A stretch of DNA of 64,000 nt. It comes from Lophium mytilinum (Eukaryota). The stretch covers positions 1,096,616 through 1,160,615 of the forward strand of contig MU004186.1 in assembly GCA_010093605.1 (NCBI GenBank), read 5' to 3'. Shown here in pieces: positions 1 to 64,000 of this stretch; the first letter of the stretch is position 1, and each line of letters begins with the position of its first letter. A program made the position numbers and the translations under genes. The notes beneath the pieces are model-generated. The model ran no database searches, had not been told where the DNA came from, and saw only the letters and a list, made by a program, of their open reading frames with translations.

Positions 1-61
1 CTATGAGGAGTAATTAGAATGTGAGCTATGGCGATTTGGAAAGGCCATTGTAGCAGCATAC

Positions 62-270
62 CTTGAATCAACACTGATGCTGCCCACGGGCTGCAACTCC
101 ACATCTTGGTCTGCATCGTCCAGGGCAAGGTCCCATAGCTCCAGCTGGGTCTCGTTGGAGAAATCCGCGTCTACGGCGCCGGCTCTGGTGCCAGTGACAA
201 TCAATGGTGGGCCTGTGCCCGGAGCCCAGGCAAAGGTTGCGGTCCGGGTTATTTCTCGTAGGCGGACCAT
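62..270 (-). CDS. SEC31: COPII coat subunit Sec31, first exon (gene continues off the left edge)
   Basis: [18 protein letters not shown]...[22 protein letters not shown] is the typical fungal Sec31 N-terminus. A GTATGC donor at 61 and CTAAT...CATAG acceptor at 1 define an intron at 1-61. Confidence 0.93.
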
Positions 271-700
271 TGTTGATGCGGGGATGAGGATGAAATTGGG
301 AAAGGAAAGACGAAAAGGAAAGTCTCAGCGGGTGCAAAGCAGACGGCGACAGATGACGTGAGGGAAGTAACGAAGGGGCCTGGTGTCCTTATTGCATGGT
401 GCTGTGATCAACAACACCGTGGCCTTGCTTGAATCTGGCCGTAAGCCAAGAGATGTGTGTGGGGCGTCAATTGCAGCACGTGACCGAGCTTTCTTCTCAA
501 CTTTGGAACAGTCTCAAATCACTGAGGTACCTAGCTTTAGAGCGTCTCGTGGTACTGTCTAGTCTGACAGCCACGAAACCCACTTATCGCTCCACGGTTT
601 TCCACTCACAAAATAGCGTTCTCGTTGGGGCCAGAATCTTCAGCTTGAGGGAATCACGGTCTAAAGCACTTGCGCGAGCCTCTCACCACTTACGACCACC

Positions 701-1216
701 ATGTCGGATCCTACGCGCGTAAAGTCCACCGTCTACGTTGGCGGCTTAGACAACGCAGTCACTACACGCACTCTGCACGACGCGTTCGTGCCTTTCGGAG
801 AAATAGTCGATGTCACTCTACCCAAGCCAGACTTGCCCTCATCAACTGATCCCCACCGTGGCTTTGGATATGTCGAGTTCGAGAACACAGCAGATGCCAA
901 GGAAGCCATCGACAACATGGATCAAAGTGAGCTCTACGGTCGAGTCATCAAGGTAGCGCCGGCCAAGCCTCAGAAAGACCAAAACGAGGGGCTGGGGAGC
1001 AAGACAGCTATCTGGGAACAGGTATGTTCATCACGGGATCATATTCAGATTCATTCACTAACACGTTCGTAGGAGGGCTGGTTGGCGGAACATGCTGTGA
1101 GCGAAGAAGACCGACTGGCCACAGAGCAGGCGCGAGCAGTCTCTTCAGGACCTCCAGACCCAATGCAGGGGTTGGAGGGACTGGATGTCGCAGGACCGAC
1201 ACTTCCAACAAAATAG
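701..1216 (+). CDS. RRM protein related to the N-terminal RRM of cyclophilin E/Cyp33 (no PPIase domain)
   Basis: RNP2 (VYVGGL) and RNP1 (RGFGYVEF), AIDNMDQSELYGRVIKV. Intron 1022-1072 (GTATGT..CTAAC..TAG). Exon 2 EGWLAEHAV...GPTLPTK* ends at 1216. Confidence 0.88.
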
Positions 1217-1359
1217 ATCATACCGGAAATGGTTTGTTGCGTTCAAGGAATTGTGGCGTATGGAATTGAAATGAGATTGTGCTCTTCAATTGACGTCAAA
1301 TTTATACAGTGGCCCCACCAGCCTCATCTCCCTCTCACAAAAACCGGCATGATGCCTCT

Positions 1360-1918
1360 CTACTCGTTTCCGTGCTGGCGGACGAGACGTAGAGTCTTGT
1401 CCGTCTGGAACTTCCTGACACTGGAGTATACCGCAGCAAAGATAGCAACGCTGAGGCTCGGTTAGAAAGGAAAGTCCTTGAATAGAGCCGGGGGTCTTAC
1501 CCAAGAACGATGCCTGTATCAATAGTTAGTAATGTTTCAAAGAACCAACATTGTGGGTAGTTGAGTATAACATACCGAGGGGAATCAATTCCGGAGGGAC
1601 CTTCTTGAGTTGGCGAATGCGTTGGGAGATGGTGTGAGCTATGTGTATCCAAATCAGCACACGATCCGACGTCTGATGTTGTTGTGGCTTCGGAAAAGAG
1701 CACTACAATCCTACGCACCGCTATGCTCCTCTTTCTGTATTTCTGATTAGTCTCTAGTGCGCTCGCATCTCAGCGTTAGACCTTACAGGAACTGGCCTCA
1801 TCATCCTCGCCGTCGGCTGCATCCGCATCACGGCCGAGGGCTGAATCCGCATGGCGGCAGTGGGCTGCATCCGCATGAAAGCAGTAGGCTGCATGGCGAG
1901 GACCCGCGTACGGAACAT
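1360..1918 (-). CDS. NDUFA4/MLRQ-family small mitochondrial membrane protein
   Basis: Five exons give MFRTRVLAMQPTA...MMRPVP-KEEHSAHTISQRIRQLKKVPPELIPLGIVLGVAIFAAVYSSVRKFQTDKTLRLVRQHGNE*. The PPELIPL motif, single TM helix and DKTLRL match the fungal MLRQ family. All introns are GT..AG with branch sites. Confidence 0.8.
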
Positions 1919-2141
1919 GGCGAAGGAGTGGAGAGTTGGGTGATGGTGCAATGGGTGGTGTTTCGGTGAAGTTGGCGGTTCGATGGAGCTCCTCAAAGGA
2001 ACTAGCCGGAACAGAAAGCGGCCCTTGCGTTTTCCTCGAACCACCAGAGCCGGCCGACTGACTGCAACGACCTCACCTCCACCCTCAGCTCCACCACTCC
2101 AATTGCCACCCCATCTCAACTCTAAACCCCCTCCCGCAACC

Positions 2142-2743
2142 ATGTCTGACAGTGAGGAACGCGAGACCAAGCCCTTCAAGTTCGTTACAAGTGAGTTGCC
2201 CTGACCGAGCCGCTGGAGCTGCCCGAAGCTAATCTGTACCTGACAGCCGGTATGTTCCACTCGAGCTATCACCACGCCTCCCGACCTGTATACGACTTTC
2301 ACATGCACCAATCACCTGCGAAATAGCTCAGAGGGTTTATGTAAACTGACAACGGCTCCTACATCCAGGTTTCGATGCCCGTTTCCCGAACCAGAACCAG
2401 TGAGACACCTTGGGTACTCTACAAACAACCTTCGCCTAACCCACCACCAGGACCAAGCACTGCTGGCAGAACTATGTCGACTACCACAAGTGCATCATAG
2501 CCAAGGGCGAGGACTTTGCGCCCTGCCGCCAAGTATGCCGCCCGCCTCCCATAGTAATGCCCGTCAATAGCGCTGACAACATTCACAGTTCTTCCACGCA
2601 TACCGCTCTCTGTGCCCGGGCGTTTGGGTTGAGCGATGGGACGACCAGCGCGGTCAGTATTCTTGCATGCCGTGGATGCTTACCATGGGCGCTAACAAGC
2701 GATATTAGACAACGGCAACTTCCCAGTTCGTCTAGACCAATAG
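2142..2743 (+). CDS. COX12: Cytochrome c oxidase subunit VIb
   Basis: Exons 2142-2190, 2247-2249, 2369-2399, 2451-2532, 2589-2652, 2709-2743 give ...FKFVTTGFDARFPNQNQTKHCWQNYVDYHKCIIAKGEDFAPCRQFFHAYRSLCPGVWVERWDDQRDNGNFPVRLDQ*, with the Cx9C-Cx10C pattern. Confidence 0.96.
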
Positions 2744-3110
2744 GCTGGTACAAGACAGCGTTTGTCTTTCCCGAGATTGTTGGTTGTTGATCATAGCGGA
2801 AGGAGCGAGAGGGGGTGGTTGTATCATATTGAAATGGCAATGCAATGGTGAACTATCTGGATGCGGCCCCACCAATCTCGTGACAAAAGAGAGACAACTT
2901 GCCATGAAACCGAAATCAACAGCTGCCCACCAACAGTTACGATGTTACCATAGATAACACGGAGCAGCGTCGAGAAAGCTCTACGAAAGTGAGGCTAAGC
3001 GCTCTTCCTGTATCTTGACTCCATAACTGCGTCGACGCAACAAAGAGGGGGGGTTGACTACAGAATCAGGTCATGAAGTTGCTAACAGTCAAAAAGCTCC
3101 ACTCATTTCC

Positions 3111-3353
3111 TCATGCCACATCTTCATTGTCATTACCCCATTTACACTCATCACACTTATCTTTGTTCACCCGCCGGATGTCGAATCGATGCCCGGAGGT
3201 GTCCTGATACATCTGGTAACTAAAGTACGGGCGGATCTCTATAGTACGGTGGTTAGAAAGATGGGTATTCGGAGCGGGAGGCCGGCGGCAGTAGTTTGTT
3301 TCCACCGTGCTGTGAGAACAGCTAGAGAAATAGGTGTAGATTATGCGGCACAT
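3111..3353 (-). CDS. Small Cys/His-containing hypothetical protein (80 aa)
   Basis: ATG-started ORF with an MC...CSH...C...CDEC pattern resembling small fungal putative zinc-binding proteins. No other support. Confidence 0.45.
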   Translation of the reverse strand: MCRIIYTYFSSCSHSTVETNYCRRPPAPNTHLSNHRTIEIRPYFSYQMYQDTSGHRFDIRRVNKDKCDECKWGNDNEDVA

Positions 3354-4398
3354 TTTCGGTCGATTCTGTGACTGTTGGTGCTATTGATGGGCGGAGGTGG
3401 ACGTGGGAGAGAGCTACCGTGGAGGAAAGAATGATGTTCTATATATTAGCAAATCCTGCTGTAAGGTGGCACTGCTGTTGTTCGCCTTCACCTTCGACTG
3501 TCGGCTGGCATGCTATCTGGGACACGTAAGGGGGTATGGTACTCGGCCATTAATCTGCGTACACAGTCATACCACTACTGCGGGATCTACTCTTGCTCTC
3601 GACGCCACTGCAAGGAATGCCCTCGCTCGTATGTCTTTATATGGTCAAAAGGTAGTCCAACATCCACTGCGTTGACCTTTACATCGTATTTAGAGTTTCT
3701 AAAGCCTGACGGAAAGCCCCAAGGTGCCTATACTTCTGTCTTGGTACAGAAGTCTGGAAATGCATGTGGCTACGAATCTTCATGAGACCTTAACAGTGAG
3801 AGGTATCTTCGGTGCGACGGCGACTTTCTTCATGATAGGATAGGGAACTTGATGCTGCCGTTTGTTATAGACATCAGGTCGATTGAAAGCCGTGAATGGA
3901 TCTCTCGTCTTTGAAAGCAGAATGAAGAAAATGATGTGTTATGTAGAGGCTACGTCGCTGCTCAGTTTACGAGCTGCGTATGTCTGTCTTTGAGGTTCGG
4001 TCTAGGTTTTCCAAGATTTGTAGCTATGTTTCAAGAAGCTTGGAGGCTCGTTTTATGTGCTTGATGCTTGTCAAGAAATTTTTACCTTTGCAAGGAGCGG
4101 AATGTAATCAATCGACCCTGATCGTGAGAGATTACTTTAGCATAGTCTCTGAAAGGTAAGACACAAGCAAAAAATTGTTTCTTGCAGATGACTTTTCGCC
4201 GTTACAGCATTCTTTAGACGATGCCTCCGGTGAATGATAGGTGAATGGTTGGGGCCAGGGACGACAGGGATGCAAGCTCAAAGCCCACGTGAGGACTAAC
4301 TAGATCACCACTAGCGGGCGATCTGCTTGGCAGTCGCGCTCCACGTAAACACGAGCGCGGGGACGTCATTGCAACCACCACATTCTTCATTCAACATC

Positions 4399-5513
4399 AT
4401 GCCACCCAAAGCAAAACGCGGTAGGGGTAGGCCCTCCAATGCGTCGCGAGGGGTCGTAAATGTAGCAAAGCCGACATCTATCCAGGCGAAGACGAGAGGC
4501 AGACCACCAAAGGGCGGACACTCGGCGCAACGACGACAGCCCGCTGAAGAAGACGACGATATGCCAGAACCATCCCGTAGATCCAAGCTAGGCCGACCTC
4601 CAAATCTAGCTCCAGAAGTTGCCGGCAGCCGGAAGCGCAAAGCTCGTGATGCTGAGGAGGAGGTCGAAGATGAACCAGCGTCAAAAAAGTTCCAGCATCT
4701 GCGAACGCGCAGTCGCTACGTCCCGCAAGCTGTCATCGCCGCAAAATGGCAGGCGCCCACCCATCAGATGCAGGAACAAATCAAGAACATATTCAAGACT
4801 GCATTGAGACCCGTGGTTGCGAGCCGACGGGATGAGCGGAGGAGGCTGGAGGCCGAACAGGTTGTTGGGGCCATGATCAGAAAACTGGAACAGCGACTGC
4901 CTAAGATGCCTTTTCCTCCTAATACGAAAGATACGGACTTCGATCTAGAGAAGGTTGTAGAGCGGAATGTATGTGATCCATGTCTTCAGACGGTATGCGA
5001 TGCTGACAGGGTACAGAGAATGCTCGAAAACCAGCTCACGCCTGCGATGCATTCGATCGATCTACTGAAGGCGGCGATTGAGAAGGAGGAGGCACAACTT
5101 GAGAGGGACAAAGAGGTGTTAGCGGAATTCGAGGAGAATGCAAAAGCGGAGAAGACGGCGCTCAAAAATATGAGTGTGAAGGTAAGGTCTCTAGCTCGTC
5201 GTCTGAGCTCTCTAACAGACTACAGCCCCATCCTATGCTCCGATTGCCGAAGAACTTTGAAATAGGAGATGATTCCGCGGAGGATATTGGCCTGGTGAGA
5301 CAGAAGACCGCTAAGCAGGCGCTCTTCGACGACCCCGACCCGGATTTTGCGCCGCTGCTCGACACCCTGCGGAACCATCTCGAGAGCATGCAAGGGAACC
5401 ACGAGCAGGTGCAGGGGATCGACGCCGTGATGCAGGAGGCGCAGGCGGCGCTGGACGATGTGCTGTTCACGCATGCAAGTCCACAGCAGTACGATTCAAT
5501 GAGCAGGCCATGA
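4399..5513 (+). CDS. Kinetochore protein of the CENP-Q/Okp1/Fta7 family
   Basis: Basic AT-hook-like N-terminus (RGRGRP, RGRPP), then LPKMPFPP..DFDLE..LENQLTPAMHSIDLLKAAIEKEE coiled coil and LRNHLESMQGN. Introns 4969-5016 and 5182-5225. Confidence 0.8.
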
Positions 5514-5924
5514 TTCGCAGGACTCGTTTGGCGGGAGTTTCGTTCCATCGCATTGGCGGTTCAGGCAGGCCTGGGGAACCTAGCGGAGAGCCAGGAGAAT
5601 TCCAGGCTGCACTAGCAGCAGATCATGGCGCTGGAGCCGCCGGGGGATAGTGTCACGAGAACCACGACTGCACGATTACCTCCCAGATAATAGTGTGGAC
5701 GATTCTATGCAAATACCAACCTGCAATGAGCATGGACTACCTACCGAACTACAGAGTGTCCGCAGCGCCAGCAACGCATCCGTCAGCCTCGTGGGCTGGG
5801 CTGGAGTGGACTTGATGTTGTGCAGATGGACGCACCGTGACATTTTGAGCTTGTTCCCCATGCATTCCCGGCGCATCGGTTCTCGGGATGCCACATGCAG
5901 GAGCGGAGTGCAGATAGACGGATT

Positions 5925-6029
5925 TCAATGGAATCACGCTAGTATCTGCATGGCGTCTATCTAGGCTCAGAGGGGTAGGAAGTATGCCGATTTTGGTGGT
6001 GACACTAACAAATTGGCACAGGGGGCTAC
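5925..6029 (+). repeat. Dispersed ~100-bp repeat, copy 1 (copy 2 at 53413-53508)
   Basis: Shares TCAATGGAATCAC, CTGCATGGCGTC, CTAGGCTCAGAGGG and CACAGGGGGCTAC, in the same order, with 53413-53508. Confidence 0.8.
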
Positions 6030-6973
6030 CCTGGCGCCACCAGGTCACAAAAATTGGATACCTGCCAGAGGCTCTACGTCAGCAGCCCGTGACCTTCGGC
6101 TTCTTTATCTTTAACACTATACCAAGCGCCCGTATAGCCCTAAGTAGATAGATGCAATAGTAAACTACTTCTACTAGGCTGCCTCTATAGCCCTAGTCCC
6201 TTTTTAGGCCTTGTTAGAGCTAGGCGTTGCCCGGATAGTCACGAGGCAAGCTACCCTAACATGAGGAAGTTCGGGAGATCTACCGTGATAGAGCCCGCAG
6301 CCTTATCTCATCGGCGCGTTGCCGTATACGGCCTGCACAAGCTGCCTCGAGCAGAGACCTTAGATAAGGTCTCCTGAGCGTGCAGGCTTCACGCTAGGTA
6401 TTCTGCTAGCTAGGGGCCCCTTACTAGCGGGTTTTTTATGAAGTTTTGTGAATACAGGGCTAGCCAGGGGCCTGCAGTAGCTCAAGCCTCATCACACCGA
6501 TTTGCGTGGCGAATTCCCTCCTACGGCCGTGCAATTCGTCTCTGAAATCCGTCTGATGGGCTCAGCTACGGAACCGCGGCCTCGCCCGGAACTAGTTATT
6601 GGACGATGGCCCGTCCGCCGGTGTGTCTGGAGTGAATTGTCCCGTCATGCTCAAACCCTTCCCCCAGGAACTGTTACGGACGAGCCAAGTAAACATGGAG
6701 AGACATTAAATAGAGGGGCGCAGCGACCTCGGCCCAGCGGCAGATCTTCGCTCCTCCATTGCGCCATATTCTAAGCCTTTCTCGCGTGCCACTTCGACAT
6801 TCACAATCCTCCAATTCACCACCACCGCCACCACAGACTGCTCCGCGTGTGCGACCTGCGAACGTGCTCGAGGCAATGCGCTGCTGCTGTGACCGCTCCG
6901 CCCTCTGACGCAGTCCTGCGCGCCGACCCCGTACCACTCCCAGCACTGCTCTCCCGGACGCGGCCCAGCTTTG

Positions 6974-8931
6974 ATGCCCGCCGAAGCTACACAAAGACCC
7001 AATGGAGCTTCTCCCCGTGGTATGACGACGCCCAGGGCCACGGATCAGGGCAGCGAGACCGATAAATCCAATGCGCCGAAAAGGAGCCCGCCCCAGAAGG
7101 GCACATCGTCGTCCGGCGCAGAGGGCTCCACGAAAAGCCCAAAGAAGCGCCGGAAGGTCAATCATGGTCAGCTCGCGGCTCCGCTCCCGCTGCGTTCGCA
7201 GTGCTCACAATGCTAACTCCTGTTGTCTCCGGTAGCGTGCATATACTGCAGACGTTCGGTGAGCCGCCGCGCCCTCGACTCCCACAGCACCGCATCCAAG
7301 ACACATGACAATGGCGCTGTTAGACTGTACACTGCATGCTGACCTCTCCCCCGAATAGCATATGACCTGCGACCTTGTAAGCTGTGCCGAAGCCCCCTGT
7401 TGGCCGACTTGCGCTCACTAGAAACTCCCTTACCGCGCAGGAACGACCGTGTAAACGATGCATCAAGCGAAATATTGGCCATCTTTGCCACGATGAGCCG
7501 CGAGAAACAATTAAAAAGAGCAAGACAGACCCCGACAGCGCGAACGGTGATGCAGACTCGTCCAAGCAAGACACGGCACCGTCCGAGTCCCCCATGAACC
7601 CTCTCGAGTCGCGTCGAAGTGTGTCTGATGCAGGGCTCAACCTTGCGCCGCCCCCAATACCCCAGAGCAGAGTTGCCAACACAGCGCCTATCGCCCAGCC
7701 TACGCCTGTGTCTGCGCCACAAGCCCCATCCCTGACGGATAGCAATCAGCCATGTTGGTTACACGCTCCCAGTCTTGAAACGCATTGTACTAACTGCGCC
7801 GTGGAGACATGAACTACAACGACTGGAATGCCGGCTCGGCAACCCATTTTCAGGATATGCACCATTTCCACCCTTCCTACATGTTCAACACGTCCGAAGT
7901 TAGCAACGAATACAACCTCCTCAACGACTTTCTAAGCAACAGTCTCATGGAAGACAGCAGCCTCTACTCCGGCGCTGACATGCAAGGCCTGTTCCCTGAC
8001 CCCAATCTAGCAAATCCGATGGGCACATTGCCCAACACCAATTCTTTTAATCCTAATCCCCAGCACACCAGTCTTCTGCTACCGCCACCCGCGCAAGCCG
8101 CTGTAGGCAATTCCATTTCGAGACCGCCAAGTGGATTTCCCATCGACAAAGCCCGAGAGAGGTACTACATGACGGCTGCCGATCCTGCAATGGGGTCAGA
8201 CACCCCCGAAGAGCGCATGGACAAGCTGCTAAGAGCCAAGATGGACGCCGGAATGCTTAAGCCGTTTAACTACGTCAAAGGTTACGCGCGGCTGAATCAG
8301 TATATGGAGCGGAACATGCAGGGAGGCTCCCGCGTGAGAATCCTACGGCAGCTAGACAAATTCAGACCCAAATTTCGAGAGCGGATGCAGAAGCTGACAG
8401 ATGTCGAGCTAGTGCGTGTTGAGATGTGGTTTGATAAGAGCTTGATGGAGTACGATCGGGTTTTTGCAAGCATGGCGATTCCCGCTTGCTGCTGGAGGAG
8501 AACAGGAGAAATATTCAGGGGTAACAGAGAAATGGCCGAGTTGATCCATGTGCCCATCCAGAAGTTGAGAGATGTAGGCAACTCTGAGACCCCTTTGTTT
8601 GCACCGTCGCTAAGCCACTCTCTAGGGCAACATCGCCATTCACGAAATCATCGCCGAGGGCTCCCTCGTCAGCTACTGGGAGAAGTTCGGAGCTATTGCA
8701 TTTGATAACTCTCAGAAAGCCATTCTGACGAGCTGCTCACTTAAGAACCCTGATGCGAACTCGAAAGACCCCGAGATCAGATGCTGCTTTTCCTTCACAA
8801 TCCGCCGTGACATCTATAATATGTGAGATCCATGCGCTCGCGGTCTTAGAGAGAGTACTGACAGAGAACGCAGTCCTGCCTTGATTGTTGGCAATTTCCT
8901 ACCTATGATACCACCTTCACCGTCGGGTTGA
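6974..8931 (+). CDS. acuM: Zn2Cys6 gluconeogenesis regulator AcuM (Rds2 family, C-terminal PAS-like region)
   Basis: Spliced Zn cluster KRRKVNHACIYCRRSHMTCDLERPCKRCIKRNIGHLCHDEPRE. C-terminal LKPFNYVKGYARL...IPACCWRRTGEIFRGN...CCFSFTIRRD...LIVGNFLP. The start could be 6974 or 7022. Confidence 0.88.
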
Positions 8932-9487
8932 TCTGCCCGTCGACTGCATATACAAACTTGGATGGCACAATTGCTTTAGTACGGGAGGTTAGATTTTCGC
9001 GTGTGCTATTGTTCTATGCTCCACGACGATCCAGATACGAATGTTGATCCAGGAGGGAAATGCGCGACGCCACTCGAGTATATGGTGACCTTGGCTTACT
9101 GGCGATATTCTTACCCTTCGTATCTACAGTAGCTTTGGAGTATGAAGGGCACCGAGGCCAATAAAGATACGACGATCAGGGGAAAATAGGACCTAAGAAT
9201 GGTCGCGTTTGGCCTTGAAACTGATGGCGAAAAGTATACCCACCACCACCCCTCTACGACTTCGAGCACCTTATATCTTTTGTGCATATTACGTTGTTCT
9301 CTGTACATGATTTCCTGAATACTATCATGGAATTTCCGCTATGTTTATCCGACATTGCTGCTGCTTCTTCGTGGATCGCTTTACGCCTCTTAGGGCCGCC
9401 GGATCGCGACTTTAATCCAACCTCACCTCATCACCAATCCCTCCTCCCCCGCACACACACCCCCCATACCACCATCAAAGATGCAGA

Positions 9488-12400
9488 ATGGCGCCTTCCA
9501 ACGCCCTCCGCTCAGAACGCGAAAAGAAGATCAAAGCCCTTCTCAGTACGCGCTCTTCCCCTTATCTCATCTACGGCCCATACCTCTCTGCTTCCATCTC
9601 ACCTCGTTCCCTCCCACCTCCGTCCCCATCTTACCCCCTTCTCAAGCTAACGGTCTCAATCAAGCCTTCGCCGACTCTCTGTCCACCCGCCTCACCTCTA
9701 GCCCCTTCGACGCCACCCTTGCCACCGACTTACAAGCTCAGATCACCTCCCTCCCGCTACTAGCATCCACTGCCCTAAACGCGAAGCGCAATGAGCTCGA
9801 CAAGGTTGGGACGGAGCTATGGAATACCTCAACACGCTTGAAGCGGGAGGAAAGCCAGGAGGGCTCAGGAAAGCAAGTACTCTGTCTACTGCGTGCTTTC
9901 GCGTTCCTGTTGTTGGAGAGCGCTGCAGCTGGCCTGAAGAGAAAAGGAGCCACAGGCGCCGATGGCAGGGATGAAGGTGCGGTCGTGAGGCTGATGAAGG
10001 TCGCGCTCAAAAGCTCGCGAGTGTGCCTGGAGGCTGGCATGGTGGATGTTTGTGCAAAGGTTATGGAGAGGGCGGCTACCTTAGAGCTGGAGTTGGTTGG
10101 GGAGAAGGAGACGGAGACAGATCCAGAGAGCGATGAGGCGAGTAGGAAGTTGAGGGTTGAATATATGGTGCTTAGGTCTGCGCTGGTGAGTTTGATTGCT
10201 TGAGCTACAGAGAGGGTTCGTCAGATGGGATGCTTGTACTGACTCTACGGATTACAGGCATGGCGACAAGGTCGTATGGACATCGCGGAGCACATGTTTT
10301 CCAAAGCTGAGCTTTCTGGTCACCAGCTTGACCCTGCGACTGCGGAGAGTTTGTCTGATTTGTTGTATGAGATTGGGAAGGACCAACTCAAGCACGGTCG
10401 TTACGAGGCTGCCGTCAAGTGGCTAGAGAGGGCACACGAAGTGCTTGGAGACCACGAGTTGGAAAGATTGAGTGCTGATGCCGGGGAGCTACGGTTGAGT
10501 ATCATGCAAAGCTTGGGTATGTATGCTGTCCTGGGCGAAGCAAACTTGACTGACGATAGCTCAGTCCAGTCACTCATGAAACTTAACGACATCCCCGAAG
10601 ATTCAGATGCTCGTCAGCGAGCCTGGCAACTGGTGAACCTGATGGACATAGTACTTGTTTCTCCTTCCGTCTCCAAATAGAAACTGACAAACATTGTAGG
10701 ACTACGGCGAGAAGATGATTGTCTCTTTGCTGAAGTTGGAACTTCTATCCTCGGGAGACACGATAGACTGCGATCAGTATTACGGGGGTAAGTCGAGAGC
10801 TCCAAGACCCTACTGACCTTTCTGACTCCTCTAGTTCTACTTCGTATGATACGCAGCGTAGTCCTGACCGAGACTAATCTCAAGACGTAAGATTACCCAT
10901 CGATCTTTATTTACGACCTAACAGAAACCAGGATAATGCATCACGTGTATAAGCTCAAAAGTCAAAGGTGACTTCACTCAATCGCAATTCCCTGGTGAAG
11001 TTCTGATGTTTAGTAGCAATACGACAGCCTGTAAGATCCTCGACGACCTCATAAGAATACGGCTATTTGGGGCGGATAATCAAGACTGGGTCGAAAAAGC
11101 TACGATTACAAGAACATGGATTACGACGAAGGATCCAAATGCCGAGGACATGTTTGAAGGCCTCCGGGACATATTTGATGAAGTCTCGCGGCACACGAAG
11201 ACTACATTCAGTGCGCCAGCTACGCATGCAGCGCAAACCGTAAGTCTGCGTGTTCTGGGACGTTCCCAATTTGACATGCTAATTTCAGTAGTTGATATGG
11301 AAACAAATCGAGTCCACCTATAGCCAGAATGAATATCAGTCTTCAGAAGCATGGTGTGCTCTTGCTGTCCATGATCTATTCGATAAAGCCGGAGAGTCGA
11401 ACAAGGCAAAGATAGCAAGGTAAAATTTACGCAGGTTTATCCGAGAATAAGATTCTAATCCGATACAGGAAAATGATTTTATGTGCCTTGGCAAGGCAAG
11501 ATTGGGAGGCTGCCGGAGATGCTTTCGCTCAGATGTCCGAGTTCGGAAAAGCAGAGGCTATGACGAGGTACATAATGTACAAAGTCTCTTTGAGGAGCGG
11601 AGATGCGGAGCTTGGTAAGTCAGTCTTCAACTTCCTTGGAGTTACACTTATAAGCTCACTCTTACCTAGCTACGCAATGTCTAGACATCGTGTGCCAACA
11701 ATCCACCAAAGATGCGACATTGTTATATGCCTGCGTTCTGGATGCACAGCAAACTGGCGACAAGAGGCAAGCCGTCGTGGCGCTTCAAAAAGTTCTCGCG
11801 AAATACGACTATGGTGCTCCTGCTGGTGTGGATCTGCCAGCGCTTCTACGGTAAGTGAACTAACTGCACTGGCTCATCATAGATGCTGACTTGATTAGAT
11901 GCACTGTTCGTCTCTTGTCTCCTCTACTTGTGGAGAACGGGAAGATCAATCAAGACGTGGCTGAAGAATTATCCAAGGTTTTTGAAGGAGGTGAGTGTCT
12001 ATCGTTAAGTCGTATGAAAAACAGCTAATGGGTGAAGCCGCTGCAAAAGCAACAACTTCGAAACGAAGACCAATCAACCCAGCATTGGAGCACTTTACTC
12101 CAGTAGAATTCGAGTGGTTCTCGAAAATTTCGTATAACCTCGCGCTCAAGCACTGTACGGAAATACATCCGGAATACTTAACCCGAATCTTAGGCGCATG
12201 CATGAAGTTCATATTACTTGTCAGAGATCAGAAGATATCGGAGAAGGAAGATGAACAGCAAATGACTCTTCGACTCCTTTTCTGCGATTTCCTTTCGGCA
12301 TGTGCGTACGTGGTGTTAGCCAGAGCGGAGGATAACCTCCAAGCCTCAGCTCAGCGTTACCTCTCTGTCCGCTATCACACCAATAACTTCATGAAAGAAC

Positions 12401-13062
12401 TCTCGGACTACCTCGAAAAAGCGGACATCAGCGACAACGTCAGAGAAGATCTTATATCTAAGCACTTCCAACTCATCAAGTTCTCCCTCGAAGCCTCCCT
12501 CAAACTCTCCGACTGGGACTCAATGGACGCGCTCTTCGACAAGTGCTTCATATACCACGACCCCAAGCACTACGCTACCCTCGCCGACCTTGTCCTCACC
12601 ATCCACTCCCACATGCTCAAGCGCAAACTCCCCGCCACCTACCTAGACAGAATCCTCCGAGTCCTCCAAGTCATCATCGACAAGGCCTGGCGCAATGACA
12701 GCTCCGGCAACCCAGCCCCCAATGGCAGCATTCGCAAGCTCGCGCGCTGGATCCGCTGCCTGTTCCAGCTCGCGATGGGCTTCGATGAAAAGCTTGCGCT
12801 GAACTGTCTTACTCAAGCGATCGCTATCGCGGAGAAACGGAAGGGGACTGCTGAGAGGTTCCCGAGTCTAGAACTCGAGTGGCTGGTGGCGACGGCGTGG
12901 AATCATACCGTCGATTTGTATTGCATGAATGAGGACGAGAAGTGTGGGACTTGGGCTGATTTGGCGATGGAGTTGGCAGGGGCGGCGGAGGATGGGGGTG
13001 CGCTGCAGAATACGTTGATTGGTAATCGGTCGGGGATGCAGTGGGAGAAGGCGGATAAGTGA
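9488..13062 (+). CDS. SPO22: Meiosis-specific TPR protein Spo22/Zip4
   Basis: Multi-exon helical protein with LDKVGTELWN, LLYEIGK...AVKWLERA, AAQTLIWK, KLARWIRCLFQL and ELEWLVATAWNHTVDLY, all typical of the fungal SPO22/ZIP4 (TEX11) family. Confidence 0.85.
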
Positions 13063-14136
13063 GCGGTGTTGGTGGACTGCCTGTGAGCTATGCGTGGCCA
13101 TTCATGGGATCGAGGAAAGCTTGAGCAAACTTCTTCATGCAGATTTTTTTGTACGGACGACCCGTCCGTAGACCTGTTACTTGTCAACATAGCTCACTGG
13201 TGTATGATCAGTCACAAATCGTCACTTCAATTTGACAACTCTAATAGACTATTAGGATACCCCGGAAGTTCTAAGCGTCGGCCACAAGCATTCGGCTCTC
13301 GATCCGATATAGGGGCTCCAGCAGTATACATCAGAATCACACTTCAAATCACGCCTCGTGATTCATCCTATGTCATCATCTTAGAACATCGTGGGGACTC
13401 TCATAGATTTCATGTACATGTCATGAGTGATCAACTGTCGACCCGATTTAGGAGCTTCAGAAATTCGCCGTGGAAGCACACTTCAGATCGCACCTCAATC
13501 GCGCCTATCGATTCATCATCACGAAACGCCTTGGAGTCCTTCGTAGGTACCATTACACTCTGTAGCAACCACACGCCCCGTGCGACCAAGCTGCTCCGTA
13601 TAATCCGACTTTTGGAGGGTACTTGAACGTCAACTCTGATTCAGAGCTCCCTTTCCTTTACATCACACTGTCTGATTTTTCGCAAAGTCACGGCGGCCCC
13701 CAAAGCTTCCGGGCTATGAGCATAAGGTCTAAAGATGTGAGCTCATACAGGAGCAAGGCCGATTGCATCAGTGGGAGACGGCTGTTTGGAATCTACAGCT
13801 CAATTGAGCAGAGTAAGTACAAACGACTGCAGGCTTAGTGAGAGACTCAGGACACCCCCAAACACCTCATACTCACAGGCCAATACCTCATGCACCAGCT
13901 CACACTTCACCCCCTCGCTTCACCCACTGTGACATTCGCCGTGTTTGCGCCTCCATCTGAAGTCCCCATCCCACCCCTCCACCAACTAGCCGCATCACCA
14001 CACTATCCCTTGTCTGCCCTCACCACCACAGCGACAGCCCGACAACGTCACCTACTCGCTCCAGTGCTTGTATACAGCACCTCATTCACACCGTCCTCCT
14101 CCTCACGAACCTCTCCTACCCGAAACCCGCGTCAGA

Positions 14137-15154
14137 ATGACCCACCAACTCCCCAAGAGCGAGTATCTAGAAGACGTCGACCCGCGCTTTGCCAGCGCCT
14201 TCCCACCCTTCGAGCCACCCCCACAGCCTCGGCCTGGCCGCCTACCACGCGCATACACGACCAACAACCCGCCCGGCAACATCGAGCTCGAGTCCCGTCC
14301 AGCCCTGCGAGAGCGCGCCCAAACCGCGCCGCCGCCTCTAAAGCTCGACCTGCCGCCCGACGACGGCCCATACGCCGCCGCTCTTCGGCCGGTAATGGCG
14401 CCCGCAGGAGCCTGTGCGGCACCGGCTTCGGGCCCGCAGGGTGCGCCGTTGCGGGTAGGATGGGAGAAGGCGGAGGTGGAAAAACAGCTGCAAAAGGCGT
14501 TTGACTTGGAAGAGGACCCAACGGGTGATACGGAAAAAGAGGAGGAGATTCGCCGCTGCCGGGGCCGGTTTCGTGAGGAAATGCGAGCAATGGCAGAGGA
14601 ACTGAGTGAGTTGTATGTGGAAATGGTGGCTTCGCGTGATGGGAACCTGCACGAGTTGGCCAAGGTAGCGACGCGGAGGCTCAGAGGTATTGTCAGGAGT
14701 TGTGACCGGCACCAGAAAGAGGCGAGGGAGAAGGGGAGGCGGGCTAATCTGAAGTATGTTGGAACCTCCTTGGAAGTGGGTTTGGATTTGCTGACCAGGG
14801 TACTCCAGACGGTTGGATGACGTTGGCAATGTGAAGGTGATGGCAGCGCTGTTTCGGGCGCTTTCCACATACACGAAGCAGATGCACACCTATTTTGAGG
14901 ATGTGAAAGAATACCGGCAAGAGGACATCAAGAATCCAGTCCGTGTCGTGAGAGACAAGTTCAGAGAGCTGAATCAGCTCTACCACGATATGGAATTGGA
15001 GCTCGGGAAAAGTCCTGAAGCACGTCTGGCCGAATCAGCATCAGCATTAGCGTCGATGCCAGAAGCGAGAGAGCCCAAAACAGAGTCCAGATTTCTCAAG
15101 CTGAAGAAGTTCCTGGGCGATCTCCTGACGTTCCGCAAACAACGCGAGACTTGA
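14137..15154 (+). CDS. Hypothetical protein (Pro-rich N-terminus, helical C-terminus)
   Basis: ORFs 14068-14820 and 14813-15154 are joined in frame by intron 14754-14808 (GTATGT..CTGAC..CAG). Start uncertain. Confidence 0.6.
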
Positions 15155-16810
15155 GCAGAATGTTCCTGATTTCTGGCCTGGCGCCAAGTTCATCGCCCGA
15201 CTTCTCCAGATTAGGATAAACACAGTATCGAAATTCTGGATCTAAAAAGTTGCTGTCGTCCTCCTCGACCTCGTTTACGGGCTCCATTTTTTGAAAGTCG
15301 AATTTTGGGGCGTTTTCTATTCGATCGTACAGTATGAACGAGACTGAGTACTGGGCCTTTTGAGAGAGAAAAGTGCTTTGGAGGTCCCCCACAGAGTCGA
15401 AGATGTTGTATAAAGAGCTTTGAATGGCATCTGTTTTTGTGACTCCTGATATTTCTTCCAGAGTGTCAAGTGTTGATTCCACAAGACTGTGAATTAGCAC
15501 ACGTTTTCCGTCTTTCAAAACATCTTTCAGGGGGCTCCCCTGGATCATGCGGATTGTAGACCTTCTCCAATCGCGAAAATCAGGCCCTTCGCTATCTGGG
15601 TTTGACATTGATTGTGAGTCTTGTTGGCCCCCCGGGACCTGGAAGCTTTCCGCGAGTTGACGTGTTTCGGACAGGATACCCGAAATCGGGAGCCCTACGC
15701 ACATGTTCTCTTCGAATATCTTCATGGCCTTGTAAGCTACTACAGCTTGGTAAAGACCTATCTTGTCAGCCGTTTCGAACGACCTAAATTTGGGGTGGAT
15801 GCTTTCGAGCACTCCGACTGTCTCTTTCTTCAGATTGCTAACGTCTAGTTGCAGTTGTGTCAGAAATCGTTGGCAGATCTTAATTCATAGTATTTACCTA
15901 GTTTGGACCGACGGAAGTTGCTTATAACCCATTCTCTGATACGATGATATAGTTGGTCCATCCTATCGACGAGATCACTGTCGGTAGCCTGGCTATCAAC
16001 GCGAGTCAGAGCTGATACGGTCTGCTTGAGCTCTAGTAGTTGCTTCCGCCTCTCTTGAACCTCTTTGTCCGCATTATGGAGGGCTTCGGCTTGCTTGTTC
16101 CTTTCTTTGATCCAATTGGCCCTCTCGTGCTCCCACTGTGCGCTCCATATGGTTTCACGGTCTAGAAGTTCTGCCTGGAGTTCTTCAAGCTTGTCCTTGA
16201 GATCGTAGACCTCCTCTTGAAGCTCGGTACGCTCCTTATTCCAGAAGCGGTGGCGGTCCGTCTCTTGCTCAAACTCCTTCAGCGCTCCGCCGGAGTTCGA
16301 CCTATATCGGTGGCCGGCGGAGTTGGATAGTTGCTGTTTATACGTGTCCACAGCATCCCGATACACTAGCTCATGTTGCTGAAGCTTTTTTATCTCGTCG
16401 GCCATAGACTGCTGCTCGCTGTGGGCAATCGCCAGTGCTTTCTCCAGCTCAGCAATCCGGTCAAGATGGGTCCGGCCATCGCTGCTGCTTACAAAAGGGT
16501 TGTTCGCGGCAGTTGGCAAAGATCGATCATCGTCGTCTGGGGGAGAGTGGCTGCTAGTGGGCCTGCTGCTCTCTCTCGATGATGCTTGGAGCAGCATCTC
16601 GGCTAAGCCGTGCTTGCGGCGGTGCAAATCGTCCTTCTTTGCTTTCCCGGTGGCTAGTGCAGCTTTGGGAGGAGCGCTGATGGGGCTCGGGGCGGACGAT
16701 GTCTTGCTGCTGCGGGAGGAGATCTTGCCGGGACGCTTGAGACGACTCGCGAGGTCTAGCGGGAAGTCAGTCAGGAACGGTACTGGCGGTAGCGGAGTGC
16801 AGCTTTTAGG
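15096..16810 (-). CDS. Coiled-coil protein with a putative GrpE-like C-terminal domain; 5' end unresolved
   Basis: Open frame from 16810, intron 15845-15897, long heptad region (ELQEEVYDLKDKLEELQAELL), and C-terminal KFDFQKMEPV...YCVYPNLEKSGDELG...ILLKSRVVCG. Confidence 0.75.
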
Positions 16811-17389
16811 CTATTGGAAAGCTTCTTTCGGGGTCGACATAAGCTGTCAATAGTGCTGGAGATCTGCGTACCTGATCCCTTCTTGTCCCCAGGCATCGCA
16901 ATGAGGGGGAGGGGCGAGCTACTTCCCGGCGAGCATGAGAGCTACAGACGTCTCTATCCTGGTATATGGCCACAGTGTCTTCCTCGGGAACAAGGAGTCG
17001 AGCCCGCGTCCTGGCCTCTGCGAAAGTTGGATGTCGGAGAATGAAGACTGGTACCTAGAGACGGAGATGTGGGGGAGAGAGTGATGGGCAGGGGTGTCAG
17101 CCACCATCTCAGCTTCGGCTTCGAGGGGGGTCTCCGCGCGCCCTCAAGGCAGTGCTGTCGAGCACCACTATTCGGGTGCCTGATCTCCTGCAATGCCCTC
17201 TCACCGCTGCTCTATATGACCGCCTGGTCCGCCTCTCCGTGCCTATTGCCAAACTTCCGCAGTTGCGCTCAATTGTCGACCAGCGTCGAGATATCCCAGC
17301 CCTTCAGCCCGAGTGCCTGCACTCTGCCGTCACACAGCCAGCTGAGACAGTAGGACCGGGGAAACGCGACTGCAGAAAAGGCCGGGACC

Positions 17390-19503
17390 ATGAGCGGCGA
17401 CATGCCAGCAAGGGGCTTCAACATTCCCTATACCTTCGACCCCTCCTCCAACGCCAGTATTGCGCCCGCCGCCAGCTCCGGCGCGTCTAAGCCGAGCTCA
17501 GCGCAGGACAGGCTTATAGTAGGCGTCGACTTCGGCACCACATACAGCGGTATGTCAGTAAAGAGACGCGCAATGGACTAAACTGATCGCGACAACAGGT
17601 GTTGCGGCAGTGTACAGTGCGACGCCAGAAGATGTGGATATAATCAAGACATGGCCCGGAGGCAATGGTAGAGAACCACCCAGCACGCGAAACTTTGGGA
17701 GAAGTGTTTGCTGAATGAAGCATGCAGGCATAACCTCCGACAAAGTCCCCACGGAAATCGCCTACGACATTCCCAAGGAATCCAATGGCACAGCTTCCGA
17801 CGCCGACAACAACAAGCCCAGGGCCATAAAATGGGGATTCCAATTCAAGCCGGAGGAATCCAGACTGCGCTGCATAAAGCTGTTCCTCGATAAGAATCAG
17901 AAGCTTCCCCACTTTGTCTCTCCTCTCGACACAGCCGCCCAGTTGAGGAAATACGAGCGTACTGTTCACGATGCCGTGTCAGACTACCTCACGCAAATAT
18001 ACAAGCATACCATGGACACTTTGACGCGTAGATATGGCGAGACCTTTATGAGCATGACAAAAGTGGAGTTTGTGCTCACTGTTCCTGCAGTATGGTCGGA
18101 CTCTGCCAAAGACGCCACGCTGAAGGCCGCAGAACGAGCGGGCATGGGTAACATTCACGATTTGAAGCTAATCTCGGAGCCGGAAGCTGCAGCCGTGTAT
18201 ACACTAAAAGCAATTCAGCCTAACCATTTGAAAATAGGGGATAATTTCATTGTTTGTGACGCAGGTACGTTGTCCGGTTTGCAGTTGCCATTATAACCAG
18301 GGCTCACACATTGCAGGTGGTGGCACTGTAGACTTAATCGCATACAAAATCACAAAGCTATCACCTCTCCAGGTCGAGGAGTCCGCCGTGGGAACTGGCG
18401 GCCTCTGCGGCTCAGCATTCCTCAACTATCGCTTTGAAGACCACGTCAAGAGCCGCATTGGCGAAGAACGCTACAATACGATGCGCGAAAAAAAAGCAAA
18501 GACGTGGAACATGGGTCTCAAGTACTTCGAAGAGTTTGTCAAGCGCAACTTCAATGAGGAAGAGCATGCGGAGGTCAACGTCCCCTTTCCCGGCCTACCA
18601 GACGACGAGGAAGCCGGGCTTGACTCTGGCTTTCTCATCATGTCAGCCGAACAGGTCAAGGAGATCTTCGAGCCCGTTGTAAAGGAGGTCATAGCTCTGG
18701 TCGAAGGCCAGGTAAACACTATACGACGTAAAGGGGGCGTCGTGTGCGGCATCGTACTAGTGGGCGGGTTTGGACAGAGCAATTACCTGTACAGCAAAAT
18801 GAAGGCGCATTTCAATACTGCGCCCCCACCACCATACACGGAGAGGCCGACGCATGCAGCAACCCTGAACGCGCCCCAGACAATCGAAGTCATGCACCCG
18901 ATGTATGCTTGGACAGCAGTCGTGAGGGGCGCAGTGCTGAGAGGGTTAGAGGGAAGCATGGTTCAAAGCCGAAGGAGCAGATGGCACTACGGAACAAGCT
19001 ACGCCACAGTATTTGACGAGGCACGACATCCGATCAGCGATCGCTACTGGAGTCCGCTTTGGGAGCGGTGGATGGTCAGTGACAGAATGCAGTGGCATAT
19101 CGCAAAGGTACAGACTTGAAGATGATCGTCAGCATCAAAAGCATAGAGCTAACCAGTGATACCTGATTAGGGCGCACAAGTTTCCGAGTCTCAACCGATC
19201 TCATTTCACTACACGCGCAACTTCCGCCCCGGCCAGTCCTTGGTAGTCGAAGACGACCTCATCGCCTGCGACGCCGACACCGCGCCGGACTCGTACCAGA
19301 AGGGCCTCATTAGCGTCTGCACCCTCACAACTGACCTGAACACCGTGCCGAAGTCGCTATTCACGCGGCTGACTACGACCAAGGGAGTCGAATTTGACAA
19401 CTTGGACTTCAGTCTAGATATGCGCATCGACAGCGCAGGGCTGATTTTTGAGCTGAAGGTGGATGGCGTGAGATATGGGGCTGTGTCAGCGAAGTTCCAT
19501 TAG
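17390..19503 (+). CDS. Atypical Hsp70 (HSPA12-like actin-fold ATPase)
   Basis: VGVDFGTTYSG, TVPAVWSDSAK, ISEPEAAA, CDAGGGTVD, LVGGFGQSNYL, WTAVVRGAVLRGL. No EEVD tail. Four GT..AG introns. Confidence 0.92.
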
Positions 19504-20160
19504 GGAGAGAACGGTAATTAAGGGATAGGAAAGGGACATGTAGAACGGATGGATGTGCATCTGAGGGGCATTGGGTTGATTTCTGAGATATCCAGCATAC
19601 GGGCGAATTTTGGCATGGGCATTGGCGATGTTTTGATGATCATGGGAAGCGTAGTGAATGCATACTACATATATAGTTGTCTTTGATCCACTCAACAAGA
19701 ACAAAATCAATTTGGATCACGTGATTATACCTTCTCGGGATATCAGTTGGTCGGGAAGGTACAGACATCGGAGAAGATCTCGGCTTGGAGGTGCCCCACA
19801 CACTAAATTAAAGGCGGAAGAAGTAGATGCTTGCACGCGCTAAGGGAACGCGTAACTCCAGCATACCTAAAATTACAATGTCAGGGATGGCCTTTGGATC
19901 TTCTAGAAACTGGAGGGCGATGTAGCGTCGTGGGAATTTTCGAATGGGCCGAGGAATCCGATATGTGCTAGGAGCATTGATAGGGCACTTGTGACAAACT
20001 GAAAATGGGGAGTCATAGAAAGAGGGTCATTGAGAACGGCAATCACTCTTGCCTAAGCCATTTGCAATGAACTGGAGGTAATGCAGACCAGGTACACAAA
20101 TTGACCCTTTTATCCCCAAGTAACCCCATTGATATCGCCTGAGACCGTTTCGTTGTTCCT

Positions 20161-20873
20161 CTACTTCCTGATAGCACGAGAGTAGAACGCCAACTCTTCA
20201 CCCTCAAGCACGTAACCGTCGACACGACCGCTCTGGCCGGGCCTCGAGGCAACGACAGCGAAGAGACGACCGGCCTCGAACTGCTTCTCGAGCGCTGACT
20301 CGACCTTGCCTGTAGCAGCGACACGGGCAGCCTGCTTCTTCTCAACCGACTTGCTCTTCTTCTTCTCCTCTTCCTTCTCAGCGCCCTTGACCTGCCTCCT
20401 ACGGCCTAGCTGTGCTCCGTAGTGTGCCTCATACCACTGCCTGAACGGGGCAGCATCGATCTGGACGACAGCCGACTTGGTGAGGGTGTTGGTGCGGACG
20501 AGCTCGTTGTTGGAGGGATGGAAGGCGACGGCGATGACGCGGACCTTCTTGGCGATGCCCTCAGATCCCCACGAGAAGTTGCCGGAGTCGAGACGTAGGG
20601 CGCGGAATTTGCGGTTGCCGCCTCGGGTGCGGACAAGATGGATGCGCTTTGCGCCAATACGAGTATTGGCGGGCTGGCGACCCTTCTCGAAAGCTCTGAT
20701 GCCACATGGTTAAACATGGTAAAAGATGCAATCGGTTTATGCATACCTCTTCTTGCGATAGTATGCTCTCTTCGCACCAGTCGCGGCGCGCTTGTGGCGA
20801 GAGTCTCGTGAGATACTGCGAGCTGTCAGCGGGTTGTCTTGAGGTGAAATGTGGATGTAGATAGATACCCCAT
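20161..20873 (-). CDS. RPS8: 40S ribosomal protein S8 (eS8)
   Basis: MGISRDSRHKR...RKKRAFEKGRQPANTRIG...RALRLDSGNFSWGSEG...SRPGQSGRVDGYVLEGEELAFY. Introns 20816-20868 and 20696-20746. Confidence 0.97.
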
Positions 20874-22095
20874 GATTGCGGTTCCTGGGAAAGACTGCAG
20901 GCGGCCAAGTTAGCAGTGGCTCGTCCTCAAATTTGGAGAGACCAGGGATTTTGGAGACTGCAGGATTCGACACAGGACGGGCGGTGACCGGACAGGCTGC
21001 ACAGGTGGTAGGTTGGTGTTTCGTGCGCTTGCGAGCTGTGGTGGCCTCTGTCGTGGATTCCGCCCTCCTATTTCTCGTCCTGCGAGCTCTCCATATCCGC
21101 TGCCTGGTATGTACTGACCTGTCGGTGTCTTCCTGGGCAATCGTCGTTGGTCGGTGGTGGGTGATGAGGTTCTGAGAAGTCGAAAAGTTGCGGTTGCGAA
21201 ATCGCGGTGGCCTTTTTCGCTTAGCTTACGCCTTACCTAATCAAGAGTAGGCCTTACGGTCTTGGCATCCGTCCTTCAACCTGAGGTCCCGTTCAGCTCT
21301 ATCGGCACCTTCCAAATGACCATCCTCCTGACGTACTCACTCTGTACTAAGATGTTGCTTTAGCCCTTGCATCTCTCCAAAGCTCGCCAAAGCTTTGCCA
21401 GGTAGTAGATCTTTACTCGTTATGTTTCCTTATTAGCTGTCAGTGCACCCCCATTTTAGTCTTCCTAGCTGGCGAAGCTATAAATCTGTTCTACAATTAT
21501 TAGAACCTGCTGTTTTACGTCAGAATCTCTTCCGCGACAGCGACATCAGAGAAAATTTTGTCAACTCTTCCCTGCTCAGCAATTTCGCCCCCGGCCTCTC
21601 ACCATGAGGTTGGTCGACTGAGATACGGAAGTTTATCACACGCAACAAAAGCCTGTGCCCGTCGATCCATACAGAACCTAGACACCAGTCGTTGTCTGGT
21701 CTTTAATAGTCTTTCCTTTTATGTTAGCGCATATAGCTTACATAGCTCTGTTCGAAATGAACATCCTTCGATCGCGACTTTGCATTATCGCGGTTTTCAC
21801 GTGTTATTCCTAGCTAAAATAGGGATTACTTATGCCCGATAAGGACACAGTCATGGCGATCAACGTGATGCGGACAGACCGGGAGCACATCGCCATTTCA
21901 AAGATGACAAGGGTGTAGCCCTGACTGACATTAGAAATATATTGTCCCACCCGTCATCCCTATTATGATTATCTTTTGTTTCTCCAAAGTTATTTCTATG
22001 GTGGCACCTCACGACTTTTGCGGATTGTGTGTTTCACTAAAGTGTGGCTTCGGTACCCAATCTTACTGTCACACTAGCATCTTAGGGATGAAGTC

Positions 22096-22115
22096 GCCGA
22101 GTATAGTAGCTTAGC
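22096..22115 (+). repeat. Left target-site duplication of the LINE
   Basis: GCCGAGTATAGTAGCTTAGC matches 29578-29597 at 19/20 positions. The difference is TpG>TpA. Confidence 0.85.
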
Positions 22116-25100
22116 CCTCTCCGGAGGGCTGGATAGGAGTGGTTTTCCACGCCTATGCAGCAAAAAGGATGTTTAGAGCCCGCTGCACTTCTATAAGGCT
22201 CTTATAGAATAGAGACAACACCTCTATATAGTATTCTTAAGAATTAATTAGTATATACTCTAGAGTTTAACCCTACCGGCCCCGCGCCTAGGCAACAGGT
22301 AGGTATCCCTCTCTATTAAATAGTCTATTAAGCAAAATGTTATTATAAAGAAACTAGATCCCCTATTCTAACTATATTTCTCCCCTTATTTCTTAGTATA
22401 GAGGCTGTATATACCCCTCGCCCCCTCTATTATATTTACTAGTTAGTTAGCAGGTACTATTATAGTAAGAGCCTTCTAGTTATCTAGGTACTTAGTGTAG
22501 TTACTTTTAACCCGCTATAGATAGGAAAGGAAAATATATTTATAAAATATTAGGCGCAGGGCAGCGTAATGCGTAACTAGAGGTATAGGTAGTAAAGAGT
22601 AATAGAGGCCCTCTAGTATAGGTAGCTAAGGTTAATTTATAGAGTAATTAGATAGCCTCTCTATAGTACTATAGAAGGGATAGAATAGTACTATACTCTA
22701 TAACTAAAGGACCTTTTTTCTAGAGGGTCTAATAGTATATTAAGTATATAGTTATTTATTCTAGAGAAATTATCTTAAATAGTCTAGAGGCCCGGTACTA
22801 TTTAACTACTATTAAGTTATATAATCTATATCCTCCTAGCTCTCCTTTTTAGAGTACTTAAGAGGCATTTAGCTATAGAGCTCTACTAGTAGTAGTAATA
22901 AAGTTAACTATAACTTATTATATAATACTAAATTTTTACCTAAAAATCTTTTTATATAGTATCTATACACTAGTATAATAGGCTAGTTCTACCCGGGACT
23001 CTTAACTAAAGCCTTACTTTATAAGACTTTAGCAGTATAATAGCATAACTTAAGGGTAGACACTAGATATTACCTTCTAAGAGTGCTAGCTAAACTCTAT
23101 CTAGTATAGATAGAAACTAGTATATAAATATAAAATTATAATAGAACCTAGCTTATATTACTTCTACTTCTACCTTAGTAGCTTTATAGAGAATTAATAA
23201 GCTAGCCTCTACCTATATCTTACGCTTTTATTACTAGCTAAACTACCCCTACTTCTTCTTTAATAGCTTTAGGTTCCGCCCCTAATAGTAACGTTAATAG
23301 ACTAATTATAGAGAGAAGATAAGAAGTTTATATATAGTCTATTAGTATATTAGATTCTAATAACCTAGATATAAGGGCTAACTAGAGTAATATTTAATAG
23401 AATATTAAATTCTTTTTAAGGTAATCGCCTTTATTATTTAAACCTAGGGGATTTAAGAGAAAGATTAATAACTTTAATATAAGGTTTAAGATAATAAATA
23501 CCTAAAGAAAAGAGAAATAATATAATAAATAATCTAAAAAGTTAGCTATAGTATATAGTGTATTTATAGCTAGAGAGCCGCCTATAACGCTATACTATAA
23601 GTATAGAGTAATAGCTTTCTATTAGTTTTAGAATTACCCTTAAAATAATATAGCTAAAATAATTATTAGTAGTATCTCTAGGGGGGGTCTAAGTAATAGA
23701 GATAAGAATAATATATATAATAATAAGATAGAAGTAGACTCTTATAACCCTACTACTCTAAACTAGTATTTAGAAAAAGTTCTTTATAATAAACTACTAT
23801 AGAGGGGTAAAAAGCGTACGCATTATAAAACGCCCTAGGGCGGCGCCGTAATTAACTTAAATTTAGATCTAGTAACCTAAACCCTCTTTAATAAATAATA
23901 AATGCTATAAATATAGTTTATAGACCCTTTTACTCCGCAGGTAAGTAGAGAGATAGATAATACTTACCTACTATAACTAGCGGCAGAAATTATAGTAAAA
24001 TTAACGGCTAACCTAAAGCTAATACTTATAAGAGGTATTAAACTACTACTACTAAGTACGCTAGTACTATTATAATATACGCTAGAGCCTTCTATAGCTC
24101 TAGTAGAGCCTATAGCGCCTAGGGCGCCTAAGGCTTAAACTAAGCCTATAGTTTCTAAAGTATCTAAGGCTAAAGTACTAAGGGTACCTAAAGTTCTAAA
24201 AGTAAAGGCCTAGCTAAAGCTACCTAAGCCGCCTAAGTAGCTAAAACTACTAAAGCTACTAAAGGCTATAAAGGGTACTAATATATAATTAGGCCCTATA
24301 CTAATTTAGAACCCTAGAGTAGTTCTAGGTAAGCGTCTAACTAGCGCGCCCGGCCTTTTAGGCTAGGTTATAAATAATCTACTTCTCTACTTAAGATTAC
24401 TAGATAGGCTATATAGTAGTAAAAGTTATCTATTAGTTTCTAGTATAATTAATGCACTTCTAGACTTTAATATAATAAGCCTTAAGTAGATTATTAGAGT
24501 TACTCTATATAATAAACGCAGGTTCTTATATAAAGTTATAGTAAAAGATAAGAATTATATCTATCCTGCTATAGAGAAGAAATTTAAGTATCTAGATATA
24601 AATAGTAAACCTTATATAATTATAATTAAGCTCTACTACTCTTAAGGCCTCTAAATCTTTACTACTACTAATAATAGTAGCCTTTCTAATTTTAAGCTTA
24701 CATTAGTTCTTTTAGAACTTATTAGAAAGAAAGTCTAGAGTAAGATAGTTCTATCTATAGGGTGCTATTTCTAGATTAGATAGAGAGTATATAAAGGTAT
24801 ATAGAATAAGTTAAAAGTAATTATCTTCTAGAAGCCTTCTAGAAGTAGTAAGATTAAGTTTCTAATTAAGTTACTAGACTCTAGCTAATCTATAGCCTTT
24901 ATTATAAGGCTTTAGATAGAAAGTCTTTTTAAGGGGTGCAACTATTATAAACGCCTGTCCGTAGACTATAATATAATAGAGTGCCTCTTTCTTATTTCTA
25001 CTAAGTATAAGGGCCTTAAACTACCTAAGGCTATCTTAGAAAATATTTCTAATATCTATTAAAATAAGAAATATTAAGATTCTCTTATTAAATATTAGAT

Positions 25101-28100
25101 TACTATAGAATTCTACCTAGTTTTAAGCTTTCTTTAATATAATATAGTATACTAAAACTAATATCTACTTAATATAAGAATCTTTTCTAATACCTAAGAA
25201 AATAATTTTCTATAATATGCTATACCTATCTATCTCTCTTATATCTAGTAAGAACCTAGATAGATGCGGCGGGGGTGTAGTAATTATTATTAATATAAGT
25301 ATAATAAGCTAGCTTCCTATAGAAGAAAACGGGCCTTCTACTCTTATTTTCTAGAATAGCTAGCTTCTTATCTACTAATTAAAGTACTATAGGTAGACTC
25401 TTATAATTAGAAATATATATGCCCCGGCATAGTAATAAAAGTAAATATAGTAGCTCTAAGCTATAAATAACTATTTAGATAACTATCTACTACCTATACC
25501 TTATAATATAGTAGAGGGTAACTAGAACTAAGGCCTTATTATAATTAATACTATATCTAGAAAGCGGTGCTTATCTATTATAGCTAGACTATAATAGAGG
25601 CTAATAAGTAACCTTAGCTTTAGTAGACCTAATATAGTTAATAGATAGCGTAAAAAGAATTCTAACTTAATTTAATATACTTTTTCTATATAGTCTATTA
25701 GAATCTTATAGATAGACCGCATCTATATAAGATTAGACTAGATAGTAATAACTAAGGGGTAGGCTATTAAGCCTAGTAGACTATAGATAGATTATAAAAT
25801 AACTATAACTATAATCTAGATTAATAATAAGACTAACCGCAGTTCTAGTAGATAGAGGCTTAATCTATTAATTATTATATAGAAGGCGTTTAAAGATAAA
25901 TACTATTAATTCTTAATTAATAACTTTTCTAAACTTAATCCCCTTAGTAAATAGATAAAATTTAAGGTAATAGTTAAGAAAATAGCCGGTAATAGTAATA
26001 TAAAGTATATATATAATACTTTAGTATATAACCTCTAGAAACGCCGTAATAAACTCTTAGATATGCGCTAAACTAATTATATAGACGCCGCACTTAAAAA
26101 TTAGATTACTATAGTTAAATTCTAGAAGAAAGCGCTAGTAGATTAGTACTATAGAGACTATTTATATATAGCTATAGCTAAGTACCTTCTCTAGAATAAA
26201 AAACTAAATAAATAGTTTTTTACTAGGGCTAAGTACTTTAATACTACTAATATTAAAGCTTTAGTAGATAACTAAGAAGTACTATATATAGAACCTTAGA
26301 AACTGCTTAAGATTACTTTTAAGTTCTACGCGGGCTTATATATAGAATAATAGATAAATCTAAACTTATAGTAAAAGATTCTAAGGTATTTAAAATAGAA
26401 ATTAAAGCCTAAATATATTAATTAGCTTTTACAGTTAATTTTAGTTAAGGAGATAGAAGTATCTATTAGGCGGTTAGCCTTAGAAAAGTTGCCTAGTATT
26501 AATAGTATTATCTATAAGTTTTATAAATAACTTCTTTAATATAGACTTAAATCTAGAGAGATATTACTTTTAAAAGACTATATAAAGTCTCTTTTTAACT
26601 ATATCTAGAGGACTAGTAAACTCCCCGTAAATTAGATGGACAGTATTCTATTACTACTTTATAAGAATAAGGGCGTAGAGATAGATTTAAAGAATTATTA
26701 ACCCTTATTAGTAATAAATATAGACTATAAAATCTATATAGAAATTCTTATACAGCGCTTAGTTAAGGCGCTTAGCCTAGTACTAGATATTTAATAGTCT
26801 ACCTTTCTTTCTAGGCAACTTATTAATAATAATATCTAAATAATCTAGTATATTATTATAAACTAAAGAAAATAGACTATAGCTAAGAATAATAGAATAG
26901 CTATTCTATTTATTAATTAAGAAAAGGCCTATAACTAAGTAGACTATAGATTTATATAGTAGGTTCTTAAAACTCTAGAGGTTTCTTAGGTATTTATCTT
27001 ATAGATCTAGGTCCTCTATTAGAGTGCATATATAAGAGTAAATTTAAATAGCTTTATAGGGGATAAAATTCTAGTTAGAAGTAGTATTTACTAGAGTAAC
27101 TCTATTAGCTATCCCCTCTTTATAGCCGTAATAGAAGGGCTTACTAGTTACCTTACTAAGAAATAGTATATAAAGAGACTAAGTATTAGGTTATCTAACC
27201 TAGTAAAGATAACTATATATACTAATAATACTACTATTATTCTCTATAGTTAGGATAAGGTAAATATAGCTATAGAAGTGCTAGATATCTATAGTAAGGC
27301 TAGCGGAGTAAAAGTAAATTAGAAGAAGTTCTACCTTCTACTAATAAAGATAATAGAGGATAGTAGTAATAATAGTAGCTTTATTACCCTCCCGGATATT
27401 AAGTTAATTATACTCTAGAACCCTTATAAATATTTAGGTATTTCTATAGGGCTTAAGATTAATATATAGGTTAAAATATTCTAGAAGGTAGTAGTAGATA
27501 AGTTTTAAAGAATAGCTAGCTAGTAGCTTCTATATTTTATATTACTAAAAGAAAGAGTCCTAATTATAAATATACTAATAATATTCCTTCTATAATACGC
27601 GATCTATTTTCTAGACTTATCTAAGGAAATAGTAGATAATATAAAAAGAGAGTACTATAAATTAGTATAGAATAATAAGATAAAGAATATAGTAAGTATA
27701 GTTTACGCTTACTACCCCCCTAATAAAAAAGAAATTAGGTATTAGAATCTAGACTATATAGTTAAAGCCTTACTAGTTTTATTAGTTACATAATTAATAG
27801 CTAATCTAGACCTACCCTAGGTCTAACTAATATAGAAAGCTATTCTAGCCTCTATATCTACCTTTCTAAATAGCAACGCTATCTATACTCTATAGATATA
27901 ATATCTCTTATTATAAGTTTAGAACTTACTATTAGAATTAGCTAGAGCTTAAAGTAGATAGAAAATAATATATACTACTAAGGGTAATAATCTAGTACTA
28001 ATAATTCTACTATCTAAAATATATATAGATATACTTATAATATACTTCTAGTATTACCCTTATATTAATACGCACGGCCCTAGAGTTAAATAATAGAACG

Positions 28101-29577
28101 CGGTATTATAGAGAAGAATATAGGCTAAGAGAATATATATTATTAGAGATATTTAGAACTCTATCTTAAAATTACCTATTATACTAGCTAGACTAATAAC
28201 CTAAAATAGATATACTATAGATATAGTAATAAAAATAATAGTAGCTACTCTACTAAAAAAGTAGAGGGCTCTTCTAGATAGACTATATAAATAGATCTTA
28301 GAAAAGATTAGACTAAAGTTTACTACTAGTAACTCTAGCCTAGAAGATTCTAAGCCTTTTTTAGGCTTTATATATTAGAAAGCCTATTACTATATTCTAA
28401 AGTAACACCTAGCTAGAATAGACTTAAAAGGAGTTACTATTAAACCCCTTACCGCGTTTAAAATAATAACTAGAAATTCCTCTAAGCCTAGCGCTCTTTA
28501 GGCTAGAGTATATATATAATTTAAAATTCTAAAGGTAGAAGATCTTCTATAGTAATTCCTTTACTAAAAAGTAAAGACTAGAGAGAGCCTAGAGTAGGTT
28601 AAGCTAGAGTAATAGTACTATCTAATTTATAAATACAACCTTTTAATTAATTATATTTAGATTAACTATACTATTATATAGTATATATAGAAGAAGATAT
28701 ATAGAATATAGAATAAGACTAGAGGCCCCCTAGTACTAAGAATATAATTAATTAGTACTATAATTATACTAATATCTCTAAGCCTAAGCCTTAAGAAAAC
28801 TAATAAATAATAATAGTAGATTCTCTTCTAGACTATAGTCTAGGCTATCTAGAAGGTATATCTTTTATACTTATTTTTAAAGCTAGCCTAATATTAGAAA
28901 CTATACGCTATATATAGTTTATTCCGTATAATAGTCTAAAAATAGATACTTACTAATTAAATAATAAGTATCTATAAGTAATATTAGAATAAAAACTATA
29001 CTACTACTATCTTTAAGAAACTTTAAAATAAGAATCTACTTTACCTAAGAATATAATAAGGGCTCTAGTACCTTTAAGATAATAATAACCTTATAATATT
29101 ATAGTAGTAAGAGAACCTATTACTTATAGAAGATTTAGTGCAGGCTATATTAAAGAAAGGTTAAAATAGAGAATTATTTTAATAGAATACTAGAGTAGAG
29201 GAGAGGGTTTTTAAGTAATAAGTACTATAGTAATAGGGCTAGACTATTCTTTAAGTATATAACTATTATTAATATAATAGGCTCTTAGAGGTAGTATACT
29301 CTTTATAATATACTATACTACTATAGTCCTAAAATAGTAAGGGAGCTACAGTAAAAGGGTTTAATTCCCTTATTAGTATAGTAGTTAGTAATAGCCCCTA
29401 GCTACGCTATATATAGGAGGAGTAGATAAACTATATTTTAGCTTTTTTAGTATAGCTCGCACGGCTACTTAGCGGGTTAGATTAAGATTTTTGCATTTAG
29501 TTCTATTATATAATAGGCCGGAAGTACAAGCGGGAGGATCCTGTATGTAGTTTAGCCGAATAATAAAAGAAATTCCT
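22116..29577 (+). mobile_element. RIP-inactivated, apparently full-length non-LTR retrotransposon with L1/Tx1-type APE-RT ORF2
   Basis: Extremely TpA-rich and CpA/TpG-poor, with no intact ORFs. Back-mutated motifs: endonuclease (I.QE ~25170, GGVAII ~25272, NIYAP ~25412, IAGD.N ~25580) and RT (LYKNKG..DLKNYRPLS..N.DYKI ~26660-26735, DQEKAYDRV ~26915, QGDP.SC.LF ~27092, YADD ~27220, SGAKVNW.KS ~27302, KYLG ~27428). Flanked by a 20-bp TSD. Confidence 0.92.
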
Positions 29578-29597
29578 GCCGAGTATAGTGGCTTAGC
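29578..29597 (+). repeat. Right target-site duplication of the LINE
   Basis: GCCGAGTATAGTGGCTTAGC, directly after the A-rich element end AATAATAAAAGAAATTCCT. Confidence 0.85.
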
Positions 29598-30102
29598 GGC
29601 GGGGATATTACAGGCTATGCATGCCGCCAACACTCAGCTAAGACCAAGGCAGTTAAAACGGTCAATACGAACCCCCTAACCACGGAACCACCAGCCATCT
29701 CTTACTCCGCAATCTATCCCACGCAGAGAACCCTTTCAACAGTCGTTCCTCCTCAGAGCTCATGCGCATTCAATGATCTAGCTCAATCTAAGTAAATGCC
29801 ATGTAACACAGACTTTCCTGTTTTCACACTTCAGCCGCAGTTGGTGTCTTTCGTGCAGCGATCGCGAGGACCTCTACCACGGTACGAGAGGGATCGCGTG
29901 GATTCCTTCGGCTCATTTCCTTCCCATCTCATATCATGATCTCCTCCCTGCTGTGTTTCTTTCCATCTTTCACCTAAAGGACTGTTTTTGCGAGTACACT
30001 ATCGTTCCCAGTGCCTTGTGTGTCCACAATTGTGGATCCAGAAGTGACACATTCAAGGGAATCCCTACCACGTTTGCTGCCGCCTCTATACTTTCTTCGC
30101 CC

Positions 30103-31339
30103 ATGGCATCATCTATCCAGCAGCGGTATTACCGCTTCAATATTTCTTCCTCATTTCTCTTACTTTTTTGCTCAATATTACCACATAATATGGCCACGGC
30201 TGCGTTACAAGCAGGTATGCTTCTGCCTTCGGCAACCCTTCCATGGCGAGCAACGTTGATCCACCGCGAGTCGTACTAACGTAGCATGTCACAGAGTTCT
30301 CTTCCAATGCATCATACGCAAGCGTATCCGATGCAAGCTCACCCACGAGCCCGAATTTAATAAGAACCACGCCCAACATCGTCCATATTGAGTCGTCCGC
30401 CAGCGACCTAGGCGGCTCGCCCTCTTCAATAAACACACTTCACTTCACTGTCCCAGCACCACATGTAGAAAGCAGTGTGTCTAGTCTAGGCAATGGTCCG
30501 GGACCCATAATCACGCCTTTGATCCCGCACGTCGAGAGCAGCATCTCGTACAATCGTGGACCAAACCCAGCCGGCGCACATACGACTACTCCCGAACCAC
30601 CTTCGCAAACAGAACACGACCTCTCTACTTCCGCCTTCCCCGACGTGACGGGTAGCACAAGGCTTGCGGAGTCTGCGATCACAGCTCCACCCGCCCCAGT
30701 CGTGACGCTGGGAAGTGCCATCCTCACTGCGAATAGCGCGACTCAGTTCGTCGTCGGCTCGCAGACGCTACAGCCCGGTGGCCCAGCGATCACGATTTCA
30801 GGAACTACACTCTCGCTTGCGCCCTCCGCTACTGCTATCGTGGTAAACGGCGCTACGAGTGCCCTCACCCTGCCGTCCGTGGCTGGGGGAGGCAATCAGG
30901 TCATCGCCACCACGGAAGCTCCGGCGCTCACCATCGACGGGACGACCTACACGGCAAATTCGGCGTCTGGATTCGTCCTTGCGCCTGGCACGACGCTCAC
31001 CCCTGGCGGCTCGGTGACGCTTTCTGGCACAGTGCTGAGCCTGGATACCTCGGGTTCTGCACTGTTGTTAGCACGAGCGCGAGCGCGGTGGGGGCCGTGA
31101 CGAAAGTTATTACGATTACGACGCCCGAGATTAGCGAGAGCGGGACGGTAGCTGCGAGCGGGGATAGTGCGGTAGAGACGACTGCGGCGCCATCGAGGAC
31201 TGGGGATCAGGGAGGCGCCAAAACGACGACTAGCTCTGCTGCGGCAGGCAGTAGAAGGGGAGGCGGGAGGGGCATTGGGACTACGAGATGGACTGGATGG
31301 ATTGAGGGGTGTCTGGTAGGGTTTGCGGTTTTGGTTTAA
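30103..31339 (+). CDS. Ser/Thr-rich secreted, probably GPI-anchored cell-wall protein with one frameshift
   Basis: Hydrophobic N-terminus and an intron after 30214. Two TANSA..FV...TL.PGG...T.SGT.LSL repeats and a hydrophobic C-terminal tail (CLVGFAVLV*). The frame breaks near 31062. Confidence 0.65.
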
Positions 31340-31923
31340 CCGAGCAGTTTTGAGATCTTTATGGGCATTTCTGGAGGCATGCAATCTTGGGAATCAGGGC
31401 TGGAAAAGGGGAAATGCATGATTACGGATGGGACCACTCGGGTTGATGGTAATGCAACACATGGACACTAGGATTTTCTGCTTTTCTACTCGAAATCAAC
31501 GCGTATGCGCGTCTTTCAAAACCCCAGTCTTTCCCCAAACAGCAGAACCTTATGTCTCTTTGGAAAGCGATAAGCTCACTATCTCCTTGGCTCCGGGAAT
31601 GAAGGGAAGAAACTTGAACCTCTCCAAAAGGTACGCAAATCCGGGGCTGTGACTAGCGAGTTTCTGTCGCGTTGACAACTTGCTCAGACGGGCTTCAAAG
31701 GCTCACATGAAATGGAAAACTAGATACCCGAGCTGGACGAGGGACCGAAGCACACATGATCGCAAACTTGCAAGTCTCCTATGCGGGAAAACTGAGAAAA
31801 ACTAAAGCAGATACAGCGCATCGTTGGCCGAGGCCACTTCAAGGCAATCGCAGAGATATAGCTTCCGACCCTTCCTTCGAATGGGTTCGTCGCACTCTGT
31901 AGCGCTGCACCGAGAACCACTCA

Positions 31924-32365
31924 ATGCTCAACACCGGCCACGAGAGACCGCTTCCCACTCGCGTCCTTGACGTCGGATCAATGTCAAGAAACCCGTTCGA
32001 TATAACATGGACGCCTTTGCGAATAAAATTCATCAGCTACCTTGGCCTGGGTTTGTTGCACCGTTCGCATACCCTAGTCACTGATCTGGCGAGTGACGAA
32101 GATTGCATCGATCCGGAAGAAGATGAACGCAAATCCACAAGAAATAGCATGAGGCGTTCCTCCAAAATTTCGGGATACCATACTCTTTACAAAGCCACTA
32201 GGGCTATTACACATGTCGATTGGCCCTCTCTACATCGTCCAGCACGACAGACATGCTTGAAAGGATGAACCTGTACGGATATAGGCGACTTGCCGAGACT
32301 CGTACATAACCGTTGCAGCCACCAAGTCTAGAGATAGGTGCGAAGTCGTTTTTCCCTCTAGAGAT
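31924..32365 (+). pseudogene. Degenerate HET-domain gene fragment
   Basis: PLPTRVLDVG at ~31948-31977, then in a shifted frame LYIVQHDRHA*KDEPVRI*ATCRDSYITVAATKSRD. This parallels the HET consensus LCIVQDD..DW..E...M..IY..S.LTIAA. Contains stops and frameshifts. Confidence 0.65.
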
Positions 32366-32615
32366 TTCACATCGTTATGGAAGCAGTTTTCTCTAGAATT
32401 GTGGTATGATATTGAAGCCTAGGCTCTGTTGGAACCTAGGCTTGTGAGATCTAAATACATGGCTAGGAGATTGGGCGCAATCGGCCATACCAAGGCAAGG
32501 CCGACGTGGACCCCAAAGACAGAACAAAATACAAGACTGGTGGATACAGGGGTTCTGTCAGGAAAGAGAGGACTGCCTATGAGGCCGATGGGGTATAAAC
32601 CAAGGCCAGAACAGA

Positions 32616-33275
32616 CTAGAAAGAAATGGGGTCGTGAATACAGGGGTGGGATAAAACAATGGGGTATAAAACAGGGGGTCGTGTTGGTGAACAGGGAAGG
32701 AAATATTTGACACAGAAAGGAATGAGGATAGGTGATGCAGGCCTGTACTGACACCGAACTGAGGAGCGGTGGAGTTCGAGCCCTTTGAGCCTGGGAATCA
32801 GCCTTGGTAGTCTGGCCGCTTCATGTTCGCAAGAGATGTTCCATTTGCTTTCCTCGCAAGGAAATCCGATCGATACCATTCGAATGTGTTTCCCGCCACG
32901 GCTGCTCGACTCTAGAGTTCTGTCAGACACAAACTCCGTGCAAGAGGAAACTACAAGGACGATAAATAGGTTGAGGCATACCTTGCAGTCCGCACACTCT
33001 CCGTACTGTATTTCCTGTCTACCCAAACCTCCACTATTTGGTTCGTGGTAATAACTAACAGTCTTCAAAATCTCCTTGACATCTTCGTCCTGGTCTATGG
33101 CGGTTTTGTCCCAAAAGCAGGGGTAATTACCCTGGCCCTTCAGCCTGGCTTCTTCGCGAACGTCCTCGAGCACTGCCGCATTGAGTCTCTTCACTCTTTC
33201 GGCAGTGCCAATGGCGACGTTTCCGAACTCCGGGTTCGAGAGGCATTCCCTGACTCGGTCGGGTATATCGTCCAT
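32616..33275 (-). CDS. Hypothetical protein
   Basis: ATG-started ORF with protein-like composition and a probable intron (GTATGC after ...CADCK). No recognisable family; 3' end uncertain. Confidence 0.4.
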   Translation of the reverse strand: MDDIPDRVRECLSNPEFGNVAIGTAERVKRLNAAVLEDVREEARLKGQGNYPCFWDKTAIDQDEDVKEILKTVSYYHEPNSGGLGRQEIQYGECADCKVCLNLFIVLVVSSCTEFVSDRTLESSSRGGKHIRMVSIGFPCEESKWNISCEHEAARLPRLIPRLKGLELHRSSVRCQYRPASPILIPFCVKYFLPCSPTRPPVLYPIVLSHPCIHDPISF

Positions 33276-33784
33276 TCTTTCCTGTTTGAACGTTCAGAGT
33301 GTGGCAAGAAAACAAGCCATGTTTAAGCTAGCGGGAGAGCTTACCAGACAATCATCGCAGCATGTGGCCGTTGATGGTCCCATCAATTGACGGGCTTGTT
33401 GACTGTTAGATCGGCATTTAAAGCCTCCAACTCCAGGGCCTCCTAGAGCGCAAGGCATCTTGATTGCTCGTTCGTGGTGCGGTTGGTAGAATATGAGAAA
33501 AGGTATTGATATATTGGTCGTATCTCGAACTCAAAAGAAGTATCTTCCAGAACAATATCGCCTTCTGAAAGCCTCATAGAATGGTAGTAGAAAGAAACTC
33601 ACAAACCCACTCCCCTCAACCCTCATATATACTTCCCACCCAAAGCACCCTCCATCCCGCACAGCCGCACGCATCTCCTCCCTGAAACCATTCCCCTCCC
33701 CGCAAAGACCGCGAAGCAGCACTCTCCCCCACCCCCGAAATCAGACTCCAAGCGCGATGCTTTTGACACATGCCTGAAGACCTT

Positions 33785-34655
33785 GAAGGACCTCTTGGTG
33801 AACTAACGGTTGGGCAAACAGGAGCCTGATATGAGGGGTCGTTTCGAAGCGAATTGCGGGAGGGCCCGAATGGCGTCGCGGAGGGGTTGCGCGTGACGGG
33901 TGTGTGGCACCTACGAAGGACCTCATGGTGGTCTGTCGACCGGGAAACCGGGAGTGTGATTTGAAGGGCGGTTTCGAGGCGGAGTGCTGGGGCTCTGGAA
34001 TCGGGGCGGGGAGTGGTTGGTTTTGGCGGGTGCGTGACACCTGTGGAGGACCCCACGACGTGGTGTCGATGTTGAAAACGGAAGTGCGATTTGAAGGGTA
34101 GTTTCGAGGTCTTTTGCTCGAGGCCTGAAATTGGGTCGGTGCACGATTGGTTTTGGCGGGTTCGTGGCACCTGCGAAGGACCTCAGGGCGTCCTCACGGT
34201 GACCTGTGACGCTGAAGCACGAGGTCTGATTTGAAGTGTGGTTTCGATGTCTTTTGCTCGAGGCCTGAAATTAGGTCGGTGCACGATTGGTTTTGACGGG
34301 TTCGTGGCACCTGCGAAGGACCCTAGGGCGACCTCACAGTGTCCCATGATGCTAAAGCACGAGGTCTGATCTGAAGCGTCGTTTCGATGTCGTTGGACGC
34401 AGCCCCTAAATCAGGTCGATGCGTGACCACTCGTGACAGGCACGTGAAACATGTGAAGGACCCTACGGTGTCCTCACAGCGTTCTGTGACAGGAACCACG
34501 AGGTGTGATCTGAAGCGTCATATCGCTGTCCTTTGCTGCAGCCCCTGAATTTGATCGAAAACCGATTGCTCGTGACCGACGCTCAGGACCGCCGGGGGCC
34601 CTTCAAAGATATATCAGCACTGTCAAAACGATAACGCACGAGACCTGATTCAGGA
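33785..34655. repeat. Degenerate tandem array of ~6.5 units of 130/140 bp
   Basis: Anchor GAAGGACC (or variant) at 33785, 33915, 34045, 34175, 34315, 34455, ~34594. GTTTCGA at 33841, 33971, 34101, 34241, 34381. Confidence 0.92.
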
Positions 34656-34706
34656 CCAACGAACATACGATTCTATAATCTAAGGTATTATCGCGCAGTT
34701 CCCCGC

Positions 34707-35819
34707 CTACACCTTGCTCTTAAGCTCCAAAAACTCCTTGCTGAACGGCAAATCCGTATAACCATGGGCATCCTTCACCCTATAAAAGTCATCGCGGTCA
34801 TATGGCGTCAATTCAATACCCTTCTGGATCCTGAACACCAGATCCGGGTTTGAGATGAACAGCCGCCCGAATACAATCGCGACATCGCGGTCCTTGTACT
34901 CCTCATCCACCGCCCTCTTCGCCGACGCCGCCTTGAACCCACCCGCCAGCAGGACGGGAGAAGTATTGCCCCAAATATCGATGAGCGGATCGAGGCGTTC
35001 TGAAGACTCCACGTCTGCGTTGCCAGAAACACGGCTCTCGACGAGGTGGAGGTATGTGAGTTTAAGCTCCTTCAGTCCCTTAACCAGATACGAGAACTGT
35101 GGAATAGGGTCCTTCATGTGCATGCCTTGGAACTCGCTGAACGGGCTCAACCTGATACCAGTCCTCTCCGACCCGACGGCATCAACAACAGCTTTCGCGA
35201 CCTCCAGCCCAAAACGTGCGCGGTTCTCGATGCTCCCGCCCCACTTGTCCGTCCGCTTGTTCGCAGTGTCCTGCGTGAATTGGTCGATGAGGTAGCCATT
35301 CGCGCCGTGGATCTCTACGCCATCGAAGCCAGCCTCCTCAACCGCAGCCTTGGCGGCCGTGGCGTAATCTTGGATATACTCCTGGATCTCGCTCTCCGTG
35401 AGCGCCTGCGGCTTCGGCGAGCCTTCAGACATGGGTACATCGCTCGAGCTGACGAGGGGCCCGGTGCCTTCCTTCTCCTTAACCTCAGGGTTGGCGGCGC
35501 GGCCGAGCGCCCACAGCTGCACGAAGATGTAGCTGCCTTTCGCGTGCACGGCGTCGGTGACTTTCTTCCACGCCGCGAGCTGCTCCTTGCTCCAGAGACC
35601 CGGGACGTTGGGGTAGCCGGAGGCGCGGGGCGAGATGAAGGTGGCTTCGGTGATGAGAAGAGTGCCAGGGACGGAGCCGCGCTGCGCGTAGTATTCTTCA
35701 GCTATAGACTGGTGCACATGGTCGTCCGAGGCGCGGAAGCGGGTGAGCGGGGCGAGGACGAGGCGGTTCTTGAGGTTGAGAGAGCCGATTTTTAGGGGCT
35801 CGAAGAGTTTGGAAGACAT
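34707..35819 (-). CDS. Old yellow enzyme (NADH:flavin oxidoreductase)
   Basis: LAPLTRFRA, YYAQRG..PGTLLITEAT, QLWALGRAA, GFDGVEIHGANGYLIDQF, NKRTDKWGGSIENRARF, FGRLFISNPDL, GYTDLPF. Intronless, 370 aa. Confidence 0.96.
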   Translation of the reverse strand: MSSKLFEPLKIGSLNLKNRLVLAPLTRFRASDDHVHQSIAEEYYAQRGSVPGTLLITEATFISPRASGYPNVPGLWSKEQLAAWKKVTDAVHAKGSYIFVQLWALGRAANPEVKEKEGTGPLVSSSDVPMSEGSPKPQALTESEIQEYIQDYATAAKAAVEEAGFDGVEIHGANGYLIDQFTQDTANKRTDKWGGSIENRARFGLEVAKAVVDAVGSERTGIRLSPFSEFQGMHMKDPIPQFSYLVKGLKELKLTYLHLVESRVSGNADVESSERLDPLIDIWGNTSPVLLAGGFKAASAKRAVDEEYKDRDVAIVFGRLFISNPDLVFRIQKGIELTPYDRDDFYRVKDAHGYTDLPFSKEFLELKSKV

Positions 35820-38800
35820 AATGAGGTTCGAGAGGTTGCCTTTTCTGGTTGATATGGGATGCGCGGGGATTGAGAGTTGAAAAGTGAGAAAATGCTAAAT
35901 GCTACAGGTGCGTTTGACTGCGAAGATGATGCTACAAAATTGAAATGACGAAATGCTTGCAGGATGCGATGTGAAAAAGACAAGCCTCACAGCTCAGGTT
36001 GTGTCTTTATATTACCATTGTTAGCTCGTACGAGCGATTTGAAAGCAACTGCCGGTGAGAAAAATCCAAGGTTGATGCAATCTGATTAGCGATAACAATT
36101 GCATCATTGATAGCTAAAGTCCGGCCTAGTGAGCAGTTGCTTTGATTACAAACTACAAATTGCGAAGTATGAGGACATAGAATGAGGTTCCATGTTTGAT
36201 ATATCTGTATAATGTAGTGTTTCCCAAGATTACTTAAAGGAATTTGGCTAGTAAGAGAGAGATAAGCTGCATTGTGCTGGCGACAGCCGCAGGATCTTAC
36301 CCTGGTTTTCGCATGACCTGTCGGATGCACCAATCATTCCACAGCGCCAAGATTGTTGAGAAAGTCGACGTTTACTAATCGACAAAGACGGGAACCTCCT
36401 GGAAGTGACTTACCGAGAAACACTGACAAATATAGGTCACATGACTTCGGAATCTAGTGAGGTCGTTCTTCGATTGCGATCTTTGAATATTTTCCTTTGA
36501 CGTCGTGCACCCGCTACTGATATTCAATATTTGTGGACGTACATACCACCGAGCCCCACCCACCGTCTTCCACAGCTTCCGGCTGTCACATGGACGCGAG
36601 TGTCGGTGTGCCTATTTTCGCGAGGCGAGCTGAGGGGCCCACCTACTATCCCTAAAGCTTCGTCTTGTGCATCGGCGCAACCACTCTTACGAGGCATCAG
36701 AACCCATGAGCCCTTCGTTATCGAAGAAGATCAGTGAACGTGCTGCCCATGTCGTGCTTTCGACGTCCTGTCACCGTGCCGCCAATCCGGAGGCTTATTC
36801 CCGGGTGGGAAAGATTGTCTGGTCGCATCGTCGACACTCCGTCACTTTGATGTCAATCGCGACTGCTTTGTGCAGCTCGTCGCGAGAAACTATGACGGCC
36901 TTCGTATTTCTGAACAGGCGTAGGCGATGCGATCTTCAAGAACGAGAGTCGTGAGTGCGAGAGCTGTGGCTGTGCGATTATCGTAATTCGACCCCTGAGA
37001 CACTCTTGGCTTCATCCTCAGCATCGGGGCTTCTCTCGGGATATCGGGGCATGTGGGGAGAAACTCGGCGGCCTGGGCATGCTGTGCGTTCTCGTCTACC
37101 ATTCCATGGGCATAGCAGTTAATGTGCTGTGCTGACATGTTACCTCACAGGGCCTCGGTGTCGCGATCCGCGAGCTGATTCGGCTTTCGGCAAGGCCTTC
37201 ACGGCGACAGCAGGGTTTTCGCGCTCCAGATTCTGGCGTGTTAAACGTACGATCTGGACATGATGATTGCTAGCAAGGGACGAGTGCAAGCGCTGCAGCC
37301 GTGAGCATGGTGTCGCAGGAAGAGTTGGTGTCTCGACGTGCCCATTGCCTGCAGGTGCGTCGACTGTAGCCAATCCGGTGGCTCCCTGGGGCCCCGGAGG
37401 TAGCCCCGATGCCTATCTTTGAGATCCAGGAGCTATCTTCGTGTAGAGCGGGGCGTGGACCCCTGAACCTGGCGGAGAACCGTCGTAGTTGGATCGCGGT
37501 CATCTTTCTGGGCTTCTTTCGTTCGTTCACGTCTATGGGTGGTGAGTCGGTGACATTCCAGGACGAGGCAACTCGCTTGTGTCGGTAGAGTCGGTATAGA
37601 CGACACCGAATAGTGAAGGCGTGGTGGCACCAGAATGCGTGCTGTGGTTACCGGACCATGCCCTGATAGCACAGAGAATCTGCGCCACAACCGTTTCGAT
37701 GATAGACGAGGAAATTTGGAGTGCACCCGGTGTATAGGCATCTGCAAGAAAGCTGTTACGGCAAGTAATGCTTAATACACTGAGCAACCGGTTCTTTAAA
37801 CTCGTCAGGGTGCGTCTTTCCAAACAGGTGGGAGACCAAGGTTCTGTGCTCACATGCTGATGGATTTACAAAAGACACTGCCGGGACCCGTTGCGTTACT
37901 AGCATCGCGTAGCCAAGTAACAGCTCACTGTCCATATCTTGAAGCTCTAGACAAACGCCCAAAGACTCCTTCGGAACGCCCCGTGATCTTGTCTGCCGCT
38001 GGAGCCAACCACCATTCGAGAGGGGCACCGGAGGTATCTCCGCAATCAACTTTAAAGGTACTGCTTCCTTGAAAACGCACGTGAGCTCGTATACACAATA
38101 TTGCTCTGGAATTTGAATCTGGGTAAAGACCCTTGTTGCGTTCTTGAATCTTGGTTGTTACTTCATTGAGTACGTTTGAGCTCGATTTCGATGCCAGAGT
38201 GGATATTGTAATTGCTCGCAAGCTGGGCCGCGAGCGTCTTTGCGAGGGATATATGCTCCTAGTAAAGCCTGCATGATCGTTATTTCAGAACCAAAGTTTC
38301 AGTTCAATCAACATCGATATACCCCGCTTCTCAACAGATTTGCTGTCAGGATTGACTCCACACTCGGGACATGAATCCAGAACATAGGTAGATAGGCGTA
38401 AGCTAGCTTGTCCATAAACTTCAAGGCTAACAGCTCCACTCCACATCAACCATGCTGTACGCCACGGAGGAAGCAGGTATAACCTTGGAAGGTCTTAGGT
38501 GAGTGCAGGTGTGGCTTCAAAGAGGTGCAAAGTCAAGATCAGAAAAGAAAGCGGATCCGAAAACGGGGCTGTGGACTATTTCAACCATTCACAGCGTGGT
38601 GTGAGCAACACACCATTCTTGCATGAGAAGTGGCGTCCCCAAATACGGTGTATAGAACGAGGAATGCGTGTAATCTTTGTCATTGCGAACGAATTCCGCC
38701 TCGTAATGTTACGGCCCGTGTCAGTGTTCCTCCTTTGCTAAGCTTGCTCTGTTTGCTTCTCACTGGAGGACTTCGTCTTGGTGAGTCTGTGAAGCATGCT

Positions 38801-40301
38801 CGTGATGATATAGCCGTTCTCGTAACTACCCAGAGCATCCAGATTTCGCAAACAACCAGTTTCGATAGCGGTACAACTGTATCACTGTTTGCCTTAAAAG
38901 TTAGTAGCTAGTAGCTAGCTTAATCGTACCGGTGTTGACTCCCATGCCCGTACACCAGACGCCTAACAAGGCGGTGCACGTGATTAGCCACAATCTGCAG
39001 GGACTTTGGTGAATGCCCCGGCGTCATCACGCACCGATCGCGCGACGCGACCTCAGCGACGTTAGATGCAGCTCCCTTTCCTGCAGGCGAATCCAATAGA
39101 GGTGCTTTTGGAGAGGAAAGAGGGCTTCCGCATTGCCCACGATGGTACAGTGGCATGTCGCGGCAAATGGAAGCCGGATTATCGTAGGTTCCTGTCTGTT
39201 AGTCCTTATTCTGTCCATACTAAGGTAAGACCTCGCTGAATGAAGACTTCTCGCAGACAGGGAATTGATAACCCTTATTGCGTGAATCTTATCTTCAAGG
39301 ATGCCGTTACATGATGGACGAGGCATCGGGCTGCCTTTCCAGCGTCTATCATGAGGTTCTCGTTGATATAACGATCGTGGTGATAAACGGCATGGTGTTG
39401 AATGAACGGCTCCGGGCCTCCGGACCCCTCCAACGCCAGCTTGTAAGTATCTAGCCTTATTCTTGCAGCATCGGCGATCAACCCCCTGCTCAGGAAGAGC
39501 AGAGTCCAATCACGGACCATTCTGCGCGCCGTTCCACCCTGGCCCTTGAGCCCCGGAATCTGCAGCGTGTTGTCGATAAGGAAAGTCGAAGAGTGCGCAT
39601 CGTCGATGCTTGCCACCCCGCTTCTCCCGCAGTCGCTACAACCAAAATTGTTTTCGCGACGACGAGAAGGCGTGTCGAAAATCGTTGTCTTAGGAGGATG
39701 GAGTCTACGGAGGTACTCCGCGGGCAGTGCGCGACCTATTAAACCTGCCGCTGTGCTGTGAGCTATGGCAAACAGAGATTAGCAGGTGCTCGTCCAGACC
39801 ACGGAGCTTGCTCCGCTGTAGCGCGTAGCTCGGAGGCGAGAAGTAGCCGGAAGGAATGTAAGGATGCTGCACGGCCACAGCCCAGCGGGCGGGGACAGCC
39901 CTTGGCGACTTGATCTAGACCGGTTATCTGTTGACCGCGGCGTTTTCCGTACAAGGCCCGCGACCGACTGGGCGCAGGAGTCGTACGTTTGTCGTTCCAC
40001 CGATGCAGAACTCCAAAGACTGCCCCAGCACCTGCCAGGCCTCGCTCGAACGGGTAGCGCCGACGACACTCATCCTGCACCCTGATGCAACTCTGCTGCA
40101 CGGCTGCGGGCCCAACTCCGAATATAAGGTTGCCACTGGACCCCGAGTACTGGCTTCCCATACCATAGCACTGGCCAGCCTGACCACCACCCTCCATACT
40201 CTTAAAGCAGTTGCATTGATCCGTTGATCCTTTGACATCTGTTGCCCACATCCAAAAACTCGTTGAAACAATACCAACTCTTCCCATACACCTTTGCTGC
40301 C

Positions 40302-41342
40302 ATGACTGTTGACTGGAGCCCTTTCTTGCCGACTGATGCAATGGCCCGCACAGCTCGTGAGCAGAACCCCTCTTCTCTCTTTCTTGGTACCCCGACTTAC
40401 CCCCTGGTAGCATCTACCGACGCCAGCCCCTCCACCGAAGACTTCCCATATACCGACTCTTACGATAAGGCCTACCTCGCCGACGCCTTCAGTATGCAGC
40501 CCGACTACTCGCTCGACGAATGGGTCGTTCCTGACTTCTTTGACCGCCCGGCCGCGAGCATTGAGTCTCCTATTGGCTTCGCACCCAAAAGCCAAGCAGT
40601 GCTCACCGCGACACTCCCCGTTGCTGCCACTGCAGGCCAGCCTCTAGACTCGCTTTGGCAGACCAAAGCACCCTTCGGTCAGCTCAACGGCTTTGACACA
40701 TTCGCGCCGAGCAACCTCCCATTTGGCACCCTTGATACCAACAACTTCTCGCCCTCCCGCAATGCCTCACCCACGCCCTCGCTTTGCGGTGACGGTTCCC
40801 AGGCTAGTTTTGAACCCCAGCCCACTTCTCCGACCACCTCTTTAAAGCGCGAATCCTCCCCCTTGGAAAACACCGAGGAGCCCGAACCCAAGCGCGTAGC
40901 ACGCAAGCGAGGCCGCCCAAGGATTAACCGCATCGAGTCCGACCCTACCAACGACACCTCCTACGCCGATTCGCAAAAGTACCGCAGCAGTCGACGCCTC
41001 CCCCACAACCAAGTCGAACGCAAGTACCGTGAGGGTCTCAACTCGGAACTCGAACGCCTCCGCCGCGCAGTCCCCACACTCCCGCAGCGCGACTCTTCCG
41101 ACCTGACTGGCCCGCCAAAGCCTAGCAAAGCAACCGTTCTCGCCAGCGCCATCGATTACATCAAGTTCATGGAAGCTGAGCACGAGAGATTGGCTGAGGA
41201 GAATGAGCGCCTACGCGGCATCCGGCCCATGCCGTCGACGAACGCAAATCGAGGACCGCGGAGCAAGCTCCAGAACGTTGGCTGGAACAAGAACCGCACC
41301 AGCTCTTCGACATCGTCCGCATCGCTCCAGTCCCTCGAATAA
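40302..41342 (+). CDS. SREBP-type bHLH-Zip transcription factor without transmembrane domain
   Basis: HNQVERKYREGLNSELERLRRAVP...SKATVLASAIDYIKFME followed by a short zipper. Tyr sits at the SREBP-diagnostic basic-region position. Confidence 0.88.
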   Translation: MTVDWSPFLPTDAMARTAREQNPSSLFLGTPTYPLVASTDASPSTEDFPYTDSYDKAYLADAFSMQPDYSLDEWVVPDFFDRPAASIESPIGFAPKSQAVLTATLPVAATAGQPLDSLWQTKAPFGQLNGFDTFAPSNLPFGTLDTNNFSPSRNASPTPSLCGDGSQASFEPQPTSPTTSLKRESSPLENTEEPEPKRVARKRGRPRINRIESDPTNDTSYADSQKYRSSRRLPHNQVERKYREGLNSELERLRRAVPTLPQRDSSDLTGPPKPSKATVLASAIDYIKFMEAEHERLAEENERLRGIRPMPSTNANRGPRSKLQNVGWNKNRTSSSTSSASLQSLE

Positions 41343-44290
41343 TGCCGGAACTCCTTGCGAGTGTTCGCTTTCGATTTTTAGAAAAACCTTTTTGTGCAGC
41401 CTTCATTGTACATTTCGCAATTCGCCGCTTGTCCGGTCAGGAGGGCGTGATGGACGACGACTTCCAGAAATGTTGTCGTCCTGATTGGAGTTTAGCAAGA
41501 GCCAGTTCTTCTTGCCTTCAGATCTCCACTAGCTCCTTCACTTGAGAGATGTTGAATTAATGATACCCGGAGTTGTTATGAGATAACGAAACGAATGTTT
41601 ACCAAAAGGGGGATTGCGGTAGCGGTAGCCGGTCTGCCGGATACTGGCGATTATCTGTTAGTGTTCTCAAGAGCTTCCAATCTTCTCAAAAGCTTCCAGA
41701 GTGCGATGTACGCAATCTTTTCTTGTTCTGGCCTCTAGCTAGCGGAAAAGCTTTAGTAGTAATTCGAGACTTTGAACCCATTGTCTGAATATCTTGAAAA
41801 TGTACTCCGATGAACGTGCAAGTAGCAAAAAGAGACAGACATGATTGTGAAGGTAGGGAATTGAAACGAGCTTACTTATTTCGAATCACCTTGTCCCTTT
41901 CCCAGCGCCTCTGATTCTGAGCCAGAGCTATCTTCTTAGACTTCGCCATAATATCGTAGCATCATCTCGCTGATAACTCAAGCTCAACAACGCCCCATGG
42001 ATCTCGATGGCTATCGTCTCCAAGGCTACGGAACCCCACGCTCGGACCGCACCATGCTTCCAAACGCACGACTTTCCAGGTCAGAAACGCCCTGCCATAC
42101 CGCCTTCGCAGAATTTCCACTTTAGCGATAGTTCATTTCATCGATGCGACACCAGAGCCTCCTTGGACAAAGCCCTAACGCTACGTCACTCAATGTGGAC
42201 TGCCGGCACATCGGTGTTTTCCATTTGGCATGACGACGTGCATGAACCTGGAGCATTCCGATCATCCCAAACAAGGTATCGTCTTGTGTAATGCAGCCTC
42301 GCAGTTGGATGGCGGGAAAGTACGGAAGGGAGTGGAGACTGCCAAGCATGTGGCATCAGCTATGAGAGATCGCCTTTTCCTTGGTCGGACACGATACCGT
42401 AGATGGTAAATGGGGCATGGCAGATGGAATGCGCGATCCGGATTATCGGCTCATCATATAGTAGATTGGATGAAAATTGCCATGTTCTCGCTTCGGGCGA
42501 CGTGATGGTGACGGATAGCGGTGGATTGTATACAGGGGTAGGAAGTGGGCACGGCGACGCGGCCCGCTCCAGTCTATTGTGCAACGAGCCTAAGGGAGGA
42601 AGCCGAGGAAGGTACTGAAGTCACTGGATCTTGTAATGTCCAGACCGGAGTGGAAGTGGTTCGACCACACGCCATTGACAGCGGCTTCAACAGCCGCATT
42701 TTCTGTATATGCACTACCCATGGCATCAGACCCATGCCCCGGGCCCATCTTGTTCCAAGAAATCCATCATGGCAATCTGAAAAACGGATCCAAGATTCCC
42801 ATGAGATCTGAATGCAGTGGACCGGAAAGCCACTGTGGATCGTGGACAAGGGTCATGGTTGATGGTCTTGGCCATATCACACCACAATGGCTTGACCTCG
42901 GAGAGAATGACGTCCTGCGATAAAGAGACAGTTTACACCCGCGGCATATCCCCGGAGGAAGCCCCTCTGAACTATGGGATGCTTTTCCGCCACGACGTCG
43001 TCGCCTCGCGAGATCGCCACTATCACCTGGCGCGAGGGCGATGGTGTTGCACTCGCTCCAATAAGATCCAACGCGCTCTTGTTTTTCTGTGTAGCTGAGC
43101 CGAAGATTCTTCACCGGGCAGGGAAACGTCCTTTTAGAATGAACCTATCCGACCTGTTCACTGAAGGAGTCTACAAAATGGAGATGGGAAGCGTCTTCAG
43201 GTCAGCTAGGCGTTGATGCTGAACGTTACCCATGGGTACGGAACTTTCCCTATGTTTCAATACCATATGTCGTATTGTAATATCTGTGGCTGAGAATAAA
43301 ATGACCTTGTCAGCTGCCCCACAAGCTTTGACACGACGATGCAGGTAGTTCTTGGCCACGCGCAGAGCTTGTGATGAAGAAAGCATGGACAATTGGAACT
43401 GGAGAGCTTGAGAAGAAATCAAAGGCGTGTAGATTCTGTAGTGGAGGATCCCAAGTACCTGCTTGCTCATTCGAAGACGGAGAATAGGTCGAAGGGAGGT
43501 CACGTGATTCAATGCGCCGCCGCTTCTGCTTCAAGCCAACCCTGGAGGCTTGCGAAGAGCTAACGTTCTTCTGGAAACACGCTCTTGTGAAAGATGTCCA
43601 GGGAAAGCCTGATACATGTTTCCTGAAGATTGACGGATGTCAACATTTTCTGTTTGTTAGTGATGAATGCCAGGTTCGCGGCATCCTTGCATTGACTCTT
43701 TTGCTGACCAGCCTGGGATATTCGGTGTCGTCAGTCGCGAAAAGCACTTCAGACATGAACGGCTCTTGTGAGAAGCGTGAGACGACCGGTGAGACTTGTG
43801 AAGCAGCATTGGTGGCTAAAATTTCGAGATGTGATAGAGTTGTAGTATCGAAAATGCGGGCAATGAGGGCATGCTCTCGAAGCTAAGCGGGTAGGTCGGC
43901 AACTTGATAGCATTATCAAGGTATAATCCAGACTCAATCGCAGATGCGCTGCAAAGTGCCCTGGCCATATTCTTGACGTCATCGGTTTCGATGGCACTAT
44001 GTGCACTGGATCGAGTATGCATTAACTTTCAATGATGGCGCTGACAAAGGCTGAGAAATGTGTTGATGGGGTGAGACGGGTGGAGTGATCGAGGGAATAC
44101 AGACGGAATGAGGAAGAAAAGTAGAGGGGGACAGGGGAGGTCGAAATAAGGTCGCCAAGACTCTTCTAGTCTACCCGTGTAGGGGTCTTCCGCTGCCCAA
44201 AGCGGACCTCAACATTCTCTAGAACATCAAAGAACGTGGTAATGTGAAAGTTGTGGGGTTACGCTAATATTCCAATTGAAAGCAAGCGCT

Positions 44291-46912
44291 CTACATCTTC
44301 CGCCGCTTCACCGTCATCGATGCATCGTCCTCTGCACCAATATCCTCGCTCTCCATCCTCCCAGTTGTTCTTTCCGCGCTACTGCGCCATGTAGTCACGC
44401 TCTTTTCCACCGCCTCGTACATTTCCTTTGCATCCTGCACCACGCCATCTTCGCCCGTATTGAACATGACCGCGTTGGCGAACATGCGCATGAACTCCTT
44501 CTCCAGTTGAGCGGAGTTGACAATCGCTTTCGGTGGAACTACTTCTGCGCTCAAGGGAAGTATCACGTTACCACCTCCTCCACCGGGACTGCCCGCGGGA
44601 GTGTCAGAACTCGCTGCAGCTTGGACGGCCTTAGCACCTGCCGCAATCGCCGTTCGAATTGACTTCAGATCTTGAGGTCGCTTGATGATGTCGTAGTAGC
44701 CTTCGGCGTCCTTCTCTTTGACTGCATTGCTGAAGATAGACGCATGCTTGTGTGACAAGATGTCGTTCATGACTGGGTTACACATGCGCGAGAAATGTCG
44801 AGGCGCTATAACCGTCTGCAAACCAGGCGTGCTTGGCATTTCCTCCGAGTCGGCCACTGATGTTTCTCGGACATGCCGTTTCCGCTTGTTCGATTGAAGA
44901 GACTGCAATGTGCCGCCACGTCGGCGCGTGGAGGCTACTGGCGTATTGGTTGCGCTGCGATCTTCCTCGACCATATCAGTAGATGTTCCCGGCTCTGTCT
45001 TCACCCTGTACCCCATAGCTGATTCGTGATCTGCGGACATGGTTTCCGCGTGAGAGGTCACCGACTGGCTCCTGGTGCGGCCACGAATGGAGCTCCCTAC
45101 AACGGACGACGCGACACTGCCTCCTCGTGGTCTTGTCGGCTGAGTCCGCCCGCTGCGCATTTGTCGTACAGCGATATCGCCAGAGATGTTTTCGGCCCTC
45201 AGGGGATCCTTAGACTTGGCCATCCGCTTACTAGCACTTTTCGATGATGAAGGCTTCTGAGTGGGTTCTTCGACGTCGTTTTCGACATCACTAAGCGGCT
45301 CCGGGGAAGGCGCGCGGACGGGAGACCGTGGAGGCTGCTGCGCAGAATGCTTCCAGCGAGTAATACTACTGGGGGTGGAAAGTGCCAGGGACGGCCGCGG
45401 GCCTCGTACACCTGAAGGAGTGGCAAATGGACCCTGAAGATGCCCTGGAAGCGCGCGAGGTGGGAATTGCGGCTGCGCGATCGGCTGGGAGGCTCCAGGT
45501 GTGGTTTGCATGGCAACAGGAGGCGGCCTGTTGTTCGGCGTCGATACTTGGGCCTGCTGAGAGGCCTTCTGCTGTTGCTGATAGGCTCGAGTTGGGTCCT
45601 GCGGATTAACCTGGAATGGCGGGGGCATGTATTGCATAATGGGAGGGGCCTGATGCGCATGCTGAGTTGGAGGATAAGGAGTTTGGTGTGTGGCATATGG
45701 AGTATAGTAGCCTCGCTGCTGTTGTGGAGTCTGAGAAGAAGGAACTGGGCTGGGAGATGGCTGAGCCGGAGGGTACGGCCCTGGATACCGCTGCGCAGTG
45801 GAGGGGTATTGAAAATGACCGGGAGATGGTCCAGGGTACGGTGGCACACCGTTCACAGAGTATGGCGAGGGAGGTAGCTGGGGATATGGGGCGGGATACG
45901 TAGGAACGCCGGCTGTAGGCGGTGGGCGACCTGCTGGTGGAGGGCCTTGTGCATTTGGACTAGCTGAGGGAATCGGAAATTGGCTTGAGTGAGGTTGGGG
46001 TGGGTACGGAGATCGATGAACAGCTAGAGGCGATGTGGGATATCCAGCTCCAGGATACTGCGTGACTGGAGGCTTCGGGGGTCCTTGGGCCTGAGACGGG
46101 ATCCGAGTATGGCCTGGAGTATTCTGGGATGGAGTTTGAGGTAGGTGAGGAGTATCAGGGGGCGCTTGGTTGTCCAAGACTGCTGTGTTGTTGCGAGGAG
46201 ATAGATCGGTCACCGCTTTACTCGCTGGCTGAAGAGTGGAATGCCCATTGAGGGTTTCGGCGGGCTTCGGCGTCGTCTGCGCTGCGCTACTAGATTTCTG
46301 CGCAGTGGTCGAAGGCACCAAAGAGCCCGCTGTGGATGGAGCATCTGGAGTTGTCCTTTGGGAGAGGTGCTTAGTTGGGGTCTGGGTCTGTCTCGCAGAC
46401 TTCTTGCCCGTCCCGTTCGTGTCTTGCCGCAACCTGTCGTCCCATCTTCCTTGCTCGATCTCCTCTACGTCGCGCTGCAAACGGTCGTATCTGCGTTCGT
46501 CGTCCCGGATCTGTTCAGTCACATAGGCTCTGTACCTCGCATAGAGCTTCGCAACGAGTCTCGGGATGAGATGGGTGTGCTGCGATGCTTCTTGCACGGT
46601 GGGAAAGCTCGGGCTGGGAGCCTTGCGCTTCCGTGGGTTCTGGACCTCTCCGTTGTGTCCCTCGCTGTCGCCATTTGCGCCGTCATATTTCTCGCTCTGG
46701 GCCTCGCGCTTCAGCTCCTTGAGGTACCAGTTGCGCAGCGAGTCTGGGCTCAGGCGGCCGACCTCGAAGCGGTCGGAGGAGGTGATGTGGGGGTTTCTCT
46801 TCAGCAGATCCGAGATTCTGCTGAAGACTTGGGGCTCTACGCCATAGGCGGCGAGGGATTGGAAGAGAAGCAGGGTCTCGAGTGGCGTATAGGGCGTGTC
46901 GAGAGTACTCAT
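44291..46912 (-). CDS. Bromodomain protein (BRD8-like architecture)
   Basis: N-terminal YTPLETLLLFQSL, coiled coil ...IEQGRWD, Pro/Gln-rich middle, and C-terminal bromodomain IFSNAVKEKDAEGYYDIIKRPQDLKSI...MRMFANAVMFN. First ATG at 46912. Confidence 0.88.
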   Translation of the reverse strand: MSTLDTPYTPLETLLLFQSLAAYGVEPQVFSRISDLLKRNPHITSSDRFEVGRLSPDSLRNWYLKELKREAQSEKYDGANGDSEGHNGEVQNPRKRKAPSPSFPTVQEASQHTHLIPRLVAKLYARYRAYVTEQIRDDERRYDRLQRDVEEIEQGRWDDRLRQDTNGTGKKSARQTQTPTKHLSQRTTPDAPSTAGSLVPSTTAQKSSSAAQTTPKPAETLNGHSTLQPASKAVTDLSPRNNTAVLDNQAPPDTPHLPQTPSQNTPGHTRIPSQAQGPPKPPVTQYPGAGYPTSPLAVHRSPYPPQPHSSQFPIPSASPNAQGPPPAGRPPPTAGVPTYPAPYPQLPPSPYSVNGVPPYPGPSPGHFQYPSTAQRYPGPYPPAQPSPSPVPSSQTPQQQRGYYTPYATHQTPYPPTQHAHQAPPIMQYMPPPFQVNPQDPTRAYQQQQKASQQAQVSTPNNRPPPVAMQTTPGASQPIAQPQFPPRALPGHLQGPFATPSGVRGPRPSLALSTPSSITRWKHSAQQPPRSPVRAPSPEPLSDVENDVEEPTQKPSSSKSASKRMAKSKDPLRAENISGDIAVRQMRSGRTQPTRPRGGSVASSVVGSSIRGRTRSQSVTSHAETMSADHESAMGYRVKTEPGTSTDMVEEDRSATNTPVASTRRRGGTLQSLQSNKRKRHVRETSVADSEEMPSTPGLQTVIAPRHFSRMCNPVMNDILSHKHASIFSNAVKEKDAEGYYDIIKRPQDLKSIRTAIAAGAKAVQAAASSDTPAGSPGGGGGNVILPLSAEVVPPKAIVNSAQLEKEFMRMFANAVMFNTGEDGVVQDAKEMYEAVEKSVTTWRSSAERTTGRMESEDIGAEDDASMTVKRRKM

Positions 46913-47731
46913 CCCCCGGGCGCGCTGGGCTTTTGGGGGACGCGGGCGAGGCTGCGGACGCGGTAGAGGAGCCAGCACGGCGGCGGCACTGCTCTCATTA
47001 TCAGCAAAGACGGCTCTCAACAGGGCGGGGCAGCAGCCACTGACGGCGAGATGGATTTCGCGCCTGGGAGAGCGCTGGGATGGCGGAGGGAGGTTCACGG
47101 TTCTGGTGGCAGGGTGGGTTTTTGCGACCGGCGGCCGGGCTGCGGCTCACAGCTGGACGGCACGACGGGCTGAGCACGGCCAATAATTACCATCGAGGAA
47201 GAGCTAGACAGGGAGCAGCGCCGTGCACGTGCGACGGGGAAGATATATGGTGGTTGTTGACGTCGTGGGTGAAGCTATTCGCAGCGGCTGGACGAAGTAC
47301 CGTGATGCAAGGGCAACGCGCCTCTCTGTTGTGTGTCGCTGCTCCTGTTGACGTCCAGGCACCCAGGGCTCGCAGGAGCTCTTCGCCCCGACGCAGCCCT
47401 GGAGCGGAGCTGTCTGCCCAGTGCCAAAGGCCGATCTGCTAGCCCTGGGAAATTGAGGCCGCCCAAGACCTCCTTTTCGGACTCGCGCTGGACGTCCCCA
47501 GATATCTGTGGCAACGGAGCACGACTTCAGCGGGACCCGGTGCCAGCTCCTGCGTCCCTCCAGCTGCTTGCGACATCCTCGACTTGATCCTGCGCCGTCG
47601 TCCACTGCTCCGCTCTCTAGCATTCATTCTCCACTTCGCCTGCATCTGCCCCTCACCACCGCGGCAGCTTCCCACGGCCCTTCCCGACTACGAGCCGCGT
47701 CTCTGGGGTCTCCAAAGGCCATACCGACACG

Positions 47732-48341
47732 ATGGAGGACCCTGACCGAGACTGGAAGCCCTCTGGCCGCCCGCAATCGTGCGTCGTTTTGCTGCTTACC
47801 TCTTTATAACTATGGCTGACCATTTTACAGCACAATTGCCCGCAACTTCTCCGCCGAGCTCGACAGCCTGTTCAAGACCGATGGAGATTTAGATACCCTA
47901 GACCGCACTGTTCATCAAAAGTATATTCTGCAGTACCAATTGGCCACCCCTTCGCGGCTGACCATCTCCAGGAAACAGATAGTGTCTACCCACACACAGG
48001 AGCTCGAAGCTCTCGAGGCCAAGCTGCGCGAGACTGAGGAGCGTCTGAACAAGGCCAAGACGTCGCCGCCGGCCGCCTTTTCGCGCAAGAACAGCCAGCG
48101 TCGCACTCCCATCCAGGGCACTTTTGCCGAAGCCGACAAGGCTCGCGCACCGGAGCCCAGCAGCCCACTATCCCAGGTCTCCAACGTCCCGCAAGCCGGG
48201 TCCGAGAACGCCTTGCCCGGCCCAATGCCAGGAGCGATGCCAGAGACCCCTCTGTCTAACAACAGCCGCGAGTATGTCATGGTCGACAGCCACGACGGCC
48301 AGGCCAACGGAGAAGGAGAGAGCGTGCGACCGCAGCCGTGA
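47732..48341 (+). CDS. Hypothetical short coiled-coil protein
   Basis: MEDPDRDWKPSGRPQS-TIARNFSAELDSLF...VHQK-KQIVSTHTQELEALEAKLRETEERL. Two canonical introns with CTGAC branch sites. Confidence 0.8.
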
Positions 48342-49304
48342 GCGAGTGTGCAAGCTTGATATGAGGTTATGATATTGGGGTACACCGGAGATCATTGGCA
48401 TAACGAGCAGCCTCGTAGGTTGGGCATCGGGTTGGGTTGTATGAATTTAATCGACAAAGGGCACAAGGGCTCTATACCACTTCCTTGAAGTTCATTTCGG
48501 ACATCGCTTTCTTGCATCCACCTAGTAAATCGCATCTGTTTACGCGTTCCGATGGGTGGCAGTGTGTGTATGTTATGTATGTACTAATCTAAAGAAATAC
48601 AGCTTACTGGGTGTGCTTTCCGGTGGTGTGCTTTGTTAGAGTCTGCTGGCGCTGCTACAAATGTATCTGTGGTATCGGTTTGAAATTTCTAATGTTTTCC
48701 TTAACGGGAACTTATCTCTTTTAGGATCGCTGTGCTGACAAACGATCCGGCCAACAAACGCGGACGAACACTGAAGGACAACCAACAATTAGGGTGGACC
48801 TCCCGCCGAGCAGTCTGGTCCGTTGTTTAACTACGATATCTCCACAAATGTACGTGCGAGATCTAGTGTGCATGAGAATCATGCTAACTACATCTGTACG
48901 GACTGAAGTTTTCTCGAGGTTTGGATGCTACTCAGCTCAGAACAAGCCATAAGCCAGGCGTGTACTTCCAGGAGCCCTTGTTACATGTAGGCACCAATTT
49001 GTCTAGCTTCATGTCAAGCGTCGCGAGGCATCTAGCTCTTTCAGGTATATTTTGAAGGTTGGACTGAACAGTTCGTGGTGGACTTTTTAGTCACGTGACA
49101 CCGGACCTGAGAACCACCCCTTATGTCCAGCGGTGCCACAATGGTGTTAGGCGGAAATCCATCGGAGGACAAACGGACGAAACTACTATAAAGGGGACAT
49201 AATACTCATTGCAATCGAGTATATCCTACTTCTCCAGTCTACCAATATCCCAAGTCAAAAAAGAAAGCCTTTCCATAATATTTCATCCCCCAATTCCTTC
49301 CATC

Positions 49305-50312
49305 ATGACCACCCCATATACCAAATACGCCGAGGTGCACGTCAACACCAAAGGCCCCGGAGATGCACGGCCAACCGCCGACCAGATCGTCCAAGATGAA
49401 GGGCTCGAAGGCAAACTCACTGGCAAAGTCGCCTTCATCACGGGCTGCTCCTCCGGCATAGGCATCGACACTGCCCGCGCGATGAAAGCCACCGGCGCCC
49501 GCGTCTTCGCCGCCGTCCGCGACGTCAAGAAGGGCGAGAAAGCGCTCGCAGACATCCTCGAGCCCGGCCGCTGCGAGCTCATCACCCTCGACCTCGACTC
49601 GCTCGACAGCGTGCGAAGCTGCGTCGCCGACTTCCTTTCCCGCAGCTCCACCCTCAACATCCTGATCAACAACGCCGGCATCATGGCTTGCCCTGAGAGC
49701 AAGACGGCGGATGGCTTCGAGCGCCAGATGGGCACGAACCATCTCGCGCATTTCCTGCTCTTCCAACTGTTGAAACCGACATTGCTGAAGTCGTCGACGC
49801 CGGAGTTCAACTCGCGCGTTGTGGCTGTCAGTTCTATCGCGCATCGGTACTCGGATATGAACTTCGACAACATTACTTTGAAGGGAGAGTACGAGGAACA
49901 CCGCAGCTACGGCCAATCTAAGCTCGCGAACATATGGATGGCTAACCGCATTGATCGCGTGTACGGCTCTCAAGGCTTGCATGCCAACTCGCTGAACCCG
50001 GGCGGCATCTGGACCGGGCTGCAGCAGCATATGCCGGCGGAGCAGCTCGCGGTGTGGAAGAGCACGCCGAGTATTGAGGTCTTCATTAAGAGTACGGCGC
50101 AGGGTGCTGCGACGACTGTGTGGGCGGCTGTGGCGAAATGTTGGGAAGGGAAAGGCGGGAAGTATCTGGATAATTGCCAGATTGCCGAGCCGGTGGTGGA
50201 GGGTTATTCAATGGAGGCGCCGGGGTATGAGAAGTGGGCATATGATGTAGAGAAAGAGGATAGATTGTGGAAGTGGAGTCTGGAGGTGCTTGGGTTGCCT
50301 GCTGATGCGTAG
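49305..50312 (+). CDS. Short-chain dehydrogenase/reductase (retinol-DH/WWOX-like)
   Basis: ITGCSSGIG, LINNAGIM, GFERQMGTNHLAHF, VSSIAH, catalytic YGQSK. TATA-like TATAAA at ~49186. Confidence 0.93.
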   Translation: MTTPYTKYAEVHVNTKGPGDARPTADQIVQDEGLEGKLTGKVAFITGCSSGIGIDTARAMKATGARVFAAVRDVKKGEKALADILEPGRCELITLDLDSLDSVRSCVADFLSRSSTLNILINNAGIMACPESKTADGFERQMGTNHLAHFLLFQLLKPTLLKSSTPEFNSRVVAVSSIAHRYSDMNFDNITLKGEYEEHRSYGQSKLANIWMANRIDRVYGSQGLHANSLNPGGIWTGLQQHMPAEQLAVWKSTPSIEVFIKSTAQGAATTVWAAVAKCWEGKGGKYLDNCQIAEPVVEGYSMEAPGYEKWAYDVEKEDRLWKWSLEVLGLPADA

Positions 50313-50853
50313 GCTGAAGATAGGGTGATAGATGATTAGAACCATTGCCGAGCGAGAGATTCTTGTGTAGAAAGAAAATTAAATTCTCTGATCTTGTTCA
50401 GATGTCTCACTTTCGACAGTCGTTTCAAGTGATGCTAACGAATCTAGAGGATTGACAGGTAACTCAATATAAATGGCGTCGACTCGAGAGAGAAGGGCCT
50501 GAGAGCTATTTCACTCGAATACATAGGCTGGGGAGATACGATCCAGGTTTTGTAATAACTTGAGAGTCATGGAAGTGGACGTAATTCCAATTCGAGATTC
50601 ACCTACACAGCAAGACGGCACTAGATCTAATGAAGACAAGCCGCCAATGCAATACCGTTTGACCGCAACGACGTCGACTCCAGGCTGCCAAATAAGGTCA
50701 ACAACTAAGATCTGGGAATTTAGCTGCCAGTTGGTTCACAACGCTCCGTGCTAGTGAGAGTCAATGAATCGCTGATCTGCCGGCTTTCTCACTAATATCA
50801 CTCCGTCCGACGGTGCTTGTAAGATACCCATCCAACGTCTAGCTATTGCAGCA

Positions 50854-51883
50854 ATGGCTTCCGCCTCTACAGTCAAAACACGTTTCCTCATCATATCAGA
50901 CACGCACAGCGACCAGCCCTTCAGGCAGCCAATGCCTAAGGCTGACGTGCTTCTCCACTGCGGCGACCTAACGATGATCGGGAAGCTGGATGAGTACCAG
51001 AGCACGCTAGACATGCTAAGAGATTGCGACGCAGAGCTCAAACTCGTAATCGCAGGTAATCATGACATTAGCCTCGATGAGGAGTACTATGGTCGGCGGG
51101 GCAAGTGGATGCATCGGCGTGGAGAATACGACGCCAACATGCCCGCATTAGCCAAAGCCATGTGGACAGGAGAGAAAGCTCAGAGGGCTGGCGTGACATA
51201 TCTTGAAGAAGGAACGAGAGAATTCACATTGACTTCGGGAGCCAGACTTCGGGTGAGCAGATGTCAACTCGCGTTTCTAGTTTCTTCTCCTTGATCGCAA
51301 CAAATGCTTACCTCCGTCACAGGTCTATGCGTCGCCATACCAACCAGAGTTCTGCGACTGGGCATTCCCGTATAACCGGCATGAAGATCGATTCAACACT
51401 GGCAAGCATGTGCATCCCGACGCCACTCGCATTGCGCAAAACCCCATTCCCGACTTCCCAGGTGTGGATGTTCTCATGACGCATGGCCCGCCGATGGGTA
51501 TCCTCGACAAGACGTCGCGCAATGAGCCCGTAGGTTGTGAGCACCTGTTACGTGCCGCCCGCCGCTGCAAACCTCGACTGCACTGCTTCGGTCACATTCA
51601 CGAAGCTTGGGGTGCAGAACGGGTTACCTGGAATCCCAACACAGATCTAGATGACGATTGGAAGAAGCACGTCGTTGCTGTCGCCCCCATGACAGTCGAT
51701 GAGGCCGAAATTGCTGAGAAGAAGGCCGCTTTCGTTGATGCTAGTAGCTCAAGTTTGCCTCTCGAGTTCGGTAAAGAGACCTTGATGGTCAATGCTAGCA
51801 TCATGAATCTGCGTTACAAACCGATGCAAGCGCCGTGGCTGGTAGACTTGGACCTAGAGCGCACTGTTCACGGAGTACAGTGA
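50854..51883 (+). CDS. Calcineurin-like metallophosphoesterase (MPPED-like)
   Basis: ISDTH, HCGDLT, IAGNHD, MTHGPP, HCFGHIHE, VNASI. Intron 51253-51322. Confidence 0.93.
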
Positions 51884-52727
51884 CGACGAGGAGTCGGCAG
51901 AGTTGTGTTGTCGGACTGAAGAAGAGCGATTACCAGAGCGGATCGCGATTCATCTCCAAGAATACCTTCATTTTAGATTAACTCACCCGAGGATGGTATA
52001 GCCTCACCTGCCACAGTTCTAGTTGCTCTGATACGATATCAGAGATTTCCCAACAATAGGTTTGACGGGTTTGGCGGCTCTCCGAACCACACTGGACTGT
52101 GTTGAGATGCCACTCTATGTTCAACGGAAGAAAATAGTCGGCTTGCAAATTCTATGGGGCTACGAGCTGGTTGGTCAACTTTGATGAATACCTCGGGTAC
52201 AGCATCGGATGAACCATGGCTAGATACCGTCTGCGAAGACGGATTCTCTACCCCACAGTTCTGCAGTGCGCCAAAACTATAAAAAGCATTCAAGACGCTC
52301 TAGTTGTTCCTGTCGTCTTATCATCGGACCTTCCCGTTCTCTACAGCCAGCCCCTCTTGTCGGCTAACCCGTCACATTCCCAATATACTTGCATTTGCGT
52401 CTTATCGAATACACTCCCATTACGGTATTATTGCAGACCCACAGATTTTAAAGCGCACCTATCTGAATTTATCATACACCTAAAGTCACTAGACTCTGAA
52501 CATGCGCCCGCTTTGGTACTCTCACGTTGCCCCTTATTCTAGAAGCCTCATCTATATTTTCTGAAGACTGGACGGGTTACTAACCACACTAGCCAAGCTG
52601 CCTTCTGATATAAGTTTTCTTGAAAGACGTCCATGACCCATAACCTCTTCTGAACTTTCAACAACGTACTCCTCAGTATCAAGAGCCTAAATCTTCAAAA
52701 CCACGAGCCCCCGACTCCTCACACACT

Positions 52728-53300
52728 ATGAAAGCCCCGCAGCATCTACTTCTTTCACTCGGGCTCGCCGCTGCCGTCAACGCGCTTCCTTCCTTTCATC
52801 ACAAACTGCTGGAGGACTTGCAGATTTTCAACTCCGAATGCCACGAAAGTGGTCTTATCAGCCAAAATATAGACGGGGCTATTGGTGCAGTACTCGCTGC
52901 ATGCGACAACTCATTCACGAGACCCTGCGACGGCGAATCCAGCAAAAACACAACCGACCATTGTTATAACCACAAAGGCTGCCTCGAATTCGACGATATA
53001 GTGATAGGAAATGGCACGAAGATGCATTGGCTACTATCCGTTGATTATCATGGACCCATTAGGGATGAGAACGTCACGCTTTCCAAGGCGAGCTGTATTG
53101 CAGGGCTCTCTCAGGTGGTATTAGGCAAGTGCAGAATGGGTGGAGCGGTCACGATGCTGGACCATAACAAGAAGTACTGGCAGTTCGCGTAGGCATTTCT
53201 CGATACTGCGACTGAAAGTCTTTCTGCTTACAATTCTCGCAGTGCCGATCCTGACTCGGGGAGTTGTCCAGACGACGACGAGACTGTCAGGTTCGAGTAA
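52728..53300 (+). CDS. Small secreted 8-Cys protein, possibly glycan-binding protein Y3-like
   Basis: Signal peptide MKAPQHLLLSLGLAAAVNA. Intron 53189-53242 gives C-terminal SCIAGL..VVLGKCRMGG...WQFAADPDSGSC. Confidence 0.75.
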
Positions 53301-53412
53301 GTTCTCCAACGCGATGTTTGGCATAGAGAATGTATGAGCACAGCTGATAACTCTGAGTAGGAAGCTGCACCACTTTGACCTAGATGAGCTCCATATCGAT
53401 ACGTAGTCAGGC

Positions 53413-53508
53413 TCAATGGAATCACACTGCATGGCGTCAAGCTAGGCTCAGAGGGTAGAGAGTTTGTCAATTTAGTGATGGCACTCATAATTTGACACAG
53501 GGGGCTAC
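53413..53508 (+). repeat. Dispersed ~100-bp repeat, copy 2
   Basis: Collinear similarity to 5925-6029. Confidence 0.8.
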
Positions 53509-54407
53509 AGCAAAACTTCGTTATAGTGGTAAGGGTCGGTGACCAGGGGTATCATCACTAGAAAATATCATTCTACCTAATCTCACGTGTGTTGAACTTG
53601 TAGTCCAGTCTGTAGCCTAAACGTATCGTTGCAAACCTACAGACTTCGAAACGCACTTGTTTGCATTGGTCATACACCTATGGGCACTTTATATTCCGGG
53701 TCCCTGTCACACCTTCCCCGAAGCTGTCCTCGCACTTGGCCAGGAAACGCCGTACACCATCTGGACGACCCTCGGATACAGCAGGGATTGAGGAATAGGA
53801 CCTATCTCTCAAAAACCCGGCGACGTGGGGAGACCTCCCACCCGTTCCAGAGGACTTGGATAAGTCAGCGTCTCCTCCGGGAAAGTCTTTAGAAGAGTCT
53901 GCAGAAGAGTCGGTAGAACAAACTGCTGCTGTCGCTGCAACAGTCGAGTTGCGGTCGAGTCGTGATCGTGTCTAGTCATTACCAGGCGTCGTTGCGATCT
54001 CAGGCGGTGATCAGCCTTTGTGATCGAGGGCCTCTCTACTCTGGCTCTCCCTCTACGAACGGAAGAAGGCTCCTAGACGACACCACGGAGAGGCACAGAG
54101 TCGGGCTTCGTCGTCCTGGTTGATGGATACTCATCTGACGGGAAGTAACAAATGGTCTAGATGTTAATGAATGGTGATGGAGGCATTGAGCTCAATTGAT
54201 GCAGCGAGGAAGTGGGTTGAAGGGCACTCCTACGAGTTTCGAAAGCCTAGGCGTGATGCCATTCATCCACGTGATCGAAACTGAAATAAAGCTTTTTAAT
54301 GTTCATTCATCTCTTCATGTATTGCTGTTAAGTGAATTTGAAGCAACGTGCACCAGTGCTACTGAAATGAATATTCACCTTCGCGAGAACCCGGAATGCC
54401 TGCCGTT

Positions 54408-55459
54408 TTACCAGTCAATCGGTCGCTCATGTTGCCAAAAGAGGCCACTACGCCCGCCGATATCTTCCAGAGCAAGCATCACAGGCGTCTTTGCACCCTC
54501 GTCTGGCGTCTTAGCCCCTTTGCCCTTCGTCATATCCGTCTGGACCCATCCAGGACAGCATGAGTTGATTAGCACTTTGCTTCCTTTCGCCTTCTCAGCA
54601 GCAGCAACAGCTCTTGTCATACCAATGACCCCAGATTTAGAAACAGCATACTCAGCGCTAGGCCAACCTTGCTTCTTCTCATTGCCTGCTTCGACTGCTG
54701 ATGTGAATCTTTCCATCAGCTTTGTAACATCAGGTACCGTCTTCGAGGCTAGGAAGTCCTCTCGAACTGCGTCCGAAAATTGGCTGTTCAAGTGCCCAGA
54801 CATACTGCCAAGATTGACGAGGCGCCCAGTTTCCTTTAAACGCGGAAGGAAAGTATTCGAGGCCTCGAGAGTGCCATAATAATTGCATCCGAGGGTTGTT
54901 TTGACAACGTTAGCGTCTAAAGCGTGAGAGGTTAGCAAGCTATCTGAACCACGTACCCCAATGTGAAAGAGCAGAGGCAAGCACGCACCGAATCCCTGCA
55001 TCGCTATTCCGGCGTTGTTGATAATGAAGTCAACGCCATCCCCATGCGTATTCTGCAGATACTCTGCGAAGCTCGCGATACTCTTGGAGTCGGCAATGTC
55101 AAGGGTATGATACTTGATCTCTGCTAGTCCCCCGTCGCTAGTAAGAGCCTTTGCCTTCGTGAGCTGACTATCTTGCTGCAAGGATCGCAAAGCTTCCTCT
55201 CCCTTCGTATTATCTCGCGCCGTGAGGTATATCAAGAGCGGCCCATTGTTCAGAGGCGACTTTGGGTATTGTAGAGCAAGATTGCGAACTATGGCCGGTT
55301 AAACACGCAGAGATCCCATTGCGCACTTTAGTATAGTACCTATCGCGAGGCCGATGCCCTGCAGGGGTAGATTTGTAAGTAATTGTTGCGTAAGGGTCAG
55401 ATCCATGCCTTGCGTACCTTGTTCGCTCCGGTCACGACGCCGACCCGAGTATACGACAT
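54408..55459 (-). CDS. Carbonyl reductase (CBR1-like SDR)
   Basis: Spliced MSYTRVGVVTGANK-GIGLAI-VRNLALQYP..IYLTARD, IINNAGI, catalytic YAVSK, INSCCPGWVQTDMT..KTPDEGAKTPV. Confidence 0.92.
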
Positions 55460-55638
55460 GGTTCACTGTAGAGAGATGCGTTGATTGTCTGGGAGAAGAA
55501 ACGACATCTTCAACCCGGAGTTCACCAATCGAGGTACGAAGCTATCTATGATGAGTCATCAAGGTAAGGATGCCGACGTCGTCATGGATTGCCAAGCGGG
55601 CCCGAGCGTAACCTCATTGATCACGTCGTTTCGTTCCA

Positions 55639-55817
55639 TCACTTCTTATCTTCTCCACTCGACAGCAGTCGCACCCAGCCCTTACGCGTCTACGACTATT
55701 CTGGGTATGGTCAGCGAGAGTCAGCGTCGGTAGCTGCTGCGAGTGAGACGCTGATGCTGAGGGGAAGCCATGTTAAACTTCGTTGAATCCGCTGGATGTG
55801 ATCTGGGGAGGCCAAGG
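55639..55817 (-). pseudogene. Truncated duplicate of the Zn2Cys6-coding segment at ~55959-56140
   Basis: Direct repeat offset by 323 bp. Translates GFNEV*HGFPSASASHSQQLPTL...RRRVRAGCDCCRVEKIRSD, with an in-frame stop and loss of the later cysteines. Confidence 0.8.
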
Positions 55818-55879
55818 TAAGCCAGCGATAGTCCGTAGCTACCCCCAGAACAGTCCGAGTTCTAGTTTGGTTGTGCAAA

Positions 55880-57193
55880 TTAGGAATCGTAGGAGTCACG
55901 TCCCAAGTAGCTACATGCCCGAGATCTCTTGATGCAGGAACTGCAAGACGGTTTGGCCGCATCACACTTGATTTTCTTCACTCGACAGCAGTCACATCCA
56001 GTCCTTACACGTTTACGCCTATTATGGGTTTGGTCAACGAAAGTCAGCGTCGGTAGCTGCTGGGAGTGAGACGCTGATGCCGAGGGGAAGCCATGCTGAA
56101 CTTCGTCGAATCCTCTGGATGCATTCTGGAGAAGCCAAGGCGAACTGTCCTGGCGAAGCGTGACCGGAACAGGGAATGCTGGCTCGTTATCTGTGGATTC
56201 GTCTCGCGTAACGGTAGAATATGTGTTTCGTGGTCGCTTCTGGGGGGTAGAATTATCTTCCAGTCCTGCTTCGGCTGTTCCCGCAGGATTTGCTCTTCGT
56301 TTTGGAGTAGGTGCAGATTGTGAAACGGGCGCCAGAGGCAGGTTCTCCAGAGCAGGCAACGCTGAATCCGAGCATACGGTGCTAGAGGTCGGCAATGTTA
56401 GCGATTGAGGTCTTCCTAAACGGTGCTGGCTTCGATGCCGAAACTAATCTCTGCACATACTCAAATGAAACCACACTAGTGGGACGTTGAATGCTTTGCT
56501 CTTGCGTGGCATAAGCTCCGTGAATGGGATTATGCCGGTACACAACGTTGATGCAATCTTTCTTCAGAGAAAACGTGATACAAATGGAGCCGCCACAATC
56601 AAAAGTAGCCTTGTGCTTATCAGGCTTCCTCTCTATTGGAAGAGCAGATGACCCTGTTGGTCACAGTTAGTTGGAGCCACAGCCTCTCTAAGATCTGTTT
56701 TGTACCCTGAGATCGAGACGCGCCATTTGCAACACGATCTCGATTCTGAAGCGAGTCTGCGCAAACGAATTTAAAGCGAGTGCCATCTTCGATGTTGTTG
56801 CTGGCCTGGCGTTCTGTATATTTGAACCCGTCCACCTTCTGGAAGACCTCGATGATGGATTTAGCCACAACTCTCTGGTGTTTAACTTTAGGTTTGGGCT
56901 CTGCTGTGCGATATAATGCTTCTTCTAGGCTGATGGCGGTTTTCGGATTTCCGTTGGGGACCAATGAAGCATGCTTATACCCGGCCGTTCCGTTATGAGC
57001 TGAAGTTGCAGATAGCTGAATCATGGAGTCGCTGTAGAAGATGAACTGGGCGCTATCTGTCTCTGGTATGATACTTTGAGCAGTGCTCTGGAGTTCATTT
57101 TGAAAGTGGAATGCCAGATTCTCCAGGTTCTGAACACGATAAGTCGTGTCCGGCTTTGGCTTTCTTGGCCGTTTGACTTTGACACTGTCCATA
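55880..57193 (-). CDS. Zn2Cys6 protein with C-terminal cluster and an N-terminal C-C-H-H domain
   Basis: Three exons. N-terminal FKFVCADSLQNRDR...FDCGGSICITF...VVYRHNPIH; C-terminal GCDCCRVKKIKCDAAKPSCSSCIKRSRACSY. Confidence 0.78.
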
Positions 57194-58666
57194 TTAGGCC
57201 CGTTCAAGGTGTTCTGTTGCTGGCAAATGGTTCAGTCCGCCCTCCATCTCGTGGTCTGATGAAGTGAGGCTCAAAACGATGGGATCTGGGCAAACGTTTG
57301 GGAGGGAAAACGTTGTTCCAGATCCTCCTCGATGCAAGGGGCTTAGCGGCTCTTACAAATGTCGTGTGTATATTTAAAACGCGTTCTTTATTCTATGCCG
57401 AGCAAATGCCAGTTAATTGTCTCTCAAGAAAAGCCCGATAGCTTTCTCCACTGGGTCGATGAAAAGGCCGCAGATGTTCAGATATATTCTCCGCAGGCCA
57501 GACGCGCTGTCTGATGGACCACCGGCAGTGCTCTCGCGTTCCGCAACGTCCAATATATGCAGCAGTGGTTCGAGTTAGCAAACGCAGGGGGCTCACTCCT
57601 GCCCGCGGCAGAGCAGAAGGAGTCTTGCGCGGCCCTTGTTTTGAACCGTGAACATGCTACTATGTAGATGGGTGTTGAGCAGAGTCCCAGCACCACAAAT
57701 CACGAATTGCCGCTGGAGGCTGCAGCATCTCCAGCGGCAGTGGGCGGTTTCGAGGCCTGAATGAAGCCCTGAACGAAGCAAACCTCGATAGAATCGATCG
57801 CGGGAGGTGCTTATGGAGGAGTTTATGACTGCCTCTGTCCCAAATGAGCGGACTGCAGTTTAACGGCACCCCTCGTCCCCTCCGCACCTTGACGTCCATG
57901 TTGTAACTTGCGCCGCCGCTGCTTTATCCCTAGGTATTGTTTGTTCTACCTAGGAGTCAGGCCTGTCCATAGACGCAGCTTTCGACTAACCACAGCGCCG
58001 CTCCTCGGACATTTATTCAGTGCAGCGCAATCACGAAATTGACCCCCACAGCACTGCATCAGCTCTCTCGAACCCAGGCCAGGCCCCAGATCCAGCCGCT
58101 ACTGGGTAGGCGACATCCTCCGCGCCTTTGCCGACCTCACTCATCTGCGCCCCGTCCGACTGCCTCCCTTTGATAGTGCTTCCATTCCACGCTGCCAGCC
58201 AGACTCTTCTGTGTTCTTCAGCTCCGGCGCCGCGCCGCCTTTGCTCCATTGTCCTCTCTTTCGCCTCTTGCCTCCCGCTTTGAAAGCCCCAGCACTCCCC
58301 GACGTTTCGAGTTTCAAGAACAGGCCGGTCCGCGTTGCACGCGCCTCAACTGGTCCCCACAAGCTATCGCGGTACGCTGAACATTTCGCACGGCCCGTGG
58401 AGCTACTGTGGTGAATACTGACATGTTTCTTCGCCAGGCTTCGCTCTCCTTCACTCCCGCACTCCCGTTTCGAGACCTCACCTCCAGCGGCCGCCCTCCC
58501 CCACTCCTTCTCACCTAGCTCCCGCCGGAGTTTGCTATTGCGGCCTCGATCTTGCCACCGACGACAGCATTCTTATCGGCCTCTGCATCCTTCACATCGG
58601 CTTTGGTAGTTGCCGCTCACGTTAATTGCAGCATCGGATAACAGAACCCCCGCTTCACCAGTCACC

Positions 58667-59528
<862 letters not shown>

Positions 59529-60535
59529 TCATGGGCTAGACGTGAGGTCACACAGGAGCAATACGTCTCCATGGCAAGCCATCATCCTTGTTTTTCTTGC
59601 CAAGCATTTCATCTGGCACGGCGTGGTTTCTTGGGGGATACCTTATCGTGAACACCTGGCGCTTTGTGGGTAGCGGTGTTTTTTTCCGAGTCGTGGTCAT
59701 TTTGCCTTTGAGTTTCTTTTCAATTCAGGGCTTTTCCAAATCAGGTGTTAAGAAAGAAGTGCTGATACCCATCTTCGACCATGGGGCTGTGATGTTTGTA
59801 AGGAAGCAGCTGACTATCTTCACAGCGTCTTCGATCTTAAATGACCAGAAAACATGTTCTCAGGACACAACGAGTATGGCATCCTCGCCCAATTGGCTGG
59901 AAAGTGGGCGGAGCAGGTGTGGTAGAGAGTCGTAGGTAGACAAGAGCTTCAGATGAGATTTATACTTCTTGAACCAAGTCATGGTAATCCAAAGGTGATC
60001 TCTCATTGTGTTGGTGTCTCGCCGTGTCCTCTCGCTTCATGAGTGATAGTACCGGTCTCCTCTGAGATCGTATCAACATCTTCACGTCAGAACGCTTTCA
60101 AAGGTGCCCATCTCGTTCCATGAACAGTAAGGGGGGGTAAACAGATCGAGTCCGTGTGCTTCAAGGCGCGCGTGTAGCTTCGTCGCGCCCGGACGCGTTG
60201 GGTCTCAATCACACATCCACACCTTCACCAGGCATATGAGCCGTAAATCACTTCACCAGCCGCTGGCTGCCTGCGGGGCGCGCACCTTCCATAAACCATT
60301 GTCCTCGCTAAGCTGCTATTGTGTGGTGAGCCGCTTTCTCGCGTTCCTATTGTGTTTATTTTGCTGCCTACGGCTGATAGTTATTCAGTCGCCGACGCTA
60401 TAACTTTTGCTTCCAGCCGTCAAAACCTCACGATCACAACAACACCACGCCTCGCCAGCGTCTCGACTTGCCGTGCCGGCCACATCTTGAACTAACAAGA
60501 GCACATCGCTAATTCAACCAAGATCCACAGACAAG

Positions 60536-63500
60536 ATGCAACGAAGACTCCCGTTGCGGGATTACGGCGATCCTCAGCCGCTGGTTCTCAATCCTACATC
60601 CATCTACCGCCGACAGGACGGTACGGAGCCGCAGGAGACCTGGCACGAGCACCAGATGAAGAACAACGCCTTCTACAAGGCGGATTGGGAGGCGAAGGTA
60701 GCCGCTGGCCTGAACCCTCCGCTTCCGGACCCGAACACCCCGATATTGCAAGCCCCAGATGAGCACCTGTTCCCGTCAATGGAAGAGGTTCGAGCTTTAG
60801 GTCGGCAGCTTTACCCTGAGAATGAGTCTCTCAGCTCTGAGGACGAGGAAGTCGTGCTCTCAAAAGAGCGCAAAGAAGCCATACTTCGGGCACTCGATGG
60901 TCCTCCGCGCATCTACCCGCCGCACGAGTCTCCCAATTCCGAGGACGAGGAGTTCGTTTTGTCAGCAGAACGCAAAGAAGCTATCCTTCGGGATCTTGAT
61001 GGCCCCCGCCTCACCTATCCTACGGAGGAATCTTCCAAGACCGCCTTGTCATCGGCAGAAATCCAAGCTATCCGTCAGCAGCTCGATGGCCCGCTGCTCA
61101 CCTACCCTGCCGCAGGGTACGAGTCTTCCGATGAGCCAGTCTCAGGTGGCAAGCCGGTTTCACGAGGAGAGGAATGCGAGCAAGTCTCGCGTGGAAGGAC
61201 GATGTTAAGAGAAAAGCAGAGCTCTCGTGGGAGGACGATGTCAAGAGGAAAGCAGATCTCTCGTGGAAAGATCTCTGGTGGTAAACAAGTCTCATACGAG
61301 GATGGAACCAAGCCTTCGCAGTCTCGCGAGCCTAGGATGAAGACCCCTTACCCTCGACCTGCGACACCTATGTTCGACTCGAAAAATCATGTGTCTGCGT
61401 CGACGATTACAACTCGAGCTCGGGAAGTGAGGGAGGAACCTTACTTCGAGCCTACCGCGCGGGCAGCAATCGAGGCGAAGCATGAGGCACATCTCAACAA
61501 CTTGCTCAATCGAGAGCCTGACCCCGAAGAACATAACCTGTACGCGGCGACCATAATTCGACAAGACCTACGAGATGTCCAATATCATCAGACTCCAACA
61601 GCGGTAGACGAGACGACGACCAAGCAACCAATGTCCTTAAAGAGTCCGAGGAAGCTCCTAGGCTTCCTCAGAGGTAGCTTCAGACCAAGCACGACCGAAG
61701 TACTACCCACCAACACTCCGCTAAAAGCATCGAGGCTTCTTGCGTCCCCTCCCGCCAAAGAGAGACTTCGTGGTAAGAAGGTAGAGCGATCAGCAACGTC
61801 AGTGTCGTTCTCCAAGAAAGACATAACGTCTGCTTTCGCGAGCATTACCTCCAGGTTCCACACGCGGACTGCATCGAAAGACGAGCCTCGGATGCAGACA
61901 TCAGGCAGTGGACTCGCACCAAATCCTCGCCCTCATACCAGTCATATGGCATATACATCTCCCTCGCGTGGTCGTATCTCCCGCACCTCAGTCGGCATTA
62001 CTGGCAAGGCTGGTCGACTAGCTATGGAGGCCCGTCTGGCAAACAAGCCGCTCCCGGCATACCCCCCATCAGAGGATAGTAGCACGGATTACTCCGTTCT
62101 CCCAGATCGCTACAGAACACTGGCTCCCATCCCGGACCTCCCTCGACCTATCACCCGGGGCAGATCCCTCGGGTCTCAGGGTACAGTTGCGCCAAAGTAT
62201 CTGCCCCCGAAGGCTGCAGAATATCGTGGTGTCGTGAATGCCGGAATGAGGGTTGCCTCACAATATGCCAATGTTGAGGAGGGCAGCAGCCAGACGACTC
62301 CTAGAGCCGCTGGAAGCCACCTGCCAACAACCTTCTACTCGCCCTCAAACTTCACTCTCGACACCGTTGATCGGGCCTCCGGTTTCAGTCCGTCGCGCAA
62401 CGTAAGTCTCCCTTTCCTTCTGAAAGCGCCAAGAACGGCGACGTCATTGTTTTTGACATTCACTTCTTGTTGTCTTTCGCTTCGCCGAAGTTTCTCCGCT
62501 AACATCTGCTGCTCCAGGCCGACCCTGCCCGTTACATCGTCGCCTCCCCACCTCGTCCATCCCGCCAGGAGATTGCGCAGCCGCAGCCTCTCTCAGCGCG
62601 CACCCGTAGGGTTAATCGGGGAACGATTCATATGATCTTTCAGGGTGACGCCCACGACATCAGTCCAGACGCCACTCTTGAGCCGTTCGACCCGACCAGA
62701 CTCACCCAGCCTCACGCCCTCTTCCTGAAGTCTTCCGACCCTGTACACCACACACCTACTCTCAGGCGGCTCGAATACCCGGCACGCCCCGACCTAGCTC
62801 TCGCGAGACCACTCGCGCCTAAGAACAAGATGATTGCCAACCTGCAAGACAACCAAGATCGCAAGGTAGTTCGCCGTAGACCAGGCTCGGCGGACATGAA
62901 AGATCAAGCTCAAGCTAACCGCCGTTCCTTGAAGGACGCGCAGCCCAGCCCGTTCCGCCCGCAGCACCCCAGCGCTCTGCCGATGCCTCTGTACGCCAAC
63001 GGCCGCGGTGCCATGTACAGCTTCGTCTCCTCGGCGTCTCCCACCCACGATGACGCCCGCCCTCCTACTCATGCCGAGAGCGGTGTCGCTGCTTACGACG
63101 GTAACGACTCTCAATCATCCAGCCGCCATGATGCTCCAGCGCCAGGCCACAACGTCGCATTGTTCCAGCCCTTCCTGTCCCCTCCTCCGGAGCACGCATT
63201 CTATGCCTCCCCCATCAGCGACGTATTCTCGCCTACTGCTTCGGTCCCACCGATGCCAGCCGTGCTCTACGACGGCAGCGATGTTCTGACTCACTTCGGC
63301 GTGGTCAACCACCACATGGACGAGTTGCACAAGAAGGTTAAGGAATCGTTCGGGAAACTTAATGATGACCTTGATAAGAGCGGCGATGGCAGAAAGAACG
63401 AGCTCTCCAACAAGTTGGACGCTCTACTCCCCACCACCGTCATCCAGTCTATCAAGGCAACCGAACCCAAGCTGGACAAGGTCATGACGCTGTTGGCGGA

Positions 63501-64000
63501 CAGTGTCGTCGTCTCTCTAGCCAGCATCACCGAGCAGACGACGGGCTCGCAGGACAATAACAAGGTCATTCACCAGAAGTTGGACAAACAGCAGCAGACG
63601 CTTGAGGCCATTCTTGAGCAGTTGAAGCTGATTGCTGTACGATCAAACAACGGCCCTCAGTTTGGCCATCACCCTCGTCGCTCCTACGACAACCAGCGCG
63701 GAGCACCCGATCCCAACGCTTTCCGCATCAATCACCATGGCCAGGAAGGTGGCATCGTAGCTGGTCGCACGGGTCGGCATTTCGCCAGCGAGGCGGGACC
63801 AGCGAGATCGGATTCCAACATCAACCTTGTTCGCCAGCATCCAGAGGCCGTCGATGGCACTTACTATAACCAGTTCCCAACTCCAGGCCAAGTCATTGGT
63901 ACATTTGGTGGCATCACGTACGTTCAGGGCAATCCTCTTCCGCACAACGGTCCTGCGAACTACGAGAACAACGGTTCTACCAACTTCCCTTACGGCTACG
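60536..64000 (+). CDS. Large low-complexity hypothetical protein with internal repeats (runs off the right edge)
   Basis: Long ORF from 60536, intron 62402-~62517 (GTAAGT..GCTAAC..CAG), then an open frame (ADPARYIVASPP...VLTHFGVVNHHMDELHKKV...) to the window end. Confidence 0.75.

Follow-up and report, generated by a model that had tools for sequence, protein, structure and literature searches.

Eukaryotic cytosolic Hsp70s use exchange factors of the BAG, Fes1/HspBP1 and Hsp110 types, which act on the Hsp70 ATPase domain by engaging its lobes IB and IIB. GrpE, as passages of two papers describe it, opens the ATPase domain by applying its beta-wing to IB and its short helices to IIB (PMC11685456, PMC12987570). 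HSPA12-type Hsp70s are widespread, their mechanism is called unknown in a passage of a 2026 review (PMC13580251), and no cofactor for them turned up in the literature searched.

The locus described here lies in a 64,000-nucleotide window (the whole stretch of DNA that was analysed) from Lophium mytilinum and comprises an atypical Hsp70 gene and a divergently transcribed gene for a coiled-coil protein, here called the partner. A first-pass annotation made from the sequence alone had read the two as a chaperone/exchange-factor module in which the partner carries a GrpE-like head, and had suggested a Foldseek search, modelling of the complex and a synteny survey as checks. Both genes lie where it had placed them, and their divergent orientation was borne out. 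The partner gene (15096..16896, minus strand) encodes the 543-aa coiled-coil protein P0001 (BU16DRAFT_322264), which is identical to its spliced translation, with coding exons at 16896-16872, 16755-15898 and 15844-15099, a stop at 15098-15096, and introns at 16871-16756 (116 nt) and 15897-15845 (53 nt). The Hsp70 gene (17390..19503, plus strand) encodes 629 aa in five exons (17390-17549, 17599-17667, 17728-18264, 18317-19107 and 19171-19500, with the stop at 19501-19503). All six predicted introns, two in the partner gene and four in the Hsp70 gene, are skipped exactly by contigs of run X1, each intron having GT..AG ends on its gene's strand; the run was guessed to be RNA, and its use was limited to these intron-skipping contigs.

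Read from the sequence, the intergenic region (16897..17389) measures 493 bp from ATG to ATG. The first-pass annotation had rightly seen that the spacing is short, but its figure of about 580 bp was measured from a long open reading frame because the 25-nt first exon of the partner gene had been missed. Contigs of run X1 reach into this region, to 17031 from the partner gene and to 17228 from the Hsp70 gene, positions that are contig ends and not transcript ends. A conserved block at about 17183-17223, common to five Dothideomycete loci, contains a CAATG box together with a TATATGACC-like element.

The Hsp70-like protein has an ATPase domain with the phosphate motifs DFGTTYSG and DAGGGTVD and a non-canonical C-terminal part that ends in SAKFH, so that the lack of an EEVD terminus noticed at first reading holds. 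Exon 3 alone matched PF00012 (Pfam, E 2.6e-4), the close relative P0089 matched it at E 2e-12, P0092 matched it across profile positions 1-375, and a sequence search of the PDB found Hsp70 ATPase domains at E 1e-8. For the canonical substrate-binding domain and lid, the Pfam search gave no PF00012 match past profile position 375 of 599, and exons 4 and 5, each searched alone, matched no Pfam family. These comparisons place the protein, as judged from sequence, in the Hsp70 superfamily with an Hsp70-type ATPase domain; the label HSPA12-like comes from the names that sources give. It has 752 relatives, the best 120 of which are 76-94% identical over exon 4.

The partner begins with a region predicted to be disordered (residues 1-101), and its AlphaFold2 model contains two long helices (103-155 and 173-259), seven helices within 267-455 and six strands within 459-532, in agreement with the succession of long helices, a helical region and a beta end expected from its sequence. 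The long-helix stalk (residues 103-259; 16004..16474, minus strand; model m0482a17e2e22, pLDDT >90 over most of the helices) is predicted to be compatible with a coiled coil and was matched by coiled-coil proteins only. It is followed by a conserved C-terminal domain (residues 262-535; 15123..15997, minus strand, interrupted by the 53-nt intron), modelled separately at pLDDT 90.4 and pTM 0.90 (m26dac1d9ad78), in which seven helices precede a six-stranded beta region (residues 459-532 by DSSP strands; 15132..15353, minus strand), the part that had been compared with the GrpE head. The C-terminal elements on which that comparison was built, KFDFQKMEPV, an acidic loop, RYCVYPNLEK and ILLKSRVVC, are all present. 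Across the family the domain is marked by the motifs W..T, Q.A.Y, FD...ME and FP...K.GDE.G....N....KA.V (alignments A2, A3 and A6), and at E ≤ 1e-3 it is found C-terminally in 82 representative clusters. Searching with the A3 profile returned 105 matches and extended the family to the Sordariomycetes; none of these matches was a Pfam-family-bearing protein, and Pfam gave only coiled-coil noise on the partner itself.

The partner resembles GrpE, Mge1 and GrpEL1 (PF01025) in layout, with long N-terminal helices leading to short helices and then a small C-terminal beta domain, but differs in having about five extra helices. A structure search that did not rely on Foldseek ranked GrpE as the best PDB neighbour of the C-terminal domain. 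No alignments but those to GrpE take in the first helix as well as the beta region, in which they alone reach model residues 272-279; structural identity is 7-13% and the rmsd about 5 Å. Foldseek returned no PDB match at E ≤ 1e-3 for either the full model or the domain model. VIA-align with the full-length model was uninformative for the C-terminal domain, its listing being filled by coiled-coil matches on residues 101-263, and a PDB sequence search with profile A1 found keratin along with other coiled coils but not GrpE. When A6 was aligned by hhalign to a 34-sequence GrpE alignment, the score of 16.8 (P 0.18) was not significant; a reversed control gave 15.6, and equally high scores came from 2 of 60 column shuffles. 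The best path of this alignment, not significant as it is, nevertheless keeps the elements in collinear order: FD...ME falls opposite FDP..HQA of GrpE, and FPg opposite GY, as had been proposed. PF01025 was absent from the Pfam tables for the two window partner exons (E ≤ 1) and for P0001 and 16 C-terminal pieces (E ≤ 10); in a 57-member Pfam scan, absence was judged among the 25 commonest families listed.

The partner could be read as a genuine GrpE-family protein that shares an ancestor with GrpE and has diverged strongly, with extra helices inserted after the short helices and before the beta-wing. The structural ranking, the unique coverage of first helix and beta region and the collinear path speak for common descent; a reversed control that scores about the same as the real alignment, the missing PF01025 and the low identity at high rmsd speak against it, and we regard it as quite unlikely. 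The domain may descend from GrpE or may only resemble it.

Modelling the partner with the Hsp70, as the first-pass annotation had suggested, predicted an interface on the ATPase domain that passed its controls, with scores of 0.75, 0.76 and 0.76 in three runs against 0.38 for the best of three controls; at least 93% of contacts were common to the runs, and the partner's pLDDT was at least 81. Of 78 solved complexes, 51 attained the mark applied to such scores, as did 2 of 108 mismatched pairs; in a eukaryote calibration it was attained by 39 of 65 solved pairs with no similar complex among earlier structures and by 2 of 126 unrelated pairs. The Hsp70 in the model is P0089 in place of the window's own protein, to which it is identical at 570 of 631 aligned positions and at 41 of 42 interface positions. 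On the Hsp70 side the predicted interface covers residues 60-83, 178-187 and 315-348, which by alignment to PDB ATPase domains correspond to about 22-38 of Hsc70 and to the IIB helix and hairpin (about 256-290), the latter being residues 315-348 of the Hsp70-like protein. The partner contributes residues 248-269, 275-290, 484-486 and 509-524, so that the stalk end, the first short helix and a beta hairpin (including K509, G511, D512 and E513) are predicted to contact lobe I and subdomain IIB. In the prediction the partner binds lobes IB and IIB as GrpE does. The same two lobes are bound by the BAG domain, HspBP1/Fes1 and Hsp110, whose folds are unrelated to the partner's; none of the three was among the fold-search matches listed. 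The predicted placement of a short helix on IIB and a beta hairpin on lobe I matches what passages of the cited papers describe for GrpE and GrpEL1 (PMC11685456, PMC12987570).

Conservation was concentrated at the same surface. Interface residues of the partner averaged 2.75 bits against 1.97 for the rest of the domain (Mann-Whitney p = 1.1e-5), and 11 of its 30 most conserved positions fell in the interface where 4.1 were expected, in a test that shares some dependence on the language model behind the complex prediction. The prediction itself may reflect fold-level memory of solved GrpE-Hsp70 complexes. Alternatively, the two proteins could lack any functional link: their adjacency would be gene order inherited within a block that rearranges slowly, and both the predicted complex and the GrpE ranking would be false positives. 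Against this, the complex score of 0.76 is higher than that of any mismatched pair passing calibration (0.34-0.59), the predicted interface falls on the residues that the family conserves most, and the top PDB family in the non-Foldseek search was the one predicted beforehand from the neighbouring gene.

Gene order gave further evidence on this point. The partner gene adjoins its Hsp70 gene much as grpE is linked to dnaK in bacteria, and the synteny survey found the pairing to be conserved, head-to-head in 14 of 22 informative metagenomic groups. A metagenome scan with Hsp70 exon 4 had yielded 146 relatives; the best 80 of these were retained and fell into 51 groups at ≥97% identity; 29 of the 51 were left out of the linkage count, their flanks being too short to judge. 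Besides the 14 divergent-adjacent groups, four carried the partner 4.5-6 kb downstream, in a lineage where the open reading frames between the two genes had no Pfam match, and four lacked it, three with none in at least 9 kb upstream and at least 7.6 kb downstream and one with none upstream only. The taxa of these loci were assigned solely by likeness to a few named proteins, and the partner proteins of the adjacent groups are merely 30-50% identical to named members from Pleosporales or Sordariomycetes. Other genes of the window recur in at most 6 of the 80 loci, and both of its immediate outer neighbours in none of the 80; that the pair has been kept while these outer neighbours were replaced counts against the absence of a functional link. 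By hand count, among 17 groups with at least 8 kb of upstream flank, the partner is kept in 14 and a proteasome-subunit gene 2-6 kb further out in 9. Since the neighbourhood as a whole rearranges slowly, some of this linkage may simply reflect an inherited order of genes that has yet to be disrupted. On balance, an unrelated pair of neighbours seems unlikely to us. The pair makes up an ancient module of filamentous ascomycetes with divergent transcription, whose conserved linkage is seen in metagenomic fungal loci.

Conserved linkage and predicted binding would suit a client, scaffold or adaptor equally well, and the partner could be a MIEAP-like assembly former that has its oligomeric or condensed state remodelled by the Hsp70-like ATPase or recruits this ATPase to a site in the cell. 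Structure searches of the ESM Atlas with P0001 and with the divergent member P0248 gave the same named neighbours, MIEAP (PF16026) and plant GIL1_IRKI_C (PF24994), with predicted models on both sides. TM-scores by query and by row were 0.53/0.48 (P0001) and 0.45/0.46 (P0248) for MIEAP and 0.54/0.56 and 0.48/0.57, respectively, for GIL1_IRKI_C. The overall layout also fits: the 538-aa Mieap described in passages of PMC10845071 shares with the 543-aa partner a disordered N-terminus followed by two long helices of coiled-coil type and then a C-terminal half that is structured. The Atlas scores are leads only, with feature scores of 0.80-0.81, a level attained by a third of shuffled proteins. The TM-scores reach just 0.45-0.53 against the C-terminal domain of MIEAP/SPATA18 and just 0.48-0.57 against that of plant GIL1/IRKI (DUF641 proteins), and among the Pfam HMM matches listed for the window exons (E ≤ 1) and the 16 C-terminal pieces (E ≤ 10) there is neither PF16026 nor PF24994. 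The predicted contacts, moreover, fall on the cleft-flanking surfaces of the Hsp70-like protein that exchange factors use, whereas a client would be expected on its C-terminal part. A client or scaffold role appears to us rather unlikely, though worth keeping in view.

The C-terminal domain may, on the predicted models, belong with the MIEAP and GIL1/IRKI-type domains. A wider proposal would join the fungal family, MIEAP/SPATA18 and GIL1/IRKI in a eukaryote-wide GrpE-like superfamily of cofactors docking on non-canonical Hsp70 ATPase domains, every member having a stalk of coiled coil and a head of helices and beta strands, and would make the fungal pair the genomic trace of an HSPA12-MIEAP partnership in animals. 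No link between Mieap/SPATA18 and HSPA12 was found in the literature, searched for SPATA18 at the level of titles and abstracts, and we consider this proposal a long shot; if true, it would supply a mechanism for both orphan families.

The evidence from linkage, modelling and conservation points most strongly to a dedicated cofactor of the neighbouring atypical Hsp70. The stalk end, the first short helix of the C-terminal domain and the beta hairpin would bind across the nucleotide cleft of the ATPase domain, with contacts on both lobe I and subdomain IIB, the pair of surfaces that are wedged apart by GrpE, and the most likely effect would be control of nucleotide exchange, that is, of ADP release. 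The partner is probably a dedicated ATPase-domain-binding cofactor working like GrpE, its role in exchange being what we infer. For the complete reading, a two-gene module in which the partner binds the Hsp70 ATPase domain and has a GrpE-like action on exchange, the models suggest to us about even chances. The module first proposed from the sequence is supported in part, by its conserved pairing and predicted binding, and not by a sequence match to the GrpE family. A GrpE-like solution outside organelles would be unexpected, because eukaryotic cytosolic Hsp70s rely on the other exchange factors named at the outset.

Orthologs of Mieap are stated in a passage of PMC10845071 to be absent from fungi, and the possible kinship with MIEAP, if true, would carry the finding over to animals. 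A conserved, physically plausible partner predicted to sit on the exchange-factor surfaces would offer a direct and cheap experimental handle on HSPA12-type Hsp70s.

The partner and Hsp70-like genes lie head to head in Lophium mytilinum, the Dothideomycete that is the source of the window. The product of the minus-strand gene is identical letter for letter to NCBI BU16DRAFT_322264 (P0001, 543 aa, the coiled-coil partner), and its coding sequence comprises three exons (16896-16872, 16755-15898 and 15844-15099; stop codon 15098-15096); the plus-strand Hsp70-like gene comprises five (17390-17549, 17599-17667, 17728-18264, 18317-19107 and 19171-19500) and encodes 629 aa. The first-pass annotation had placed the coding regions ~580 bp apart, and the divergent closeness stands, but the figure does not: the ATG-to-ATG distance is 493 bp, the 25-nt first exon of the partner gene having been overlooked. 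Contigs from X1, one public sequencing run only guessed to be RNA, skip each of the six predicted introns, whose GT..AG ends lie on the strand of the gene in question, indicating that both genes yield spliced transcripts and that the gene models hold. X1 contigs extend to 17031 and 17228, which are contig ends and not transcript ends, and five Dothideomycete intergenic regions have in common a short block near the Hsp70 side that contains a CAATG box. The X1 contig over the partner gene (3443 nt) runs past its stop for ~1.6 kb, entering the convergent neighbour (13990-15154) and covering the window below 15000 to ~13400; an overlap of the 3' ends of these two genes, or a merger made by the assembly, could account for this. 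Elsewhere in the window, ORF 4315-5262 (+) carries a CENP-Q domain (PF13094, E 5.8e-19), and an 8-kb block at 22001-30000, with 26-32% G+C in a window otherwise at 50-57%, may be repeat DNA degraded by repeat-induced point mutation (RIP).

The Hsp70-like protein has the phosphate motifs DFGTTYSG and DAGGGTVD, and PDB Hsp70 ATPase domains were matched at E 1e-8. Exon 3 alone matched PF00012 weakly (E 2.6e-4), and the full-length close relative P0089 matched it at E 2e-12; in P0092 the match covered profile positions 1-375 of 599, which is the ATPase domain only. The protein was found to be without a canonical substrate-binding domain and without an EEVD tail, bearing out its earlier description as an atypical Hsp70. 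It is extremely conserved, with 752 matches, the best 120 of which are 76-94% identical over exon 4 and come from Dothideomycetes, lichen-forming classes and Geoglossomycetes. Its putative HSPA12 label comes from the names that its relatives bear in their sources; a 2026 review describes the function of HspA12 as unknown (PMC13580251).

No Pfam family matched the partner family. When 1.84 billion representative proteins were scanned in full, 82 clusters emerged at E<=1e-3, 37 of them at <=1e-10, with a domain of ~240 aa that is C-terminal in all 82. A profile search brought in further members from the Sordariomycete genera Verticillium, Colletotrichum, Fusarium, Ophiocordyceps and Grosmannia, some of which are named 'Involucrin repeat protein' in UniRef. 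The motifs W..T, Q.A.Y, FD...ME, FP...K.GDE.G and N....KA.V are conserved, yet judged from sequence the family evolves fast, since loci with ~90% identity in the Hsp70-like protein show ~35% in the partner.

AlphaFold2, run with a 57-sequence alignment, predicted disorder in residues 1-101, helices at 103-155 and 173-259, and a confident C-terminal domain, which when modelled alone (262-543, 49 sequences; pLDDT 90.4, pTM 0.90) consists of seven helices followed by six strands, much as the coiled coil, helical region and beta end read from the sequence by eye. In a fold search that did not rely on Foldseek, GrpE proteins occupied row 1 (human GrpEL1, 9bls_B; 6.0, 5.7, 112), row 3 (Geobacillus GrpE, 4ani_A; 5.6, 4.7, 105) and row 5 (E. 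coli GrpE, 1dkg_B; 5.5, 5.3, 104). Foldseek against the PDB gave no match at E<=1e-3, and a GrpE-DnaK entry in its list (rank 34, E 0.47) was discarded as noise.

Sequence kinship with GrpE was examined using 34 GrpE sequences (median pairwise identity 36%), namely E. coli grpE and genes recovered by PF01025 from sampled genomes. The family profile aligned to GrpE by hhalign with a score of 16.8 (P 0.18), the reversed control scored 15.6, and 60 column shuffles averaged 13.0 +/- 2.3, two of them equalling the real score. The motif pairing proposed by eye does appear in the best path, which sets FD...ME against FDP..HQA and FPg against GY, but because that path is non-significant, membership of the GrpE family is not supported by sequence. 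True descent from GrpE, a narrower form of the GrpE-like cofactor role that we favour, is decidedly unlikely, although the GrpE rows of the fold search and the motif pairing of the best path speak for it.

Conservation of the gene pair was surveyed in metagenomes with Hsp70 exon 4, which found 146 relatives, of which the best 80 loci were retained and their six-frame ORFs searched for the partner with an HMM built from the family alignment A2. Sorting the loci by their exon-4 ORF at >=97% identity gave 51 groups, 29 with flanks too short and 22 informative. The partner gene is immediately upstream on the opposite strand in 14 of the 22, so that the adjacency recurs well outside this fungus, and 4.5-6 kb downstream in four; it is absent within at least 9 kb upstream and at least 7.6 kb downstream in three, and absent upstream of one whose downstream flank is short. 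The depth of spread was judged from partner identity: in some head-to-head lineages the partner shares only ~30% identity with any named member from the Dothideomycetes or Sordariomycetes, indicating that the arrangement spans deep branches. As a control, all window ORFs >=70 aa were searched against all 80 loci; window genes lying at 4.3-13 kb reappear in no more than 6, and the immediate outer neighbours (ORFs 13990-14820 and 20161-20709) in none. The latter ORF, on the minus strand downstream of the Hsp70-like gene, resembles 40S ribosomal protein S8e by eye from its translation.

The evidence from linkage needs one qualification. Just beyond the partner gene, many loci carry a proteasome-subunit gene (PF00227; 10/51 groups) and a RINGv E3 ligase gene (PF12906; 9/51), as at L001:2043-4556, L006:4031-6480, L008:4009-6382, L023:4203-6552 and L069:2253-4634; the block is inverted in L044-L046, L049 and L052, and in the window itself these genes do not adjoin the pair. 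Together the four genes form a neighbourhood with a protein-quality-control flavour. Counted by hand in the 17 groups whose upstream flank reaches 8 kb or more, the partner is retained by 14 (11 strictly head-to-head) and the proteasome gene by 9, which indicates a slowly rearranging block with the pair as its most stable part. The reading that the two genes have no functional link is quite unlikely. In the downstream-partner lineage, a conserved ORF of ~290-330 aa with no Pfam match lies between the two genes in six locus groups (L034:7041-7958, L045:13074-14066, L046:13800-14669 and relatives).

ESM Atlas neighbours shared by P0001 and the divergent Grosmannia member P0248 include MIEAP (PF16026), mostly in molluscan clusters, and the plant GIL1_IRKI_C (PF24994), at TM 0.45-0.57. 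One paper describes Mieap as a 538-aa protein in which residues 92-311 hold disordered and coiled-coil regions and the C-terminal half is structured, and as lacking fungal orthologs (PMC10845071). In the literature searched, no text mentions Mieap and HSPA12 together, and among the papers that name both SPATA18 and HSPA12 no listed title or abstract ties the two. A role for the partner as a MIEAP-type scaffold, client or adaptor, which this likeness of architecture would allow, is rather unlikely. A basidiomycete Atlas cluster of 628-aa proteins, likewise listed for both P0001 and P0248 and with the MMR_HSR1 GTPase family in 57% of its members, aligned to the partner C-terminal domain (TM 0.57-0.66 by query), which suggests that a domain of this predicted type also occurs fused to a GTPase.

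An interface between the two proteins was predicted when residues 230-543 of P0001 were modelled with P0089, which is identical to the window's Hsp70-like protein at 570 of 631 aligned and 41 of 42 interface positions. Runs scored 0.75, 0.76 and 0.76, against 0.38 for the best of three controls, with at least 93% of contacts common to runs and partner pLDDT of at least 81. In calibration, 51 of 78 solved complexes attained this mark, as did 2 of 108 mismatched pairs; for eukaryotes, 39 of 65 solved pairs without a like complex in older structures and 2 of 126 unrelated pairs did so. Contacts on the Hsp70 side are 60-83, corresponding in the PDB match alignment to Hsc70 ~22-38, which we take to include the loop that DnaK needs for GrpE binding; 178-187, also in lobe I; and 315-348, corresponding to the IIB helix and hairpin (Hsc70 ~256-290). 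The partner contributes the end of its stalk with the junction (248-269), the first of the short helices (275-290), FD..ME (484-486) and the K.GDE hairpin (509-524), the closest pairs being helix 276-279 against IIB residues 325-333, and junction 266-269 with strand 522-524 against loop 78-82. Within the domain, conservation is higher at the predicted interface residues than elsewhere (2.75 vs 1.97 bits, p = 1.1e-5), and 11 of the 30 most conserved positions belong to the interface, with 4.1 expected. In published GrpE and GrpEL1 complexes, a beta-wing on IB and short helices on IIB open the ATPase domain, in parallel to the contacts predicted here (PMC11685456, PMC12987570). We favour, with middling confidence, the reading in which the partner serves the atypical Hsp70 as a dedicated cofactor, one that would bind its ATPase domain and act in a GrpE-like way, with nucleotide exchange as the probable function.
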